A DNA stretch of 64,000 nucleotides from Promethearchaeota archaeon (GTDB lineage Archaea; Asgardarchaeota; Lokiarchaeia; Sigyniarchaeales; SOKP01): the NCBI GenBank assembly GCA_048940925.1, contig JBHLOC010000017.1, positions 1-64,000 of the forward strand, written 5' to 3'. A program made the translations under genes and the position numbers. The notes under the pieces are model-generated. The model did no database searches, had not been told where the DNA came from, and saw only the letters and a list, made by a program, of their open reading frames with translations. Below are positions 1 through 64,000 of this stretch, piece after piece; position 1 is the stretch's first letter, and the number at the start of each line of letters is the position of its first letter.

Positions 1-382
1 TGTCTTTTATATCCACATCAGTTATAGTTGTTTGTTTTACGTCTAAATAGACTCTTTTTCCTTCAATTTTATTAATAATTGCTTCTGTAATTAACAAATC
101 TCCGACTCGCACCATGCCTCTCATTTCTACATCAATCCCGATAAGATTTCCAAATTTTCCATGTTCCAGAAGATCTTCAAAAAGTTTAGTGATAAATCCC
201 AATGAAAACAGTCCATGTGCGATTACTCCTTTTAGACCTGCGGCTTCGGCAACTGCATCGTTAATGTGAATTGGATTCGTGTCTCCAGAACTTTTAGCAT
301 ATTGTTTTAATAGATCTCTTGTTATTGCCTTAAATTCATTTCTAAAAACCTGTCCGACCTTTAAATCTGATAATTTAACCAT
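1..382 (-). CDS. MaoC-family (hotdog-fold) dehydratase, catalytic subunit; runs off the window edge
   Basis: Not in the ORF track. Manual translation from ATG at 382: MVKLSDLKVGQVF...YAKSSGDTNPIHINDAVAEAAGLKGVIAHGLFSLG, with the hydratase-2 motif D-x-NPIH and IAHG. Confidence 0.85.
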   Translation of the reverse strand, partial: MVKLSDLKVGQVFRNEFKAITRDLLKQYAKSSGDTNPIHINDAVAEAAGLKGVIAHGLFSLGFITKLFEDLLEHGKFGNLIGIDVEMRGMVRVGDLLITEAIINKIEGKRVYLDVKQTTITDVDIKD

Positions 383-385
383 AAT

Positions 386-886
386 TTAATAACCCCCTTT
401 TCTTATTCCTGCGGTTACGACGACGTTACATACAGTTTTATCATTTTGGTTTTTAACGGTTGTAATTATTTCAGCAAATAACATCATATTAGATTCAACT
501 AACCACACATTCCCCCATTTAGCAGTAACTGTTAATTTATCCCCTGGTTTAACATCTACACACCCCTCCCAATTATATTTATTTCCAGTATGTAGCAACA
601 TTCTAGGATTTTTTATAAGCATTCGTTCTTCTCCATCTTGAATTAATTTTGCTCCTGGAGCTAAACTATAGAGTCCTTTTATTGTATAAGCGTTAGCATA
701 AGCATGGCAAGCAATAATACCCTCTTCTTCAGGACCAACATATTTTGGATCAGTGATACCAAAACACCTTGCAAAATTCACTAAATTCCTATATCTTACA
801 CTGATTTTTACACTCCCTGGCAAATCTTTTCCAGGGAGATTCTCTATTAAGGACTTAGCATTTTTTTTCATTTCTTCGATACCCAT
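386..886 (-). CDS. MaoC-like dehydratase, N-terminal-type (probably non-catalytic) partner subunit
   Basis: NFARCFG, LLHTGNKYNW and VKPGDKLTV hotdog-fold pattern; ends 3 nt upstream of the MaoC gene. Confidence 0.65.
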   Translation of the reverse strand: MGIEEMKKNAKSLIENLPGKDLPGSVKISVRYRNLVNFARCFGITDPKYVGPEEEGIIACHAYANAYTIKGLYSLAPGAKLIQDGEERMLIKNPRMLLHTGNKYNWEGCVDVKPGDKLTVTAKWGNVWLVESNMMLFAEIITTVKNQNDKTVCNVVVTAGIRKGGY

Positions 887-958
887 TTCTATCTAACTCT
901 TAAGATTTTATTGATATATATAAATTAGGCTCAATTAAATTAAAACTTTAATTAATAG

Positions 959-1687
959 TTAGATTGAATATATTTTAGTAAATACTTTATCTTCTTTGCT
1001 AGGAATTGTAAAATAATTAAAAATTTTAGTAGTTGAATGTGAACCGTTTAATATTATACAGGGAATTCGATAATTATCAATTAGCGTTAATAAATAAGGA
1101 TCAATCGGTCTAGTTTTAGCTTTTAAATTTGTTTCTCCCAAATCATTAATTCTAAGTTTGCCCTTATTCTTTAAATTCCTATACTCTACCGTTGAGATTT
1201 CTTTTATAAGAGTTTGATTAGAATTCAAAATTCTATCAACATCTTTGATTAAAAAACACTCACTCAAACCAAGTTTTTTAGCCAGATATAAAGTGATTGA
1301 ATCTGAAGTAACATCCCAAATATGAGGTAATTCATCTTTTCTTTTTAGATATTTATAAGGGAGAAATACTGAGATTAATTTCCTTTCTTTCCGTAAATTT
1401 TTGTAGTCTTGGTATATTTGCAAGTGAGGAAATTTTCTCTTTACTTCTAATCCATTATACTCCATAGAATAAATACCTATCCAATGCGCGAGATCAGCAT
1501 CAAAATGGAATTCTTTATAAATGCTTCTTACAAAATTAGCAATTGTGCCTCCTCCAGGTATTAAAATAATTTTATTTATAATACCATCTTCATAAAGTTG
1601 AGTCAATTGAGCAATGGTATTTATAAGATTTTTACTATTATCTAAAATTTTTCCACCGATTTTAAATATAGCTGAGGGGATTGCCAT
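959..1687 (-). CDS. mfnE: Amino-acid-kinase family protein, probable (5-(aminomethyl)furan-3-yl)methyl phosphate kinase (methanofuran biosynthesis)
   Basis: KIGG, IPGGGTIANFVR, AHWIGI, LPHIWDVTSDSI and IKDVD motifs; overlaps the mfnF-like gene. Confidence 0.8.
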   Translation of the reverse strand: MAIPSAIFKIGGKILDNSKNLINTIAQLTQLYEDGIINKIILIPGGGTIANFVRSIYKEFHFDADLAHWIGIYSMEYNGLEVKRKFPHLQIYQDYKNLRKERKLISVFLPYKYLKRKDELPHIWDVTSDSITLYLAKKLGLSECFLIKDVDRILNSNQTLIKEISTVEYRNLKNKGKLRINDLGETNLKAKTRPIDPYLLTLIDNYRIPCIILNGSHSTTKIFNYFTIPSKEDKVFTKIYSI

Positions 1688-2762
1688 TTTGTATATTACC
1701 TTTTTGTTGATAATAAAAAGCTCCTGCTATAGCAAAAGCTGACGAGCTGATTTGATCAGAAATATTAGTTACTTCCTCATAACTTAAAATATTACTATAT
1801 CCTAAATTTAATAGAGTTTTTCTAATTAAGAAATTCGCAGATAAGCCTGTTATAACAAATCTAGGATCTTGTTCAAATTCTGGAAATCTGATACTAAGGC
1901 TTGATAAGAATTCTTGAATTTCATATTTTATTATTTCTAATTGTTTTTCATAAATATATTCAGCAATTGTGTACAACTCTTCTTTAGTAATTGTTTCTCT
2001 ATCCATACATATAATTCTTGATAACCGAGCAAAGCAATCTTCCAAGGATTTAGATCTATTATCCGCAGTATCATTAATATATTCATCTTCCGTGATATTG
2101 CCTAATATTAGATGAACATCAGAAATCAAAGCGAATCTTTCGAAAGAAATTCTTACTAATTTTCCATGATAAGGCACAAATTGTGTAATGGATGGGATAG
2201 TTGCGCGAAGACCTCCAGTATACAACAATTCATGATTCAACATCCTTGAAATATCATCTTTTCCTTGAGTAACTGGAATAGAATTAACAATTGGGATAAT
2301 ATCTATTGTAGTTGAACCTGCATCAATTAGAATGCATAGTGGTTGGAAATATCCTAAAAATAATGATGTAGACACCCAATTTGCACCTGCAATAGAATTA
2401 AATGTTGATTTTGCAGAAGTATAATTAATATATTTTCCTTGATTTGTAATAAAATACAATTTGTCTTTATCAAAAACTTGTTTTAATGCCTTTAAAATAG
2501 TTAGAATTCCTTCTTTTTTCGTTTGAAAAGCATCTGAGAGTTCAGCTGTAATTGTAACTGCTATATACTCTATGGTTTTCAACTTAAAATTAATTTTATT
2601 TGCTAAATTCTCCACAATTCGTCCTAACATATCTGGTATATCATTTATTGTCTTTTCCCAAAAGGGAAAATATTCGATATATGAAAATGATTTAATTATA
2701 TCGTCATTTTTAAATAATATTAAAGCTGCTTTAGTATTTGCACCCCCAATATCTAAACCCAA
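1662..2762 (-). CDS. mfnF: Hydantoinase/oxoprolinase-like H4MPT-linked C1 protein, probable methanofuran biosynthesis MfnF; true start may be ACG at 2774
   Basis: GLDIGGANTK, TAELSDAF, ANW, DAGSTTIDIIPI, ELLYTGGLR and RLSRIICMD motifs. Confidence 0.85.
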   Translation of the reverse strand: MGLDIGGANTKAALILFKNDDIIKSFSYIEYFPFWEKTINDIPDMLGRIVENLANKINFKLKTIEYIAVTITAELSDAFQTKKEGILTILKALKQVFDKDKLYFITNQGKYINYTSAKSTFNSIAGANWVSTSLFLGYFQPLCILIDAGSTTIDIIPIVNSIPVTQGKDDISRMLNHELLYTGGLRATIPSITQFVPYHGKLVRISFERFALISDVHLILGNITEDEYINDTADNRSKSLEDCFARLSRIICMDRETITKEELYTIAEYIYEKQLEIIKYEIQEFLSSLSIRFPEFEQDPRFVITGLSANFLIRKTLLNLGYSNILSYEEVTNISDQISSSAFAIAGAFYYQQKGNIQNGNPLSYI

Positions 2763-2775
2763 TACATGTGGCGTT

Positions 2776-3813
2776 TTAACTACCTCTATAACGGTTTTTT
2801 AAATAAGTTATGAGCTTGTCTAAGTTCTCTCCAGTTTGAGCATTGGTTAAAAAAAAATCATTGTCTTCTAGCTTCAATTTATCTTTTAGATATCTGATTT
2901 CAGAACCTTTAGCTAAATCCATTTTATTAAATACTATAATAACGTCTACTTCATTATTTTGGACAAAATTTTTGGTAATTTCATGAAATAATTCAATTTG
3001 GGAATCAACATCATAACCTGAAGCGGGAGTGGGATCAAATATAAAAAGAATTAGATCAGAAATTAGTCGTAAAGCTAAAATAGCTTGTAGTTCGATATTA
3101 TTTCGTTTTACCATAGGACGATCCAAAATACCAGGAGTATCCATAATTTGGATTTTTATTACATCAAAACGTCTCTCTATTGTTAAATGCCCTAGATTTA
3201 ACTTTTTTGTGGTAAATGGATATTCTTGGACTTCAATTTTCTTATTTGTTGAAATTTCACGCACAATACTACTTTTACCTACGTTTGGATAACCTGCTAC
3301 TACTATACATGGTATCGTGTAATCTATTGAAGGAATTTCACGTAATCGCCCTCTGATATTATTTAAGTATTCTAGATTTTTATTTTGTTTATTTATGATT
3401 GATGAAATTCTACCAAAAGCAGCTCTTCGTAATTGGTCACCTTCTTTTGGAGTTTGAATTCTATTAAATTTGTAGCGAAATTCTCTCTCAATTTGACTAA
3501 GGATCGGTAATATACCATTTAATTTTCCAAGTGTTAACTTAAATTCATCAACATTTACTAAAAGACTAGCTAACTCCTTATAAAAGTCAGGGATATCATC
3601 TATCATTGGTACCTGTTTAATAACATTAAGAATCCGATATATAAGGTCATCAATGGCTACTTTTATTCTTCTTGATTCCTTTTTTTTGGCTTTAATAATA
3701 ATCGGTGCATTTTTTGAAACTTGGGCAGAACTCTTCATAGCTTTCTTGAAAGCTGTGTCTAATAATTCAGAAGAAGAAGGTACATGATAAAATTCATCGA
3801 AAGGATTCTTCAT
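2776..3813 (-). CDS. nog1: NOG1-family (Obg-related) ribosome biogenesis GTPase
   Basis: N-terminal helical domain (ELLDTAFKKA, FYKEL), G1 GYPNVGKSS, G2 YPFTT, G3 DTPGILDRP, G4 NKMD. Confidence 0.92.
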   Translation of the reverse strand: MKNPFDEFYHVPSSSELLDTAFKKAMKSSAQVSKNAPIIIKAKKKESRRIKVAIDDLIYRILNVIKQVPMIDDIPDFYKELASLLVNVDEFKLTLGKLNGILPILSQIEREFRYKFNRIQTPKEGDQLRRAAFGRISSIINKQNKNLEYLNNIRGRLREIPSIDYTIPCIVVAGYPNVGKSSIVREISTNKKIEVQEYPFTTKKLNLGHLTIERRFDVIKIQIMDTPGILDRPMVKRNNIELQAILALRLISDLILFIFDPTPASGYDVDSQIELFHEITKNFVQNNEVDVIIVFNKMDLAKGSEIRYLKDKLKLEDNDFFLTNAQTGENLDKLITYLKNRYRGS

Positions 3814-3858
3814 AAAAATTCAAAAAATAATTTATTTAAGATAAAAATCTAATTTTCT

Positions 3859-4398
3859 TCAAATTTTAGTTCTGATGAGCGCAATTTTTTTCTCAATTTC
3901 TGAGATCTCATTTGATAAATTTATTACCTCAGGTGGGATTGATCGATATAGTTTTAAAATATATTCATATCGTTCTATAGCTCTTGGAAATTTCCCTAAC
4001 GTTTCTTCCCTCTCAGCCTTTTCTACCAATAGTTTGACTTTTTCAAGGGTGGTCTTTACTCCAGAGGGGAGAACTTTCTGTTCTGCTAACTTACTTTCTT
4101 GATATCTTTGCTGTTTTGTTTCAACTTCTTTCACTTTTTTATCAAACTCACCCTCTCTTTTTGTTATAGTAGTCGTGCTTTGTTGTTCATGCTTAATCAA
4201 ATTTTTTACTCTAGCAATCCTTTGGTTGAGCATCCCGATTTTTCCCTGAAATCCTAATTTTCTATATATCTCTTTTGCTTTTTCTAATAATGAAATTGAC
4301 TGAATAAAATTTTTTTTATTGAACTCCTCTTTTGATAGTTTTTCTAGATTTTCAGCTTCTTTCTCAATCTCATCAAAAGGTCCTGGCATTAGCATCAA
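3859..4398 (-). CDS. Hypothetical helical protein with two TPR/MIT-like helical hairpin units
   Basis: Two similar units (LSKEEFNKKNFIQSISLLEKAKEIY and LVEKAEREETLGKFPRAIERYEYILKLY) joined by a charged linker. Confidence 0.6.
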   Translation of the reverse strand: MMLMPGPFDEIEKEAENLEKLSKEEFNKKNFIQSISLLEKAKEIYRKLGFQGKIGMLNQRIARVKNLIKHEQQSTTTITKREGEFDKKVKEVETKQQRYQESKLAEQKVLPSGVKTTLEKVKLLVEKAEREETLGKFPRAIERYEYILKLYRSIPPEVINLSNEISEIEKKIALIRTKI

Positions 4399-4584
4399 AT
4401 TTATATTTTAAAATACTAATATGTTATCAAATAAGTTAATGATTTCGATAACATAAAAGATTCTAAAGATTAAAGTTTTATTAAATTTAGCTGGTTTAGA
4501 AAGAAAACCTTTTAAGTTGAATTAGATTAAAATCTAAAAATCAAAACATTATTTCTAGATTAAAATAAAGTAGTGTGGTTCTTG

Positions 4585-5676
4585 ATGAAAAAGTTTAAGG
4601 TTGGCATCTTAGGTGCTACAGGAATGGTTGGTCAAAATTATATCAAATTATTGCAAGACCATCCTTGGTTTGAAATAATTGACGTTGCCGCATCTCCTAG
4701 ATCTGCTGGTAAAAGTTTCAAGGATGCTGCTAAGAAAAAATGGCAAATGGTAATACCGATTCCAAAGGATATCGAGAATTTACTAGTAAGAGATGTCCAA
4801 GATTTTGAATCTATTGATCCAAAGTTAAATTTTGTATTCTCTGCAATAAATATGCCAACTAAAGATCAAATTAAGGAAGTTGAATTTGAATATGCCCGAA
4901 GAGGAATCCCTGTTATAAGCAATAATTCTGCTCATAGATGGACTCCTGATGTTCCTATGATAATTCCTGAAATTAATCATAACCATATAGACATAATACC
5001 ATATCAGCAACAGAATAGGAGTTTTTCTAAAGGTTTTGTTTTAGTTAAACCGAACTGCTCAGTTCAAAGTTATCTTACACCTATTTATGCAATTGAAAGA
5101 GAGGGATATAAAGTAGAGAAATTAATTATAACCACACTTCAAGCTGTTTCAGGGGCGGGATATCCTGGAGTAGCTTCATTAGATGTAGTTGATAATGTAG
5201 TTCCGTATATTGACGGAGAAGAAGAAAAAACAGAAAAGGAGCCATTAAAAATTTTTGGTAAAATTGGTGGAGATCATATTATAAATGATGATTCAATTCA
5301 AATAAGTTCTACTTGCACTAGAGTCCCTGTGACTGACGGACATATAGCATGTGTAACTTTAAAGTTTAAAGATAAAAAAGCGAATAAAGATGAGATAATT
5401 AAAATTTGGAGAGATTTTAAATCATTACCACAGGAATTGGACTTACCATTCGCACCAAAACAACCAATAATTTATTTAGAACAGGTTGATAGACCTCAGC
5501 CAAAGAAAGATAGAGATATTGATAAAGGAATGGCAATTACAGTAGGGCGATTAAGACCAGATAGTATTTTTGATTTTAAGTTTGTTGCTTTAAGTCATAA
5601 TACAATAAGGGGAGCTGCTGGTGGAGCTATATTAAATGCTGAATTATTAGTATCTAAAGGTTTTATAAAGCAATAA
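4585..5676 (+). CDS. asd: Aspartate-semialdehyde dehydrogenase (archaeal/fungal type)
   Basis: GILGATGMVGQ, SNNSAHR, catalytic PNCS, QAVSGAGYPG, TRVPVTDGH, HNTIRGAAG. ATG at 4585 preferred over GTG at 4573. Confidence 0.97.
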   Translation: MKKFKVGILGATGMVGQNYIKLLQDHPWFEIIDVAASPRSAGKSFKDAAKKKWQMVIPIPKDIENLLVRDVQDFESIDPKLNFVFSAINMPTKDQIKEVEFEYARRGIPVISNNSAHRWTPDVPMIIPEINHNHIDIIPYQQQNRSFSKGFVLVKPNCSVQSYLTPIYAIEREGYKVEKLIITTLQAVSGAGYPGVASLDVVDNVVPYIDGEEEKTEKEPLKIFGKIGGDHIINDDSIQISSTCTRVPVTDGHIACVTLKFKDKKANKDEIIKIWRDFKSLPQELDLPFAPKQPIIYLEQVDRPQPKKDRDIDKGMAITVGRLRPDSIFDFKFVALSHNTIRGAAGGAILNAELLVSKGFIKQ

Positions 5677-7254
5677 TTAGAATTCATGTCTATCAATAAT
5701 AATTAGAAGCAGTAAATTCAAGAGTGAAAGTACTCCTTTCCTCCTAATCAATTGATAAATTGGTATTTCAGGATATATATAGAAATATTGAGGTTTTTTT
5801 AGCATCTTCAATGTTTTTAATTTTAAAAGTGGAGTTAATTTTGTATGTTCTCCAACAAAATTTTTTAATACATTTCTAATTATTGATTTGTCCAATATTA
5901 TTATAGCTGAAATAACTCCAAATTCCTCAGAAACTTTTGTTCTAACTAAATCAAGAGAGTTATAAATACCATCAGAAAATATTATATCTTTTTTAAGAGG
6001 TAATAAATTGACTAACGTGCTGTTCTCAATTTCTAATAAAATTGCATGGTCAGTTATAGCTTTTAGATAATCCGTTTTTTTAAAATTAATTTTTTTATAT
6101 TTATCTACCTCAGTTAGGATGATTAAAACTTTAGAATTTAATCCAAAATTAGTTTCAAAGAAATTAAAAATTAAATCAGGTATAGCCCAATGAGATAATT
6201 TTCTAAGATTTAAATTTAGGCCAAATAGACGCAACATAAATCTTACAAATGTGTTATAGATAACTGGTTGGGGGGTCATATCCCAATATTTTTCAAAACT
6301 ACGATATCCAAATAAAATTTTCTGTAATAGAAATTGTAAGTTTTCTTTTTTTAGAGGAACTGTTAATTCAATTAAATCTGATAATAAAAATAGGATGATA
6401 TTTTGATCTACACAATACACATTTTCTGTATTTAACTTCTCTTGAATAATTTCTAGAGTTTCTTTCTCATTCAAATCAATATCATAAATTCCTAACTCAA
6501 GTGGAAGCATCACTCTAAATTTAAACTCAGGTTTCCTTAATTCAGATCGGTGATTTTGTAATTGAAATATTAAATTCATATTTTCAGACGTTACAAATAA
6601 AGCAATATTAAATTCGGGTATAATTTCGTAGGATACACTCACGAGACTTTTTAAATGAATGTCGTTTAGAAATGTGATAAATTCTTTTAAAGATTGGTAT
6701 ATAATTGGTTCAGGATAAATAAAATATAAATCCTTTGCAAATAATTGCTGAATTAATTCGAGAAATTGAAGGATAAAATCACTTAGAGGTAAATCTTCAA
6801 TTCTTTCACAGTATTTATTTATTAGATCAATCGCACTTTTTTTAAATAGTCGAATGGAGGAAATTCTTGTATTCTTCTTTTTCAATAGATCTTCTTGGAA
6901 TCTATTAAATATTTTATCAAATTCTTTAAAATGTTTATGTTTATATTTAACAATATTCAATGGTAATCTTTCAAATGAATCATGTATTCCTGCTTTACTT
7001 GTCTCATATAAATATAAGTTGAGAACATCTCTCCCATCATTTGATATTACAATGTCTAAGATGTTATTTTGGTCGCTTAAAAATTTGGGGTATAATAGTT
7101 CAAAAAAATGATACAAAATATAAGCTTTAATTTTGATCGGAGTCAATGGGATTCGAAGGTCTTGTTCCAATAATTCTGATTTATCTAATACAGCAATTTT
7201 AGAATTAAATTCAATGAAATCTTTCCAATTAGTTGAAAATTTTTTATTTATCAA
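5677..7254 (-). CDS. Conserved hypothetical protein
   Basis: Long ORF with no recognised motif. TTG at 7254, just after the upstream stop and a GGAGG, preferred over 7320. Confidence 0.7.
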   Translation of the reverse strand: MINKKFSTNWKDFIEFNSKIAVLDKSELLEQDLRIPLTPIKIKAYILYHFFELLYPKFLSDQNNILDIVISNDGRDVLNLYLYETSKAGIHDSFERLPLNIVKYKHKHFKEFDKIFNRFQEDLLKKKNTRISSIRLFKKSAIDLINKYCERIEDLPLSDFILQFLELIQQLFAKDLYFIYPEPIIYQSLKEFITFLNDIHLKSLVSVSYEIIPEFNIALFVTSENMNLIFQLQNHRSELRKPEFKFRVMLPLELGIYDIDLNEKETLEIIQEKLNTENVYCVDQNIILFLLSDLIELTVPLKKENLQFLLQKILFGYRSFEKYWDMTPQPVIYNTFVRFMLRLFGLNLNLRKLSHWAIPDLIFNFFETNFGLNSKVLIILTEVDKYKKINFKKTDYLKAITDHAILLEIENSTLVNLLPLKKDIIFSDGIYNSLDLVRTKVSEEFGVISAIIILDKSIIRNVLKNFVGEHTKLTPLLKLKTLKMLKKPQYFYIYPEIPIYQLIRRKGVLSLLNLLLLIIIDRHEF

Positions 7255-7258
7255 ATAT

Positions 7259-8725
7259 TTAGAGGACCTCCCATTTCTCAAATTTCTCTTTAATTTTCCC
7301 ATTGGTCCAAATTTTAACAATTTCTTTATACAATCTCAAATTTGGAGCATTCTTTTTTCCATAATATTCTACCATCAATTCTATGCAGTTAAAAATATCA
7401 GGAGGGCATCCTGGTAATTCTAATATTTTTTTATTTGCTTTTTCTTTAATTTTAATTTTCTTTTTAGAATTAGATTTCTTTAACACTTTATCTTTTGCAT
7501 CATCAATGATACTTTTTCCTTTTTCTTTCTTTATCGTCCTAAAATCACTATTTTTAGTACTTCTTATAGCACAATCACCAAACAAAATGATATTTTCTAA
7601 ATCGGTAGGTTCTGATGGATTTTCCCCAATTAAAAAAGAGTTAATCGGATTATATTTTAAATCTTTTATCATAATTGTTTTCATTAAATTTAATAGATGG
7701 TAACCTTGTTTGAAGCATCCAGAACAGTATAATCCAGAGCCAATAAAAAAATTCTTTAAATTTATATCCTGTAATTTTGGTACACACAAGTTTATATCTA
7801 GATTATCTTCTGTTTCACCAAGTATCTTTATTTTCGAAAAATCAGTTATACCTAATCCTCTTTTTTGGGCTGCAGATAATAGATCATGAGTATTTACGTC
7901 AACATTTAGCATCTTTAAAGTTATGGCATCAACTGAAATTGCATCATTCCCAATAACTACAAGACTTGTTTTTTTTAAATTGGAATCTCTAAAAATATAA
8001 GGACCAGCTCCTTCTAATAAAAAGAATAAATCATTTATTGCTAGGTCGGGCTTTTTGATAGAGTACACATCTAAAATATTAGATATTATTTCTTGTTTAT
8101 AGATATCTTGACTTATATAACTTTTTTCATCAGGCAACCTTTTATTAACTTCTTGATTGTATACTGGAACATTTGAATAACAATTTAATAAGGATAAATT
8201 AATGCCGAATAATGGATTCACATTAACTTGGTTTATAGAAATAAATTTATCTGAATCAACTATTACATGAGGTATTAAAAAGAAATTATCATTTACTTCG
8301 ATTTTATAGAATTCATTATCTTTAATCTTTTTTAATTGTTCTAGTTTAATCCCTTTTTGCTCTAAGTAATTACTATTATCTAAAAATGTTAACTCTGCTC
8401 CCAGATTTTTAATGTATTCTTGAAGACCTAATAATTCAGAAAATTTTTTCATAGAAATTCCCTTAAAAAGGAAACTTCCAACATAAACTTTTTTTGCTCC
8501 AACTTTTTTACAAGAATTTATTATTGTACTAATTAGATCTAAATTTGGTGTTACTGGAAAACCAATAGGCAAACTTAAATTTACTTTTAAAAATACTTGA
8601 TCTCCGTCCTTAATGAAATTACTTATTCCTCCTAATTTTTCTATACCACTTATCACACAATTCTCTGGTGTAGTGCCTTTACTTATAGCAACACTGGCTT
8701 TATCAGATTTTAAATGATTTTCCAT
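7259..8725 (-). CDS. DUF362-domain (Fe-S associated) protein
   Basis: IEKLGGISNFIKDGDQVFLKVNL, PDLAIND, EGAGP, DAISVDA; C-terminal CSGC, GDCA and PGCPP. Confidence 0.8.
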   Translation of the reverse strand: MENHLKSDKASVAISKGTTPENCVISGIEKLGGISNFIKDGDQVFLKVNLSLPIGFPVTPNLDLISTIINSCKKVGAKKVYVGSFLFKGISMKKFSELLGLQEYIKNLGAELTFLDNSNYLEQKGIKLEQLKKIKDNEFYKIEVNDNFFLIPHVIVDSDKFISINQVNVNPLFGINLSLLNCYSNVPVYNQEVNKRLPDEKSYISQDIYKQEIISNILDVYSIKKPDLAINDLFFLLEGAGPYIFRDSNLKKTSLVVIGNDAISVDAITLKMLNVDVNTHDLLSAAQKRGLGITDFSKIKILGETEDNLDINLCVPKLQDINLKNFFIGSGLYCSGCFKQGYHLLNLMKTIMIKDLKYNPINSFLIGENPSEPTDLENIILFGDCAIRSTKNSDFRTIKKEKGKSIIDDAKDKVLKKSNSKKKIKIKEKANKKILELPGCPPDIFNCIELMVEYYGKKNAPNLRLYKEIVKIWTNGKIKEKFEKWEVL

Positions 8726-8800
8726 TATATATAATTATACATACTCTTTTATTATAGTAAATTAGTTTAAAATTAATTAAATTTTTAGTTAGTGATATAA

Positions 8801-9685
8801 ATGGCTTCAGAAAACTTAATTAAACTTCCTTTAAAAGAACCATTATCTTATTTCTCACAACAAACTGTTGGAGTTGATGTTGGTCAAAGCCTTAGTAAAT
8901 TAGCATATGTAAAGGATAATGAATTATATTTGTCAATTAACCCTACTCAAAATAGCAGTTTAAAAATTAGGGAATTTTTAGAGTCTATTAAGAATATGTA
9001 TTCAAACCTTAATTTTACCGGGGGAAAAAGTTATGGTTTGTATCAGCAATATTCAGGTGATTTCAATACACGATTATTAAATGAATTTGAAGCGAATGTT
9101 AAAGGTGTCGAGATTTTTTATTTACTTGAAAAAAAGAAAACAATACCCGACTCATTAGTTGTTAGTATAGGAACTGGTACCTCAATAGTTTTGAAAACAG
9201 ATATAGTTGATCATCTAGGGGGAACAGCTATGGGAGGTGGATTTTTTATGGGGCTTATTAAAGCTTTATTCAATATTAATGATTTTCAAGAAGCTATAGA
9301 TTTAGCTAAAGAAGGAAATAGATATAATATTGATTTAAAAGTTTCTGATATCTATAGTCCTGAAGATAATAGAATTGATTTAATATTCAGAGAGTTCACA
9401 GCTGCATCACTAGGAAAGATCGATTTAAATTTTAATATAAATAATTTGAAGAAAGAAGATTTCATAAATTCAATAATTTGCATGATCGGGGAAAATATTG
9501 GCACAATAGCAAATTTAATGGCTGTTAATAATAGTGTTTCAAATATTGTCTTTTGTGGAGGATTTTTAAGAGAAAATAGAGTATTAACAAAAATCTTATC
9601 TCTCATTTGTAGGGTAAATAAGAATAAGGCTATTTTTTTAAAAAATTCAGAATTTTCTGCTGCTCTCGGAGCTCTTTGTTTATAA
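8801..9685 (+). CDS. Type II (Fumble/CoaW-like) pantothenate kinase
   Basis: GVDVGQSLSK, TGGKS, NEFEANVKG, VSIGTGTS, GGTAMGGG, DLKVSDIY, TAASLGK and ALGA motifs of ASKHA-fold PanK-II. Confidence 0.88.
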   Translation: MASENLIKLPLKEPLSYFSQQTVGVDVGQSLSKLAYVKDNELYLSINPTQNSSLKIREFLESIKNMYSNLNFTGGKSYGLYQQYSGDFNTRLLNEFEANVKGVEIFYLLEKKKTIPDSLVVSIGTGTSIVLKTDIVDHLGGTAMGGGFFMGLIKALFNINDFQEAIDLAKEGNRYNIDLKVSDIYSPEDNRIDLIFREFTAASLGKIDLNFNINNLKKEDFINSIICMIGENIGTIANLMAVNNSVSNIVFCGGFLRENRVLTKILSLICRVNKNKAIFLKNSEFSAALGALCL

Positions 9686-9687
9686 AG

Positions 9688-9757
9688 TGTGCGCCGATTT
9701 GGAGATTTTTACTCATCGAATTTAGACTCTTATAAAAACACTATAAATCGGCGCATA
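9688..9757. other. GC-rich stem-loop between convergent genes (terminator or structured RNA)
   Basis: TGCGCCGATTT (9690-9700) is the exact reverse complement of AAATCGGCGCA (9745-9755); inner TTTTTA/TAAAAA pairing. Confidence 0.7.
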
Positions 9758-9832
9758 TGTAATTTTAAACTTTAATATTATAAGATAAAAAAGTTACTTA
9801 AAATTATTTCATTAAACTAATACTATTCGAAA

Positions 9833-10462
9833 TTAAGTACCTTGTGAGTGTTTTTTAAGTAAATCTTCGTCAGTTTTACCCATTTTAATAGCTAATTCAG
9901 CAATTATTGCATCTAAATAACAGAAAGCTGCTTGTTCAAACATGGTCCCCTCAGGTGTAAGAGCTGCCGTGTCTCCTGATGCTTTATCTCTCTTACTCCT
10001 TCCCTTAAGCTTAATGGTTATATCTCCAACCCGACCTATTACTGTTTCTGGATGTGATGTAATAGTTACAATTCCGTATGGTTTAACAGTATTTACATAA
10101 TTATTAAGTAAACTAACAACTATACTCGTAGTCCCAGACCCAGAAAGAACAATTAAGATATCCTTTTTACTTAATGCCGGCATTGAAGCTAAATTAGTGA
10201 CAATATGCACTTCAGCTCCTAAATGAACTAACCGGGTTGCAAAACATTGCAATATAAAAGCACTCCTACCAGAGGCTAATAAAAAAAATCTACGTCTATT
10301 TATCAGCCCATCATGTAATAAATCTATGAATTTTTGAGTGTATTTGAAATTTTTGTCTAAATGGGTTATGTTAGCCTGTATATTATCTATAATCAATTCC
10401 ATAGATTGAAAGAGAATCTTCTTTGCTTCCCCATTTACAATAATTTCATTAGTTTCAGTCAT
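9833..10462 (-). CDS. hxlB: SIS-domain protein, 6-phospho-3-hexuloisomerase-like
   Basis: ASGRS, FATRLVHLG, LSGSGTT, ITSHPET, PEGTMFEQ and terminal KKH. Confidence 0.85.
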   Translation of the reverse strand: MTETNEIIVNGEAKKILFQSMELIIDNIQANITHLDKNFKYTQKFIDLLHDGLINRRRFFLLASGRSAFILQCFATRLVHLGAEVHIVTNLASMPALSKKDILIVLSGSGTTSIVVSLLNNYVNTVKPYGIVTITSHPETVIGRVGDITIKLKGRSKRDKASGDTAALTPEGTMFEQAAFCYLDAIIAELAIKMGKTDEDLLKKHSQGT

Positions 10463-10720
10463 TTTTAATAATTACACAATTTTTAAGAGGTATATTATAT
10501 ATAATCATGGAATTAAAATATACATTGTGGTTATATTAGTTTTCTTATGAAAGTTTTTAAACTCCATTATCAAGTGATTAATTTAGCTTTAAGAATATGA
10601 TAGAATTGAATTTCATCATATTCCAACTCTTTGCTATAATATAATTAATATAAAATTAAACACCAAAGTTTTATATAATATATGAAGAAGTGAATATTCA
10701 AAACTATAGTGTTGTAGATT

Positions 10721-11626
10721 GTGTCTTCACAGATTAAATTTAATTATAAATATAAAACAATTTCTATTAAACATCTAAATGAGATGCAAGAAGACATTGA
10801 CAAATTATACCGTGAAGGTAAACTCAGTAATAATGAAACGTATAGAAATTATTTAAGCAATAAAAAGTTTGAAACTCCTGAAAGCTTACCTAATGCTAAA
10901 AATGTAATAGTTATAGCGATTTTTACAAAATTAGGATTAGTTAATTTTCAATTGGATGGTAAAAAACATGAAATTATGGTACCCCCTCAATATTACGATG
11001 ATGGAATAACTTGTGAAGATTTAGACAATTTAATACTGAATAAGATAATAAAGGAACCTGGATATAAATTTGAATTGGCAGAACATGTCCATTTGAAATT
11101 AATGGCTGTAAGAAGTGGACTTGGAAAATATGGTAGAAACAATCTCTGTTATGTGGACGAATGGGGTAGTTTAATTACATTATTAGCATATTTTACTGAT
11201 TTTCCTTTCAAAGAAGATAATTGGACTGAATTAGAAATAATGGATATATGTAAAGAATGTAGAATTTGCATGAATAATTGCCCTTCAAAATGCATTACTA
11301 AATCAAATTTTGTAATTGATGTCGGTAAATGTGTTACTCTATACAATGAAATTGCAGGGGAATTTCCAACATGGATCAGCCCAGATGCGCATAATGCTTT
11401 AATAGGTTGCATGAAGTGCCAATTACCTTGCCCTGCTAATCATAAAATTATTAAACAAACAGAAAAATTGGAAGATATTTCAGAGCAAGAGACTGAAGCG
11501 ATATTGAAAGGAAAGTTTGATAATATAGTACTAGACGCTCTATGTAAAAAGCTTAAATACCCAATTACTAAAGAATTTTTTCCAATACTCAAAAGAAATC
11601 TGGAAGTTCTAATAAAGCAAACTTAA
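10721..11626 (+). CDS. QueG/reductive-dehalogenase-like cobalamin-type 2x[4Fe-4S] protein
   Basis: PESLPNAKNVIV, KLMAVRSGLGKYGRNNL, CKECRICMNNCP, CVT and GCMKCQLPCP. Confidence 0.78.
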   Translation: MSSQIKFNYKYKTISIKHLNEMQEDIDKLYREGKLSNNETYRNYLSNKKFETPESLPNAKNVIVIAIFTKLGLVNFQLDGKKHEIMVPPQYYDDGITCEDLDNLILNKIIKEPGYKFELAEHVHLKLMAVRSGLGKYGRNNLCYVDEWGSLITLLAYFTDFPFKEDNWTELEIMDICKECRICMNNCPSKCITKSNFVIDVGKCVTLYNEIAGEFPTWISPDAHNALIGCMKCQLPCPANHKIIKQTEKLEDISEQETEAILKGKFDNIVLDALCKKLKYPITKEFFPILKRNLEVLIKQT

Positions 11627-11635
11627 AAAGTTAAA

Positions 11636-11660
11636 ACTAAAAAAAAGAAAAAAAAAGATA
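11636..11660 (-). terminator. Oligo(T) archaeal terminator downstream of the histone gene
   Basis: A-tracts on + (T-tracts on -) about 30-50 nt after the histone stop codon. Confidence 0.45.
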
Positions 11661-11684
11661 TAATTATTTAATATCTAAATCTTT

Positions 11685-11903
11685 TTATTTGTATTTAATA
11701 GCCAGGAGTAGGTCATTCTTGGTTATTTTCTTTCGGTTTGCATGCATGGTAAAAGTTCTTGCTTGTTCAGTTAACCCGCTAGCAGTTTTTTCTAAATGAT
11801 CAATTAATAAATCAACAGCATTTCGAGCTACGATTGAGGCGCCTTGTTGTTTCATTAATCTCCTAATCGGTGACCATGCAAAAGAATGCTTTTTCTTTGC
11901 CAT
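11685..11903 (-). CDS. Archaeal histone (HMf family)
   Basis: 72 aa; SPIRRLMK, IVARNA, HANRKKITKNDLLLA histone-fold pattern; GGAGGA Shine-Dalgarno at 11911-11916. Confidence 0.95.
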   Translation of the reverse strand: MAKKKHSFAWSPIRRLMKQQGASIVARNAVDLLIDHLEKTASGLTEQARTFTMHANRKKITKNDLLLAIKYK

Positions 11904-12099
11904 AATTCATTCCTCCAATTTTTTTAAATTATTTTTTGAGAATTTAGATTTTTAATTTTTTTTAAGATTATTTTTAGAGTTTCTTAGATAATATAATATC
12001 TGAAGAGTTATTTAAATGTTATGGCAAATCAGAAGACTATGAAGAATTAAATGAAAAAAAAATTGCGACAAAAAATTTTGGTTTCAAATAAGGAGTCTT

Positions 12100-12475
12100 C
12101 ATTTATGATCATTCAATAGCTGATCAGTCGAAAATAATGAACTAATTTTTTTAGGATGATAATTATTCAAAGATTCATTATGCTGAAATGGTTTTTTAAA
12201 TATTTATTATTATAATTCATTGGCGAATTAGTAAATATAAAGTGAAATAAAGTTATCCTTAATGAATGCCTTATCATCACTTGTATGATCATTTCATAGT
12301 CAACCATTCAAAAAAGATGAAGTTATTTTTATAATATTATAATTATTCGGATGGTTATTTTGAGTGATTTTTCCATAATATAGGTTTAATAATGATTCAA
12401 AGGGGAATTATAAAATTTTTAAGTGAAAAAAATCATGCCCATATAAGTATCAAATGATCAATTATATGATCATGT
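12100..12475. repeat. Degenerate tandem repeat, period ~180 bp, about 2 units, each boundary marked by TATGATCAT
   Basis: TATGATCAT at 12104, 12284 and 12465. 12101-12180 vs 12281-12360 match at 55/80 positions without gaps (hand count). Confidence 0.7.
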
Positions 12476-12633
12476 AAGTTAAGGTATAAGAGAATTTAGA
12501 AGTAAAAATAGATTTCAATCTAGGAATCATATGCATAATTGTAATATAAAAGGTTTATACAGTCATTGAAGATTAAAATTCTACTTCATTTGAAATAAAT
12601 AGTAAGTAAAAAAGTTATTCAAAAATAGAAGAT

Positions 12634-13404
12634 TTAGAAAAAGAAATAACTTAAATATAGATAAAGAGGATATCCAAAGAATACAATGCATATACCAAAA
12701 CTGATAAATGGTAAGAAATCTGTCAAAATTTTATCCAATAATGATTTTTCAGCATGTTCTAGTGGTTTGGTTTTATTTTGCTTTTTTTCAGCTTTTCTTT
12801 TTATACTTAATAATGTAATAGTGAAACCAAAAAAGCTAATAAGAATACTAAAATAAAATTGAATTTCTTTTAACGATGAGATTCTGTCTAATTGAATAGA
12901 TCTAACAATACTATCCATAACATCAGTTTCAAAAAAGATTGTAAATGGTTTTGTATTTTCGCCATACTCATTAATTAAGATATCATAAGTAAAATTAAAA
13001 CTAAAATAATTTTCGTCATATAGATCAGTAATATAACGTTCTGTAATAATATCAGGGTTATTTTTAAAATCAGAATAATCATTGATGCCACTTCTATCTT
13101 CAATTTCTAATGGTGTCATAGCATTTTCAATAATAAATTTGTAAATTGTATTATTTCCTTCCTCTACACTCATTAAGCCGTCATTCACCATAGCTCCAAT
13201 ATACCAATCCATTGATTTTAAATTATAATGTAAACTATATGCTTCCCAGTTTAAATCTTCGCATACTTTAATTACGCTCTGAAGTTCATCAATATGATGA
13301 TTTTCTTTATCTAATTCATTGTTAACATTACCAGTTAAAAAACCAGTTATAGGTAAGAGCATTACGGAAATAATCATGATCAGAATCTTATTTAGATCTG
13401 TCAT
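12634..13404 (-). CDS. Hypothetical membrane protein (N-terminal TM, extracellular domain, two C-terminal TMs)
   Basis: Three hydrophobic segments; overlaps the stop of the upstream ORF. Confidence 0.7.
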   Translation of the reverse strand: MTDLNKILIMIISVMLLPITGFLTGNVNNELDKENHHIDELQSVIKVCEDLNWEAYSLHYNLKSMDWYIGAMVNDGLMSVEEGNNTIYKFIIENAMTPLEIEDRSGINDYSDFKNNPDIITERYITDLYDENYFSFNFTYDILINEYGENTKPFTIFFETDVMDSIVRSIQLDRISSLKEIQFYFSILISFFGFTITLLSIKRKAEKKQNKTKPLEHAEKSLLDKILTDFLPFISFGICIVFFGYPLYLYLSYFFF

Positions 13405-14357
13405 AAAATTTGGAACCTCTTTTTATAATTTATATAAATTAAACCAATAGTAGCTATACCTATTATCCCTAAGATAATAACTAATCCATAACTATCAATG
13501 CCTGCTTCTGGATGGAGTTCAACTTCATTTTGATAGTAGAAAGTAATATTATCCTCATTTTTAAAAGAAATATAAATTAAATTGCTAGATTGATTGTGGA
13601 ACTGGGCATAAATAGAATAATTTTTTATGCACTTTCTTGAAAAAACAATAACATTCTCATCTAACAATGAAATATTCTGAGGATTCAATGATGTAATAAT
13701 TTCCTCTAGATATGAATCCACTGGTCTTGCCAAAGGAAATCTTTTTAGCACCATTTTATAAATGAATTCAGAAGCACTGAAATTATCTATTTTTAAGTAT
13801 GAGTAGTTAATTAAAGCTTGAATTTCTTCATATACTTCTGAGATTTTGACAGGATTCTGAAGGATAGGGAATTTAACATTTTCAAAATCTGGATCAGTAT
13901 CAAATGAATTGTTAGAAAAATCCCAAATATCTCGTGTAATACTCCAAACATCCCATTTACGACCAATTTCATCACGAGCTTGTTTTATCAAATCTTTATC
14001 TGCAACATCAAAAGTTATTCCATATAAGCTTTCTATCATGTCAAATACATCAATTGAACTATTTTCAAGAGCTTTATTAGAATGTCTACATTGATAGTAG
14101 ATTTTATCGGAATTTAGTCCAAATAGGTCGATAGGACTACTATCATTACCAAAAATGTCAGTCCAAATAGATTCATTATAATTCTTTATTTTTAAGTAAT
14201 CATTCGCAGCGATTTGTGGTTTTTGATAACCGAAAGGTGGTTCATATGGAGTTTCATCATGAGGAGACGGAGCGATATTGGAGTAAATTAGATACCCAAT
14301 AATAGCTGCTCCAATGACACCACCTAATATTAACCCTATTACTTTTTTTTTAGCCAT
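13401..14357 (-). CDS. Hypothetical surface protein with N-terminal signal/anchor and Loki-CTERM-like C-terminal anchor
   Basis: N-terminal MAKKK plus hydrophobic run; many N-x-S/T sequons; ends GIDSYGLVIILGIIGIATIGLIYINYKKR. Confidence 0.72.
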   Translation of the reverse strand: MAKKKVIGLILGGVIGAAIIGYLIYSNIAPSPHDETPYEPPFGYQKPQIAANDYLKIKNYNESIWTDIFGNDSSPIDLFGLNSDKIYYQCRHSNKALENSSIDVFDMIESLYGITFDVADKDLIKQARDEIGRKWDVWSITRDIWDFSNNSFDTDPDFENVKFPILQNPVKISEVYEEIQALINYSYLKIDNFSASEFIYKMVLKRFPLARPVDSYLEEIITSLNPQNISLLDENVIVFSRKCIKNYSIYAQFHNQSSNLIYISFKNEDNITFYYQNEVELHPEAGIDSYGLVIILGIIGIATIGLIYINYKKRFQIL

Positions 14358-14638
14358 TATAAATCTACTATATTAATTTTTTTTTACATTGGAATTTTTT
14401 CTAATTAAATTCGCAGAAATATATATAAGCTAATTTTATATTTAGGATATATTTAACTTTTATGTTAAATAGAAGATGAAAAATTATAGCTGTTGATAAA
14501 GAAAAACAAAACCAATATTATTTAACGTAAAGGGTTAAATTTTATAATTTAAAACACAAATTTTAATTAATTCTTTTTATTTATATTATCAAAATAAACT
14601 TATTAACTCAATAAATTAAATTTGAAAAGGTAAATCTG

Positions 14639-15256
14639 ATGTCCGAAGCAATAATGGTTCCTGGAGCTGCCTCGGTTGGTTTAAAATGCAAAGATGGTGT
14701 AGTTTTAGGAAGTGATCGACGAGCAACATGGGGCTATACAGTAACTAATAAAATGACAAGAAAGGTTTTTAAGATTACAGAATATATAGGTATGGCATGC
14801 TATGGTCTTATCGGAGATTTTCAGATCCTTGTAAAAATTTTACGAGCGCAAGCAAACCTGTATCTATTAGACGCGGGGGAACGTATATCTACTAAAAGCA
14901 TGGGAAAGATGGTTTCAAATTATCTTTACTCTCGTAAGATGATGCCATTATTAACTAATTTAGTTGTAGCGGGTATGGATAAGGATGGTCCAAAGTTATA
15001 TACATTAGATGCACTTGGAAGTTTAATGCCTGACGATTATGGAACAACTGGAACTGGAATGCTATTATCAATTGGTATTTTAGAAGCAGAGTACAAACCT
15101 GATATGACTGTTGCTGCTGGAGAAAAACTGGTTGAGAAAGCAATCCGTAATGCAATTAAGCGGGATGTCATGTCTGGGAATGGGTTAGATCTTCTGACAA
15201 TAACAGAAAAAGGAGCAGAAGAGAAATACTTTGAAATAAAGGAAATAGGAGAATAA
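14639..15256 (+). CDS. psmB: 20S proteasome beta subunit lacking catalytic Thr1
   Basis: VGLKCKDGVVLGSDRRAT, KVFKI, GLIGDFQ, GPKLYTLDALGS, RDVMSGNG; PG|AAS where active subunits have TG|TTT. Confidence 0.93.
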   Translation: MSEAIMVPGAASVGLKCKDGVVLGSDRRATWGYTVTNKMTRKVFKITEYIGMACYGLIGDFQILVKILRAQANLYLLDAGERISTKSMGKMVSNYLYSRKMMPLLTNLVVAGMDKDGPKLYTLDALGSLMPDDYGTTGTGMLLSIGILEAEYKPDMTVAAGEKLVEKAIRNAIKRDVMSGNGLDLLTITEKGAEEKYFEIKEIGE

Positions 15257-15370
15257 CTTTTTTTTTACGTATTCTAAAACTATAATAGAATTGATTTCCT
15301 TTAAATCATTAATAATTTATTATAAGAATTCTTTCTCATTATATGGATTAGAGGCTCTATTACAGGTTAG

Positions 15371-17428
15371 ATGATGTTGAAATTATCCAAAAATTCTTTT
15401 AGCGACCCTCGGGAGATCAAAACTTATACGAAAGATGAAATATTAAAAATTAAAGATACTTTAAAAGAATTCAAATCGAAAAAAGTTGAAGAATCAGAGA
15501 TTAATGAATATATTGAATCAAATTTAAAATTATCATCAAGTGTTTTAAATATATATTCTGAGTATTTAGAAAGAATAAGTATTTTCTTAGATTCATATAT
15601 TTTTAACTCAGAAGAGAAAGAAGATCTAGGATTATTTTACCATGTAAAGTCTGAAATACTTAAAGAATTAAATGAAATAATCCAAAACCTACAAAATGCA
15701 AATTCAAATTGTTCGAATATTAAAAGACTTATTAAAAACAGTAATGTTTATCTAAATGATTTAATATCGCGAACAATAGAACTACTTCGGAAGAGTAATG
15801 AGATCGCATCTGATATAATAAATTCATTAAAAGAAATTAATATTGCCTACGAGGATATAATTTATTTATGGATTGAAATAAATAAAATTAAGAATCTTAA
15901 TTTCAAATTAAACGAATTACCTGATAACCTAAAAAAATGGGATGAATTTAAAGAATTTTTTACCTTTATCGAGAGCTTACATGAAGTAGGGTTAAAAAAA
16001 AGAAAAAGAGATAAAAAGGAGTTACTATTAACGGTTCATTTCGATGAAATCAATCAATATTTTTTATCGATGAATGAGAAGGATATAAGATTTTATTTTG
16101 ATTTAGTTTATCTCTTAGATAAAAATAAAATCATAGAAACATATCAAGGAGATGAATTTATTAATATACTTGAAAGGAAAGAAGTAATTGAAAATCTTAA
16201 GAAATTTATAAAACCCTTTCTAAAAGATATAGTTTTGGAGAAATTACATGATATAATTATAGAAATTAATGAATTAGATATTAGAGAGAAAGAAATAGAA
16301 ATCAACTCTGAAATACTTAAAACTCAGAAAATTCGTATTTTTTTACCAAAAATAGTGGATTATTATATTCAAGGATTAGAAAAGAAATTTCAAGAAAAGA
16401 TTCAAGACATTGAAGAATCAGAAGAGTTTGAAAAAATCACAAGCTTTTACTATGCGAAAATTGATGAATTTTATTCAAAAATCCAAAAAATCGAAGATTG
16501 GGTATTATCAATAGAAACCCTACTTAAACCTTATGAAAATATTACAGATCCATATAGAAAGATCTTTTCAAATATAACTTCTGAAATAGTTCGTAGGAAA
16601 AATGATTATTTAACATTTATCAAAACTGTTGAGGATGAAGAGATAAGAGTTGATATTAGAAAATTTGTAAGTGAAAAAATTTCAGAAGTTAACAAATTGA
16701 TCAGAAACTATGAAGATGAAGCATCAGTTATTATTAAAGAAGAGTTTCCTCAATTAAAAACAATTAGAGAAATGTTAAATGAGTATAGTGGAAAAATTCA
16801 GCAAATAAAAGAAAATGTATATAAGAGATTAGATTCATTTAAAACGCATGATATTGATCTTTATCAAGTGATAAAACTTTGGGAAGATAATTTTAATCGC
16901 AAAAGGCAGCAATTAACCTTTCTTATATCTCTTTTGATAAATAAGCTATTGAAAAACTTTAAAGAGCTACTTGATAAAGAAGGAATCTTATTTGCCACAA
17001 TCACCGAAATAACAGAGCAAACTGAAAATTTTGATCAATTACCTCTAAATTTTGCATTATCTGCTTATTTAGCAGAGAAACTAAGTGAGGATGAATTAAA
17101 GGAAAGAATCTCTGAATTACAATCAAAGATAAATCAGTTAAATAATTCCTTAGGGCTTTATCAAGTAGAATTATCAAAATTAGAAAAAATTTTGTCAAAC
17201 CGTGTCCGTATGAGCAAAGGTATATCAAGATCAGATGTTCAATGTACAGTTTGCCATAAATACATTAATTTTGTCAAAGATAAGATTATTACATGCCCAT
17301 TCTGCGCTAGCACATATCATTATCTTTGTGTAGCATTTTGGCTTTCTGAACATAATTCATGTCCGATGTGTCAAAACTCTTTCTTAGAACCTTATTCCGA
17401 AATGTTTGAAAATGAAGATAATCTATAA
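15371..17428 (+). CDS. Long helical/coiled-coil protein with C-terminal C4HC3 RING finger (putative E3 ligase)
   Basis: C-terminal CTVC-x13-CPFC-x4-H-YL-C-VAFWL-x5-CPMC. Confidence 0.8.
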   Translation: MMLKLSKNSFSDPREIKTYTKDEILKIKDTLKEFKSKKVEESEINEYIESNLKLSSSVLNIYSEYLERISIFLDSYIFNSEEKEDLGLFYHVKSEILKELNEIIQNLQNANSNCSNIKRLIKNSNVYLNDLISRTIELLRKSNEIASDIINSLKEINIAYEDIIYLWIEINKIKNLNFKLNELPDNLKKWDEFKEFFTFIESLHEVGLKKRKRDKKELLLTVHFDEINQYFLSMNEKDIRFYFDLVYLLDKNKIIETYQGDEFINILERKEVIENLKKFIKPFLKDIVLEKLHDIIIEINELDIREKEIEINSEILKTQKIRIFLPKIVDYYIQGLEKKFQEKIQDIEESEEFEKITSFYYAKIDEFYSKIQKIEDWVLSIETLLKPYENITDPYRKIFSNITSEIVRRKNDYLTFIKTVEDEEIRVDIRKFVSEKISEVNKLIRNYEDEASVIIKEEFPQLKTIREMLNEYSGKIQQIKENVYKRLDSFKTHDIDLYQVIKLWEDNFNRKRQQLTFLISLLINKLLKNFKELLDKEGILFATITEITEQTENFDQLPLNFALSAYLAEKLSEDELKERISELQSKINQLNNSLGLYQVELSKLEKILSNRVRMSKGISRSDVQCTVCHKYINFVKDKIITCPFCASTYHYLCVAFWLSEHNSCPMCQNSFLEPYSEMFENEDNL

Positions 17429-17452
17429 TGATTTAATTTTGAAATTAAAAAT

Positions 17453-17719
17453 CTATTTTTCTATTTTTAAAAAGCTTGATACTTCATTTCCACGAACGGA
17501 AAAGTTAGAATCTATAAATATTGTTAGTGCGTGTAAAGGAATATCATTATTAGTATGACAATGGATATATCTTAAAGGCCAATGGGTTATTTTCGATGTA
17601 TCTATTTTTAGAATATCGATATCTCTTCCATATATTTTCTTTTTACATACCGGGCAAATAGTAAGTAATTTTCGAAATAAAAAGGGGTGAATTCTGGAAT
17701 CTGAAAGTTTTTCTTTCAT
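17453..17719 (-). CDS. Small putative Zn-binding protein (CPxC...HCH...H, FIDSNFSVRG)
   Basis: Pattern resembles a small-protein family seen repeatedly in Lokiarchaeia (from memory, not searched). Confidence 0.65.
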   Translation of the reverse strand: MKEKLSDSRIHPFLFRKLLTICPVCKKKIYGRDIDILKIDTSKITHWPLRYIHCHTNNDIPLHALTIFIDSNFSVRGNEVSSFLKIEK

Positions 17720-17814
17720 GAAAATCAGGAAAAATTAAATTCTCAAATATAACGATCCTATTTTTTTAAGGATTAGATAACGAACTATAATAAAATTTCT
17801 TAATAATATTGAGA

Positions 17815-18474
17815 TCATACAACTGGGGGAACTATTATTATGCTAATCATTAAATAAATTCCAAATATTATCATAAAAACCCCGCAAGCTATTAACATAT
17901 ATTTATAGATTTTTGGATTTATTCTCTTTCCTCCAAAATAAACAAACATAGAGATAGGTAAATACCAGATAATATCTCCAAGTTCATGGCCTATGAAAAA
18001 AAGGAGTATCCCTATAGGATTTTTAAAGCTAATATTAAAGGAAATCATAAGGCTTAAGCCAATGACTGCCCACCAAAATTCCCAATAAGGATTACTTAAG
18101 CTAACAATAATTCCTCCTAAAAAGCTATTACCTTTATATCCTTTAAAGCTATTATCTTCAAGGTTAAAATCTAAATTAAAATCAGTATTAAATACATTCT
18201 TTATAACTAGGAATCCAAATATAACTAAAAAAAAACTCCCTATAACTCCAATTATACTTAAAAATAAAATATTTTGAAAAAAAAGCGTTGCACCGGCTAA
18301 TAATGCCATTATTAAAAAGAATTCGATTGTAGCGTGTCCTAAAACAATAAAAATACCTGCTAAATATCCTCTCTTTTGTCTTATGGACTTATAGATTGTA
18401 AAAGTCAATAATGGTCCGGGTGATAATGCACCTGTTAAAGCAACAATAAAAGAAATGAAAAAAATTTGAATCAT
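17815..18474 (-). CDS. LysE-family translocator
   Basis: ALTGALSPGPL, GHATIE, SLSNPYWEFWW; six TM segments. Confidence 0.9.
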   Translation of the reverse strand: MIQIFFISFIVALTGALSPGPLLTFTIYKSIRQKRGYLAGIFIVLGHATIEFFLIMALLAGATLFFQNILFLSIIGVIGSFFLVIFGFLVIKNVFNTDFNLDFNLEDNSFKGYKGNSFLGGIIVSLSNPYWEFWWAVIGLSLMISFNISFKNPIGILLFFIGHELGDIIWYLPISMFVYFGGKRINPKIYKYMLIACGVFMIIFGIYLMISIIIVPPVV

Positions 18475-18523
18475 AATTATGAATGCGAATTTAAGGATTT
18501 ATTCTCTGTTTAAAATGAACAAA

Positions 18524-18994
18524 TCATCTTATAAGTCCACTCACTAAAGCTAACACAACTATGATTATAACAATAATAGGGATAATTAATAAAATTGTCA
18601 TCCAATATCCTTTTAGGAATCCTTTTCTAACTTGCTTAACACCTTCTTTCCAATCTTCTCGTGTCTGATCTTGCCAATTTTTTATATCTTGTTGAATCTT
18701 ATTCTTTCGAGCTTCCCATTGTTCTTTTGATTCAAGTTGTTTTTGTTCCATTTCAGCGTTCCATTTGTTGATCTTATTATCCCAATCTTGTTTCATATCT
18801 TTGAAAAATTTATTGACTTTTTCAGCATTCTCTTCAAACAATTCCTTATTCTTTTGTGATTGTTTTTTCAATGAATTTTGAAAGTCATCAAATCCTCCTT
18901 TTATTTCACTAACAAAGCTTTTCCATCCTTTTACAAACGGACTTTCTTTTGATTTTTCTTCTTCAGATTCTCTTAAATTATTTTCATTGCTCAT
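18524..18994 (-). CDS. Tail-anchored protein with 11/22-residue amphipathic helical repeats
   Basis: Trp at 71, 93 and 115; single C-terminal TM; no signal peptide. Confidence 0.7.
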   Translation of the reverse strand: MSNENNLRESEEEKSKESPFVKGWKSFVSEIKGGFDDFQNSLKKQSQKNKELFEENAEKVNKFFKDMKQDWDNKINKWNAEMEQKQLESKEQWEARKNKIQQDIKNWQDQTREDWKEGVKQVRKGFLKGYWMTILLIIPIIVIIIVVLALVSGLIR

Positions 18995-19111
18995 ATTTCT
19001 TCTAAAAGTTTTTTTACTATTTAAATTCAGTAAATTTCTTACCTTGTCGTAAATTAATTACTTATTGATAAATGGGTTTTAGATATTTTAAAAATAAACT
19101 CTAGATATCTC

Positions 19112-20491
19112 ATGAAGTTTAATTATATTCAGAAAACACCTTTATATAATACCTTTTCAGAAATTGGGAAAAGAATTTTTTTACCTGAGGGGATCTTTTA
19201 TTGGTCTGAAAGAGCTAAAAATGAAGCAGACTTAGTCGGGACAATTGGTTCTGCTTATGCTTATGAACATGATTTCATTGATGGAGGACGTTCTGAGTGG
19301 TTACCATGTTACCTCAAAGATATATCGGAATATTCTAGTTTAAAAATTAAAGAAATAGTTCCCTATGCCTCTATTGGTGGTTTAAGTGAAATAAGAGAAA
19401 TTTGGAAACAATGGATAATTAGGAAATCATTATATGATAATGAATCGGAAAAAGGGTTAGTATATAGATTAGAGAAGTATATATCAAATCCTATTATAAC
19501 ATCGGGTGTCACAAATGGAATTTTTCAGAGTTGCGCTATGTTTTTAAATCCTGATGAAATAATTATCGCACCAAATAAAAGATGGGGTAATTATGATAAT
19601 ATTATTACTAAATTTATCGGTGCTTGGATTAAATCATTCGAGTTCTTTGAGGGAAAAGGGATTAATATTAATGGATTAGAAAAAGTTATTAATGAAACCG
19701 CTAAAATTCAAGATAAAATTGTTATTATCTTAAATTTTCCAAATAATCCTACTGGCTATGTTCCCACAAATGAAGAAGCTAAAGAGATTGTAGATTTACT
19801 AAGAAAAAGCTATAAAATTCATGGTAAACCTGTAATCGTGATAATTGATGATGCTTATGAGCCTTATATCTATTCTAAAAGCACTTTAAATAGATCTTTA
19901 TTCTATGATCTACACCAACTAAATGAAAATATTATACCAATTAAATTGGATGGAATTACTAAAGAATTATTAATATATGGTGCAAGAATTGGATTTTTGA
20001 CCATTGGAATAAAACCAAACTGGATAGAAAATGATGAACAGTTGGAAATATTAAAATTCGAAATTAATAATAAATTGGAAGGGTTTAGCCGAGCCACAAT
20101 ATCCAATTGTAACCATTTCTATCAATCACTCACTCAAAAATTATTTAATAGTAAAGGCGTAGAGCGTATTATGGAATCCAGGGAAAAAATAAAACAATTA
20201 CTGGAAGAACGATATAAGAAAATCAATGCTGAAATAGGTAAAATAAAGAATTCGGATATTTCAATTGATCCAAACTCAGGTGGTTTTTTTCTATTTATGA
20301 ATTTAGATCCTAAAAAATATAAAGCAAATAGATTCGCAGACTATTTATTGAAAAAATATAAGGTTGGTATCATTCCCATTGAAAAACCAGACGAAAATAT
20401 CAATGGAATTCGTATTGCCTATTGCTCTTTAGATCTTAGTAAAATATCAGATTTAGTAAAAAGAATAGATTTAGCTCTTAAAGATTTTTAA
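19112..20491 (+). CDS. PLP-dependent aminotransferase class I/II
   Basis: WGNY, LNFPNNPTGY, DDAY, DGITKE(K = PLP lysine)...YGARIGF, NSGGFF, IRIAY. Confidence 0.92.
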   Translation: MKFNYIQKTPLYNTFSEIGKRIFLPEGIFYWSERAKNEADLVGTIGSAYAYEHDFIDGGRSEWLPCYLKDISEYSSLKIKEIVPYASIGGLSEIREIWKQWIIRKSLYDNESEKGLVYRLEKYISNPIITSGVTNGIFQSCAMFLNPDEIIIAPNKRWGNYDNIITKFIGAWIKSFEFFEGKGININGLEKVINETAKIQDKIVIILNFPNNPTGYVPTNEEAKEIVDLLRKSYKIHGKPVIVIIDDAYEPYIYSKSTLNRSLFYDLHQLNENIIPIKLDGITKELLIYGARIGFLTIGIKPNWIENDEQLEILKFEINNKLEGFSRATISNCNHFYQSLTQKLFNSKGVERIMESREKIKQLLEERYKKINAEIGKIKNSDISIDPNSGGFFLFMNLDPKKYKANRFADYLLKKYKVGIIPIEKPDENINGIRIAYCSLDLSKISDLVKRIDLALKDF

Positions 20492-20632
20492 AGTAAGCAT
20501 AAAGATATAATAGTTGATAACAAGGATTTTACTTCTGAATTTTCATTATAAATCTTATCTATGAAAAACATTTATTAATTAATGTTTAAATAGTTACAAA
20601 AAAGTTAAATAATTATAAATGAGTGAGTAATA

Positions 20633-21388
20633 TTGATGAGTATGAGCTTTGAGGATCTGAGAACTATTATGCGTTCTGGAAAAAAGAAGCAATTTGCTAA
20701 AGCAATGTTGGAGGTATTAAAAAATAAACAGAATAATCTTCCAGACTTTTACGATTTTTATGGTAAACTGATCAGAGAAAATATTAATTTTGCATTGAGT
20801 AAATGTTACTATCAATTTAGAACATATGCAGAAAAAATTCTTTCAATAGACCAATTAATGGAAATGGATAAATTTCTAATGGAAAATTATGCATTAAGTA
20901 AATATGAACCTATAGAGTATTTATTTTCAGGACAAATTTTAAGAATGGTAGCTACGTGGGGTAGTACGCTTACAGGTATTGTATATATCACTAAATTAAG
21001 AGTAATAGGATTAGGATTTTATATGCAATCTTCATTAATAAGAGACATTGCACGAGCTTTATCCTCTTCAGTATCAGACACATCGCACAAATCATTCAAA
21101 TATACAATGCAAAAAATAATGGGTAATGATTTTTCTGAATCGGAATTAACTAAATTCGATCACTTCTATCCTATTATGAATCCATATAATATTAAAAAAA
21201 AGAAAAAAGTCATAAAATATTCAACTAACCTCGAATATGATAAAAAGGGTAAGACAAAGACAAAAAAGTTAATTATGAAATTAATACCTTTAAAAGAGAG
21301 AAACGAGGATATATACGCGTTTAACATAAGAAAAGAAGAACTTATGAATAGAATTATAACATTCCTGTTATCTTATCAGCAAGCTTAA
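20633..21388 (+). CDS. Hypothetical protein, possible PH/GRAM-like segment
   Basis: Intact ORF; GIVYITKLRVI resembles the G-x-L-Y-I-T-x-x-R-L-I strand of GRAM/bPH domains (weak). Confidence 0.65.
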   Translation: MMSMSFEDLRTIMRSGKKKQFAKAMLEVLKNKQNNLPDFYDFYGKLIRENINFALSKCYYQFRTYAEKILSIDQLMEMDKFLMENYALSKYEPIEYLFSGQILRMVATWGSTLTGIVYITKLRVIGLGFYMQSSLIRDIARALSSSVSDTSHKSFKYTMQKIMGNDFSESELTKFDHFYPIMNPYNIKKKKKVIKYSTNLEYDKKGKTKTKKLIMKLIPLKERNEDIYAFNIRKEELMNRIITFLLSYQQA

Positions 21389-21470
21389 CAATTAATCCTT
21401 TTAGAGAGCCACTTGTTTTCTTGAAATCGGTAAAGACTATAGCTTTAGGATTTGCCTGTATTTTACCATC

Positions 21471-21541
21471 TATTACTTAATAGATCTTGATGAAATTTCT
21501 AAATTAATAAAGATGATTAATTTAGCTTTACAAATTTTTAA
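21471..21541 (+). pseudogene. Degenerate copy of the last ~23 codons of the aminotransferase gene
   Basis: Reads YYLIDLDEISKLIKMINLALQ vs YCSLDLSKISDLVKRIDLALKDF* at 20420-20491; 1-nt deletion before the old stop. Confidence 0.65.
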
Positions 21542-21663
21542 GATATTTTTGTATTATATTATTTTAATAAAGCACAATTTTTTGGATATTTTTATAATAC
21601 AAAATTTTTATAAAGTAATTAAAAAATATTATTTTAAAAAAATTGTAAAAGTGAAAATTAAGT

Positions 21664-22671
21664 ATGAAACTTTATCTAATTGACAAGGGAGAATTGAAAG
21701 AAATCAATAAGAGTATTTTTAGTTCCGGAGACGTTTACCTCTTAGACGCGGAAAATACAATATATGTTTGGATTGGTAATAAATGTTCTGTTGATGAAAA
21801 AACAGCGGGTGCGGCTCAGGCTAGAACTCTTGACCAACAAAGAGGCGGTGCAGCAAAAATTATTACTGTAGACCAAGGTCAGGAACCGAAGGAATTTTTA
21901 ACTGCTATATCTTCTATGGGAGTAATGAAAATTGTAGAGAAAAATTATGCTAAAACATTACTTAAAGATGTAACTACAGGTGATTGGGCAGGTTTTACTG
22001 AATGGAAAAATGTTCTATACCGGGTTTCTTCAGAAGAATTTGAAGATATTAATGCTATGAAAATGATCCAGGTTCCCTTTAAAAAAGAGTCATTAGCGTC
22101 AGAAGATTGCTATGTAGCAGATTTAGGAAATAAAGTGTATATCTGGCAAGGAAATGCTTGTACAGTTACCGAAAAGGTCAAGGCTGGCCAATGGGCACGT
22201 TCTATAGATGCTGATAGAGCTGGATTACAACAAGAAACTATCTTTGAGGAAGGTGATGACGCAGAATTTCTTGCTGCATTAGAAAGAGGTGAAGGTTATA
22301 AAGAGTCTGATGCTGTGCAATTAAAAGCAGAATCCATATTAGAAGGTGTAGATGAAGATGATAAAATAGCTGCAGCAATTCAGCCTGAATTTAAATCAGA
22401 AGTCAAGGAAGTTTCTCCAGAAGAAGTAAAAGCTGACATTTCAGAAGTAAGAGCCTCTGCAGCTGCACCTGGAATACCAGGCAGAACTGATGAAACTATC
22501 CTAACTATTGAGAAAATGGAAGGGCGCAGGAAATGTCCCGAATGTGGGTGCGAAGATCCCCACATGATTCATGAAAGTGTTGATAAAGGTAATATTATTT
22601 TAGATTACCCACGCATGTACGGCAAAAAATATACATGCGGCGAGTGTGGAGTAATCTGGCGAGAAAAATAG
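21664..22671 (+). CDS. Two-domain Asgard gelsolin with acidic linker and C-terminal Zn ribbon
   Basis: Two gelsolin repeats (SGDVYLLD...IYVWIG...EK; SEDCYVAD...VYIWQG...EK), then CPECG...CGECG. Confidence 0.92.
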   Translation: MKLYLIDKGELKEINKSIFSSGDVYLLDAENTIYVWIGNKCSVDEKTAGAAQARTLDQQRGGAAKIITVDQGQEPKEFLTAISSMGVMKIVEKNYAKTLLKDVTTGDWAGFTEWKNVLYRVSSEEFEDINAMKMIQVPFKKESLASEDCYVADLGNKVYIWQGNACTVTEKVKAGQWARSIDADRAGLQQETIFEEGDDAEFLAALERGEGYKESDAVQLKAESILEGVDEDDKIAAAIQPEFKSEVKEVSPEEVKADISEVRASAAAPGIPGRTDETILTIEKMEGRRKCPECGCEDPHMIHESVDKGNIILDYPRMYGKKYTCGECGVIWREK

Positions 22672-22954
22672 CCCTAAAATTAAAATTTTGTTTAACTTTT
22701 ATTTTCTTTTTTTAAATTAGTTAAGAAGTTTAATGTTAGATTAAAAATTATTAACAATAATAATTAATTTCAAAAAACAAGTTCAATTTTCCAATAATCG
22801 AGGCTTCACGTTAAAAATAATCTCGCAGTCGCAGTATTCTCCATATTATTGACAAAACTCAAAAAATCTTAACAATATACCTTTTTTATTATAATTATAA
22901 TTTATCATAAAAAAATGATTACAAGTATATCATACTAATAAGTGAATAAGGAAA

Positions 22955-24175
22955 ATGAGTGAAACTCGCACTTCTTTTGATTTTGATCAAGTCATTGATC
23001 GAACGAAATCTAATTCAACAAAATGGGATAAGAAGGTTTTAGAAAAAGGTTTTGGTGATCCTGACCTATTACCTCTTTGGGTAGCTGATATGGATTTTAA
23101 AGCACCGCAACCTATAATCGAAAAATTAGTTAAAACAGCTGAATATGGGATATTTGGCTATTCAATTATTCCTCCTTCATTTTTTGCATCAGTTCTAAGT
23201 TGGTTCAAGAGACGCTATGGGTGGGATATAGAAAAAGAATGGTTAACTCAAACTCCTGGTGTTATACCAGCTTTAGATGTTACCGTTAATGCTTTTTGTA
23301 ATTCTGGTGATAAAGTGATTGTGCAAAATCCTGTTTACTATCCTTTTTATCCTGTCATTGAAAATAATGGGTGTGGAATCCTTCTAAATCCATTAAAGTT
23401 TTCTAATAACCATTATACAATGGATTTTGAAGATCTAGAGAAAAAAGTCAAAGATCCAAGGGCTAAAATGATAATTATATGCAATCCACATAATCCAGTA
23501 GGACGTGTATGGACTAAGGAAGAATTGAAGCATCTTGGGGAAATTTGTATTAAAGAGGATATTTTAATCGTCTCAGACGAAATTCATTGTGATTTAATTT
23601 TTCCTGGATATAAAATCACAAATTTTGCTACTCTAAATGATGAATTCGCCCAAAACTCAATTACGTGTACTTCTTCAAGTAAAAGTTTTAATCTAGCTGG
23701 ACTAAAAATATCGAATATTGTGATTCCAAACCAAAAAATACGTCAAACATTTAAAAATACCCAAGCAAATTTTGGAGTCGGTAGACCTAACATTTTTGCT
23801 GTAGCAGCGATGGAAACTGCATATGAAAATGAAATTTGTGAGAATTGGTTAGATGCTCTATTGCAATATCTTAAAGGAAACCTAAATTTTTTAAAAGCAT
23901 TTATTAAAAAAAATCTCCCACAAATAAAAATAATAGAACCTGAGGGGACTTATCTTGTTTGGCTTGATTTTCGAGAATTAGGATTAGAGCACAAAAAGTT
24001 GGAAAAATTTATGAGAGAAAAAGCAAAAGTAGCGCTAGATGAAGGTTATATTTTTGGTCAGGGCGGGGAAGGATTTGAAAGGATCAATATTGCATGCCCT
24101 AAATCAATCTTAAAAGAAGCCCTTAATAGAATTACAGACGCAATAGTTAATATGGAAAAAAAAGGAAGAATATAA
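22955..24175 (+). CDS. MalY/PatB-family PLP-dependent C-S lyase
   Basis: LPLWVADMDF, GIFGY, TPGVI, CNPHNPVGRVWT, SDEIHCD, SKSFNLAGL, PEGTYLVWLDF, RINIACP. Confidence 0.93.
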   Translation: MSETRTSFDFDQVIDRTKSNSTKWDKKVLEKGFGDPDLLPLWVADMDFKAPQPIIEKLVKTAEYGIFGYSIIPPSFFASVLSWFKRRYGWDIEKEWLTQTPGVIPALDVTVNAFCNSGDKVIVQNPVYYPFYPVIENNGCGILLNPLKFSNNHYTMDFEDLEKKVKDPRAKMIIICNPHNPVGRVWTKEELKHLGEICIKEDILIVSDEIHCDLIFPGYKITNFATLNDEFAQNSITCTSSSKSFNLAGLKISNIVIPNQKIRQTFKNTQANFGVGRPNIFAVAAMETAYENEICENWLDALLQYLKGNLNFLKAFIKKNLPQIKIIEPEGTYLVWLDFRELGLEHKKLEKFMREKAKVALDEGYIFGQGGEGFERINIACPKSILKEALNRITDAIVNMEKKGRI

Positions 24176-24317
24176 GTGAAGTAGATTTTTTTGGAGGATT
24201 TCCATATCTCATGCGATTTAAACGAAAATTAAAAGCAAATAAAAAGTAATATTATCCAAATTTTAAACCAAAAATATTATATAAAAATTTAAGAGTAAAA
24301 TAGATTTCAAAATTTAT

Positions 24318-25379
24318 TTAAGGTTTTTGTAAATCCCTGCGCATTAGTTTTATCTTTTTCTTTAATTCGATAATTTCATTATTTTTTTCTTGTATTTCAG
24401 TTTCAAATTTCAGCTTTTCATCTTTAATCTCTTGAATTTCATTCACTACACTTTCTTTTGCTTGTTTATATTCTTCAAGATCGCTTCTTATTTTAAGGGA
24501 ATTTTCTTTTAAGGTTTTAATTTCATCATCCTTACTATCTACTAGATTTCTCAAATTTGCTAATTCCAATTCAAATTTACCTGTTAAGTTACCAGCTTTT
24601 CTATGAGCTTCTTCTAATTTTTCTTCAAGACGATTTACTAATTCCGTATTAGTAATATTTTTTTGCTTAAGTTCTTCTACCTCAACAGCTAATTCTTTAT
24701 TTCTTTCGCTTTTTTTTTCAAGATCTTTTTTCATTAAGCTAAAAGTCTCTATTTCTTGCTCAAGTTCTTGAATACGTTGACTTCCTGCTTTTAATTTATT
24801 TTCAAGAGTGAAAATTAATTTTTCCTTTTCAGTAATGATTTCATCCTTTTTTTCGAGTAATACTTGAACTTTTTCAAATTTCGATTTTTGAATTGTATCG
24901 CTTTCAAGGTATTGGAGCTGTTCTTGCAATTCACTAATTTGAGCATCTTTTTGAGTTTGAGAACCCTCAATCTGAGAATTCAACTCTTTAATTTTCTCAA
25001 TTTGATCATTTATAATTTTTTCTGATTTCTGAGATTGTTCCTCAAGAACAGCACCTAACTGTTCTATTTCATCATTTTTTCTTTCGATTGTCTCATATAA
25101 TTTTTGGATTGCTTGGTTATGATCAGGTTTATCTTCAAGTTGGGTGGATATTTCTTGAACTTTTTCCTCCAGATCAGATATCATTTTATCTTTTGCAGAT
25201 ATTTCTGCAACTAACTTTTTATTTTCTTCTCTAAAGAAATTTAGCTGTTCCGCTAAATCTTCATCAGTTGCTAAAGTTTCTCCCTCTTCCTCCTTTTCTT
25301 CTACCCAACCCAGCGTCGATAAAGCATCCACAATTGACTTATCATCTTCTTCTTCGTGTTCTTCTCGTTCATCTGACAT
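24318..25379 (-). CDS. Long coiled-coil protein with acidic N-terminal head
   Basis: About 310 aa of continuous E/K/Q/L heptad-type sequence; head MSDEREEHEEEDDKSIVDALSTLGW. Confidence 0.8.
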   Translation of the reverse strand: MSDEREEHEEEDDKSIVDALSTLGWVEEKEEEGETLATDEDLAEQLNFFREENKKLVAEISAKDKMISDLEEKVQEISTQLEDKPDHNQAIQKLYETIERKNDEIEQLGAVLEEQSQKSEKIINDQIEKIKELNSQIEGSQTQKDAQISELQEQLQYLESDTIQKSKFEKVQVLLEKKDEIITEKEKLIFTLENKLKAGSQRIQELEQEIETFSLMKKDLEKKSERNKELAVEVEELKQKNITNTELVNRLEEKLEEAHRKAGNLTGKFELELANLRNLVDSKDDEIKTLKENSLKIRSDLEEYKQAKESVVNEIQEIKDEKLKFETEIQEKNNEIIELKKKIKLMRRDLQKP

Positions 25380-25414
25380 ATTATTAAAATCACTATTTTT
25401 TCTATTAAATTTTT

Positions 25415-25876
25415 TTATTCCTTATTAACCATGTATTTATTAAATACATATTTCCTATCAAGAAAAAATTTTGTTAAATAACCTATTGATAATGCAATTA
25501 TAAAGCTAATTTCTAATGTAGTGTTTACAAAGTTTGTTAAAAGGAATTGAATTCCAATATTTTCAATAGTGGTTAAAATAGCAAATCCGAAGTATTTTAT
25601 GAATTGTATTGATGTTTCTTTTAATTTTTTTTCAGTATGTTTAAAGACCATGAATTTGTCAAGAAAAAATTTAATAATATAAGTAATTCCAACTGCAACA
25701 ATGGACCCAATCAATTGAGGCATATTAAATGGACTTGTAGAGCAATATAAAAGCTGGATAAAATCGATATTTCCATAATTCTCACAAATAAGCTGAGTAA
25801 AAAACAATTGGTTTGATTTTTGGATTAAATAATTCAATAAGATCATTAAGGCAGCGAATAAAAAATATAATATCAT
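25415..25876 (-). CDS. GtrA-family membrane protein
   Basis: Four TMs; repeated KFFLDKFMVF / KFFLDRKYVF; QFIKYF. Confidence 0.85.
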   Translation of the reverse strand: MILYFLFAALMILLNYLIQKSNQLFFTQLICENYGNIDFIQLLYCSTSPFNMPQLIGSIVAVGITYIIKFFLDKFMVFKHTEKKLKETSIQFIKYFGFAILTTIENIGIQFLLTNFVNTTLEISFIIALSIGYLTKFFLDRKYVFNKYMVNKE

Positions 25877-25919
25877 TTGTCTTCTGATATCATTATTCTC
25901 AATCGTTTTTTAACACCTT

Positions 25920-26204
25920 TTAATTATCTTTTAATTTTACTCCACAATGATAGCAAAATTTAACACCATTTAAGGCGATTTTTCCCCCACATTTAGGGCA
26001 TGTGCTAATTTGTAAATCTTGATTGGTAATGGGTTTAGATTCAATATTTTTTGAACTTGATTTTCTAAATTTGTTAGACTTAAACGAAAAAGGTAAAAAA
26101 CAAATTATCGGAATAAAGAAAAAGAAATCAACTACGAATGATAAAACTAAGAACACCACAAATAAAGCTACAAAAAATAAGTTAAGCAAAATCTTGTGTT
26201 TCAT
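25920..26204 (-). CDS. Small membrane protein with C-terminal zinc ribbon
   Basis: N-terminal hydrophobic hairpin; CPKCG...KFCYHCG. Confidence 0.78.
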   Translation of the reverse strand: MKHKILLNLFFVALFVVFLVLSFVVDFFFFIPIICFLPFSFKSNKFRKSSSKNIESKPITNQDLQISTCPKCGGKIALNGVKFCYHCGVKLKDN

Positions 26205-26269
26205 AAGGAAAAGTGCGATACATATTAATTATTATGGAAAAATAAATATCAATTTTAAATTGAATCATT

Positions 26270-26878
26270 TTAATTTTGGATCCGTTTTTTCCAACTATTT
26301 TTTTCTTCAGGTCTATTTTTTTCCTGTATACTTCTAGAAGTATCACCTGTCATTGGTAAAGTGAAACCTGATCTTTGAGGGGAAGGAGACATTATTTGCA
26401 TTAACTCTCGTAAATCTTTTTGAGTTCTTATTTCCTTACCAGTGAGTTTCTTATAAAGTATTTTCATGCCGTATGCTATTAATGAAATAGATATTGAAAA
26501 AATAAAATAAAGGGCAAGCCATCCGCTCCCGAAAAACAAAAGTGGGAAAGGTAATAATCCACTGCCATAATCAGTATATATAGCACCAAGAACAAAAATG
26601 ATTCCAAAAAAAATTGCACATCTTAAAAATAAAGGAACAATTTGCTTTACCATCATCTGTTTAGTGAGTTTTAAAGTTTCTCGTTGTAATTGTAACATGA
26701 GTTGAGCATCACCTAACACCTGGGCATTTTTCATGCGTTCTTGTAGATTTAAAGCTTTTCCTCTAAACTCTTTTATTGTTTCTTTACGTATTCCTAAAAT
26801 TGTATTAAGAAAGATTCCAAAAATGAACATCCCAATGGTTATAAATAGAATTTGAAGTATAACTGCTACGTTCGACAT
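26270..26878 (-). CDS. EMC3/TMCO1 (DUF106, Oxa1-superfamily) membrane insertase homologue
   Basis: TM1, cytosolic coiled coil (LQERMKNAQ...LQLQRE...QMMVKQIVP), TM2, then GWLALYF TM3. Confidence 0.8.
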   Translation of the reverse strand: MSNVAVILQILFITIGMFIFGIFLNTILGIRKETIKEFRGKALNLQERMKNAQVLGDAQLMLQLQRETLKLTKQMMVKQIVPLFLRCAIFFGIIFVLGAIYTDYGSGLLPFPLLFFGSGWLALYFIFSISISLIAYGMKILYKKLTGKEIRTQKDLRELMQIMSPSPQRSGFTLPMTGDTSRSIQEKNRPEEKNSWKKRIQN

Positions 26879-26969
26879 AAAATATTCACAATATTTGGAA
26901 AAAATATATTTTTAATAAAATTTTTGAAATTTTACATATATTTATTATATTTCTCTCATTAGCACATAA

Positions 26970-27986
26970 TCATCTTAAATTTCCATCTAAGAATCCTCTT
27001 ATATATTTAGAATAGAGTGTCTTCCAACGCGTTGGAATTGATGATGCTATAGCGCATCCTAAACGACATTTATTACAAAAACCATAGTTATCATGATTAC
27101 TCATAATTTCTCTTACCTGTTCTGAATAATAAATATCTTTTAAAGGATATTTAAGGGTATTAAAACTTGTTATAGGATGGATCTTACAAGGATAATGAAG
27201 AAAACCATCATGGCTGATGAAAAGATATGCTTCAGCGACATGACATCGTAAAGTCTTTTGATAATATGATGGATTTCCGCCAAATCCCCCTTTCTCAACC
27301 ACTTCAATACTTATAGGATCTGTTAAAATATTCTTATATTCTCTTCTTAAAGCTCTTATTAAATTTGCCCAAATAGAGATATTTGGAATCATATTCTGAA
27401 TCTCATCAATTTGATAGCGATTATTAGGGAAATCTCTTATTATATCTTCACAAGGATATAATTCTATAGAAGAGTTTAAATTATTCGCTAATTCAACCAT
27501 TTCTTTTAAGTACTGAATATTATCTTTCATGACCACCGTGCTGATTATTGTCTTTATGTTATTCTTATTTGCAAGTTCAATAGATTCTAATACTCTATCA
27601 AAAACTTTAATTCCTCGCGTCTTATCGTGGAGTTCTGCATTAGGATAATCAAGAGACAATAAAATATAATCCAAACCTTCTAATTTCTTCTCTTTAAAAA
27701 GTCTTGGTAAAAGATATCCATTAGTAGCTATCCCGTTCATAAAACCATGTACTACTCCAGTGTGATATATAAGTTCTGGGAGATCTTTTCTTAAAGTAGG
27801 TTCACCACCCGTAAATGATAACGCTAAGACGCCCAAATCAGCAATTTGGTCAATTAGAAATTTGATTTGTGGAGTAGTCATATCTTTACCTAAAATTTGT
27901 TCTGGTAAGGTATGTATTGAGCAAAATGGACATTTCCCATTACATCGAAGTGTTAGTTCAATTTGAGCAGAATAAGGAATTTTCAT
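26970..27986 (-). CDS. Radical SAM protein with C-terminal SPASM/twitch-like cysteines; true start may be ATT at 28055
   Basis: CNGKCPFC, FTGGEPTLR, TNG, SLD; C-terminal CHV, PC and CNKCRLGC. Confidence 0.9.
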   Translation of the reverse strand: MKIPYSAQIELTLRCNGKCPFCSIHTLPEQILGKDMTTPQIKFLIDQIADLGVLALSFTGGEPTLRKDLPELIYHTGVVHGFMNGIATNGYLLPRLFKEKKLEGLDYILLSLDYPNAELHDKTRGIKVFDRVLESIELANKNNIKTIISTVVMKDNIQYLKEMVELANNLNSSIELYPCEDIIRDFPNNRYQIDEIQNMIPNISIWANLIRALRREYKNILTDPISIEVVEKGGFGGNPSYYQKTLRCHVAEAYLFISHDGFLHYPCKIHPITSFNTLKYPLKDIYYSEQVREIMSNHDNYGFCNKCRLGCAIASSIPTRWKTLYSKYIRGFLDGNLR

Positions 27987-28251
27987 ATTAGTGAAATTAT
28001 TTAAAAAGAAATTCCTTACATATTGAATCCACTTTTTAACTCTCCATTTAGGAATTTAGTAGAACACCATCATTTCTGATTCGAACTTTTATAAGAAACT
28101 GTAAACATGTTAATGTTAAAAATCTATATATTTTTATATATAATTTATGTTTATAATAATTTCTTATTAGACCTGGGATAGAATCTAAATAAATAAAAAA
28201 AATAAAGAGACATTTTATTTACCAATCTATTAGTTCGGAAAGTTTAGGACT

Positions 28252-28593
28252 TTACATTTCTTTTCCGCAAGAACGACATACATATTTCTTTGCATATATC
28301 TTAACACCGCCCATTTGATGTAAAACCTGTGTTTTATCTTCTACTGCGTTAAAAGAGGTCCCACCACAATCTGGACAAACTCTCCTACCTTCAACAGGTG
28401 GTTTTTCTTTTAATTTTGCTTCCTCCTCTTGTTTTTCAACAATTGCAGAAGGTTTAATAGTTGTAGAGGGTGTGGATGATACTAATACTGTACTAGCTGA
28501 ACTTCCTACAGTTGTATCAACTTTTAAAACTCTATCAAGTTTACTATTAATCTCTTCAAGTAATTTTAAAACCTTCTGTTCAAATTCAGACAA
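28252..28593 (-). CDS. Small protein: N-terminal coiled coil, S/T-rich linker, C-terminal Zn ribbon homologous to the gelsolin tail
   Basis: EGRRVCPDCG...DK...IYAKKYVCRSCG; GAGGAG Shine-Dalgarno before the TTG start. Confidence 0.82.
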   Translation of the reverse strand: MSEFEQKVLKLLEEINSKLDRVLKVDTTVGSSASTVLVSSTPSTTIKPSAIVEKQEEEAKLKEKPPVEGRRVCPDCGGTSFNAVEDKTQVLHQMGGVKIYAKKYVCRSCGKEM

Positions 28594-28719
28594 AATACAT
28601 CTCCTCTAAAATTTTAAACAATGAATTTATCTTTTAGTAATTAATCTTAATTTGGTTTTATATATTTTAGTAAAAGAAAAGTTAATAATTACTCAATATA
28701 AGAAGAATTTAAAAAATTT

Positions 28720-29139
28720 TTAATCCCCTCTTCTATACTTATCACTCTTTTCAAGATAATCAAGAATTGATTCTCTTAGTTCCACTGCCGGAGCAATGAA
28801 TTTAGTTTTTTCAATATAGGAAATTGCATCTCTCCAACTCCATCTTGGGTTTTTTTTTAATAACCATGCAACAATTATCCCTGGACTTCTTGAGATACCC
28901 ATTGAACAATGAACTAAAACTTTTCCTCCATTATTTAGATGCAAATCGATGAAAGTCAAGATTTCTTCCAGATAATCATGTGATAAATATGAATCATCAG
29001 CAAAACCCTTATGCAAATATGAAAAGCCTAAATAGGTAGGATCATAAAGGTTTTCTTCCATTAAATTAACGATAGTAGTTATTCCAATTTCTTTTAGTTT
29101 TCTAAAGTTCAATTTTGGCCAATAGGCACCTAGGTACAA
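28720..29139 (-). CDS. Dual-specificity protein phosphatase; true start probably ATT at 29178
   Basis: LYLG, LKEIGITTIVNL, GFADD and catalytic VLVHCSMGISRS...AWLL. Confidence 0.92.
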   Translation of the reverse strand: MYLGAYWPKLNFRKLKEIGITTIVNLMEENLYDPTYLGFSYLHKGFADDSYLSHDYLEEILTFIDLHLNNGGKVLVHCSMGISRSPGIIVAWLLKKNPRWSWRDAISYIEKTKFIAPAVELRESILDYLEKSDKYRRGD

Positions 29140-29306
29140 ATTCTCATGAACTTTGTAGATCTTATCTAGTTCTGGAATCTAAAACTACCTTATTATAAGT
29201 ATAAACCACTTTAATTTGATAAATAAAAAAAAAGAATCTAAAATTATGGTTTTGCAACATTCACCTCTGAAAAAATTATTATATTTTATTGCATTTTGAA
29301 TCCTTT

Positions 29307-30467
29307 TTATTTTAGTTTTTCATAAAGACCTTTTTGGATAATATATTTCATAATTTCATCTGTGCCTCCCCCTATTCGCGATAATCTAATGTCTCGAAGG
29401 CATCTCTCAATGGGATACTTATTGGTATAACCAATTCCTCCCAACACCTGTAAAGCATCATCGCATATCTTAAAAGCATTGGTACACGAAAAAAGTTTTG
29501 CCATTGCCGCAAGAACACCATCATTCATGTTTTGTATAGATTTTTGAACCAATGCTTTTCCTGCTTCATAATTAGTAGCCATTTCTGCGATTTTGAAACT
29601 AATCCCTTCAAACTCACATATAGGCCTATTAAACTGAACTCGTTCTCTTGAATAATGAATAGCTTCGTCTAGTGCTCTCTTCGCAACACTAGCTGCTTGT
29701 AAAGCCATTATAGCTCTTTCAGGAGCAAGAAATTGCTGCATAATTGATATTGCTTCGGTTCTCCTCTTCTTGGTGCCCTCTGTAGAAGGTTTAGACTCTC
29801 TATAAAAAAGTTCATTCTCTTTCGGGACTCTAACATTGTTAAATTTCAAATGTCCAAGATGGAGCCCATGGAGACCCATCATCGAATATTCTTCTATAAC
29901 TTCGAAACCATCCCAATCTGATTGAACAATAAATGCACCATTTCGTGCATATACAACAAGGATGTCTGCTATACTTCCATTGACTATGAATCTCTTTTCT
30001 CCGTTAAGAATGAATTCATCATTATCCTCATCTTTTTCATACTTTGTTTTCATCCTTGAAAGATCACTACCTGCATCAGGTTCAGTAAAACAGAATGAAC
30101 CAATTTGTTCTCCCTTTACTAGCGGATCAATATATTTTCTAAGTATTTCTGTTTTCCTAAACGTTCGAATTAAAGATGCGGGATAGGTAGACGATCCTCT
30201 ACTCATATCCATAGGATAACTTTGATAACAAAGTGCTTCAACCATCAGAAGTTCTTGAGTAATGGAGCCTCCACGACCACCAAATTTTTTCGGATATGTG
30301 ACTCCTATTAATCCATGCTTTCCAAGTCGACGAAGTACATCCCAGATATCGGTTTTTCCTTGTTCAACCTCATCAACATAAGGAATAACCTCATTTGAAA
30401 TTATTTTATCAATTTCTTCCTTAAATAATAAATCTTTATCACTCAAATTAGGAATAATACTTTCCAT
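29307..30467 (-). CDS. Acyl-CoA dehydrogenase
   Basis: YPKKFGG, FCFTEPDAGSD, LNGEKRFIVNG, RVQFNRPI, LQVLGGIGY, RIGGGTDEI. Confidence 0.95.
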   Translation of the reverse strand: MESIIPNLSDKDLLFKEEIDKIISNEVIPYVDEVEQGKTDIWDVLRRLGKHGLIGVTYPKKFGGRGGSITQELLMVEALCYQSYPMDMSRGSSTYPASLIRTFRKTEILRKYIDPLVKGEQIGSFCFTEPDAGSDLSRMKTKYEKDEDNDEFILNGEKRFIVNGSIADILVVYARNGAFIVQSDWDGFEVIEEYSMMGLHGLHLGHLKFNNVRVPKENELFYRESKPSTEGTKKRRTEAISIMQQFLAPERAIMALQAASVAKRALDEAIHYSRERVQFNRPICEFEGISFKIAEMATNYEAGKALVQKSIQNMNDGVLAAMAKLFSCTNAFKICDDALQVLGGIGYTNKYPIERCLRDIRLSRIGGGTDEIMKYIIQKGLYEKLK

Positions 30468-30619
30468 GCTACCTCATTTTATATATTTTTTTAAGAGTGT
30501 ATTTCCTATTCATCTATTTACCTTATTTTCATAAAATTAAAAACATTTTCTAGATAGTTGATATATAAATTATAAACTTCAACCATACAAATACAAAAAA
30601 GTACAAACTGATGTAAAAA

Positions 30620-31639
30620 ATGTTTGATAGCTCTCATTGTGCTGACTGTAAGAATGTGGATTGTTTAACCCGTTGTCAGTGGATTGATATTGATAAGGAA
30701 ACTGCAAGAAGTGAAATGAAGAATATGATTAATTGTGAAGATTCATTTGTATTAAAGGAATGTACTACATGCTTTGCCTGTGATGAATATTGCCCATATA
30801 ATTCACATCCCTTCGATTTAATAGCAGAATTACAAGAAAAATTCAATACATTTGAAATAACTCCACAGATCTTAGAAAGAACAATCAAGATTTATAAACC
30901 CCATGATGAATTACGATTAAAAGAAATTGATCCTGAAAAACCAGTTTTAAATAAATGTGCTTTTCCGAGAACAAACGCTAAAAATATGGAGGGTCAGTTA
31001 TTTGAAAATTTGCAATATGTTAGTGGACTCTCTTATTTTTGTAATTTAGTATATCATCATTACGCTAAAGACTCTATTATCAAAGAAAGAGCTCCAATAA
31101 TATTAGATAACATTAGAAAACAAGGTATTAAGGAAATGATTTGTTTTCATGATGAATGTTATGGATTTTACACCTCATATTGTCCCCGCAATAATATAGA
31201 ACTTCCAAAAGATTTCAAACCGATTCATATCTATGAATATCTTTATAATTATTTAAAAGACCATGAATCAGAAATTACAAAACTTGGTATGAAGATAGCA
31301 TATCAAAGATCTTGTTCTAATCGATTCATACCTGAAACCGAGAAATGGGTGGATAAAATCTTTGATTTGATTGGAGTTGAACGCTTGGCTCGAAAATATG
31401 ACCGGGAAAACGCTCTATGTTGCGCAGCAGCATTTCCTACACTTGGAAAAGCTAATCTAGTAAGACCTACTCAAAATAAAAATGTTAGCGATATGATTGA
31501 TTATGGGGCTGAAGCATGTATTTTTTGTTGCCCAATGTGTCAAGAATCATTGGGATCTAAAGTCCAGAGAAAAGGATTAAAATCTTATCTGTTAAGTGAC
31601 TTATGTAGACTGTCTCTCGGTGAAGAATTGGACTATTAA
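30620..31639 (+). CDS. Fe-S oxidoreductase with N-terminal ferredoxin-like Cys cluster and CCG domains (HdrD/BamD-like)
   Basis: CADC..CLTRC, CTTCFACDEYCP, CFHDECY, YQRSC, ALCC, CPMC. Confidence 0.82.
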   Translation: MFDSSHCADCKNVDCLTRCQWIDIDKETARSEMKNMINCEDSFVLKECTTCFACDEYCPYNSHPFDLIAELQEKFNTFEITPQILERTIKIYKPHDELRLKEIDPEKPVLNKCAFPRTNAKNMEGQLFENLQYVSGLSYFCNLVYHHYAKDSIIKERAPIILDNIRKQGIKEMICFHDECYGFYTSYCPRNNIELPKDFKPIHIYEYLYNYLKDHESEITKLGMKIAYQRSCSNRFIPETEKWVDKIFDLIGVERLARKYDRENALCCAAAFPTLGKANLVRPTQNKNVSDMIDYGAEACIFCCPMCQESLGSKVQRKGLKSYLLSDLCRLSLGEELDY

Positions 31640-31719
31640 AGGAGTTTTAAAAAAAGATTAAGAATTTTATATTTTTAAATTTAAATTAATAAAAAATAAA
31701 ATTTGATTATTAACTTATT

Positions 31720-32751
31720 TTAGTCATAAATTTTTCCAGCTCTTCCTTGAGGGAGCTTCTCACCTAACGCTTCCCTTACTAAATTACTTAGGAAATATGG
31801 TTCTAAACCTTCGGCTTGAGCTTTGCTCCTTAAGTAGAGACAACAAATTGGGCAGAGAAACACCATTGCCTCGGCACCAGCTTGTTTAGCATCACTGATA
31901 TTCATTTTCCAATATTTATCATTAGGAGAAATAACTGCTGTGCAACAGAGCGCCCTTTCACGATCATATTTTCTATCTACGCGTTCAACACCCAATAATT
32001 CAAATAACTCATCGAGCATTTTATCTTTTTTCCTAAAAGCATCCCATCCTATACGTGATGCACAGGGTTGCTGATACGCGATTTTCATATTTAATTTCTC
32101 TATTTTATTGAGGTTTTCCTTGACATAATCTCGGAGATATTCAATTATATGAACATAATTAAATGGTACTTCCACTCCAAAATCCTTTGCATAATGCTCT
32201 AGCATCATATAACAATCATCGTGGAAACAAATTAGATAATTGTCATCGGAAATAACCTTTGCAACGTTATCAATGAATTTCTGGGCATTCTCTCTAACCA
32301 TACTTGGTAATCCTGCGTGGTATCCGCCAATTTGGCAAAAATAATCCCCTCCTTGAATAATAGTTAATCCCTCGAACAATTGACCTTCAATCGCTCCCTT
32401 AATTAAATTTACTGTACAAAGATTCATTATAGGTTTGCTAGGATCTCCCTTTCTTATAGATGATGGAGCAGAATTAGCGAATTTCATTTGACTAGCTGCA
32501 CGTTCACCACCGATAAATGTTCCTGTTTCTTCCATTCGCCTGCTTATGAGATCAAAGGGATCTGCATTTTCAGGGCAATACATTGTGCACGCACAACATG
32601 TGATACATTCTGATGTTATAGGAGTTGGTTCACCTTTTATTAATTTCTCAAATTCTTCTTTTGCTTTTTCCTCTGAATAGTTCATATAATAACAGTTTGT
32701 TAAACAAGCTATTCCACATGTATCTCTCTTACACTTTTCTTCTAAAAACAT
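31720..32751 (-). CDS. Fe-S oxidoreductase with CCG domains, paralogue of 30620-31639
   Basis: CITCCACTMYCP, CFHDDCY, YQQPC, RKYDRERALCC, CPIC. Confidence 0.82.
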   Translation of the reverse strand: MFLEEKCKRDTCGIACLTNCYYMNYSEEKAKEEFEKLIKGEPTPITSECITCCACTMYCPENADPFDLISRRMEETGTFIGGERAASQMKFANSAPSSIRKGDPSKPIMNLCTVNLIKGAIEGQLFEGLTIIQGGDYFCQIGGYHAGLPSMVRENAQKFIDNVAKVISDDNYLICFHDDCYMMLEHYAKDFGVEVPFNYVHIIEYLRDYVKENLNKIEKLNMKIAYQQPCASRIGWDAFRKKDKMLDELFELLGVERVDRKYDRERALCCTAVISPNDKYWKMNISDAKQAGAEAMVFLCPICCLYLRSKAQAEGLEPYFLSNLVREALGEKLPQGRAGKIYD

Positions 32752-32877
32752 ATTTTTTCCTTTTTCTAATCTAATTTTAATTTATTTTATGTGTATTTCT
32801 ATTTTAATTAAATTTATATATCATTTTTTTTAATTGTTTTCGCTTTTATGTTTCCAATTATTTATGAATTTCAACTT

Positions 32878-34089
32878 CTATAATAGTTCTTTTAGTAAAT
32901 TCACTAAATCCATGAGTTGGATATCATAATTATGCTCTTTTATAGCATCTGCGAAATTGCGCTCACAAAAAGGACAAGTGGTCACTAATATTTCTGCTCC
33001 AGTTTTTATTGCTTCTTCCACACGATTACTTGCCATTTCTAAAGCCCATTCAGAAAATCCAGCTTTAACACCTCCCCCAGCACCACAACATGTTGCATCG
33101 CCTTTAATTTTGCGCATTTCTTCTAACTCTATCCCGGGAATCTTTTTAATAATTTCTCTTGGCACATCATAAAGTCCAGCATGGCGACCGAGATGGCAGG
33201 GATCGTGATATGTAACTTTTCTTTTTCCATTTAATTTATTTTTAAATTCAATCTTTCCTTTATCTAGGAGCCTTTTGATATATTCTGAAATATGGAGAAC
33301 CTCAAAAGGTAAATTATTTTCTGAACCTTCATTGTAGAGAATTTTGGGGTAATCTTCTTTGATTGTTCGATAACAACCTGCACAAGAAGTAATAATGGTT
33401 TTTATGCTTTTATTTTTAAACAATTCAATATTATGTAGGGCTTGTTCTTTTGCAGTTTCTCTTTGCCCTGTTCTAAGTAATGGTGATCCACAGCACCATT
33501 CCTCCCGCAAGATAGAGAATTTGACACCTATTTTCTCGAGAACCTCAAAAGTATTTTTAGCCAACTCTTTTTCGCGATAAGATGATGTACAACCTACAAA
33601 ATATCCAATTTCAGGATCTTCAGGATTTTTAAAATCATCGGGAAGCCAAGATAACCTATTTTCATGTTTTTCAAAATATGGATTATGTTCTATAGCAGCA
33701 TGATTTCCGAAGTTAATAGCTTTTTCTGGGCAAAATCCATTTTTAAATGCTTCAGCCCGTGCTAATTCAATTATATCTACTAAAAACTCTGATCCTAATT
33801 TTCGTGTCAATAGTTTACAATTCTCACCGCAGTTTCCACAGGTCGTGCACGCATATAGAATTTTACTTATATAATCACTCCATTCAAGTTCATTAGACAC
33901 TAATCCGTGAATTAGCCACATGCGTCCTCCCGTACTGAAAGATTCAAATTTATACTTTTTATAACTAGGACAATTGATATCAAAATAATCCCCCGTGAAC
34001 TTGCAATAACCACATCTAAAGCATCTGTGTATTATATTTTCATAATATTTTAATCCCATTTGTTCTCGACTTTTTAGATTTGATGACAT
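32878..34089 (-). CDS. HdrD/GlcF-like Fe-S oxidoreductase (2x[4Fe-4S] plus two CCG domains)
   Basis: CFRCGYC, CTTCGNCGENC, FVGC, EWCCGSP, SCAGCY, YHDPCHLGR, CCGAGGG, CPFC. Confidence 0.9.
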   Translation of the reverse strand: MSSNLKSREQMGLKYYENIIHRCFRCGYCKFTGDYFDINCPSYKKYKFESFSTGGRMWLIHGLVSNELEWSDYISKILYACTTCGNCGENCKLLTRKLGSEFLVDIIELARAEAFKNGFCPEKAINFGNHAAIEHNPYFEKHENRLSWLPDDFKNPEDPEIGYFVGCTSSYREKELAKNTFEVLEKIGVKFSILREEWCCGSPLLRTGQRETAKEQALHNIELFKNKSIKTIITSCAGCYRTIKEDYPKILYNEGSENNLPFEVLHISEYIKRLLDKGKIEFKNKLNGKRKVTYHDPCHLGRHAGLYDVPREIIKKIPGIELEEMRKIKGDATCCGAGGGVKAGFSEWALEMASNRVEEAIKTGAEILVTTCPFCERNFADAIKEHNYDIQLMDLVNLLKELL

Positions 34090-34092
34090 ATT

Positions 34093-35463
34093 TTACACCT
34101 CCCAATTTCCAGGGTTCATTATTCCATTTGGATCTAACATAGTTCGAACCCGTTTAAATATATCCTTAAAGTGTGGATCTGCTTTCTCCATAATGAGCTT
34201 TTGGCCTAAAATTTCTGTTTTCCAAGGAACTCCGCCTATTTCTAAGACCATCTTATTCGTTTCTTCTAATCCTTCTCTAGCATTTTTCCTATCATCAGGA
34301 TCTGCCCGATTAAATGGAAATGTAACAGAAAACATGACGGCGTGACCACTTCCTATTATTCGACATAATAATGACGGTATTAACCCGTATTTTTTTGAAA
34401 TTATAACTCCTTTTTCGATCGCTTCAGGAATTTTTCCTAATGGAATAAATGACCCAACATATTCGAAACCTCCTCCCTTTCTCCAGTCTGCAGCGAAAGC
34501 AGCAGTATATTGGGGATGATCCATCAAATATGTCCTTGTTTGGCCTATTACTGGTGCCACTTGAATGTTGTTTTCTTTAAATATCTTTTCTATCGTAATT
34601 CGTTTTAAATCCATTTCTTCTTTTGAATTTCCAGTAATATATACCATAATTGCGCAAAAATTCTTCATATTACTAGGTGTATGGGAATGTGATATCATAA
34701 TATCTTCTGTGAATTCCGTAAATGTTATTTTGGATATGAGGTTTGGAATCCCATCAAAATCTTGAGTTAATCCAAAAATTAGTTCTCTGTTTTTTGGATT
34801 CGGATATAGTTTAACGGACACTTTTGTAATAATTCCCATAGTGCCAAAACTGCTTGTGAATAGACCAATTAAATCTGGAATGGGTGCTTTTGAAAACCAG
34901 TATTCTGAAATTGCACAAGATCCAAATTTGGCTATATCTCCCGTCGGTAACACAACTTCTAAGCCATTGATCATACCCGCATGGTGTCCATACTTCTGGG
35001 AGAGAGAACCTGATCCGTGAATTAATACGTTCCCTGCAATAGTAGCTGATGTTGGTGCGTCAGGAATGGGAGCTTGCAAGTTTGGATGATGTTCTTTCAA
35101 ATATGATACTAGTGCTCCTGTTGTAACACCAGCCTCTAAAACTGCATATCGTCCCAAACTATTTATTTCAAGAATTTTATCCATTCTTTTCATATCCATA
35201 ACGATTCCCTTATGAATTGGAATTATTAAACCGCTAAGAGTTAATCCCCCACCCATAGGAATAAGCGGAATTTTCTCCTTATTTGCTAATTTTACAATCT
35301 TTTGGATCTCTTCTACAGTTTCAGGCAATACCACAAAATCAACCGGACGAGGTTCAGAAGCCCCCGGATCTTGAGAGTAGATATAAAGATCTTCAGTTTT
35401 ATTTGAAACAAAATCTCTTCCAGAAATGTTTTCCAATTGAATTAAAATTTCATCTTTATTCAT
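34093..35463 (-). CDS. FAD-binding (VAO/PCMH) oxidoreductase, GlcD/D-lactate dehydrogenase-like
   Basis: VVLPETVEE, PMGGGLTLSG, EAGV, ATIAGN, GLEVVLPTG, GTMGIIT, LDPNGIMNPG; lacks the C-terminal GEHG motif. Confidence 0.88.
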   Translation of the reverse strand: MNKDEILIQLENISGRDFVSNKTEDLYIYSQDPGASEPRPVDFVVLPETVEEIQKIVKLANKEKIPLIPMGGGLTLSGLIIPIHKGIVMDMKRMDKILEINSLGRYAVLEAGVTTGALVSYLKEHHPNLQAPIPDAPTSATIAGNVLIHGSGSLSQKYGHHAGMINGLEVVLPTGDIAKFGSCAISEYWFSKAPIPDLIGLFTSSFGTMGIITKVSVKLYPNPKNRELIFGLTQDFDGIPNLISKITFTEFTEDIMISHSHTPSNMKNFCAIMVYITGNSKEEMDLKRITIEKIFKENNIQVAPVIGQTRTYLMDHPQYTAAFAADWRKGGGFEYVGSFIPLGKIPEAIEKGVIISKKYGLIPSLLCRIIGSGHAVMFSVTFPFNRADPDDRKNAREGLEETNKMVLEIGGVPWKTEILGQKLIMEKADPHFKDIFKRVRTMLDPNGIMNPGNWEV

Positions 35464-35570
35464 TTAATACATCTCTATTTTAAGATAATACTATATTTAA
35501 GAAGTTAAATCTAAAATTATTTATAATTATTCATAAAATTAAAATAAGTTTCAAAAAAAGTTTAATACTA

Positions 35571-35972
35571 TTAGATTTCGCTTAAGTCTCGACTTGCTTT
35601 TATATTAACATTCAATCCTATAACATTGTGGATTAAAATATCCCCCATTTTAATAGGAGCTTTAACAACAGTTTCTGCAATTTCTTTTAACGTTTCTTTA
35701 AGTTTTTCTTTGGGTATTGGTACATTCGATCTCACAGGAATCAAGGGTAAAAATCCATTTTCAACCCTCATTGTAGTTGTCAGAATCCGTTTTGGTGCTA
35801 TAAACTCCTCTCTAGCATATTCCTCACCCCTCTTGCAAGAATGCCCCTCAATAATTAATTCTCCATTTACATTTTCAACATGTACTAAACATCCCGTAGG
35901 ACAAACGATACATCTAATATCCTTAAATCCTTCTGGAAGATTTTGATCATCTTCACTTAATTTAGCTGACAT
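35571..35972 (-). CDS. DUF1667 (CxxC Zn/Fe-binding) protein, third subunit of the GlpA-type operon
   Basis: CIVCPTGC, GHSCKRG..YA, PKRILTTT, APIKMGD. Confidence 0.88.
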   Translation of the reverse strand: MSAKLSEDDQNLPEGFKDIRCIVCPTGCLVHVENVNGELIIEGHSCKRGEEYAREEFIAPKRILTTTMRVENGFLPLIPVRSNVPIPKEKLKETLKEIAETVVKAPIKMGDILIHNVIGLNVNIKASRDLSEI

Positions 35973-35993
35973 TTGTTAAAACCTCATTTATAA

Positions 35994-37292
35994 TTAATCC
36001 TCTTCTATTAGAACTTCTGGACGTGGTATTACTTCAATTTCCAAACTACGACAATCAGATTCTATTTGATGTTCGGCTAAATTTAATTTTAATTCAATCA
36101 TCTCGCTAGGAATGACATAAAGTTTCTTTCTTTTATACAATACTTTGTTGTTATCATCTTTAAACTGAATTTGAATTCTTCTCTCTGGTCTTTTTACTCT
36201 GAATGTGAAAATTATATCCTTAGATAAATCTGATTTATTTATTAAATCAGGTTTAATATAATTAACATTTTCACCTGCTATACATTTAATTTGTTCTTTT
36301 TTTTCTACCCTTTTACCACTTCTTTTATCTACATATTCAACAGCATTCAGTCCTGCTCGTTTTGCTTCAGCAGTTACTAAATCAACCAAATCATGAACTT
36401 GTAAGACATTTCCGCATGCAAATACTCCTTCGATTGTGGATTCTAAATTATTATCTATGATAGGACCTCCCATATCGGAGATAAGTGCTCCTGCATCTCT
36501 CGTTAACTCGTTTTCAGGGATTAAGCCTACAGATAAGAGAAGTGTGTCACATTCGATAAATTTTTCAGAACCTATAACTCTATCAAAATTCCGATCAACT
36601 TTGGAAATGGTAACTCCTTTTACTCTGTCTTTTCCATGAATTTTTGTAACTGTATAACTAGTTATAAGTGGAATGCCATAATCTTCTAAACACTGTACTT
36701 GATTTCTTATTAATCCACTTACATAGGGTTGTATTTCGACCACTGCTTTAACTTGGCAGCCTTCCCATGTAAGTCGGCGAGCCATGATCATACCGATATC
36801 TCCACTACCTAGAATAACAAACATCCTTCCAGGTAAATACCCCTCGATATTCACAAATCTCTGTGCTTGTCCAGCAGTAAAGATTCCCGCAGGTCTAAAG
36901 CCAGGAATATTAATCGCACCCCTAGTTCTTTCTCGACATCCCATAGCAAGGATGATGGCTTTAGCTTTTATTTCAATAAGACCTTCTTTGTTATTAACAG
37001 CGTATAATGTTTTATCTGGAGTAAATTCAATTACCATAGTTTCTAATTTATGAGGGATTTCTAATTCTTTAGCTTGATCGATAAATCTCTGCACATATTC
37101 AGGACCAGTTAATTCTTCTTCAAATTCATGAAGACCGAATCCATTATGAATACATTGGAGAGTAATTCCTCCCAATTCCCTATCTCTTTCTAAAATCATC
37201 ACATTAAGATCAGCTTTTTTAACAACTATAGCAGCTGCTAGACCTGCAGAACCACCTCCAATCACTGCAACATCTACTTCATATTTTTTCAT
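35994..37292 (-). CDS. FAD/NAD(P)-dependent oxidoreductase (NADH-oxidase-like partner of GlpA)
   Basis: GGGSAGLAAA, LQCIHNGFG, LTGPEY, MGCRER, GSGDIG, GLIPENEL, ACGNVLQVHDLVD. Confidence 0.9.
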   Translation of the reverse strand: MKKYEVDVAVIGGGSAGLAAAIVVKKADLNVMILERDRELGGITLQCIHNGFGLHEFEEELTGPEYVQRFIDQAKELEIPHKLETMVIEFTPDKTLYAVNNKEGLIEIKAKAIILAMGCRERTRGAINIPGFRPAGIFTAGQAQRFVNIEGYLPGRMFVILGSGDIGMIMARRLTWEGCQVKAVVEIQPYVSGLIRNQVQCLEDYGIPLITSYTVTKIHGKDRVKGVTISKVDRNFDRVIGSEKFIECDTLLLSVGLIPENELTRDAGALISDMGGPIIDNNLESTIEGVFACGNVLQVHDLVDLVTAEAKRAGLNAVEYVDKRSGKRVEKKEQIKCIAGENVNYIKPDLINKSDLSKDIIFTFRVKRPERRIQIQFKDDNNKVLYKRKKLYVIPSEMIELKLNLAEHQIESDCRSLEIEVIPRPEVLIEED

Positions 37293-38761
37293 TCTTCACT
37301 GGCACCTCTCTTTTCACCTTTTAAAATGAAATCCTTGGTTTTTCTCACCAAAATATAAGTGTCTTCTCCCTTTTTTGTAATTTCTTCATAAGATTTATTT
37401 AATTCCCTTGATAAAATTTCAATAACGCGTGGACGACAGAATCCACCTTGACATCTGCCCATGCCAGGTCTACACCTAAATTTTATGCCGTCTACAGAAT
37501 TAGCTCCAATGGGAGCATGAATCGCATTGATTATCTCTTTTTCCGGTATTGTTTCGCAACGACAAATTATTTTACCCCAAGCTGGATCTTCTTTTATTTT
37601 CTTGTCTAACTCTATTTTTGTAAAATCTTTAAATCTTTCTGGTTTAGGTCGAATTGGATTATAATCCTCCTTGATTTTCAATTCTAATCCCAATAATTCA
37701 AGATAATCAACCACTTTCTCAGCAATTGCAAAAGTTGCTGTAAGACCAGGCGATAAAATTCCAGCGACATTAATAAAACCATAGACATCAGTATTATCTA
37801 TAATAAAATCATAGGTATCTGGAACTGCTCTTAGACCAGCAAAATTCCTTATAGAACTTCTGACAGGAAGATTAGGAACTAATTTTCTCCCTCCTTCTAA
37901 GATTTCTTTTAATCCTGCTGTAGTTGTGGATACATCTTCTAGATCTGTTATGTTCTGAGCATTAGGACCAATGAACGTGTTGCCATGTAAAGTTGGACAT
38001 ACTAAAATCCCTTTAGAAACCTTAGTTGCCATTGGAAATAATATTTTGTTAAGCTGTATTGCATTTCTATCGAATAATATATATTCCCCTTTTCTTGGCA
38101 TTATACTAAAATAATCCAAGCCTAGCATTTTCGATATTTTCGCAGCATAAAGACCTGCAGCATTAATAAGATTGCGTCCTTGGAATTCACCTTTATAGGT
38201 TCGCACGGTGAAGACATAATCTTCATGTTTAATTCTCACAACTTCGTGATTTCTATAGAATTTCACACCATTCATCGCAGCATTATCAGCTAAAGCGAAC
38301 GTCAATTCATAGGGGCTAATAAGTCCAGCGGTTGGAGCATGTAACACACCAACGACTTCATCAGTTAAATTAGGTTCCATTTTTTTTATCTGCTTTTTAT
38401 CAAAAATTAATTCCAGCTCAGGTATCCCATCTTCTGTTCCTTTTTTACGATCTTCCTCCAAAATTTTAATCTGGTCATTTTCAAGTGCAACTACAAAAGA
38501 TCCAATTCGCTTAAAGGGAAAATTTAACTCATTGGCTGCTTGGGTATATAATTTATTTCCTTTAATACATAGATGCCTTTTAATATATTCTCGTGGTGAT
38601 GCATAACCTGCATGCAAAACACCAGAATTTGCTTTGGTTGTTCCAGAAGCCAGTTCTGCCTCTTTTTCTAGCAAACAAACTTTAATATTATACTTTGAAA
38701 GGGTGCGAGCTATACAACATCCTGTTACTCCGCCTCCAATTATTATAACATCGTAAATCAA
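37289..38761 (-). CDS. glpA: FAD-dependent oxidoreductase with BFD-like [2Fe-2S] domain, GlpA-type glycerol-3-phosphate dehydrogenase
   Basis: GGGVTG, TTKANSGVLHAGY, PRKGEY, FAGLRA, SPGLTA; C-terminal ICRCE and MGRCQGGFC. Confidence 0.82.
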   Translation of the reverse strand: MIYDVIIIGGGVTGCCIARTLSKYNIKVCLLEKEAELASGTTKANSGVLHAGYASPREYIKRHLCIKGNKLYTQAANELNFPFKRIGSFVVALENDQIKILEEDRKKGTEDGIPELELIFDKKQIKKMEPNLTDEVVGVLHAPTAGLISPYELTFALADNAAMNGVKFYRNHEVVRIKHEDYVFTVRTYKGEFQGRNLINAAGLYAAKISKMLGLDYFSIMPRKGEYILFDRNAIQLNKILFPMATKVSKGILVCPTLHGNTFIGPNAQNITDLEDVSTTTAGLKEILEGGRKLVPNLPVRSSIRNFAGLRAVPDTYDFIIDNTDVYGFINVAGILSPGLTATFAIAEKVVDYLELLGLELKIKEDYNPIRPKPERFKDFTKIELDKKIKEDPAWGKIICRCETIPEKEIINAIHAPIGANSVDGIKFRCRPGMGRCQGGFCRPRVIEILSRELNKSYEEITKKGEDTYILVRKTKDFILKGEKRGASEE

Positions 38762-38905
38762 CTATTAAGTGACCTTTTAACTTATAAATTTATAATTATT
38801 GTAATAAATATATAAATTCTAATCTTGAAAAATAAAAATATCTTTTATATTATATTAAAAGGAAAATAATGATTTTTTCTCTATGTAAGTGATATCATTA
38901 TTCTC

Positions 38906-39202
38906 TTACAAAAAATAAATCAAAAGAAACCAGATTATATTAAAAATAATAGCAGATATTATCAAGATCTTTGTTATTGGATTGAACATTGCTTTTTTTA
39001 ATGTTCTTGTCATCTTTAATTCATTTTGATTTATAATGAAATCTTTAACTTTACTATAACTAGGATTCAATTCTTTTTTCAAATGTATTGAGCCTAAAAA
39101 CCGAGGATTCGATAAGTTTTGAATTAAGTGATTAAAATAGTTTTCGGGAACAAAATTCTTTCTATTTACTATATCTTTAGATTCATTATCATTCTGTTTC
39201 AT
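38906..39202 (-). CDS. Small hypothetical protein with C-terminal TM
   Basis: 98-aa ORF ending in a hydrophobic helix. Confidence 0.55.
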   Translation of the reverse strand: MKQNDNESKDIVNRKNFVPENYFNHLIQNLSNPRFLGSIHLKKELNPSYSKVKDFIINQNELKMTRTLKKAMFNPITKILIISAIIFNIIWFLLIYFL

Positions 39203-39394
39203 AATAGTTACTTTAAGTGCTAAATTATACTTATTTTATCATGATTAAAAAATCAATTTACTCTTAAATTCTTTATCATTATCAAATGAAAATAGTTTGA
39301 TAATAAAAAAGGACTTCTTTATTTTGAAAACAAAAAAATATAACTTATAATATTTAAAGATATATAGTAATACTTCAAAGAATCTATTTTCAAT

Positions 39395-41137
39395 ATGGCA
39401 ATTATATATAATAAATTATCAACGTCTCTAATTGGAAAATTTAGAGATATAGTTGGAGAGAATTCTTGTTTTGAAAGTTTCACCCATAGATATACCTATT
39501 CATTTGGGGGCACAATTTTTGAAAAAGAATGGATTCCTGATTTGATATTATTGCCCAGTACGGCTGAACAGGTTTCTAGGATTTTAAAATTAGCAAATGA
39601 ACAGCAAATCCCAGTAACTCCTCGAGGAAGCGGAACAAGTTTATCCGGAGGATCTATGACTCCCTATAAGGGTATAGTTTTAGATTTATCTAAAATGAAT
39701 AGGATTGTAAAAATTGATATTGAGAATAATTTAGTTGAAATTGAACCTGGAGTAATATGTGATGATTTAAATGAGGTATTAAAACCCTATGGTTATTTTT
39801 TTCCGCCTGATCCTGGCTCAAGCTCAGTAGCTACTATAGGAGGAATGGTTGCTACAAATGCGGGAGGAATTCAAGCATTTAAGTATGGGGTTACTAAAAA
39901 TTATGTATTATATTTAGAAGTTGTATTGCCTAATGGGGAAATCATAAATTTGGGTACGGGTGTATTGAAATCCGTATCCTCTTATAATTTAAAAGACTTA
40001 TTTATTGGTTCTGAAGGAACTCTTGGAGTAATTACGAATATAGGCTTACGAATTCGACCATTACCAAAAACGAGAAAACTTGGGCTTTTTATTTTCAAAG
40101 ATATTAATAAAATAAAAGATGCCGTATTAGAAATAAGACTTAAGGGTATTGTTCCAAATCTCTTAGAATTTATGGATAAATTAATTTTAAAAGCAGTTTC
40201 AGAGTATTTAGGAGGAGAATTTTTAGATTTTCCAAATGGATATGTGTTATTAGCAGAAGTAGATGGTACTACTAAAAAAGAGGTAGAAGAAAATTTTTCA
40301 AATTTATTTGATGTTATTATTCAAAAAGACCCACTATTCCATAAAATTGCTCAAAATGAAGAGGAGAGAGAAAAGCTAATTCTGGCGAGAAAGGCGAATC
40401 TCCCCGCACTTTCTCGAATAAGACCAAGTACATCGGTAGAAGATTGCACAATTCAAATAACTCATTTTGCAAAGGTTATCAAGCAAATTGAAGAGATTCC
40501 TGAGAAAATAAATGCAAAAAGTTTATTAGTGGCAACAATTTGCCATATGGAAGGCAATTTACATCCTACTTTTTTATTTAATGAAAATGATGAACAGGAT
40601 GTAAAAGATTTTCAAACAGCTATTGATTATTTATATAAAAACATAATAATTCCTGTAGGTGGAAGCCTTACAGGAGAGCATGGGATAGGTAAAATTAAAT
40701 CACCATTTCTTGAACTTGAACATGGTTCTATAGTGGTTGAGTTAATGTCTAAAGTTAAAAAACTTTTTGATCCAAATATGATTTTAAATCCAGGAATTGG
40801 AAAGGGTGATCAACGTTCTTTACCAAAAATAAGCATTTTAAGAAGTTTAAAAAATCGTCCTGATGATATTTTAGAATTAAGATGCATGAGGTGTGGATTT
40901 TGTATTACAACATGTCCTTCAAGAATTTATCATATGATTGAATCCTATAGTCCTAGAGGAAGATTAAGTATTTTAAATGGTTTGGTTCATGGAGATCTAG
41001 AATTAAATGAATTAATAACTGATGTAATACATACATGCACTTCTTGTGCAATTTGTTATACTAAATGCCCTGCGGGTGTTAAAACTCATGAGATTTTTGA
41101 AAAAGCTAGAGAGATCATACACAAAAAATATGAATAA
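39395..41137 (+). CDS. GlcD-type FAD-linked (D-lactate) dehydrogenase fused to a 2x[4Fe-4S] domain
   Basis: PRGSGTSLSGG, FPPDPGS, TIGGMVATNAGG, GSEGTLG, GNLHP, GEHGIG, DPNMILNPG; then CMRCGFCITTCP and CTSCAICYTKCP. Confidence 0.9.
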   Translation: MAIIYNKLSTSLIGKFRDIVGENSCFESFTHRYTYSFGGTIFEKEWIPDLILLPSTAEQVSRILKLANEQQIPVTPRGSGTSLSGGSMTPYKGIVLDLSKMNRIVKIDIENNLVEIEPGVICDDLNEVLKPYGYFFPPDPGSSSVATIGGMVATNAGGIQAFKYGVTKNYVLYLEVVLPNGEIINLGTGVLKSVSSYNLKDLFIGSEGTLGVITNIGLRIRPLPKTRKLGLFIFKDINKIKDAVLEIRLKGIVPNLLEFMDKLILKAVSEYLGGEFLDFPNGYVLLAEVDGTTKKEVEENFSNLFDVIIQKDPLFHKIAQNEEEREKLILARKANLPALSRIRPSTSVEDCTIQITHFAKVIKQIEEIPEKINAKSLLVATICHMEGNLHPTFLFNENDEQDVKDFQTAIDYLYKNIIIPVGGSLTGEHGIGKIKSPFLELEHGSIVVELMSKVKKLFDPNMILNPGIGKGDQRSLPKISILRSLKNRPDDILELRCMRCGFCITTCPSRIYHMIESYSPRGRLSILNGLVHGDLELNELITDVIHTCTSCAICYTKCPAGVKTHEIFEKAREIIHKKYE

Positions 41138-41139
41138 TT

Positions 41140-42420
41140 ATGAAATTTGATTATGGTAAAGAAGGTCTAGAAATACAAATTGATCCAAAATGGAATGTAA
41201 CCATTTTCAAACCATCGAATCAAGTATCTTTTGATAAACCTATTGAAAGAATCAAGGAGTCAATTAATAATCCAATTCATGGGTTAACACTTAAAGATAT
41301 AGTTCAAGAAAAAAGTAATTTGAAAAGTGCTTGCATCGTAGTAAGTGATGCCACTCGACCAGTGCCTTCATATCTAATTCTTGAGGCATTAATTTCAGAA
41401 TTAAACCTTTATGGGGTTAATGATAATCGAATAATAATTCTAATTGCCACAGGATTACATCGTGTTTCTCGTAAAGAGGAGTTAGAGAGAATCATAGGAA
41501 AAAATCTCATAAATAAGGTTAGAGTAATTAATCATGTCGCAATTGATGAAGAATCATTGGTTAACGTTGGTAAAACCTCTGATGGTTCTCCAATTTTGAT
41601 AAATAAGTATTATTATGAAGCAGATTTGAGGATTTTAACAGGTTATGTTGAGCCCCATTTTTTCATGGGATTCTCTGGTGGTTCTAAGTCGATAATTCCA
41701 GGAATTGCTGGAGCTGAAACCATACAAGCTAATCATTCTGCTGAAAATATTGCATCTCCTTATGCTAGATTTGGAATTTTAAAAGAAAATCCATTACATA
41801 GACACTCTATTGAAATTTCAAAAAAGATTAGGGTACATTTCGTTGTTAATGTATGTATTAACGAACAACACGATATAGTTCAGATAGCTAGTGGAAGTCT
41901 TGAGGATGTTCACGAAAAACTTGTTAGATATCAGTTGAAACATATCTTCAGAGAAATTAAAGAACTTTATGATATAGTTATATGTGGAAATGGAGGATAT
42001 CCTTTAGATCTAAATCTATACCAAGCAGTTAAAAGTATGGCTATTGGCGAAATTGCTGTTAAAAGTAATGGAACAATTATTTCTGTAAATGAGTGTGGTG
42101 ATGGTATTGGTATAGGCCAAAACAAGTTTAAAGAATTAATATTTTCTGGAATGCAACCAAAGGAGATCTACAAAAAGATCTTAAATAGGGAGATTATGGC
42201 TCCTGATCAATGGGAAATCCAAATTTTAGCCCGTATTTTGATGAAAGCAGAAATATTTGTCATATCTAAACTAAAAGAAAATGAAATAGGAAATATTGGA
42301 TTGAAATACGCTGAAACTGTTGAGGATGCTATTAAGAGCTGTTTAAAGAAATACGGAAAAAATGCTTCTATATTGGTTTTACCTAATGGGCCACAAATAC
42401 TACCTCTCCTTAAAAAATAA
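41140..42420 (+). CDS. larA: Nickel-pincer-dependent lactate racemase family protein
   Basis: SDATRP, ATGLHR, NH, EPHFFMGFSGGSKSIIPG, GGYPLDLNLYQAVK, PDQW. Confidence 0.93.
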   Translation: MKFDYGKEGLEIQIDPKWNVTIFKPSNQVSFDKPIERIKESINNPIHGLTLKDIVQEKSNLKSACIVVSDATRPVPSYLILEALISELNLYGVNDNRIIILIATGLHRVSRKEELERIIGKNLINKVRVINHVAIDEESLVNVGKTSDGSPILINKYYYEADLRILTGYVEPHFFMGFSGGSKSIIPGIAGAETIQANHSAENIASPYARFGILKENPLHRHSIEISKKIRVHFVVNVCINEQHDIVQIASGSLEDVHEKLVRYQLKHIFREIKELYDIVICGNGGYPLDLNLYQAVKSMAIGEIAVKSNGTIISVNECGDGIGIGQNKFKELIFSGMQPKEIYKKILNREIMAPDQWEIQILARILMKAEIFVISKLKENEIGNIGLKYAETVEDAIKSCLKKYGKNASILVLPNGPQILPLLKK

Positions 42421-42684
42421 GATTATAATAGATTCCCTTATAACTTTTTGAATATATAGGTCAATATACTGATTTTTAGAACCATTTTAAAGTGCTTTAC
42501 TTTATCTATAAAAACTTTATTTTTTTAATAATTTTTTATACTAGAATTTTCATTAATATATTAAGCTTAAGACCTTGATTCAATTAGGAATCAAAAAGTA
42601 TAAGAATATATTAAACTAACAGATTCGCACTCTCAGTATCATTTATATTGTAGGGTTAGTCATTTAGATAAAAATGGTAGTAAA

Positions 42685-44400
42685 ATGAAGAAAGAAAAAG
42701 ATTTTAAAAATTTAAGGAATATTAAGCTTACCAGCTGCTTAACCCTTATCCTAAACACATTTTGTATTATATTCGGTTTATTATATATTCTAAAACCTTC
42801 TAGCTCAGTATTTTGGGATTTTATTGGTGTAATTATTACAATTACATTGTTTGAAAATCTTTTATTTGTGTATTTTAACCTTCATAAATCAAACAAATTA
42901 AGCCCAAAGGTGACTATAGTTAGTTATATATATTTGATTTTTATCATTATTGCTATACTATTTATAATTTTAGGAAATTTACTTCTATCTTCAGTATATT
43001 CAAACATTTTTATTGAAAACTTTGGATCTTATTGTATAATTTATTTCAGTTATTTTGGAATTCTACTATATGGAATTTTTTTTGCAGTATTTAATCTCAA
43101 ACAACTGCTTAAGAATGATTTAGAATTCATAAAAAAATCATACAATAAGAAGATAGGAATATTAAAAGTTAAAATGATATTACATAAAATTTTAGTAATA
43201 CTGTCCAAAATTACTTTTTGCATTGGAATTGTATTTGCTATCGTCAATATTTTTGGTTCATTTGGAGTAATAACTGTCTTTATCGCTATAATCTCTTCTC
43301 AATTTGGTCTTTTTTTTTCTATTATATTTTTAGCTAATACAATTCTACTCTTAAAACTAAAAAAACATAAAAGAACTACAAAAAAATTTTATAGAACTGC
43401 TATTATTGGTATTTTTGTATCTGTGTGGTTATCGATGCCATTATTTCTGTCTAATTCCAGTATATACAATGATGATAAAGTGTTTGCTGACGCTTTTGGC
43501 TCAAACTGGCAAACTAGAATTCCTTCTGAAGCAAACCGATTCTTTTTAAAAACTCCTTTTACACTTACGGGATATTATCTTGGTACTGAGCCTAATAACT
43601 GTAAAATTACTAAAAATATATTATTTTATGATGATGAAGGAATAAGCCTTTATTTTGATGCTTACATGCCGTTGAATAAATGGAAACATCTTCCTGGAGA
43701 AAATTCAACAATAATTAGAATCCATGGAGGTAGTTGGGTTTCAGGTGACAAAGGAATGATGAATATGATGCAGATGAATAAGTATTTTGCAAGTCAAGGA
43801 TATGTGGTATTTGATATTCAATATGGACTTGATAGAAATCCATTATTTGAATTAGATCCGCTAACTCCCGATTATAGTAAAGGGAATTTTAATATAGACG
43901 ATATGATGCGACATATTGGTATATTTACAAATTACATTTTTAATCATACAAATGATTACAACGCTAATTTGAATTCTGTATTTATAAGTGGAGGATCTGC
44001 AGGAGGTCATCTCGCATGTGCTGTAGCGTTAGCTATTTCAAGTGGGAATTATACGCATATATTCAATGAACATTTAAAGGTTAAAGGTTTAATCCCCTTT
44101 TACCCCGCAAATGGTCAAATGGTTTTTTTTGGAATCAATGGATGTGATGAATTTAAGAATCCTGAAAAATTAATTGCAAAAAGTAGCCCACCTTGCCTTA
44201 TCTTTCAAGGCACCCATGATATCCTCAATTATTTCAGTATATCTGAAAATATACAAAATACTTACCTTGCTAAAGGAAATAATAAATGTGCTATTTTATG
44301 GATGCCTTTAGCTGGACATGCCGCTGATGTCTATTTTACTGGCTATTATAATCAAATCTTTTTATATTATATGGAACGTTTCATGTTTCTTTACCATTAA
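42685..44400 (+). CDS. Polytopic membrane protein fused to an alpha/beta-hydrolase (HSL-like esterase/lipase)
   Basis: About seven N-terminal TMs; IHGGSW oxyanion motif, GGSAGGH nucleophile, QGTHD, AGHA. Confidence 0.88.
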   Translation: MKKEKDFKNLRNIKLTSCLTLILNTFCIIFGLLYILKPSSSVFWDFIGVIITITLFENLLFVYFNLHKSNKLSPKVTIVSYIYLIFIIIAILFIILGNLLLSSVYSNIFIENFGSYCIIYFSYFGILLYGIFFAVFNLKQLLKNDLEFIKKSYNKKIGILKVKMILHKILVILSKITFCIGIVFAIVNIFGSFGVITVFIAIISSQFGLFFSIIFLANTILLLKLKKHKRTTKKFYRTAIIGIFVSVWLSMPLFLSNSSIYNDDKVFADAFGSNWQTRIPSEANRFFLKTPFTLTGYYLGTEPNNCKITKNILFYDDEGISLYFDAYMPLNKWKHLPGENSTIIRIHGGSWVSGDKGMMNMMQMNKYFASQGYVVFDIQYGLDRNPLFELDPLTPDYSKGNFNIDDMMRHIGIFTNYIFNHTNDYNANLNSVFISGGSAGGHLACAVALAISSGNYTHIFNEHLKVKGLIPFYPANGQMVFFGINGCDEFKNPEKLIAKSSPPCLIFQGTHDILNYFSISENIQNTYLAKGNNKCAILWMPLAGHAADVYFTGYYNQIFLYYMERFMFLYH

Positions 44401-44519
44401 ATATCTTTTTTTATAAAAATGATTAATGAATATTATTCCATAATTTATGTCATGTTATAAAATATAAATCCCACCAATTTCCCCTAAGTAAGTGTGTACG
44501 GCAACATATAACAAGTGTT

Positions 44520-44545
44520 TATAAAAAAGTTTATATATATATGAT
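44520..44545 (+). promoter_or_regulatory. Probable BRE/TATA promoter of tfb
   Basis: AAAAAAG followed by TTTATATATA at ~44530-44540, about 170 nt upstream of the ATG. Confidence 0.5.
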
Positions 44546-44565
44546 TGACTTCTTTTTCAATATTA

Positions 44566-44659
44566 CAAAAAGATCAAATTTATATTGTATAATATAAAGA
44601 TTTATCAACAAAAAAGATCTCGATATTATTGAAAAAACAATAAATGTGGCAAAAAGATC
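44566..44659 (+). repeat. Three direct repeats CAAAAA(A)GATC upstream of tfb
   Basis: Copies at 44566, 44609 and 44650. Confidence 0.7.
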
Positions 44660-44707
44660 ACTTAACGATCTACACATCATCTAAAAAAATATTTAAAAGT
44701 GAATAAA

Positions 44708-45634
44708 ATGAGCTATAAAGATCGCCTACGATCTACAAAGACTCCAGTTGAGGAAGGGAGTTGTAACTCTGAAAACTGTTGCGATAACCCTTGTATTGAA
44801 TCTAAAGATGGAGATTTGATTTGTATTAATTGTGGCATGACTTACGGAAGAAATCTCGTAGGAAATGAGCGTAGAGCATATACTGTAGAAGAAGTTAATA
44901 AACGAAGGAGAACTGAACCAAGATGGCGCGAATTTGGACCACGTACTATGCTTCCAAATTCTAAAATTGATTCGAAAGGAAGGCTTATTAATGCACGAGG
45001 AAAAACTTTATTTTCACGATTATCTAAGATTCAAAATTCATTAATCTCAAGTATTGAGCGAAATTTCTGGGAAGCAAAACCAAAATTAAAGATGCTTACT
45101 TCTAAGCTTAATACACCTGAATATATAAAAGAAACAGCATGGAAAATCTATAGTGTTGTAGCAAGAAAAAAATTAACTATGGGAAGATCAATAGATGGAT
45201 TTATTGCTGCTTCACTTTATGCAGCTATTAGAGTACATGAATTCCCACGATTACTCGAAGAAGTTTGTGATGCATCAATGACACCAAGAAGGACAGTACA
45301 CCGTTCTTTAGGCATGGTTGTCAAGGAAGTACTCCCAGAGTTAAATTTGAAATATAAACCGATTACGGCAGAACAATTAGTTTTTAGATTCGGTAATGAT
45401 TTAAGCCTACCAATGGAAGTTCAAAAGAAAGCTATTAATATGTTAGCAGAAGCTTCTAAAAATGGATTATTGCGAACAGGTAAAGATCCAAAAGGGTTAG
45501 CAGCAAGTGTTATATATATGGCCGCGAAAGCTGGAAATCATAGGAAGACACAAGCAGAAGTTTCAGAAGTCGCTAAAGTGACAGAAGTGACTCTCAGGAG
45601 TAGATCCAAGCAAATAAAGAGCAAACTTCAGTAA
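44708..45634 (+). CDS. tfb: Transcription initiation factor IIB
   Basis: Zn ribbon (CC...ICINCG), B-reader ERRAY, ERN, GRSID, GKDPKGLAA, TQAEVSEVAKVTEVTLR. Confidence 0.96.
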   Translation: MSYKDRLRSTKTPVEEGSCNSENCCDNPCIESKDGDLICINCGMTYGRNLVGNERRAYTVEEVNKRRRTEPRWREFGPRTMLPNSKIDSKGRLINARGKTLFSRLSKIQNSLISSIERNFWEAKPKLKMLTSKLNTPEYIKETAWKIYSVVARKKLTMGRSIDGFIAASLYAAIRVHEFPRLLEEVCDASMTPRRTVHRSLGMVVKEVLPELNLKYKPITAEQLVFRFGNDLSLPMEVQKKAINMLAEASKNGLLRTGKDPKGLAASVIYMAAKAGNHRKTQAEVSEVAKVTEVTLRSRSKQIKSKLQ

Positions 45635-45841
45635 TACTAAACATATTTGTCCTAAGTTTAGACAATTAGAACACATTTTTTTTATTACTTTTTTTTTTCT
45701 TTACTTATAATCTAAGTTAAAAATGTTTAAATTCAGATTAAGAGTAATTTTCTTCATATCTATTTAATACAACACGATATTGGAAATATTTATATTATTA
45801 CAAATAAAGTATAGAATATTAACTTTTAATGTGGAAAAAGT

Positions 45842-47044
45842 ATGGAAGTATTTGACATATTGATTGGTATTTTAAGTATTATAATCGGGTATTTACTAGG
45901 GACAATATTACCTGCTTATTTTTTTGGAAAAATAAAAGGTATAGATGTAAGAGAAGAGGGTACCCGTAATCCTGGAACTTCTAATGCATTTAAAGTTTTA
46001 GGACTTACATATGCTATTCCTACTGCATTGTATGATACATTAAAGGGTTTATTAGCTATCTTAATTGCTTATTATTTGGGAGCAAACTTTATTTTCATGC
46101 AAATTAGTGGATTAGCAGTAATAGTTGGTCATGTTTTTCCTTTTTATTTGAAATTTCGTGGTGGACAAGGAAACGCAACTGCTACTGGAATATTGCTTTT
46201 TTACCTTGTAAATTATCTTTCAGTTGGGTTTCAATTGATTTATGTAATATTATTTTTATTAATACTTGTAGCGATATTTACGTACATTTCTAAAGCAGGT
46301 AGTTTATTACCAATGATTTTATTTCCATTATTGGGTTTTTCTGTGTTTGTGCTTTATCCTACAAGTGGTTTTAATCTTTTTTTTGTAATAATTCTTATTC
46401 ATATCGCTACTATTGGTATGTATAAAGTAATAACGGAAAAGAAATTAGTAATTACTGATGAGGCTTTTCTAGCTAGCTGGTGGAGGGTAGCCATAAGACC
46501 TGTGTCTCTTTTGTTTCTTATATTTTATTTTATGGATAAACAACTTGGTCTTTTTGTCATTGGTATTGTAAGTTTATGCTTTATTGGCTTAGATCTCTTT
46601 CGATTTATTCATAAACGAACTAATATATTATTAACGGAAAAAACTACAGCAATTTTTAGAAAGGGAGAAGAGAAAAGATTTTCTTCAATGACAATCTTCT
46701 TGATATCTACTTTTTTAATATTACTTTTTTTTGATATTGAAATTGCCATAACTGCATTAATTTTTCTTGTTTTTGGAGATTTGTTTGCTAAAGTATTTGG
46801 ATTAGCATATGGGCGTCATAAAATATTTGAAAAAACTCTTGAGGGTAGTCTTGCTAACATAGGGTCAGTAATTATTTTTGGCTATATACTTTTTTTTACA
46901 TTAGATATTCCATTAATCTTGCTTATTTCTGGAGGAATTGCTGCGGTATTAATTGAGCTCTTACCAATAGGGATAAATGATAATTTCACAATCCCTATTA
47001 TAAGTGGAGCTGTTATGACAGCTGTAAAGATTTTCTTCCTCTAA
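45842..47044 (+). CDS. Fusion of a PlsY-like glycerol-3-phosphate acyltransferase and a CTP-dependent lipid kinase (SEC59/DGK1/VTE5 family)
   Basis: N-half: YLLGT, DVREEGTRNPGTSNAFKVLG, DTLKG, GHVFPFYLKFRGGQG. C-half: FRKGEEKR, FGDLFAKVFG, KTLEGS, IELLP..NDNFTIP. Confidence 0.85.
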   Translation: MEVFDILIGILSIIIGYLLGTILPAYFFGKIKGIDVREEGTRNPGTSNAFKVLGLTYAIPTALYDTLKGLLAILIAYYLGANFIFMQISGLAVIVGHVFPFYLKFRGGQGNATATGILLFYLVNYLSVGFQLIYVILFLLILVAIFTYISKAGSLLPMILFPLLGFSVFVLYPTSGFNLFFVIILIHIATIGMYKVITEKKLVITDEAFLASWWRVAIRPVSLLFLIFYFMDKQLGLFVIGIVSLCFIGLDLFRFIHKRTNILLTEKTTAIFRKGEEKRFSSMTIFLISTFLILLFFDIEIAITALIFLVFGDLFAKVFGLAYGRHKIFEKTLEGSLANIGSVIIFGYILFFTLDIPLILLISGGIAAVLIELLPIGINDNFTIPIISGAVMTAVKIFFL

Positions 47045-47075
47045 ATCCATAGATTATCGATCAAATATTTTTAAT

Positions 47076-47103
47076 CTAGTTATAGTTATAACTATATAAC
47101 TAG
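47076..47103. promoter_or_regulatory. Nested palindrome, putative operator
   Basis: Perfect 16-bp palindrome TATAGTTATAACTATA (47081-47096) overlapping the inverted pair CTAGTTATA/TATAACTAG. Confidence 0.45.
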
Positions 47104-47168
47104 CTGATTCTAAGAGATATTGGAAAAATTAAGATTATATAGAATAAGTTCTATCATTTTTATAAGAA

Positions 47169-47912
47169 ATGAGTTATATTGAAAAAAAATATACTAAAAA
47201 AATTAACGAGATTTTTGATGATTTAAGAATATTAGATAGTTCTTTACTTAATCAACTAAACAAAAAATCTGTTAAGAATATTAATGAAATTGCTAAAATC
47301 TGTGCTGAGAGTAATAAAAAAATTAACCTTATTCTTAAGAAATTCTATCCTGAAATAAAGGAAATGAGTGATAAATTAAAGATTAAGGCTACTTTAAAAT
47401 TCTACTATGATTTAATTAATAAATTAACTGATTTAGTAAGAAATATGGAGAACTTTAAAAAAATCGACCAAGAATATTATAGTAAGTTAATAGAATTTGT
47501 TAACCAGAAGGAAGAACTAATTTCTGGGAAGTATAAAATGATTTGTACTCAAGAATTAACTGCGTTTTATGATAAAAATTCGAGAGAGAACTTAGAGAGA
47601 ATTTTATTAGAGAAAATTGCGAGAAAAAATGGAGAATTTTTTACTTTTGGCTCTTTAGAACAAGAGATTAAGAAAATAGCCAAAATCACAGGTGCAAATC
47701 ATATCACAATTAAATATGCAAATGAGAATTATAAAAAAGAAATGCAATCTGCAAAATCATTGATTTTATATACTATTTCTGAACATGAAAGTATTGATAA
47801 ATTAAAAAAGATTGGAATGGAAATAAAAAACTTTTTAGAATCCAAAAAATATAACGTTGTTATCAGACCGGGTTTAGTAATTACTAACGCAGAATTACTT
47901 CCCGATGAATAA
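47169..47912 (+). CDS. Hypothetical protein
   Basis: Intact 247-aa helical, Lys-rich ORF directly upstream of proS. Confidence 0.7.
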   Translation: MSYIEKKYTKKINEIFDDLRILDSSLLNQLNKKSVKNINEIAKICAESNKKINLILKKFYPEIKEMSDKLKIKATLKFYYDLINKLTDLVRNMENFKKIDQEYYSKLIEFVNQKEELISGKYKMICTQELTAFYDKNSRENLERILLEKIARKNGEFFTFGSLEQEIKKIAKITGANHITIKYANENYKKEMQSAKSLILYTISEHESIDKLKKIGMEIKNFLESKKYNVVIRPGLVITNAELLPDE

Positions 47913-47986
47913 TGAAGCTTAAAATGCTTTGTATTTCTATTTAATAAAATATTTAATTTTTGAAATATTATACATGATGATTTTAT

Positions 47987-49462
47987 ATGGTTAAAAAGAA
48001 GAAAGAAGCTCCTATAATGGGAATAGCTGTGTCAAAAGAAGAGGATTTTTCTGCATGGTATACAGAATTAATCAACAAAGCAGAGTTAGCGGATATTAGA
48101 TATAATGTTAAGGGTTTTGTTGTATATAGAGAATGGGCGACAATTACCATTAGGAAAATGTATAAAAAAACAGAAGACTTGTTGGATAAAAAGGGACATC
48201 TCCCATTAACAATGCCTTCCCTTATTCCTGAATCAAATTTTTTAATAGAGTCTCAACATGTTGAGGGATTTTCTCCTGAAGTATTTTGGGTTACAGAAGC
48301 AGGTAGTTCTGGTAAATTATCGGAACGTTTGGCATTACGCCCAACAAGTGAGACTGCTCTTTATCCTATGTATGCTTTATGGATAAGGAGTTATAAGGAT
48401 CTGCCATTTAAGAGATACCTATCTTGTCAAGTTTGGAGATATGAAGGAAAAATGACAAGACCATTCTTTAGGGGTAGAGAATTTCATTGGATTGAATCTC
48501 ATAATGTATTTGCTACAATGGAAGATGCCATGGAACAAGTCAAGGAGGATATGGAAACAACTTATCAAATTCTTCAAGATGAATGCTGTATTCCTCTCAT
48601 ATTTTTCCAAAGACCGGAATGGGATAAATTTCCAGGAGCAGTTCATACTTATGCTGCTGATGCACTGATGGGATCTGGAAAAGTTTTACAACTACCTTCA
48701 ACCCATCTATTAGGGCAAATTTTTTCAAAACCGTTTAATGTAAAGTTCATAGATACTGATGGGAAAGAAAAATATGGATATCAAACTTGTTATGGCCCTG
48801 CTCAGAGTAGAAACTATGGCGCTATGATCGCGTATTTAGGAGACGATAATGGCTTAGTCTTACCATTTGACTTAGCACCAATCCAGATTATTATTATTCC
48901 AATAATTTATAAAGGAAAAGAGAAGTTAGTGTTAAATAAAGCAGAAGAGATTTACAATCTCTTCAAAAACAAGTATATAGTCAAAATTGATGATTCCGAA
49001 GAATCAGTAGGCAATAAATTCTATTATTGGGAATTGAAAGGTGTGCCGATTAGAATTGAAGTTGGACCACAAGATTTAGAAAATCAACAGGTTATTGTTG
49101 TTAAAAGACATGATGGGAAGAGATTCGAGATAAAGGAGAAAGATTTAGAGAAAAAGATTGATGAAATTGCTCAAAATTATACAAAAGAAATAAAAGGAAA
49201 ATCTTTAATCGATTTTGAATCTCAAGTTCAAGAAGTCTATGAAAAAGATGCTGCAATTGATGCAATAAATAACGGAAAAATAGTCTGTTGCGGTTTTTGC
49301 TCAATTGATATGGATGCATATCACTGTGCTGAGGTTGTTGAAAAGGAAATTGGTGGTTTTGTGCGGGGAAAAAGAGTTGATGAGGAAAAACATGAATTTG
49401 CCACATGTTTAATATGTGGAAAGCCAGCAAGTTGCACTGTGTATATCGCTAAAAGCTATTAA
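47987..49462 (+). CDS. proS: Proline--tRNA ligase (archaeal/eukaryotic type)
   Basis: FSAWY, HVEGFSPEVFWVT, LRPTSET, RSYKDLP, REFHWIESH, HLLGQ, WELKGVPIRIEVG; C-terminal Zn domain ending AKSY. Confidence 0.97.
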   Translation: MVKKKKEAPIMGIAVSKEEDFSAWYTELINKAELADIRYNVKGFVVYREWATITIRKMYKKTEDLLDKKGHLPLTMPSLIPESNFLIESQHVEGFSPEVFWVTEAGSSGKLSERLALRPTSETALYPMYALWIRSYKDLPFKRYLSCQVWRYEGKMTRPFFRGREFHWIESHNVFATMEDAMEQVKEDMETTYQILQDECCIPLIFFQRPEWDKFPGAVHTYAADALMGSGKVLQLPSTHLLGQIFSKPFNVKFIDTDGKEKYGYQTCYGPAQSRNYGAMIAYLGDDNGLVLPFDLAPIQIIIIPIIYKGKEKLVLNKAEEIYNLFKNKYIVKIDDSEESVGNKFYYWELKGVPIRIEVGPQDLENQQVIVVKRHDGKRFEIKEKDLEKKIDEIAQNYTKEIKGKSLIDFESQVQEVYEKDAAIDAINNGKIVCCGFCSIDMDAYHCAEVVEKEIGGFVRGKRVDEEKHEFATCLICGKPASCTVYIAKSY

Positions 49463-49715
49463 ATTGCTATAAAGTGCTTTGTTGTTAATAAATTTTTAAC
49501 TTTTTCTAATTCATTAATATTTTTGATTACAATTCTCTTTCTTAAATCTATTTTTGTTTAGAAAAATATAATTAAAACTTATACCTAAATTGCAAATTTA
49601 AATGAAAAGCCTTTGGAATAATGAATATGAGCATTGATTGGCTTATTAATAATTAATATATTATGGCAATTAAGGTATTTAATTTTAAATGAATTTGTTA
49701 ATTCTGCATTGGTTT

Positions 49716-52163
49716 TCAAGTGATTTTAACATTAATGAATAATTCTTTAATATCTGATGGAGGTAATGGAACAATATTATTTTCGATTTGTTTGTTATTT
49801 ACGAATACTAATGATTTATTACCAACACCTACGCGTTCTACAGATACATTATACTTAACACCACGGAAAATACGAATTGCTTTAAAGCTCTGCCAATTTT
49901 TAGGAATTATTGGTGAAATAAATAATCCCTCATAATCAGGACGTATCCCCAGAATCCAATTCATTATTGCGATATAATTCCACGCTGCCGAACCTGTCAA
50001 CCAAGAATTTTTTGCTTCCCCATAATTTGGGGCATCCTTTCCAGCAATCATTTGCGCGTAAACATATGGCTCACATCGATGAATTTCACTAATATTCTCT
50101 CGCGCTGAAGGATTTATTCGAGTGTAATAATCATGAGCTTGATCTCCATTTCCAACAATTGTTTCAGCAATCATAATCCATGGATTTGTATGACAAAAAA
50201 TAGAACCATTTTCCTTATATCCTGGAGGATAAGAAGAAATTTCACCTAAATGCAAGTAATATCGAGAATATGCAGGTTGAAGGAGCATAATACCATGGGG
50301 GGTAGCCAATCTATTCTTCACAGACTTGAGTGCTCCCTTAACTAAATTTTCCTTTATACCAACTCCCGCAAAAATGCAAAATCCTTGTGGCTCGATAAAG
50401 ATTTGACCTTCATCACATTCATGCGAACCAACTTTGTTTCCAAAATCATCATAAGCCCGAAGAAACCATTCCCCATCCCAACCATAATTTAAAGTAATTG
50501 AAGTCATTTTTTCTGCCCAATCAAGATAATTTCTCGATTCATTAACAAATCCCTTATGTTGGAGGATTTCAGAAAATTCTTTGCTAGCAACAATAAACAA
50601 TGATGCAATAAAGATTGATTCTGCTACTTTACCTTCCTTATTTTTAGTTGTTTGGAACGAATGATCAGGACTTTCTGAAAAACAGTTAAGATTTAAGCAA
50701 TCATTCCAATCTGCTCGACCTATTAATGGTAATCCATGTGGTCCTAACCGATTATGAATGTATTCAAGACTAAGTTGAAGGTGTGTTAATAGAGATTTTT
50801 CAGTTCCAAGTTCATTTTCGAATGCTATTTGTTCGTCCAATATACTCCAGTCTCCTGTTTCTTTCAAATATGCAGCAACACTTAATACTAACCAGAGAGG
50901 ATCATCATTAAAATCGCTCCCAAGCTCATGGTTTCCCTGTTTAGTTAGTGGTTGATATTGATGGTAAGCTCCCCCTGTTTTAAGTTGTGTAGCTGCTAGA
51001 TCTAGAATTCTATTTTTAGCTTGTAAAGGGGCCAAATGTACATAGCCTAATAAATCTTGATTAGAATCACGAAATCCTATTCCTCTGTTTAATCCAGATT
51101 CAAAAAATGAAGCGGATCTTGAAAGTTGAAAAGTAATCACACATTGATAAGGATTCCAAATATTTATCATTCTATTAGTATGAATGTCAGGCGTCTCAAC
51201 TCGAAATTTATTTAATATGGTATCCCAGTAACTATTTAGAGTTTTTAAAGCATTATCGACATTTATAGGATTTTCATATTTTTTAATTATTTTCTTAACA
51301 GAACTTTTATTTATTTTCTGAGATCCCACTGGTTCAAATTTTTCTTCAATTTGATTCTCATGATACCCTAGAATAAATATAATTTGCTTTATTTCTTTAG
51401 GATTTAGGATAAATTTAACATGATGAGAACCTATTGGTGCCCAACCATGAGCTTCTGAATTAAATGATTGTCCATTTTCTACAACGATTGGGTTTTTCCA
51501 ACTTCTATATAACCCTAAGAATTTATCTCGCTGTGTGTCAAAACCTTCCAAAGGGTTTGAACAAGAAAAAAATGCAAAATGGTTTCTTCTTTCACGGTAT
51601 CCAGTCTTATGATAAATTACTCCATCTTCAACTTCAATCTCACCGATGTTCAAATTGCGCTGAAAATTGGCAGAATCATCTTTAGCATCCCACAAACAAA
51701 ATTCAATACAAGAGAAGATTGATAAATCGATAGGTTTTTTACGATAATTTTCAATTGAAAGTTGCCAAATTTCTAAGCTATCTCCTAAAGGTACTATATA
51801 GCGAATTTTAGCTTTAATTTTTTTATAAAAAGAACTAATTATAGTATATCCTAAACCATGTCTGCACTTATATTGCTCTACTTTATTTAGAGTTGGTTGC
51901 CAGGTTGGAGACCAAAATTCTTTTTTTTTATTATCTCGAATATATAAGTATCGTCCGCCAAAATCAGTAGGAACATTATTATGACGATATCGAGTTAATC
52001 TTCGCAATCGAGCATCCTTGTAAAAAGAAAATCCACCAGCAGTGTTGGAGATAATACTAAAGTATGATTCACACCCTAAATAATTAATCCATGGAAGAGG
52101 AGTATCTGGTCTTGTAATGACATATTCCTTGTTTTCATCATCAAAATATCCATATTTCAACAT
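49716..52163 (-). CDS. GH94 glycoside phosphorylase, most like cellobiose phosphorylase
   Basis: KYGYFDDENKEYVIT, PWINYLG, RRLTRYR, GFRDSNQD, ADWNDCLNLNCFS, KENGSIFCH, KNSWLTGSAAW. Confidence 0.92.
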   Translation of the reverse strand: MLKYGYFDDENKEYVITRPDTPLPWINYLGCESYFSIISNTAGGFSFYKDARLRRLTRYRHNNVPTDFGGRYLYIRDNKKKEFWSPTWQPTLNKVEQYKCRHGLGYTIISSFYKKIKAKIRYIVPLGDSLEIWQLSIENYRKKPIDLSIFSCIEFCLWDAKDDSANFQRNLNIGEIEVEDGVIYHKTGYRERRNHFAFFSCSNPLEGFDTQRDKFLGLYRSWKNPIVVENGQSFNSEAHGWAPIGSHHVKFILNPKEIKQIIFILGYHENQIEEKFEPVGSQKINKSSVKKIIKKYENPINVDNALKTLNSYWDTILNKFRVETPDIHTNRMINIWNPYQCVITFQLSRSASFFESGLNRGIGFRDSNQDLLGYVHLAPLQAKNRILDLAATQLKTGGAYHQYQPLTKQGNHELGSDFNDDPLWLVLSVAAYLKETGDWSILDEQIAFENELGTEKSLLTHLQLSLEYIHNRLGPHGLPLIGRADWNDCLNLNCFSESPDHSFQTTKNKEGKVAESIFIASLFIVASKEFSEILQHKGFVNESRNYLDWAEKMTSITLNYGWDGEWFLRAYDDFGNKVGSHECDEGQIFIEPQGFCIFAGVGIKENLVKGALKSVKNRLATPHGIMLLQPAYSRYYLHLGEISSYPPGYKENGSIFCHTNPWIMIAETIVGNGDQAHDYYTRINPSARENISEIHRCEPYVYAQMIAGKDAPNYGEAKNSWLTGSAAWNYIAIMNWILGIRPDYEGLFISPIIPKNWQSFKAIRIFRGVKYNVSVERVGVGNKSLVFVNNKQIENNIVPLPPSDIKELFINVKIT

Positions 52164-52270
52164 ATTCACCTGCCTAATGTTTAAATCAAAAAAAAATCAG
52201 AAAATTTTATTGTTTTAACTGACCTTTTTTTTTAAAGAATTATAAATTCTCATATGGACCTTCATTATCT

Positions 52271-53071
52271 TTATTCCAATTCCCATTTACGATAAATGCT
52301 TGGTACACAAGCTAATAAATTTTGACTGTATGGATGTTCAGGGTTGAGAAAAACGTCTTTTGTTAAACCTTGTTCCACAATATTACCTTCTTTCATAACT
52401 ATTACTCGATCTGATACATATTGCGCTTGTCCTATATCATGTGTAATAAAGATTACTGATATCCCTTCTGTATGAGTTGTCCCCTCTTTTAATTCTTTAA
52501 AAAGGTTTAAAATATCTGCTCGAGAGCTCGAATCAATCATACTTGTTGGTTCATCTGCAATTATTAATTTAGGTTTAAATAATAATGCCCTTGCAATTAA
52601 AACACGCTGTAGTTGACCTCCCGAAATCTGATGTGGAAATCTTCCAAAAATATCGTCTGTGTTAAGTCCCACAATACTTAATGAAGTTTCAAGAGCTTTT
52701 CTTTTATTGGTAATATCCTTTAGAGTATATTTAAAAGCTTGATTTAACATATGATCAATTCTATAAAAATAATTAAAAGAACTATAAGGGTCTTGAAAGA
52801 TCCCTTGAACATTTTTATAATAATCTTTTGTTGGGATATCATGGATTTCTTTCTCTTCATAATATATATCTCCTTCAGTTGGTTGAATAAATCTTAAAAT
52901 TAAATTAGCAATAGTTGATTTTCCACTTCCACTTTCACCAACAAGAGAGAGAATTTCTCCAGGATATAACTTAAATGAAATATTTTTAACTCCTATTGTT
53001 TCCTTGGATTTTAAAAGACCAGAGGTATATACCTTTGTAAGATTTCGAATATTTAATGTTTCATTCTTCAT
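52271..53071 (-). CDS. Opp/Dpp-family ABC transporter ATP-binding subunit (OppF-like)
   Basis: GESGSGKST, FQDPYSS, ISGGQLQR, ADEPTSM, ITHD, PEHPYSQNL. Confidence 0.95.
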   Translation of the reverse strand: MKNETLNIRNLTKVYTSGLLKSKETIGVKNISFKLYPGEILSLVGESGSGKSTIANLILRFIQPTEGDIYYEEKEIHDIPTKDYYKNVQGIFQDPYSSFNYFYRIDHMLNQAFKYTLKDITNKRKALETSLSIVGLNTDDIFGRFPHQISGGQLQRVLIARALLFKPKLIIADEPTSMIDSSSRADILNLFKELKEGTTHTEGISVIFITHDIGQAQYVSDRVIVMKEGNIVEQGLTKDVFLNPEHPYSQNLLACVPSIYRKWELE

Positions 53072-53073
53072 TT

Positions 53074-54072
53074 TTAATTACCACCCTCCTCTGGTAACCA
53101 ACAAGCTACTGGATTTTTATTTTTTCCTGAAAAGAAAAATGGGGGATAGTTATCCTTGCATTTTTCCAATTTATATGGACACCGTGGATAAAATCTGCAA
53201 CCTTTAGGGGGACGCTTCAAATCTGGAGGTCTTCCTGGAATTCCCTCTAATTTTGTTTCGGCAGATCCATCTGGGTTAAAACACGCAATTGAATTTATCA
53301 ACATTTTAGTATATGGATGTTGAGGATAATTAATAATATCGTCCATACTTGCCTGTTCGACAATTTTACCAGCATACATTATTATGCATGTATTGCAGAT
53401 TTGAGCTAAGGTGGGAAGATCATGAGAAATAAATAATATCGTCTCAACTATTCCTATTTCCTTTAGATTTTTTAATGTTTTTATCAAAAGTTGTTGAGTA
53501 GTGACATCTAATGCACTTGTTGGTTCGTCTACAATCAAAATAATTGGATTCCATAGAGAAGATATTCCTACAACGACACGTTGCTTCATCCCTCCACTAA
53601 GTTCATGTGGATATTTATCTATAACTGATTTTTCTAAACCTAATTTTTTAAAGTGTTCGATTACTCGGTGTAAGACTTTTTCTTTATTTTTAGGTTTTGT
53701 CCCTACGCGTTCCCTCATTGCATCTATTATAAAATCTTTAATCTTTTTAACTGGGTTTAATGAATTCAGGGAAGCTTGAGGCACATATCCAATCACTTTA
53801 CAGAGTATTTCTTTTCTTATAACTTCCTCATCTAATTCATACATTGACATATCATTAACATAAACTTGTCCTCCTTCATGTTGCAGCATCTGTATTGGTG
53901 TTCCTGTTATTAGCTCTGCTAGAGATGTTTTTCCGCAGCCAGATTCACCTGCTATTGCAACAATATCTCCTTTTTTAACAGATAAAGATACACCATCAAC
54001 AGCATGAACAATTCCAAATGATCCTCTATAATAACCTTTAAGATCTTGTATCTTAATTACTTCTTGAGTCAT
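53074..54072 (-). CDS. Opp/Dpp-family ABC transporter ATP-binding subunit (OppD-like)
   Basis: GESGCGKT, YPHELSGGMKQR, DEPTSALD, HPYT, GCRFYPRC. Confidence 0.95.
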   Translation of the reverse strand: MTQEVIKIQDLKGYYRGSFGIVHAVDGVSLSVKKGDIVAIAGESGCGKTSLAELITGTPIQMLQHEGGQVYVNDMSMYELDEEVIRKEILCKVIGYVPQASLNSLNPVKKIKDFIIDAMRERVGTKPKNKEKVLHRVIEHFKKLGLEKSVIDKYPHELSGGMKQRVVVGISSLWNPIILIVDEPTSALDVTTQQLLIKTLKNLKEIGIVETILFISHDLPTLAQICNTCIIMYAGKIVEQASMDDIINYPQHPYTKMLINSIACFNPDGSAETKLEGIPGRPPDLKRPPKGCRFYPRCPYKLEKCKDNYPPFFFSGKNKNPVACWLPEEGGN

Positions 54073-54100
54073 ATTTAAATTTCTTACTCTTTTTAATATT

Positions 54101-55021
54101 TTATTTTGTTCTTTGTTCGAATGTTCTACTTAGACTAGATTGTACAACAAAAAATGATAGATATATTAATATCAAGCAAATTCCGGGAGGTATCCATAGC
54201 CAATAACTAAATGAAGTTATCCAAGCAAAATCTACTGCATGATTTAATAATAAACCTAATGTTAACCAATTTTGTTGTCCCAAGCCAATCATAGCTATTC
54301 CTGCTTCAATTATAATTGCATTACCTAAAAAAATAATAAAGGCTAAGAGAACATATGGTAACACATTAGGTAAAACTTCAGTGAAAGCTATTCTCATATC
54401 TTTTAAGGCTGACATTTTTGAAACTTTTATAAAATTTCTTTCTTTTAATGTTAATACTTGAGATCTAATAGAACGTGCAGCCCAAGGCCAAGTGAATAAT
54501 GCAATAACTAACATCGTTATCCACCATTCACGAATTTCTAAAATGGCTGACATTAATAAGATGAAAGGTATCTGGGGAAAAACTAAAGCAATATTCGTCA
54601 TAAAGGAAGCAATAGCATCTACAACTCCTCCTTTAAAGGGCCCAACTATACCTAGAAACACAGCTATACCAGTACAAATCCCACCAGTAACTAACCCAAA
54701 TGCTAAAGAATTTCTAACAGCATGTAAAAGACGAGTTAACTGATCCCTTCCAGCTTGATCAGTACCTAACAAATGTTTAAGTGAAGGTTTAGCGTAATTA
54801 TCTAATGAAACATCGCGTATTACCCAATATCGTTTTTCAGGATCATTAAAGGGGGGTATTAATGTTAAAATTACAATTATGAGTACTACAATAAAAAAAA
54901 CTAACATCAAAATAATTTGCCGTTTATATCGATCCATTGCGGCATGAAATTTTTCTTTGATGATCTCCTTTGTACTTATTATTTCTTTTAATTCTTCCCA
55001 ATTATTTATTTCTTTCGCCAT
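54101..55021 (-). CDS. Opp/Dpp-family ABC permease (OppC-like)
   Basis: HLLGTDQAGRD, WPWAARSIRSQVL, EVLPN. Confidence 0.93.
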   Translation of the reverse strand: MAKEINNWEELKEIISTKEIIKEKFHAAMDRYKRQIILMLVFFIVVLIIVILTLIPPFNDPEKRYWVIRDVSLDNYAKPSLKHLLGTDQAGRDQLTRLLHAVRNSLAFGLVTGGICTGIAVFLGIVGPFKGGVVDAIASFMTNIALVFPQIPFILLMSAILEIREWWITMLVIALFTWPWAARSIRSQVLTLKERNFIKVSKMSALKDMRIAFTEVLPNVLPYVLLAFIIFLGNAIIIEAGIAMIGLGQQNWLTLGLLLNHAVDFAWITSFSYWLWIPPGICLILIYLSFFVVQSSLSRTFEQRTK

Positions 55022-55023
55022 AT

Positions 55024-56121
55024 TTATGCTTCTCCTTTACCTCCCACTCGTATTCTTGGATCAAGAAGTCCATAACTCAAATCTATAAGATAATTCCCCA
55101 CAACTACAACTAAAATAGTTACTATAAAAGTTCCAATAATCAATGAATAATCCAGCGCTTGAAAAGCTCGAAGCATTGTATATCCTAAACCAGGAAATCT
55201 AAAGATTACTTCTGTAATCAAGGTTGCTCCAATAAGCCCATTAAATCGTAAATTTAATCCAGTAAATTGGGGCAATATACTATTACGATATGCATATTTA
55301 CGTAATGTACTGTCCCTAAATCCTAATTTTTTTCCATATGATATATAATCCTCAGCTTTTTCATAAGCCATAAGTGCATATGCTCCAGTTGCCCACCCTC
55401 CAATGTTTGTGACAAGTAAAACAATAAAAGGTAGCCAATAATGGTCAAATATTGTAGAGATTGTACCCCAATCCCATGCCCAATTAGGTACAGATTCTCC
55501 CCAAGGGAACCAGTCTAATTGAAGAACAAATATATCCAATAATACATAACCCATCCAAAAAAATGGTGCTACTTGTAAAATCACGAAAATATAATAGACT
55601 ACTTTATCTTTTTTACTTTGGTTATACCCAGTACGGGCACCAATCCAATTTCCAATGAAGAAAGAAAGTACTAAAACTGGAACAACTAACATCAAAGTAT
55701 AGGGAAGTGCCATTAAAACTATATTTACTACAGGTTCAAAGCTTTTCGTCGTAGATACCCCTAAATCAAAGTTAAAAAAGAAACTTTTTAAGAAATTAAG
55801 GTATTGAACATGCAAAGGATAATTTAATCCTAAATATTCTTCCAAGCCCTTTATAAGTTCTCGCCATGCTTCTGGATCGGTTCCCGGTGGTCTTTGATAA
55901 ATATATTCTAAAGGATTTCCTGGTACCAGTCTTGGTATTAGAAAAGCCATTGAGATTGCTATGAAAAATACAACAAAATAGAAAATTCCTCTTTTAATTG
56001 CCATATGTAGAAGGGAATTTGAAGTGATTTTTTTAATAATACTCTTTTCACTTGATTTTGAGAGTGTTTCTTGTTTTTCAAGTTCCTTTTTCTCTATTAT
56101 ATCCATTTCTGTTGTTTTCAT
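55024..56121 (-). CDS. Opp/Dpp-family ABC permease (OppB-like)
   Basis: PRLVPGNP, LHVQY, DLGVS, YAYRNSILP, EVIFRFPGLG, LDPRIR. Confidence 0.93.
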   Translation of the reverse strand: MKTTEMDIIEKKELEKQETLSKSSEKSIIKKITSNSLLHMAIKRGIFYFVVFFIAISMAFLIPRLVPGNPLEYIYQRPPGTDPEAWRELIKGLEEYLGLNYPLHVQYLNFLKSFFFNFDLGVSTTKSFEPVVNIVLMALPYTLMLVVPVLVLSFFIGNWIGARTGYNQSKKDKVVYYIFVILQVAPFFWMGYVLLDIFVLQLDWFPWGESVPNWAWDWGTISTIFDHYWLPFIVLLVTNIGGWATGAYALMAYEKAEDYISYGKKLGFRDSTLRKYAYRNSILPQFTGLNLRFNGLIGATLITEVIFRFPGLGYTMLRAFQALDYSLIIGTFIVTILVVVVGNYLIDLSYGLLDPRIRVGGKGEA

Positions 56122-56197
56122 TTTAGTATCATTAATAAAGAAAGTTGTATATCTTTTATGATTACCTTAATGATTTAAAAATTCAATCGTTATAATT

Positions 56198-56213
56198 AAA
56201 AAAAAAAAAAAAA
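56198..56213 (-). terminator. T16 tract after the substrate-binding gene (intercistronic terminator/attenuator)
   Basis: 16 consecutive A on +, about 35 nt after the SBP stop and before the permease genes. Confidence 0.5.
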
Positions 56214-56247
56214 GTTAGTTTATTTTTGAAATTACATGCAGATATAT

Positions 56248-58206
56248 TTATTCCCTCTTTCTTTTTAATCTAAAAACTGTAACTGCTGCTATAGAAATGA
56301 TCCCAATCAATATAAAGAGTTCTAAACCAAACCATGGAATCACTCCCTTAGAAGGGAGTTTTCTGCCTGTGGATTCCAAGTTCAACAATAACCTTGTTTT
56401 AATTGCAAATTGATCATTTGTCCAAGTTGTACAAATTTGTTGGAAATTATTCTTGGCATTAGTCCAGCCATCCCAAAGGAATCCATTGTAAGCATACCAG
56501 TAGCCATTAACAAAGCCAGGAATTTCTGGAACTTCTTGAGCTAAAATTTCTTGCATACGATTCAGATTTGCCTTATAAACTGTTTCATTTGCACTTTCAA
56601 GGGTCTGCCATAAAGCTTCAAATTCTTTATTCTGCCAATTAGTTGCATTTTTATTCCATAGGTGTACTCCTCTCATATAATCAAGAAATCTTTGAGGAGG
56701 ATCTGATATTCGGTTTCCAACACAAAATAGAGCGAAGTCAAAGTCATTATCTGCTATCTTAGGTTGAAAAACTTTTTCATAATCAACTTGTGTGGCTTCA
56801 ATCTCAATTCCCAAGTTTTCTTTAATATCTGCACAAACCATCTCCGTATATGACACAACATCACTCCAACCAGTAGGAACGATTGCTTCGTAGGGTCCAA
56901 CTTTTTTATCGTTATATTTCCAGCCGTCATCTTCATTACCTGTCATACCAGTTATGTTTTTTAATATTGCTATAGCTTTATCAACATCCAAAGATTTTTC
57001 ATATTTTTCAGTAACAGATGCATTATAATATGGTTTATGTAATGCGCTATTATCATCAATATATCCCGGTTTCGATGTTGTCCAGTATCCAGAAGCAGCT
57101 GCATCAGGAATAGGTTCATAATTAATAGCATATGATAAAGCTTCTCTGAATTCTTTTACTCCTAATGGTGAATCTTTAAGAAGATGATTCGGGGCAAGAG
57201 TTATAAGTGTACTCGCAGCTAATTGGTAAGGTTCTTCATGACCATACCAACAACTAATATATGATTTGACAGATCCCTCTTTAGCTCCTTCCCAAATATC
57301 CCAGATATGATGATAATAACCAGCATATAAATCAATATTTCCTTTGATAAAGGCGAGATCTTGTTCGGTATTAGTAGCAAATCTAACACCTCCGATATAT
57401 TTTGGAGGTTCCTTATCTGCGTTAGGGATATCTTGGTATAGCACTCCTGCTCCCCACCAGTCCTCTCTATACTGATATGCACATGTTGATTCTGATGCAT
57501 CTCTGTAAACAGGAGCATAAGGACCAGAAATCACTTTCCATTTGTCAGGAACATCTTCTGAATCAAACCAATCATATTGATAGGTTCCTAAATCCATAGT
57601 ATCCTTCTCTTCCACAATTTCAGTCCATACATCTTTAGGTACAATTGGAATATTATACTCAATCCAAATTTCAACCTGTCTACTATGGTTATAACCTGCT
57701 GTTGTGTTAATATCAAATCGCACAGTATCCTTATCTACTTTAGTAAAGTTGGTGAATCTCGCTGAAAAATCCTTTGTATATCTAGCTTGTGCTTGAGCAA
57801 GTTCATAACTATAAACTACATCATCAGCATCAATAGTTTCACCATTAGACCATTTAGCCTTAGAATTTAAGTCTATAGTAATACTATCACCAGTTTTACT
57901 CCATGAATAGTTAGTACCTATACATGGGATGAGTTTTCCTTTTTCACTATTATAACCAAATAAAGATTCATACATTAATTCTGAACCTGGTGGTAAATTA
58001 GTACTCCATGGGAGAAATTGAGTTGGAGAATCATAACTTCCTGTCATCCATACAGTTTCCTCTCGAGGAGGTTCTTTTGTAAGAATTGCGGGAAGTTCTG
58101 TATTAGCAGGTTTCACTCGCGCTTGGGTTATAGGGATCATAGTTATTGCCATCAAAAACAATAACCCAAATAATATTGTTATTGGTAATGTTTTGCCAAA
58201 TCTCAT
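56248..58206 (-). CDS. Family-5 ABC substrate-binding protein (probably oligosaccharide) with C-terminal Loki-CTERM-like anchor
   Basis: YESLF, KWSNGETIDADDVVYS, SGPY, FREALSYAIN, VPTGWSD, QEILAQEVPEIP; ends IPWFG, TM helix, RLKRKRE. Confidence 0.92.
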   Translation of the reverse strand: MRFGKTLPITILFGLLFLMAITMIPITQARVKPANTELPAILTKEPPREETVWMTGSYDSPTQFLPWSTNLPPGSELMYESLFGYNSEKGKLIPCIGTNYSWSKTGDSITIDLNSKAKWSNGETIDADDVVYSYELAQAQARYTKDFSARFTNFTKVDKDTVRFDINTTAGYNHSRQVEIWIEYNIPIVPKDVWTEIVEEKDTMDLGTYQYDWFDSEDVPDKWKVISGPYAPVYRDASESTCAYQYREDWWGAGVLYQDIPNADKEPPKYIGGVRFATNTEQDLAFIKGNIDLYAGYYHHIWDIWEGAKEGSVKSYISCWYGHEEPYQLAASTLITLAPNHLLKDSPLGVKEFREALSYAINYEPIPDAAASGYWTTSKPGYIDDNSALHKPYYNASVTEKYEKSLDVDKAIAILKNITGMTGNEDDGWKYNDKKVGPYEAIVPTGWSDVVSYTEMVCADIKENLGIEIEATQVDYEKVFQPKIADNDFDFALFCVGNRISDPPQRFLDYMRGVHLWNKNATNWQNKEFEALWQTLESANETVYKANLNRMQEILAQEVPEIPGFVNGYWYAYNGFLWDGWTNAKNNFQQICTTWTNDQFAIKTRLLLNLESTGRKLPSKGVIPWFGLELFILIGIISIAAVTVFRLKRKRE

Positions 58207-58312
58207 TTTTTATTTCCCAAATTACTTTTTTTTAAATTGGATTTTCAATATAGATTTTAGTGAAAAAATATGTTTATTTTTAAACACTTCATTTTTTCAA
58301 TTTTTTTTTTTA

Positions 58313-58336
58313 AATATACTAAAAATATAGTATATT
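58313..58336. promoter_or_regulatory. Inverted repeat AATATACTA-N6-TAGTATATT in the divergent promoter region, putative operator
   Basis: Perfect 9-bp arms between the ABC operon and the divergent wHTH regulator. Confidence 0.45.
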
Positions 58337-58572
58337 ATTTCTATATTTTTCTTTTTTTTTATATAAACTTTTCGGTTTTTTCTTTTATTTCGATATAGTT
58401 TTACTAAGTAATAAAGCTTAAGATGTCATTCTATAGGAAATTTTTAAATATAAATTTAAAAACTTTAAATATTATCATTAATGTAAAAAATACTATATTT
58501 ATAGATAAATTTATTTTTTATTATATCAAATATCTTTTATAAGAAGAGGATTTTATAAGTAGAGGAATAATT

Positions 58573-59970
58573 ATGCAAAGAGAATTAAAACCAGATGATG
58601 CCTCAAAAATAATTTTAGAGTCCTATAAAGATATTACGACTGTTTTAAAGGCTGCTGGATCTTCAAAACGACTTGTAATATTGGCATATCTCTTAAAAGG
58701 ACCTAAAAGTTTTTCATTTATGTTGGAACGATTAAAAATTAAGCGTACTACGATTAATCATCATCTCGATCTACTTTTAAGATCAAGATTAATCGAAAAA
58801 GAAGAATGGGGAAGATATCAAATAACCGAAGCTGGTATCGAGTTTATTGTAAATATTATTAAATCCTATCGAGTTATTAGTGATATCAACCAAAATGAAC
58901 AAGAAAAAATATTGAATGAATGGCCTGAATGGCCAGATTTTTTAAAAGAACCTAGAATAATCAACGAGAACAAGGTTAGTAATCCAGCTTTGTACGAAGG
59001 GGGTTGGAATTCCTACATATCCACAATCACGGGAGTTCTAAACTTTTTGGGAGTTCAGCATGATTATGTTTATATAAGCGGTATTACAGGTTATTGCTTT
59101 CTTGTAAGCATACCTGGAATAATTAGAACGTCTCTTATTAAGGAGACTAACCCCCCTGATGCATGGCAAGAAATCTATAGAGGTACTGAATCATTTGGTT
59201 GGAAATTAAATAAATGGGAAGAAAGCAGGAATAGCCCTGGAAAATGGAATTTAATAGGTGAAGATCTTGAATTAGGATTAAAAGTATTCAATCAAGTTAA
59301 AGAAATTATAGATAACGATATACCAGTAATATTATTCGGTATCCACGGTGCAGGTTTCGGGATTATCAATGGTTATAGAAATGATAGTTATCTTGTAAGT
59401 AGTTACTTTCGTAAAGAAGGGCGGAATGAAGTCCCTGTTCGATTCGATCAACTCAGAATACTGGATAAATTTATTTATTATTATTTCGACAAAAAAAAGG
59501 AAATTGAAGAAATTGAAGTTATAGAAAAAGAAGCTTTGGAGCGGGCTTTAGAATTTGCTAAAGGTACAAAATATACCAATAGAGGATACTATGTTGGTCC
59601 TCAAGCATACGATTTCTGGATATATATGCTAAATGAGGGAAAGGAAGAAAATATAGATAAATTTGGTAATAGTGTTTTGGGAATTTATTTTTTTGATGCT
59701 AAAGATGTTACATTCGAGTATTTAGATCGGTTAGCTCGTAAATATAAAAACACCCCACAGGGAGTAAATTTAAAGGAAGCAAGTAAAAGTTATAGGGATG
59801 CTAAAATAAATTTAGAAAAGTTTACTGTACTCTTTCCATACTTCGAACCAGAGAATAGCAATCTTACAATGGATAAAAGGAAGAAAGGTGCAGAAATTCT
59901 TGAAAAAGTAAAGATAAGTGAAACAGAAGCAATCAACAATTTAGAAAAATCAGTCGAAAAATGGACTTAA
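58573..59970 (+). CDS. ArsR-type winged-helix regulator fused to a BtrH/papain-like domain
   Basis: LKAAGSSKRLVILAYL...TTINHHLDLLLRSRLI...YQITEAG; then ISGITGYCF, IDNDIPVIL, GIINGY, GPQAYDFW. Confidence 0.78.
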   Translation: MQRELKPDDASKIILESYKDITTVLKAAGSSKRLVILAYLLKGPKSFSFMLERLKIKRTTINHHLDLLLRSRLIEKEEWGRYQITEAGIEFIVNIIKSYRVISDINQNEQEKILNEWPEWPDFLKEPRIINENKVSNPALYEGGWNSYISTITGVLNFLGVQHDYVYISGITGYCFLVSIPGIIRTSLIKETNPPDAWQEIYRGTESFGWKLNKWEESRNSPGKWNLIGEDLELGLKVFNQVKEIIDNDIPVILFGIHGAGFGIINGYRNDSYLVSSYFRKEGRNEVPVRFDQLRILDKFIYYYFDKKKEIEEIEVIEKEALERALEFAKGTKYTNRGYYVGPQAYDFWIYMLNEGKEENIDKFGNSVLGIYFFDAKDVTFEYLDRLARKYKNTPQGVNLKEASKSYRDAKINLEKFTVLFPYFEPENSNLTMDKRKKGAEILEKVKISETEAINNLEKSVEKWT

Positions 59971-60046
59971 TTATTATCAATTATCTCTTTTCGTTATATT
60001 TATGTTTTAAAATGAAGAAAAATCTATAAATTTAGATAATTTAAAA

Positions 60047-61066
60047 TCATTCGTTCATAGTATATATAAAATTTCTTTCTCCTAGAATTTTATCGATTTC
60101 TTTCATTTGGTCCTTATTTAATGGTCCAAATTCCATTGCTTGAATGTTTTCTTCAACTTGTTTTACTGTTTTAAATCCCGGAATAGGAATTGTTTTGTCG
60201 CTACGAGCCCAATTCCATGATAAAGCACCTTGAGCCATAGAACGCCCATCGCTCATGAGTACTTCTTTTATTTTTTCCAACTTTCCTAACCATTCTGGAT
60301 CTGGTTTTCCCTCTTTGAAATATTTCAACCATTCAGGTGCATTTTTTCCTCTAACATCATTATCAGGTAATTTTGAATTTGCTGAATATTTTCCAGTAAG
60401 TAATCCCATTGCTAGAACTGTTCGATTCACACTTGCCAAATTGTTTTTTTCACATAGCTCGATTATTTCTCTTGTATCATGGAGAACATTTAACTCATGT
60501 TGAATCGCTACACAATTTGAATTCTTCACAAAATATTCAGATAAATCTGAAAGATCTGTACTCCAACCATAAGACTTTATTAATCCCTCACTATTCAATT
60601 CGTCTAGGGTGTCTCTAACAGAAATGAGATCTTCTTTTGAAACAGACCAACAGTGTAACCAATATAAATCAATATAATCTGTATTTAATCGTTTTAAAGA
60701 TGATTCACAAGCTTTTCTAATATATTCTGGCGTTATATTTGTCCCTGTTATTTTTTTACGTTCTTTATCAAAGGTGTTCCCGAATTTTGTAGCTATAATA
60801 ATATCATCTCTACATCCATTAAGTACTTTACCAAGGATTTCTTCACTATGCCCTGCGCCATATACATCTGCTGTGTCAAAGAAATTAACTCCTAAATCTA
60901 TGGCACGATTAATTGCTCTAATTGACTCATTATCATTAACGGTTCCATAACCTGCCTCAGTGCCTTCTACACGAGAAATTGGTCCACCAATAGCCCAGCA
61001 ACCTAAACCTAAAGCACTTACTTTAATTCCTGTTTTTCCTAAAATTCTTTTCTTCATTTTTCCCAT
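60047..61066 (-). CDS. Aldo/keto reductase
   Basis: LGKTGIKVSALGLGCWAIGG, FFDTADVYG, IATKFG, SLKRLNTDYIDLY, IPIPG. Confidence 0.95.
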   Translation of the reverse strand: MGKMKKRILGKTGIKVSALGLGCWAIGGPISRVEGTEAGYGTVNDNESIRAINRAIDLGVNFFDTADVYGAGHSEEILGKVLNGCRDDIIIATKFGNTFDKERKKITGTNITPEYIRKACESSLKRLNTDYIDLYWLHCWSVSKEDLISVRDTLDELNSEGLIKSYGWSTDLSDLSEYFVKNSNCVAIQHELNVLHDTREIIELCEKNNLASVNRTVLAMGLLTGKYSANSKLPDNDVRGKNAPEWLKYFKEGKPDPEWLGKLEKIKEVLMSDGRSMAQGALSWNWARSDKTIPIPGFKTVKQVEENIQAMEFGPLNKDQMKEIDKILGERNFIYTMNE

Positions 61067-61271
61067 TTTGTATCACTCATATATCAGAAAGACAATTAAT
61101 TTTAAATTTCTCATTGTAATAAATAATATTTTTTATTTGTCAACATCGATTTTAATTTTTTTTTATATCTATATTGTGTGAGAGCAACAAAAAACGAAGA
61201 TTACAACCCAGATTAACAAATAAATCTCATTCTATTAAAATATATTAAATTGAGAGAAATTAGATAGGATG

Positions 61272-61591
61272 AATACAACAATTTAATTGTATTTTAAGAA
61301 AAATGAAATTTAAAAATTTAATTAATACGGATAACCATCTGGGGCGTAATTATAATGACTTTCTCATGGGTTTTATATTTTTTCTCGTCTGGATGTATTC
61401 GATACATTTTCTTTACCTCTTAATATTGTAATAAATAGCAATAAAAAATTTAAATGTATTACAATTAATTAAATGTATTCATACTATATAAATATTTCTG
61501 ATTTAAGATAGATTATCAGCTGATAGATATTATTAAATATGATTCAGAAATATTTATGAAGTTTAAGATATTACATTAGATCAGATGTATT
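61272..61591. promoter_or_regulatory. Cluster of TGTATT/AATACA boxes upstream of the ribbon-helix-helix gene
   Basis: Inverted pairs at 61272-61293 and 61393-61407; direct copies at 61452, 61471 and 61585. Confidence 0.5.
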
Positions 61592-61614
61592 TAAAGTGAA
61601 AAATATCTTTTAAC

Positions 61615-62271
61615 GTGAAAAGAGTGCCAAATAAAAAACTTACGTCTAATATAATTACTCTCCGCTTGGATAAATTTATAATTGACGAAATTGAACTTAT
61701 CAAAGATACCTATGGTATCAAATCTACATCAAAGATAATTAAACAAGCACTTAACCAATATCTCACTATGAATCCTATAAATCCCGAAAGACCAAATCCT
61801 AAAGTAATTTTGAGTCATAACATTCTTTCTCGCTTGCTGGAAGCAGCTGATGATAAAACCTTGGAGGAAATGGCTGAGATATCTTTTCAAAACGGAAAAT
61901 CAGATCAAGAACAATGGGAAATTCGGGCCCAGACAAACAATTGTAAATTACCTTGTAAATATATTTCCAGTAATCTTGAACATGTAATCGAATTAACAAA
62001 ATCTGTTTTTACTGTGGATGGTCAAAATTGGCTTGAAAGCGTCTCATACTCACAAAAAGGAAATGAGTTTATTTTTGAAGGAGAACATGACATGGTGCAT
62101 AATTTTTCAATTTTTATTAAATACCTTCTCTCGAAATATTTAGCAGGGGATGGTTATGAATTAATTCAAGAGGATTATTCCCAAATTCGTCGAATTGAAA
62201 AAAATTCTGGTGGGAGTTCTTCTGAAAAGTTATTAAATGGAATGAAACTCCATTTTTCGATCCCTGAATAA
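61615..62271 (+). CDS. Ribbon-helix-helix (CopG/Arc-like) regulator with a putative ligand-binding C-terminal domain
   Basis: IITLRLDKFIIDEIELIKDTYGIKSTSKIIKQALNQYL strand-helix-helix pattern. Confidence 0.72.
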   Translation: MKRVPNKKLTSNIITLRLDKFIIDEIELIKDTYGIKSTSKIIKQALNQYLTMNPINPERPNPKVILSHNILSRLLEAADDKTLEEMAEISFQNGKSDQEQWEIRAQTNNCKLPCKYISSNLEHVIELTKSVFTVDGQNWLESVSYSQKGNEFIFEGEHDMVHNFSIFIKYLLSKYLAGDGYELIQEDYSQIRRIEKNSGGSSSEKLLNGMKLHFSIPE

Positions 62272-62622
62272 TAATCTACAATTATATTCCGAAAAAAGAT
62301 GCATGAAAATTGTGTTTTAGTTGTAACCCACCAGATCGTTAAACTGAGTTGGATTTTTCGATTCTTTCATCTAAATCATCTTTAAAGTTTGCCATTTCAA
62401 TGGAGACTAAGAGGAAATTTTTAAGGTTTATGCTTTTCTTAAATAATCATGCTCTCTTTTATTTTTTTAATTAAAGATTGAGTGATGATTGATTTTATTT
62501 ATTTATATCGAAATAACATAAATTTTATTGAGATCTTAGTATTAAAATTAATATAGTTAGATATAAAAGTAGATCATATTAGAAAAGCTTTATTTAGAAG
62601 GCCTATCCTGGAATTTCTACGA

Positions 62623-63627
62623 CTAAATTGCATTCTCTTTAATAAATTCAATTAATTCATCGACTTTTGTATAGGCTAGGCAAGTAACTGTATCTGCAGC
62701 ACCATAATAGATAGTAATCCGTCCTGTTTTGGAATCTGTTAACATTGAACAAGGAAAAAATACATTTGGTACATCTCCAACGCATTCGTATAGCTTTTGA
62801 GGAGATAGCAAATAAGGTTTTGTTCTATACAAAATTTTCCAAGGTTTTACAAGATCTAATATAGCAGCTCCCATGCTGTAAACAAAACCATTACAAGATG
62901 TTAATACTCCATGATATATCAATAACCATCCAATATTAGTTTCTATAGGGTTTGGTCCCGCTCCAACTTTTGTAGATTGCCAAGTGAAAGGAATAGGTGT
63001 CATGACATGACGATGACAACCCCAATGAATCATATCGGGACTTTCACTATAAAATATATCTCCAAAGGGTGTGTGACCATTATCACTTGGGCGATTTAAC
63101 ATTGCATATTTACCGTTAATTTTCCGAGGGAAAAGAACTCCATTTCTATTGAATGGTAAATAAGCATTTTCCAACTGATAAAAATTCTCAAAATCTTCTG
63201 TATATGCTACACCAATCGTAGGTCCATGATAATCATTACACCAAGTGACAAAATATTTTTGATCTAATTTTACAAGTCGGGGATCATACCCATATTCGAA
63301 ATTAGCAATCTCAGGATCCTCACATATAAATTTGATTGGATTCTCATCTATTTCCCAAGAATATCCATCATCACTGAATCCTCTATGTAATTTCATTTCT
63401 CTGCTTTTATGGTCAACTCTAAAAACTCCTGCAAATTTATTTTTATAAGGGACTACAGCACTATTAAAAATACTATTTGATTTTGGTATTAAATCACGGG
63501 GTATAATGGGATTTTTTGCTGACCTCCACACAACATTTTTGTCATCTGGTGGGCGATCTTCCCAAGGAATATTAGCAAGAGGTTCTCCTATAATTTTAAT
63601 TTTATCGTTCATAATTTTTTGTAGCAC
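62623..63627 (-). CDS. GH130 beta-1,4-mannoside phosphorylase
   Basis: IPWEDRP, KNPII, IFNSAVVP, YDPR, PFNRNGVLFPRKING, RPSDNGHTPFGD, KVGAG, YHGV, GDVPNVFFP, YYGAAD. Confidence 0.93.
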   Translation of the reverse strand: MLQKIMNDKIKIIGEPLANIPWEDRPPDDKNVVWRSAKNPIIPRDLIPKSNSIFNSAVVPYKNKFAGVFRVDHKSREMKLHRGFSDDGYSWEIDENPIKFICEDPEIANFEYGYDPRLVKLDQKYFVTWCNDYHGPTIGVAYTEDFENFYQLENAYLPFNRNGVLFPRKINGKYAMLNRPSDNGHTPFGDIFYSESPDMIHWGCHRHVMTPIPFTWQSTKVGAGPNPIETNIGWLLIYHGVLTSCNGFVYSMGAAILDLVKPWKILYRTKPYLLSPQKLYECVGDVPNVFFPCSMLTDSKTGRITIYYGAADTVTCLAYTKVDELIEFIKENAI

Positions 63628-63747
63628 TAAATTATCACTTTAAAATACATAAATTAGGATATAAATCTAAGTAAAATTAAAAAACACTATCTTTTGACCT
63701 TTTTTATATTTACTCTATATTTTACATATAATTGATTAAATTAATTT

Positions 63748-64000
63748 TCACATAGTATGTCTCTCATGTAAATGTTGATAAATGATTACACAAAATAAAT
63801 AACTTATAATTCCAGTGATAAATCCAAATAAATGAGAGATATAATTAATATTGGGGTCGATGGTATAGATATAGAAAAAAATGCAAATAGGAATGTATAT
63901 TATTAACCAATTATATTTTTTCTTTACAATTAAGATAATAATAAATGCTCCAGCTAGTCCAAATATAGCTCCTGAGGCACCAGCTGATAATATAGAAGTA
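63748..64000 (-). CDS. Rhomboid-family intramembrane serine protease, C-terminal part (5' end outside the window)
   Basis: Not in the ORF track. Manual translation: SAGASGAIFGLAGA...INYISHLFGFITG, i.e. catalytic GxSG and HxxG; stop TGA at 63748-63750. Confidence 0.85.
   Translation of the reverse strand, partial: TSILSAGASGAIFGLAGAFIIILIVKKKYNWLIIYIPICIFFYIYTIDPNINYISHLFGFITGIISYLFCVIIYQHLHERHTM

Follow-up and report, generated by a model that had tools for sequence, protein, structure and literature searches.

The 64,000-nucleotide stretch of DNA analysed here (the window) carries two genes whose products end in related predicted zinc ribbons, a two-domain gelsolin on the plus strand and a 113-aa protein on the minus strand, with the following features:

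21664..22671, plus strand: two-domain gelsolin with Link and C-terminal Zn ribbon (open reading frame, 335 aa; Loki2DGel orthologue by sequence)
21664..22293, plus strand: gelsolin domains D1-D2, ~aa 1–210 (Pfam stretches; gelsolin/villin chain alignments, query ~3–210)
22294..22509, plus strand: acidic linker, ~aa 211–282 (the 'Link' of Akil et al. 2022)
22510..22668, plus strand: gelsolin Zn ribbon, subfamily A, with a D-Y-P hairpin tip and an ...E-W-R-E end
28252..28593, minus strand: 113-aa protein with N-terminal helix, disordered linker and C-terminal Zn ribbon (open reading frame)
28510..28587, minus strand: N-terminal amphipathic helix, aa 3–28, a candidate short coiled coil or docking helix (AlphaFold2 model, orthologue alignment)
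28399..28509, minus strand: linker, aa 29–65 (AlphaFold2 pLDDT and conservation pattern)
28255..28398, minus strand: Zn ribbon of the 113-aa protein, aa 66–113, subfamily B-like, with an H-Q-M-G-G tip

The gelsolin matches PF00626 (Gelsolin repeats) in two stretches (E 7.9e-29), and aligns over residues 1–335 of 335 with chain G of PDB entry 7WHG (E 2.9e-179); further structure matches were Thor 2DGel3 (7C2H_G, E 6e-26) and Heim 2DGel (7WHF_G, E 1e-17). Judged by sequence, it is the end-to-end orthologue of Loki2DGel (PDB 7WHG), equal in length at 335 aa, for which calcium-controlled severing or sequestering of actin has been shown with rabbit actin (Akil et al. 2022, PMC9433394). The acidic linker (~aa 211–282), which has no family match in Pfam, corresponds to the 69-aa Link of Loki2DGel, and the ribbon is modelled by AlphaFold2 as a long β-hairpin (mean pLDDT 80.8).

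The 113-aa protein starts at a TTG codon (MSEFEQ...), with the same N-terminus as its orthologues, which occur at full length in 57 of 60 sampled genomes of the window's family. The layout described in the initial annotation, in which a helix is joined to the ribbon by a flexible linker, is backed by the AlphaFold2 model: pLDDT is ~90 for the helix (residues 3–28), below 50 for linker residues 28–51 and 54–65, and 85–90 for the ribbon (residues 68–113). A variable S/T/P/A-rich part of the linker is followed by a conserved charged part (V-K-P-S ... E-K-P-P), and nine orthologues have invariant helix residues (F4, L9, L12, I15, N16, L19 and D20) and an invariant H-Q-M-G-G hairpin tip. The proposed oligomerisation of this protein has as its sole basis one predicted helix of 26 residues. 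A WH2-like reading of the N-terminus (helix, then L-D-[KR]-[LV]) was dropped, as the model helix runs unbroken through the motif.

A zinc ribbon shared by two proteins

Both open reading frames are present as initially described, to which we add the minus-strand orientation of the 113-aa frame. Their tails align with 17 identities in 47 positions (BLASTP E 1e-7) and share E-G-R-R, C-P-x-C-G, D-K and Y-x-K-K-Y-x-C-x-x-C-G, a likeness that, as had been claimed, exceeds the four cysteines. The sequence comparison confirms the two tails as homologous predicted zinc ribbons, and the description of a shared module, C-terminal and tethered in both proteins, holds. The four cysteines, arranged as two CxxC pairs, are invariant in both window proteins and in 10 of 10 tails of the genome, and in the ribbon models (pLDDT 81–90) the two pairs are placed for one predicted zinc.

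A tyrosine at the tip of the extended loop is present in the gelsolin (D-Y-P) and in coiled-coil carriers (S-Y-V/I) and absent in the 113-aa protein. Because homology of the ribbon is clear, this Tyr-less tip probably represents a subfamily trait. The difference argues against one identical binding site for both ribbons, and since H-Q-M-G-G and D-Y-P are unlike, competition of the 113-aa protein for the site of the gelsolin appears doubtful.

The window's genome contains 11 ribbon carriers, ten of them intact and one a split copy, and all ten intact paralogues, both window proteins included, end 0–9 residues past the last cysteine. The gelsolin tail, in subfamily A, is 63–72% identical to three other tails and 36–39% identical to the 113-aa ribbon, and its nearest relative is a free ribbon of ~68 aa on a different contig; the 113-aa ribbon sits in subfamily B beside coiled-coil proteins. 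In a ribbon tree that has 52 columns and many open forks, clade A is supported at 95/96, and the 113-aa ribbon falls together with G279_154 within clade B (94/77). The window gelsolin tail groups with the C39/C52 free ribbon of its own genome (97/90), and the gelsolin tail of L. ossiferum with the adjoining free ribbon (84/88). The special pairing of the gelsolin with the 113-aa protein, as first envisaged, does not survive this comparison, with 11 carriers in the genome and the two tails in different subfamilies. No family match was found for the 202-aa open reading frame directly upstream of the C39 free ribbon or for the 271-aa carrier on contig C44. An actin-family protein with inserted zinc ribbons on contig C18 was rejected as a member, its match to the gelsolin tail having an E-value of only 0.58 and its ribbons being generic (DZR/Zn_ribbon_3).

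Distribution and gene linkage of the family

A profile built from ten tails of the window's genome, searched against 1.84 billion cluster representatives, matched 533 of them at E ≤ 1e-3 and 303 at E ≤ 1e-10, numbers that mark the ribbon as a genuine family and not an accidental CxxC resemblance; the 113-aa ribbon scores E 4.2e-21 against it. Instead of generic ribbons only, an outcome that the initial annotation had considered, the profile recovered one particular Asgard family, carried by coiled-coil proteins and by gelsolins. The domain lies at the extreme C-terminus in nearly all of the best 150 of the 533 matches, partnered by coiled-coil-type domains, gelsolin or nothing recognisable, and the named sources are Asgard without exception. 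For tails and free forms, Pfam and NCBIfam returned sub-threshold generic ribbon matches only, reaching no curated family, and the long carriers have no Pfam domain apart from coiled-coil-type matches.

Across the phylum the ribbon is present in 252 of 400 genomes. Every genome of the window's own family has it (134 of 134, with 3–16 matches each); genomes of the same order have 4–9 matches, and in many other families there is exactly one. These single copies elsewhere are free open reading frames of 47–66 aa, including the single free ribbons found in Odinarchaeum yellowstonii LCB_4 and Heimdallarchaeum.

In nine genera of the window's family, a single contig carries the gelsolin and 113-aa genes in convergent orientation, separated by 2.8–11.7 kb; in one genus (G149) the distance is 164 kb. 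Three closed genomes of the sister family have a free ribbon of subfamily A convergent to the gelsolin, ~0.2, 2.4 and 4.3 kb away. Ten other window genes were sought at these sister-family gelsolin loci and none was found, and general synteny was accordingly rejected as the source of the pairing across families; inside the window's own family, inherited gene order may lie behind the gelsolin/113-aa arrangement. The recurrence in two families of a small ribbon gene convergent to a ribbon-bearing gelsolin suggests a real tie.

Co-purification with Lokiactin

We next turn to a Lokiactin co-IP table for L. ossiferum B-35 (preprint, bioRxiv 10.1101/2025.11.30.690169), whose authors do not discuss the ribbon carriers. 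Six of the eight carriers of this organism are enriched, within about the top 55 rows:

GNAMCCOK_04136, gelsolin-ribbon: log2 3.97
GNAMCCOK_05159 (assigned by mass and gene order only): log2 3.85, adjusted p 0.066
GNAMCCOK_03900, free 57-aa ribbon: log2 2.53
GNAMCCOK_04980, coiled-coil ribbon (assigned by mass and gene order only): log2 2.10
GNAMCCOK_00612: log2 1.91
GNAMCCOK_04132, free 62-aa ribbon: log2 1.74

Carrier GNAMCCOK_03553 was not enriched in this experiment (log2 0.57), and GNAMCCOK_02387 was not found among the table rows examined. Because formaldehyde cross-linking was used, enrichment indicates proximity and not direct binding. Window-derived queries found no orthologue of the 113-aa protein in L. 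ossiferum, so the co-IP carries no direct datum on it, and its hairpin tip is unlike that of every enriched carrier.

Discussion

We lean towards reading the ribbon as a portable docking tag that brings varied cargo to the Lokiactin cytoskeleton, a proposal we would place just on the probable side. It draws on the homology, C-terminal position, family size, distribution and gelsolin-gene linkage of the ribbon and on the finding that, in a relative, most carriers co-purify with Lokiactin; that the ribbon itself mediates the association is what we infer. The module is a predicted zinc ribbon of ~45 residues, with C-P-x-C-G, a long β-hairpin and Y-[AG]-K-K-x-x-C-x-x-C-G, held at the extreme C-terminus on a flexible tether, and it would dock onto the Lokiactin filament itself or onto a filament-bound factor. 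Among its cargo would be a gelsolin that severs actin under calcium control, long rods of coiled coil and domains of unknown kind, with free ribbon mini-proteins and the 113-aa protein occupying or bridging sites of the same kind; a scaffold or competitor role may be supposed for the latter. The ancestral form was presumably a single free ribbon, as in many Asgard lineages, which in the Loki order would have multiplied to 4–16 copies per genome and become fused to other proteins. The targeting role put forward in the initial annotation remains the best reading and, as an idea, was already present in Akil et al. 2022.

The published experiment with the isolated Zn domain of Loki2DGel saw no association with F-actin, and used rabbit actin (Akil et al. 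2022, PMC9433394). A more far-reaching version of the docking proposal, which we regard as rather unlikely, would attribute this earlier negative to the rabbit actin and make the ribbon an Asgard-specific Lokiactin-binding domain of a new kind, a free mini-protein in origin that became joined to gelsolin and coiled-coil rods later, in Lokiarchaeales; as competitors or bivalent bridges, free ribbons and the 113-aa protein would then control how sites on the filament are reached.

Ribbons might instead bind one another, homotypically or A with A and B with B, building a network of gelsolin, rods and free ribbons in which the free forms cap or compete and actin co-purifies via the gelsolin domains only. 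Such self-association, which we consider improbable, would fit the co-purification of several carriers together, the retention of a free ribbon gene beside a ribbon-bearing gelsolin, and the grouping in the tree of gelsolin tail and free ribbon within one genome, as expected from co-evolution or gene conversion; however, the tree behind this last point is the one of 52 columns with many open forks, many Asgard lineages have one free copy and no pairing partner, and neither structure nor biochemistry gives any hint that ribbons self-associate.

Most zinc ribbons of this fold bind nucleic acid or the surfaces of polymerases or ribosomes, and a ribbon of that kind, on a gelsolin for reasons unrelated to actin targeting, seems to us very improbable here. 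In its favour, the closest folds are the ribbons of TFIIS domain III, Rpb9/RPA12, NrdR, Dof and ribosomal L44e, conserved basic pairs precede both knuckles (R-R the first, K-K the second), and a free form kept in one copy across Asgard lineages would be in line with a housekeeping function. Yet every fold match is weak (Foldseek E 0.13 and Z 4.3 at best), searches of Pfam and NCBIfam reach no curated family, the ribbon is fused to gelsolin and to coiled-coil rods, not to nucleic-acid enzymes, and carriers are enriched with Lokiactin. The conserved R-R, K-K and Tyr, the C-terminal tether and the part that Lokiactin plays in membrane protrusions could, by inference only, also point to a membrane-targeting module that sets its basic and aromatic surfaces on anionic lipids and holds gelsolin and rods at the envelope or protrusions, and cross-linked cortical proteins could co-purify with actin. 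We give this little credence, as no amphipathic or lipid-binding signature was found in the ribbon and nothing of that sort appears in Akil et al. 2022 (PMC9433394).

Comparison with known systems

The ribbon shares with those of TFIIS domain III, Rpb9 and RPA12 two CxxC knuckles and a long β-hairpin (TM ~0.55–0.62). RPA12, TFIIS and Rpb9 are the top rows of a Foldseek search of the PDB, not significant at E 0.13–0.6, VIA-align gives generic ribbons only (Z ≤ 4.3), and PF01096 matches below threshold. The ribbon lacks the acidic hairpin tip that TFIIS has, and its context is cytoskeletal, whereas that of TFIIS-type ribbons is the transcription machinery; on these models, the generic TFIIS/Rpb9-like fold appears uninformative about the binding partner. 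The Haloferax CPxCG micro-proteins (HVO_2753 and HVO_0758 families) are likewise free archaeal zinc ribbons of ~50–60 aa with C-P-x-C-G knuckles, but they are euryarchaeal, are not known as C-terminal tags of other proteins, and match the ribbon far under their family cut-offs.

The nearest functional analogy, without homology, is the villin headpiece, a small C-terminal module carried on a flexible linker by the gelsolin repeats of eukaryotic gelsolin-family proteins, which it provides with a further anchor on the actin cytoskeleton. Built of three helices and free of zinc, the headpiece binds F-actin directly, a property for which the ribbon is a candidate only; we know of no reuse of the headpiece on unrelated proteins or as a free mini-protein. 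Within the Asgard actin system, a biochemical role has to our knowledge so far been assigned to profilins and gelsolins only, and if the docking proposal is true, a tag that gathers gelsolin, mini-proteins and the abundant coiled-coil rods onto a single structure would offer an initial view of higher-order cytoskeletal organisation.

Sequence comparison identifies the ribbon with the 'Zn' domain that a 2022 study reported for Lokiarchaeal gelsolins and described together with Link in Loki2DGel (KKK44901.1, the PDB 7WHG construct) and MKD1-2DGel (Akil et al. 2022, Commun Biol, PMC9433394). That study also noted the Zn domain on unrelated Loki proteins, again C-terminal, and in free mini-proteins; it suggested a 'cellular feature' as the binding target and reported no consistent homologues outside Loki. 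The same tethered (CxxC)2 ribbon, C-terminal on unrelated proteins and also free, is what we describe, and with both tag and hypothesis in print the window contributes nothing new in kind. 'Domain X' of Thor 1DGelX (Akil 2020) was considered as the same ribbon and rejected, being a predicted coiled coil instead. Absent from the 2022 study are the 113-aa helix-linker-ribbon protein with its H-Q-M-G-G tip and the subfamily structure, and our analysis further adds single free copies in Odin- and Heimdall-type genomes, a ribbon gene convergent to the gelsolin in two families, and the enrichment of carriers in the Lokiactin co-IP.

Results

The gelsolin tail and its published counterpart

The window, part of contig C67 in an Asgard assembly of 4.8 Mb and 90 contigs, is AT-rich (GC 0.27–0.34) and contains, among others, the following genes:

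21664–22671, + strand: 335-aa gelsolin, two gelsolin repeats (PF00626, E 7.9e-29)
24318–25379, − strand: 353-aa acidic coiled-coil protein, convergent to the gelsolin gene, without zinc ribbon; generic coiled-coil matches only, all under family cut-offs
25920–26204, − strand: 94-aa protein, N-terminal membrane segment, C-terminal generic zinc ribbon
26270–26878, − strand: 202-aa membrane protein adjoining the 94-aa ribbon protein; sub-threshold EMC3/TMCO1-like match (PF01956, E 3.9e-5)
28252–28593, − strand: ORF of the 113-aa protein

We confirmed that the gelsolin and the 113-aa protein end in the same kind of zinc ribbon, as the initial annotation had proposed: their C-termini align with 17/47 identities (E 1e-7) and have in common E-G-R-R, C-P-x-C-G, D-K and Y-x-K-K-Y besides the four cysteines. 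Over its whole length (residues 1–335 of 335), the gelsolin aligns with chain G of PDB 7WHG, 'Lokiarchaeota gelsolin (2DGel)' (E 2.9e-179). Akil et al. 2022 (PMC9433394) divide that protein into a pair of gelsolin domains, a Link of 69 aa and a 'Zn' domain that potentially binds zinc. According to the same authors, the 'Zn' domain is always C-terminal, carries a conserved Tyr on an extended loop, also makes up small proteins on its own and, in isolation, did not associate with F-actin when rabbit actin was used. The ribbon tail and the core targeting hypothesis are thus already known, and the observation and central inference of the annotation repeat published statements. 'Domain X' of Thor 1DGelX was rejected as the same ribbon, being an unrelated, predicted coiled coil.

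Carriers in the source genome

Across the entire assembly, ten intact carriers of the ribbon were recovered on nine contigs, along with an eleventh, split copy. Tails of subfamily A share a D-Y-P hairpin tip and end in ...E-W-R-E; besides the gelsolin, the carriers are a protein of 271 aa encoded on C44, a coiled-coil protein encoded on C52 and, on C39, a free ribbon of ~68 aa. Five coiled-coil proteins with low-complexity linkers (C19, C63, C77, C80 and C56) form subfamily B, their tails bearing S-Y-V-G-H or S-Y-I-P at the tip and ending in ...E-F. The 113-aa protein also falls within B, where the tree sets it beside a 154-aa protein from another family (support 94/77). Identity of the gelsolin tail is 63–72% with the tails from C44 and C39, 54–56% with the one from C52 and only 36–39% with the ribbon of the 113-aa protein; the window pair are therefore two of eleven carriers, and neither is the other's nearest relative.

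On C39, a 202-aa ORF without family match (L008:1744–2352, minus strand) precedes the free ribbon gene in the same orientation, with 51 nt between them, and the two may form an operon. A 510-aa actin-family protein on C18 (105953–107482, L011:1204–2733, minus strand; PF00022, E 7e-69) has double zinc ribbons inserted at ~residues 353–430; these are generic (DZR, Zn_ribbon_3), and the protein was rejected as a family member.

Structure models

An AF2 model of the 113-aa protein, with nine orthologues as input, consists of a helix (residues 3–28, pLDDT ~90), a disordered stretch (28–65, pLDDT <50) and the ribbon (68–113, pLDDT 85–90). In our reading of the register, positions a, d and g of the helix are hydrophobic, and Asn16 is invariant; this would suit a short coiled coil, although three heptads prove nothing. 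Modelled alone from 52 sequences, the ribbon forms a long beta hairpin (mean pLDDT 80.8). Fold searches returned generic ribbons only, with TFIIS, Rpb9 and RPA12 at E ≥ 0.13 and NrdR, Dof and L44e at Z ≤ 4.3.

Linkage of gelsolin and ribbon genes

Among 60 sampled genomes of the window's family, 57 have full-length orthologues of the 113-aa protein and 58 have the gelsolin. In nine genera the two genes share a contig, convergently and 2.8–11.7 kb apart (for example in genomes G200, G268, G170, G277, G163, G165, G153, G158 and G151); in one genus (G149), 164 kb separates them. Three closed genomes of the sister family carry a free subfamily-A ribbon of 61–66 aa convergent to a ribbon-bearing gelsolin, at ~0.2 kb in Harpocratesius repetitus (G135), 2.4 kb in G143 and 4.3 kb in L. 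ossiferum B-35 (G138). The neighbour differs by family, a free A-type ribbon there and a helix-linker-B-type protein in the window's own. Ten other window genes sought at these three loci were not found, and no ribbon gene lies near the gelsolin frames without ribbon match in G279 and G128. By our arithmetic, with some ten carriers spread over 4.8 Mb, a ribbon neighbour within ±6 kb is expected by chance in ~2–3% of cases, so two independent pairings are unlikely to be coincidental. They fit either a functional tie or a tail that arose from a free ribbon encoded beside the gelsolin.

Ribbon carriers in the Lokiactin co-IP

L. ossiferum B-35 has eight carriers, among them the gelsolin UYP47817.1 (B35_2DGel1). 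Six of the eight lie within about the top 55 rows of a published Lokiactin co-IP sheet (bioRxiv 10.1101/2025.11.30.690169), obtained from cells cross-linked with 0.25% formaldehyde; the authors do not discuss them.

Ribbon carriers of L. ossiferum in the co-IP sheet (protein; mass; log2 enrichment; adjusted p; assignment)
GNAMCCOK_04136, gelsolin-ribbon; 36.6 kDa; 3.97; 0.015; accession
GNAMCCOK_05159, 374-aa carrier, chromosome's last gene; 43.78 kDa; 3.85; 0.066; mass and gene order
GNAMCCOK_03900, free 57-aa ribbon, UYP47583.1; 6.54 kDa; 2.53; 0.004; accession
GNAMCCOK_04980, coiled-coil carrier; 44.64 kDa; 2.10; 0.001; mass and gene order
GNAMCCOK_00612, UYP44320.1; 36.98 kDa; 1.91; 0.012; accession
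GNAMCCOK_04132, free 62-aa ribbon beside the gelsolin, UYP47813.1; 7.37 kDa; 1.74; 0.029; accession
GNAMCCOK_03553, UYP47237.1; 59.9 kDa; 0.57; not significant; accession

GNAMCCOK_02387 (UYP46080.1, by accession) was not found among the sheet rows listed. Two of the enriched carriers consist of nothing but the ribbon, suggesting that this module is sufficient for association with Lokiactin. No L. ossiferum orthologue of the 113-aa protein was found with the queries used. The carrier assigned to GNAMCCOK_04980 (L087, 5841075–5842298) ranks ~29th in abundance in the proteome table, so the family includes a major cellular protein.

A split copy with an intron

The eleventh copy, a free ribbon of a third type on C30 (~121940–122139; L120:1517–1743), is broken by a frame-disrupting 29-nt insert between AGTAT and GCAAGG. 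Its tip, L-Y-Y-S-M-Q-G-T-P, is the same as that of the co-IP-enriched GNAMCCOK_03900. Four species of the genus keep the insert; it is precisely missing from ten other genera, whose sequence there is AGTATGCAAGG or a close variant and encodes S-M-Q-G. Excision of the insert restores AGT ATG CAA GG. The insert RNA can fold into a bulge-helix-bulge (3-nt bulge, 4-bp helix, 3-nt bulge) with one compensatory pair. It is a tRNA-type intron within a coding gene. In G219, of the same genus, the split gene has a second insert of ~30 nt with an in-frame TAA in its C-terminal half (L123:1685–1720), missing in the other three species, which could be a second intron or decay.

Distribution

With a ten-tail profile, 533 of 1.84 billion representatives passed E ≤ 1e-3, nearly all of them with the ribbon at the very C-terminus and a few with two or three copies; the metagenomic proteins P0003, P0004, P0010 and P0008, with two or three ribbons or an internal plus a C-terminal copy, depart from the one-copy rule. 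Pfam searches of the best 150 of the 533 gave coiled-coil-type families only. A second search restricted to longer proteins yielded at least 1318 carriers. Some are coiled-coil proteins, some are gelsolins (PF00626 + PF25480) and the others match no family; every named source was an Asgard MAG. All 58 ribbon loci in species-representative genomes were likewise Asgard, and no Pfam or NCBIfam model attains its cut-off on the ribbon.

Within the phylum, 252/400 genomes have the ribbon: all 134 of the window's family (3–16 matches per genome), all in other families of the order (4–9) and all in the rest of the class (1–3). Many other families have it in all or nearly all genomes (e.g. 30/31, 12/12, 5/5, 4/4), usually as one match, and several further families in few or none. 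The single copies are free ORFs of 47–66 aa, and exact look-up placed them in Candidatus Odinarchaeum yellowstonii LCB_4, Heimdallarchaeum aukensis, Heimdallarchaeum endolithica and other 'Heimdallarchaeota' MAGs.

Discussion

The ribbon may serve to dock its carriers on the Lokiactin cytoskeleton, as a portable tag at their C-termini; this is the best explanation in our judgement, and we give it slightly better than an even chance. Its rivals are that ribbons associate with one another, that they bind nucleic acid or that they bind membrane. The initial interpretation is supported in part, and its docking or targeting tag is essentially the published hypothesis. The 113-aa protein might act as a scaffold or as a competitor; the second of these ideas is weakened by its divergent hairpin tip.

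In the ribbon tree, which is based on only 52 columns and leaves many forks unresolved, the free single-copy forms group with subfamily B. The distribution suggests that the ancestral form was a free mini-protein, multiplied and fused later, in the Loki order. Akil et al. 2022 (PMC9433394) did not consistently find 'Zn' domain homologues outside Loki, and the Asgard-wide free single copies go beyond that account.

Follow-up and report, generated by a model that had tools for sequence, protein, structure and literature searches.

The 64,000-nucleotide stretch of Promethearchaeota archaeon DNA analyzed here (the window) encodes a 400-residue membrane protein that joins a PlsY-type acyltransferase domain to a putative lipid-kinase domain. 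Comparison with homologues indicates that the acyl-phosphate site of the PlsY-like half is retained while most of its grip on glycerol 3-phosphate (G3P) is lost. We favor, tentatively, a two-enzyme membrane module in which the kinase-like domain would make a labile lipid phosphate and the PlsY-like domain would transfer the acyl group to a non-canonical acceptor.

Architecture of the fusion protein

The initial annotation had proposed a single open reading frame carrying both domains, which was borne out, and the motif strings it quoted are present in the sequence. The gene and its two domains are as follows.

45842..47044, + strand: PlsY-like/lipid-kinase-like fusion protein (P0001); ATG start, 400 residues plus stop.
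45842..46435, + strand: N-terminal PlsY-family domain, residues 1-198, seven predicted helices; PF02660, sequence and fold matches to 5xj5.
46436..47041, + strand: CdsA/CarS-fold, Sec59/VTE5/Dgk1-like kinase-like domain, residues 199-400, including a basic cytoplasmic linker; model, fold and profile matches.

About 14 membrane helices are predicted within the 400 residues. The protein has 514 homologues, the best 120 of which are ~400 residues long and 60-93% identical; more than 500 homologues and strong constraint on both halves identify a real gene, not a chance reading frame. A topology count of lysines and arginines gives 22 on one side of the membrane and 1 on the other. All conserved motifs fall on the K/R-rich side, where the catalytic faces of both domains presumably lie, i.e., in the cytoplasm. 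Our search of the openly accessible literature found no published description of a fusion between PlsY and a dolichol kinase or cytidylyltransferase.

The PlsY-like domain

Both sequence and fold assign the N-terminal half to the PlsY family. Residues 15-189 match Pfam PF02660 (E = 1.3e-33; 116.8 bits, cut-off 24.1), the half matches Aquifex PlsY 5xj5 in sequence (E = 4e-15), and Foldseek aligns it with 5xj5-5xj8 at E = 4.5e-6 to 2.6e-5, with TM-scores by target of 0.64-0.67. The domain shares the seven-helix fold of bacterial PlsY (PF02660; Aquifex aeolicus 5XJ5-5XJ9) but differs from it in being joined to a second enzyme domain. At 104 bits it misses the 137.2-bit equivalog cut-off of TIGR00023, which denotes the same function as PlsY, and the fusions form a clade of their own in the tree, separate from the canonical PlsY with which they occur together in bacteria. 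The landmarks of the domain are listed below.

45959..45994, + strand: PlsY motif 1, GTRNPGTSNAFK; sequence comparison with the Aquifex enzyme (aaPlsY).
46130..46132, + strand: His97, equivalent to aaPlsY His92 (acyl-phosphate binding); invariant in 97 fusions.
46154..46180, + strand: PlsY motif 2, phosphate-hole loop FRGGQGNAT; Gly/Ala backbone positions invariant, Gln109 in place of Lys104.
46400..46417, + strand: PlsY motif 3 remnant, HIATIG; His187 kept, Thr190 at the Asn180 position.

Conservation was counted in an alignment of 97 fusions, archaeal and bacterial, and residue roles (phosphate hole, oxyanion, clamp) were taken from aaPlsY (PMC5700162). In motif 1, Thr41, Asn43, Thr46-Ser47 and Lys51 of the window protein correspond to Ser35, Asn37 (oxyanion), Ala40-Thr41 and Arg45 of aaPlsY. 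In that enzyme, the phosphate hole is built by the backbone of the Lys104-Ala107 loop and by His92 (PMC5700162). Every fusion has the loop F-[RK]-G-G-x-G-x-A together with the equivalents of His92 and Asn42; in the numbering of the window protein, His97, Gly107, Gly108, Gly110, Ala112 and Asn48 are invariant. The oxyanion residue, Asn43 in the window, is present in 84 of the 97. The Thr41 hydroxyl of aaPlsY may have been displaced or lost: its position is occupied by Ser47 in the window protein, by S/A/V/T/M/L in archaeal copies and by V/M/I/L in bacterial ones. The T41S mutation leaves aaPlsY about half of its activity (PMC5700162), and the conserved neighbor Thr46 (96/97 fusions) might, judging from the alignment, substitute for the hydroxyl.

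The acceptor site is remodeled. The residues that clamp the G3P phosphate in aaPlsY (Ser35, Arg45, Lys104 and Asn180) are Thr41, Lys51, Gln109 and Thr190 in the window protein. Across the 97 fusions, the Ser35 position holds T, D or S and the Arg45 position K, R, H, I, L, N or Q; the Lys104 position is Gln in 74, and the Asn180 position is variable, never being Asn under either alignment. His177, which binds the G3P 2-OH in aaPlsY (PMC5700162), corresponds to His187 in the window and to H, Y, F or Q in the family, the alignment of motif 3 differing between runs. Every clamp mutation in aaPlsY takes away >90% of the activity; with S35T 17% remains, and the loss with R45K is >90% (PMC5700162). 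Tandem paralogues of the fusion differ from one another at acceptor-pocket positions 51, 109, 187 and 190, while their donor-site residues and most kinase-motif residues are identical (one paralogue has Gly at position 380). Loss of the clamp and the differences in the pocket among paralogues make it improbable that the acceptor is canonically bound G3P. The initial annotation had proposed a route to G3P ester lipids, which the state of the clamp makes doubtful: the G3P pocket is largely not intact in the window protein (Thr/Lys/Gln/Thr), and the family varies at all four sites. From its conserved residues, the domain reads as a PlsY-type acyltransferase that has retained the acyl-phosphate site and lost most of the G3P grip.

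The kinase-like domain

Two stretches of the C-terminal half are strongly conserved among the 97 fusions.

46775..46849, + strand: kinase-type motif, GDLFAKVFGLAYGRHKIFEKTLEGS.
46955..46996, + strand: second kinase-type motif, ELLPIGINDNFTIP.

The motif pattern of dolichol kinases, which we take to be D-x2-A-x3-G-x3-G, then K-T-x-E-G-[ST], then D-N, is present in this half. The kinase motifs pointed out in the initial annotation proved to consist of invariant or nearly invariant residues: all 97 fusions have Asp313, Lys317, Gly324, Lys331, Gly335, Glu372 and Asn381, 96 have Gly320, 96 have Asp380, and 95 have Glu334. The HMM check that it proposed for both halves succeeded for PlsY (the PF02660 match above) and failed for CTP_transf_1 (PF01148): Pfam and NCBIfam scans of residues 195-400 returned nothing at E ≤ 10, PF01148 and PF01864 included. 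Relatives give weak PF01148 matches (23.6 bits, cut-off 24; E = 0.0018 and 0.038). Searching PDB sequences with the profile of the C-half gave 0 matches at E ≤ 10. Foldseek of the AF2 model (pLDDT 78) against the PDB found nothing at E ≤ 0.001, with CdsA at E = 0.7. VIA-align ranked CdsA 4q2e_A first among 48,161 chains, with Z 9.6 over 175 aligned residues, and CarS 5guf_A scored Z 7.0 (rmsd 3.2, 19% identity), Z values below about 13 being common for helical proteins.

The relatives of the C-half comprise 3770 representatives. Feature and shape searches of the ESM Atlas retrieved only uncharacterized stand-alone relatives of 176-224 residues. Cluster names of stand-alone relatives are mostly blank, or 'PlsY' by transfer. 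By hhalign, the C-half family matches the family of P0273, a separate paralogue in the same genome, with a probability of 94.9% (E = 4.2e-8, 153 columns); the name of that archaeal family, 'dolichol kinase', is a JGI annotation. The same comparison with the genome's own CarS gives 0.2%. Fold matches, weak PF01148 relatives, the paralogue profile match and the invariant motif residues together point to a member of the CTP-dependent CdsA/CarS/Sec59 superfamily with kinase-type motifs, and we call it a putative kinase. With Sec59/DOLK, VTE5/FOLK and Dgk1, the C-half shares a multi-helix membrane domain and the series GD..A...G...G, K-T-x-E-G-[ST] and E.......DN on the cytoplasmic face. It differs from these kinases in being minimal (~190 residues, seven helices) and unrecognized by PF01148, in always being accompanied by a PlsY-like partner, and in its substrate, which may be a carboxylate instead of an alcohol.

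Domain coupling and genomic neighborhood

The two domains stay together in three architectures. N-to-C fusions are found both in the Asgard family of the window and in MAGs of Aminicenantes, WOR-3 and Caldithrix; P0258 is a fusion in the reverse order; and in 3/3 informative contigs the domains are split into adjacent same-strand genes with gaps of -16, +60 and -4 nt. One contig with split pairs is labeled DPANN (Woesearchaeota), and one split pair adjoins a PF13685 gene (G1P-dehydrogenase family). Fusion in both orders and adjacency as split genes argue that the PlsY-like and kinase-like domains form a functionally coupled module, which by record labels is widespread (Asgard, Woesearchaeota, Aminicenantes, WOR-3 and Caldithrix). 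In Aminicenantes, the PlsY-like proteins of a sister clade stand alone; in 2/6 loci they lie directly behind a 772-aa DegV+Dak2 fatty-acid-kinase fusion, and in the other 4/6 a FakB-FakA neighbor is absent. Where the adjacency occurs, a known acyl-phosphate maker fills the place of the partner; we treat this as a lead that falls short of proof.

Two genes recur beside the Asgard fusions.

42685..44400, + strand: 571-aa membrane protein with an HSL-type alpha/beta-hydrolase C-half; Pfam BD-FAE / Abhydrolase_3.
47169..47912, + strand: 247-aa soluble protein of no known family, downstream; no Pfam match.

The 571-aa protein combines a multi-helix membrane N-half with an esterase/lipase C-half bearing HGG and GGSAGG motifs; it is found in 26/60 Asgard loci and directly adjoins the fusion in one clade. 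The 247-aa protein is present in 49/60 loci, in 35 of them directly downstream of the fusion. Common descent alone may account for much of this Asgard synteny. The fusion also has a GlpA-type G3P dehydrogenase trio 7 kb upstream. The bacterial fusion loci sit in a housekeeping context (NnrD, TsaE, gap-pgk-tpiA-secG) that gives no specific clue.

Distribution and the canonical pathway

Among the 27 Asgard families sampled (151 genomes), the fusion is found in 1, and the tree places the archaeal copies within the bacterial ones. The fusion is probably bacterial-derived and was acquired by one Lokiarchaeial-type family, as far as the tree can tell. A wide Asgard spread, suggested by MAGs labeled Thor-, Odin-, Hod- and Hermod-, was rejected: their ProRS (77-91%) and TFB (88-97%) identities make these MAGs close kin of the window's organism.

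PlsX and FakB/DegV (PF02504, PF02645) were not found in the window's own genome (marker completeness 100%), and PlsX turned up in 0 of the 31 family genomes searched, the window's own among them. PF01553 acyltransferase was not found in the own assembly, and PlsC-type acyltransferases occur in 28/30 family relatives. Bacterial carriers of the fusion also have canonical PlsY (5/5), PlsX (4/5) and DegV (4/5), which marks the fusion as an accessory enzyme. The PlsX bypass suggested in the initial annotation is a reasonable idea for the archaeal genomes; in the bacterial ones the canonical pathway is kept, and the fusion is no simple replacement of it.

Proposed mechanism and alternative explanations

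In the two-enzyme module that we tentatively favor, the C-terminal domain would most likely phosphorylate a membrane lipid, the most parsimonious substrate being a free fatty acid that would yield an acyl-phosphate. The PlsY-like domain would take this labile intermediate directly, via the retained acyl-phosphate site and oxyanion residue, and would then move the acyl group onto an acceptor in the remodeled pocket. Such a module would probably serve as an accessory salvage or remodeling system. Acyl-phosphate is unstable (PMC13400652), which provides a rationale for joining both steps in one protein. The recurrent membrane esterase neighbor also counts in favor, and the failure to find PlsX in the family genomes searched, or FakB in the window's genome, makes a kinase that feeds the PlsY-like domain a reasonable idea. 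The FakA/FakB system, which together with PlsY incorporates exogenous fatty acids in Gram-positive bacteria, follows the same proposed logic, from fatty acid to acyl-phosphate to a PlsY-type transferase, and in some Aminicenantes a DegV+Dak2 fusion shares an operon with members of the sister PlsY-like clade. The likeness is one of logic and not of family: the kinase-like domain is non-homologous to FakA/FakB, membrane-embedded and presumably CTP-using.

Several points count against the favored reading. We know of no characterized Sec59/VTE5/Dgk1 member that phosphorylates a carboxylate, the known members all acting on lipid alcohols. The aaPlsY Thr41 hydroxyl, which binds the acyl carbonyl, is unconserved in the fusions, and the kinase call draws on motifs and on homology to proteins whose own function is itself an annotation. 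With PlsX and DegV in most bacterial carriers, a second acyl-phosphate route there would need a special reason. It is conceivable, though less likely than not, that the kinase-like domain is a third, non-homologous acyl-phosphate maker beside PlsX and FakAB, a membrane-embedded, CTP-dependent fatty-acid kinase from the dolichol-kinase superfamily, with its PlsY-like partner acylating an acceptor other than G3P in a remodeled pocket that differs among paralogues.

The same kinase product could instead be used conventionally, the PlsY domain acylating G3P (or G1P) to LPA as a PlsX-bypassing first step of ester-lipid synthesis. The window's pocket offers conservative substitutes for this (Thr41, Lys51, His187), bacterial PlsY accepts both glycerol-phosphate stereoisomers (PMC13400652), and the upstream GlpA-type trio, the PlsC-type enzymes of the family relatives and the split pair beside a PF13685 gene would fit. 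We nevertheless consider it unlikely: Gln replaces Lys104, the Asn180 position holds a residue other than Asn, and the Ser35 and Arg45 positions include Asp, Ile and Leu, at sites where mutation cripples aaPlsY. The own assembly yielded no PF01553 acyltransferase, canonical PlsY is retained alongside the fusion in bacteria, and the cultured Lokiarchaeon is cited in PMC13400652 as showing archaeal lipids only. Isoprenoid salvage is a different use of the two sites, and a quite unlikely one. Here the kinase domain would phosphorylate a prenol (geranylgeraniol, phytol, polyprenol or dolichol), and the PlsY-like domain would bind the prenyl phosphate in its phosphate hole and pass the lipid on, e.g., to a glycerol backbone. 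DPANN archaea are thought to rely on scavenged lipids, and a contig labeled as such carries split pairs. The characterized relatives are all lipid-alcohol kinases (VTE5, FOLK, Sec59 and PfPolK; PMC10849223), archaeal prenol kinase activity is known (PMC9782597), and the acyl-carbonyl-binding residue is unconserved. The genome, however, already has the separate 'dolichol kinase'-type paralogue P0273, the retained oxyanion asparagine is a feature of acyl transfer, the sister clade is paired with a fatty-acid kinase, and the fusion is common among bacteria, whose lipids are ester-linked. Nor, to our knowledge, is alkyl transfer from a monophosphate known for any PlsY-family enzyme.

Dgk1 is another member of this CTP-dependent kinase group, and the C-half could act like it in rephosphorylating scavenged mono- or diacylglycerol or archaeol, the PlsY-like domain being an independent acyltransferase on the same lipid pool. 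The esterase neighbor suits this proposal, as do PlsY crystals with monoacylglycerol in the active site (5xj5 title). It is improbable, as it gives no explanation for domains that stay together in three architectures and leaves the PlsY-like domain without a donor, PlsX and Fak not having been found. More improbable again is a CdsA/CarS-like cytidylyltransferase that would follow the PlsY-like step by making a CDP-activated lipid. CdsA (4Q2E) and CarS (5GUF) share the superfamily fold with the C-half and are its best solved-structure matches, and an Atlas neighbor cluster is automatically named 'phosphatidate cytidylyltransferase family'. No superfamily kinase is among the solved-structure matches, so fold matches cannot tell a kinase from a cytidylyltransferase. 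In the sequence, what we take to be the CdsA signature (K-R..K-D..H-G-G..D-R.D, PROSITE) is absent from residues 199-400, which carry E....NDN instead, and the C-half profile resembles that of the kinase-type paralogue family and not the genome's own CarS.

Implications

PlsY genes of Loki-type Asgard archaea have repeatedly been cited as a hint of bacterial-type ester lipids in the archaeal ancestor of eukaryotes (PMC6431249, PMC6737245, PMC13400652). In the window's lineage this gene is to be re-read, as it is fused to a kinase-like domain, has an unconserved clamp, is found in one family among the Asgard genomes sampled and nests within bacterial copies; on these grounds it supports only weakly the idea that the eukaryotic ancestor had a G3P ester-lipid pathway. 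The bearing on eukaryogenesis put forward in the initial annotation is correspondingly weak, given the single Asgard family and the bacterial nesting. The fusion is probably a lipid salvage device, not the ordinary first step of bacterial lipid synthesis. If a third acyl-phosphate route were true, the Asgard 'PlsY' would make a different, so far unseen, acylated product, and the module is an assayable candidate for a new route of lipid activation and transfer in lipid-scavenging organisms.

An N-terminal PlsY-family domain

The gene is a genuine open reading frame, and all motif strings quoted in the initial annotation were found where it had placed them:

45842-47044, + strand: fusion ORF, ATG start, 400 aa

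The assignment of its N-terminal half to the PlsY family was upheld. Residues 15-189 match PF02660 (G3P_acyltransf / PlsY; E 1.3e-33) and the sequence of Aquifex aeolicus PlsY (aaPlsY; 5xj5, E 4e-15), and in a whole-protein AlphaFold2 model built with 24 homologues as input (pLDDT 79) this half resembles PlsY crystal structures (Foldseek E 4.5e-6, TM by target 0.67). Against the NCBIfam PlsY equivalog, the fusion protein scores 104 bits, under the 137-bit cut-off.

A C-terminal domain of the CdsA/CarS/Sec59 superfamily

The C-terminal half had been read as a CTP-dependent lipid kinase, a family assignment that HMM searches did not confirm: residues 195-400 have no Pfam or NCBIfam match, even at E ≤ 10. 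Its placement in the CdsA/CarS/Sec59 (CTP_transf_1) superfamily comes from four results. First, the best structure match to a model of this half alone (pLDDT 78) among 48,161 chains is CdsA 4q2e (Z 9.6 over 175 aligned residues); the Z for CDP-archaeol synthase 5guf is 7.0. Second, relatives of this half have weak PF01148 matches (23.6 bits versus a cut-off of 24). Third, its profile matches that of a family called 'dolichol kinase' by JGI (probability 94.9%, E 4e-8), represented in the same genome by P0273, a separate 361-aa paralogue. Fourth, the genome's own CarS gives no match to the profile (0.2%).

The motifs run in the order GD..A...G...G, KT.EG[ST] and E.......DN, which we take from the dolichol kinase literature to be a kinase-type pattern, different from the CdsA signature. 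Across 97 fusion proteins, Asp313, Lys317, Lys331, Glu372 and Asn381 are invariant, while Asp380 is kept in 96 and Glu334 in 95. The 'kinase' label, drawn from motifs and homology, is well motivated but not proven, because the solved-structure matches include no kinase of the superfamily and the relatives called kinases are so named by annotation. P0273 itself (G000:C77:73635-74720, or L003:982-2067) carries KTLIGY in place of the fusion's KTLEGS, so the Glu of this motif is missing from it.

The two domains as a module

Searching 1.84 billion representatives with a profile of the C-terminal half returned 3770 relatives, including ~400-aa fusions, ~190-aa stand-alone proteins and one reverse-order fusion (P0258; kinase-like 30-206, PlsY 226-390). 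All three stand-alone kinase-like genes with usable context are immediately preceded by a PF02660 gene in the same orientation, at gaps of -16, +60 and -4 nt. That the same pair comes in three architectures is a strong argument for the PlsY-like and kinase-like domains serving one coupled function.

In a single case, a split pair (L112:2390-5077) adjoins a 480-aa PF13685 gene (Fe-ADH_2, glycerol-1-phosphate dehydrogenase family) on the opposite strand.

Active sites and topology

Active sites were compared across 97 aligned fusions, 77 archaeal and 20 bacterial, using the residue roles of the aaPlsY structure paper (PMC5700162). The donor (acyl-phosphate) side is kept: His97 (aaPlsY His92) and Asn48 are invariant, as is the loop F-R/K-G-G-x-G-x-A; Thr46 is present in 96 of the 97, and the equivalent of the oxyanion residue Asn37 in 84. 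The clamp that holds the G3P phosphate is not conserved. The Ser35 position holds Thr, Asp or Ser and the Arg45 position Lys, Arg, His and others; Lys104 becomes Gln in 74/97, and no fusion has Asn at the Asn180 position. At the clamp, the window protein has Thr41, Lys51, Gln109 and Thr190; it retains His187. Such changes are all costly in aaPlsY: S35T leaves 17% of the activity, R45K removes >90%, and alanine substitution of any clamp residue removes >92% (PMC5700162).

Several Asgard loci (L041, L043, L046, L066) contain tandem arrays of two to four paralogues that diverge exactly at acceptor positions (51, Lys/His/Asn; 109, Gln/Lys/Arg; 187, His/Tyr/Phe/Leu/Gln), with donor-site and most kinase-motif residues unchanged. 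The conserved motifs of both domains all lie on one face of the protein, whose loops carry 22 Lys and Arg versus one on the opposite face; by this charge distribution, the basic face is presumably cytoplasmic.

Distribution and origin

In a sample of 151 genomes from the phylum, the fusion-type C-domain (called at E ≤ 1e-25) is confined to the window's own GTDB family: 15 of the 25 other members carry it, and none of the 125 genomes representing 26 other families does. Fusion-carrying MAGs labelled Thor-, Odin-, Hod- and Hermodarchaeota (L009, L015, L022, L024 and further JBHL... records) have ProRS 77-91% and TFB 88-97% identical to the window's. They are thus closely related members of a single lineage; the labels in their record titles look unreliable and are no evidence of a wide Asgard spread.

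Full-length fusions at 39-49% identity are found in MAGs labelled Aminicenantes, WOR-3, Caldithrix and Eubacteriales. Five bacterial fusion-carrying genomes all have a canonical ~200-aa PlsY, with PlsX in four and DegV in four; the fusion is therefore an additional enzyme, not a replacement of the housekeeping PlsY. In a quick, sample-only FastTree phylogeny of the PlsY domain, all fusion N-domains group with an Aminicenantes stand-alone subtype, separate from canonical PlsY (support 0.91), and the archaeal fusions form a single clade (0.94) nested among bacterial fusions (0.83-0.99). This topology suggests gene transfer from bacteria to the archaeal family.

Genome and locus context

The window's own genome (100% complete by markers, 8.4% contamination) has one PlsY-family gene and the standard archaeal lipid pathway genes GGGPS and CarS. 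Searches of it found neither PlsX nor DegV/FakB, and no PlsX turned up in any of the 31 family genomes searched, this one included. No PF01553 acyltransferase was found in its assembly; 28 of 30 relatives in the family do have such genes, all three genomes of the same genus among them, so this absence may reflect a gap in the assembly or a recent loss. Most genomes of the family, again including those of the same genus, have ~560-aa ORFs with two tandem PF01553 (PlsC-type) matches (G070:C127, G143:C65 and others; L097, L098), some of them possibly two adjacent genes; none was found in the window's own assembly.

A block conserved in the Asgard family comprises an FAD-oxidase, LarA, a membrane esterase, TFB, the fusion (one to four copies), a 247-aa unknown and ProRS. 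Neighbours in the window are:

35571-38761, - strand: GlpA-type trio (DAO + BFD [2Fe-2S], 490 aa; Pyr_redox_2, 432 aa; DUF1667, 133 aa)
42685-44400, + strand: 571-aa membrane esterase, multi-helix membrane N-half and HSL-type esterase/lipase C-half (HGG, GGSAGG motifs)
47169-47912, + strand: 247-aa soluble K/E-rich protein without a Pfam family, between the fusion and proS

The esterase neighbours the fusion in 26 of 60 Asgard loci, and in one clade the two genes adjoin directly. The 247-aa protein occurs in 49 of the 60 loci, in 35 of them directly 3' of the fusion gene; it may be a partner or simply syntenic. The trio, 7 kb upstream of the fusion, is likely an anaerobic G3P dehydrogenase-type complex.

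Proposed mechanism and alternatives

In the best-supported mechanism, the kinase-like domain would work in the cytoplasmic leaflet and form a labile lipid phosphate, of which an acyl-phosphate made from free fatty acid is the simplest candidate. The PlsY-like domain would consume this product immediately, acylating an acceptor in a pocket unlike that for G3P. The instability of acyl-phosphate (PMC13400652) would explain the pressure to fuse. At two of six loci, with differing flanks, the sister stand-alone PlsY-like subtype lies directly 3' of a DegV+Dak2 (FakB-FakA) fatty-acid kinase fusion, a neighbour absent at the other four:

L104:2722-5737, Aminicenantes MAG: 772-aa DegV+Dak2 gene and stand-alone PlsY-like gene
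L109:2175-5109, Aminicenantes MAG: 772-aa DegV+Dak2 gene and stand-alone PlsY-like gene

At these two loci, a bona fide acyl-phosphate maker occupies the slot that corresponds to the kinase-like domain of the fusion. The main weakness of the acyl-phosphate mechanism is that, to our knowledge, all characterised kinases of the superfamily use alcohols, not carboxylates; a further point against it is that the Thr41 hydroxyl is not conserved in fusions.

With the G3P clamp lost, the G3P/LPA version put forward in the initial annotation is unlikely. Prenol salvage, which would suit the alcohol preference of the characterised kinases, is rated slightly lower. Dgk1-like rephosphorylation appears improbable, and a cytidylyltransferase role for the C-terminal half, with CdsA as its best structure match and kinase-type motifs in its sequence, is very improbable.

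Implications

Papers on Asgard lipids handle the gene as an ordinary PlsY homologue (PMC6431249, PMC6737245, PMC13400652), and the searchable literature on Asgard lipids makes no mention of the fusion or the lost clamp. The bearing on eukaryogenesis first claimed for it is weak. Reading the gene as a fusion corrects a much-cited PlsY annotation, and the protein is a clear, assayable candidate for a new route of lipid activation and transfer.
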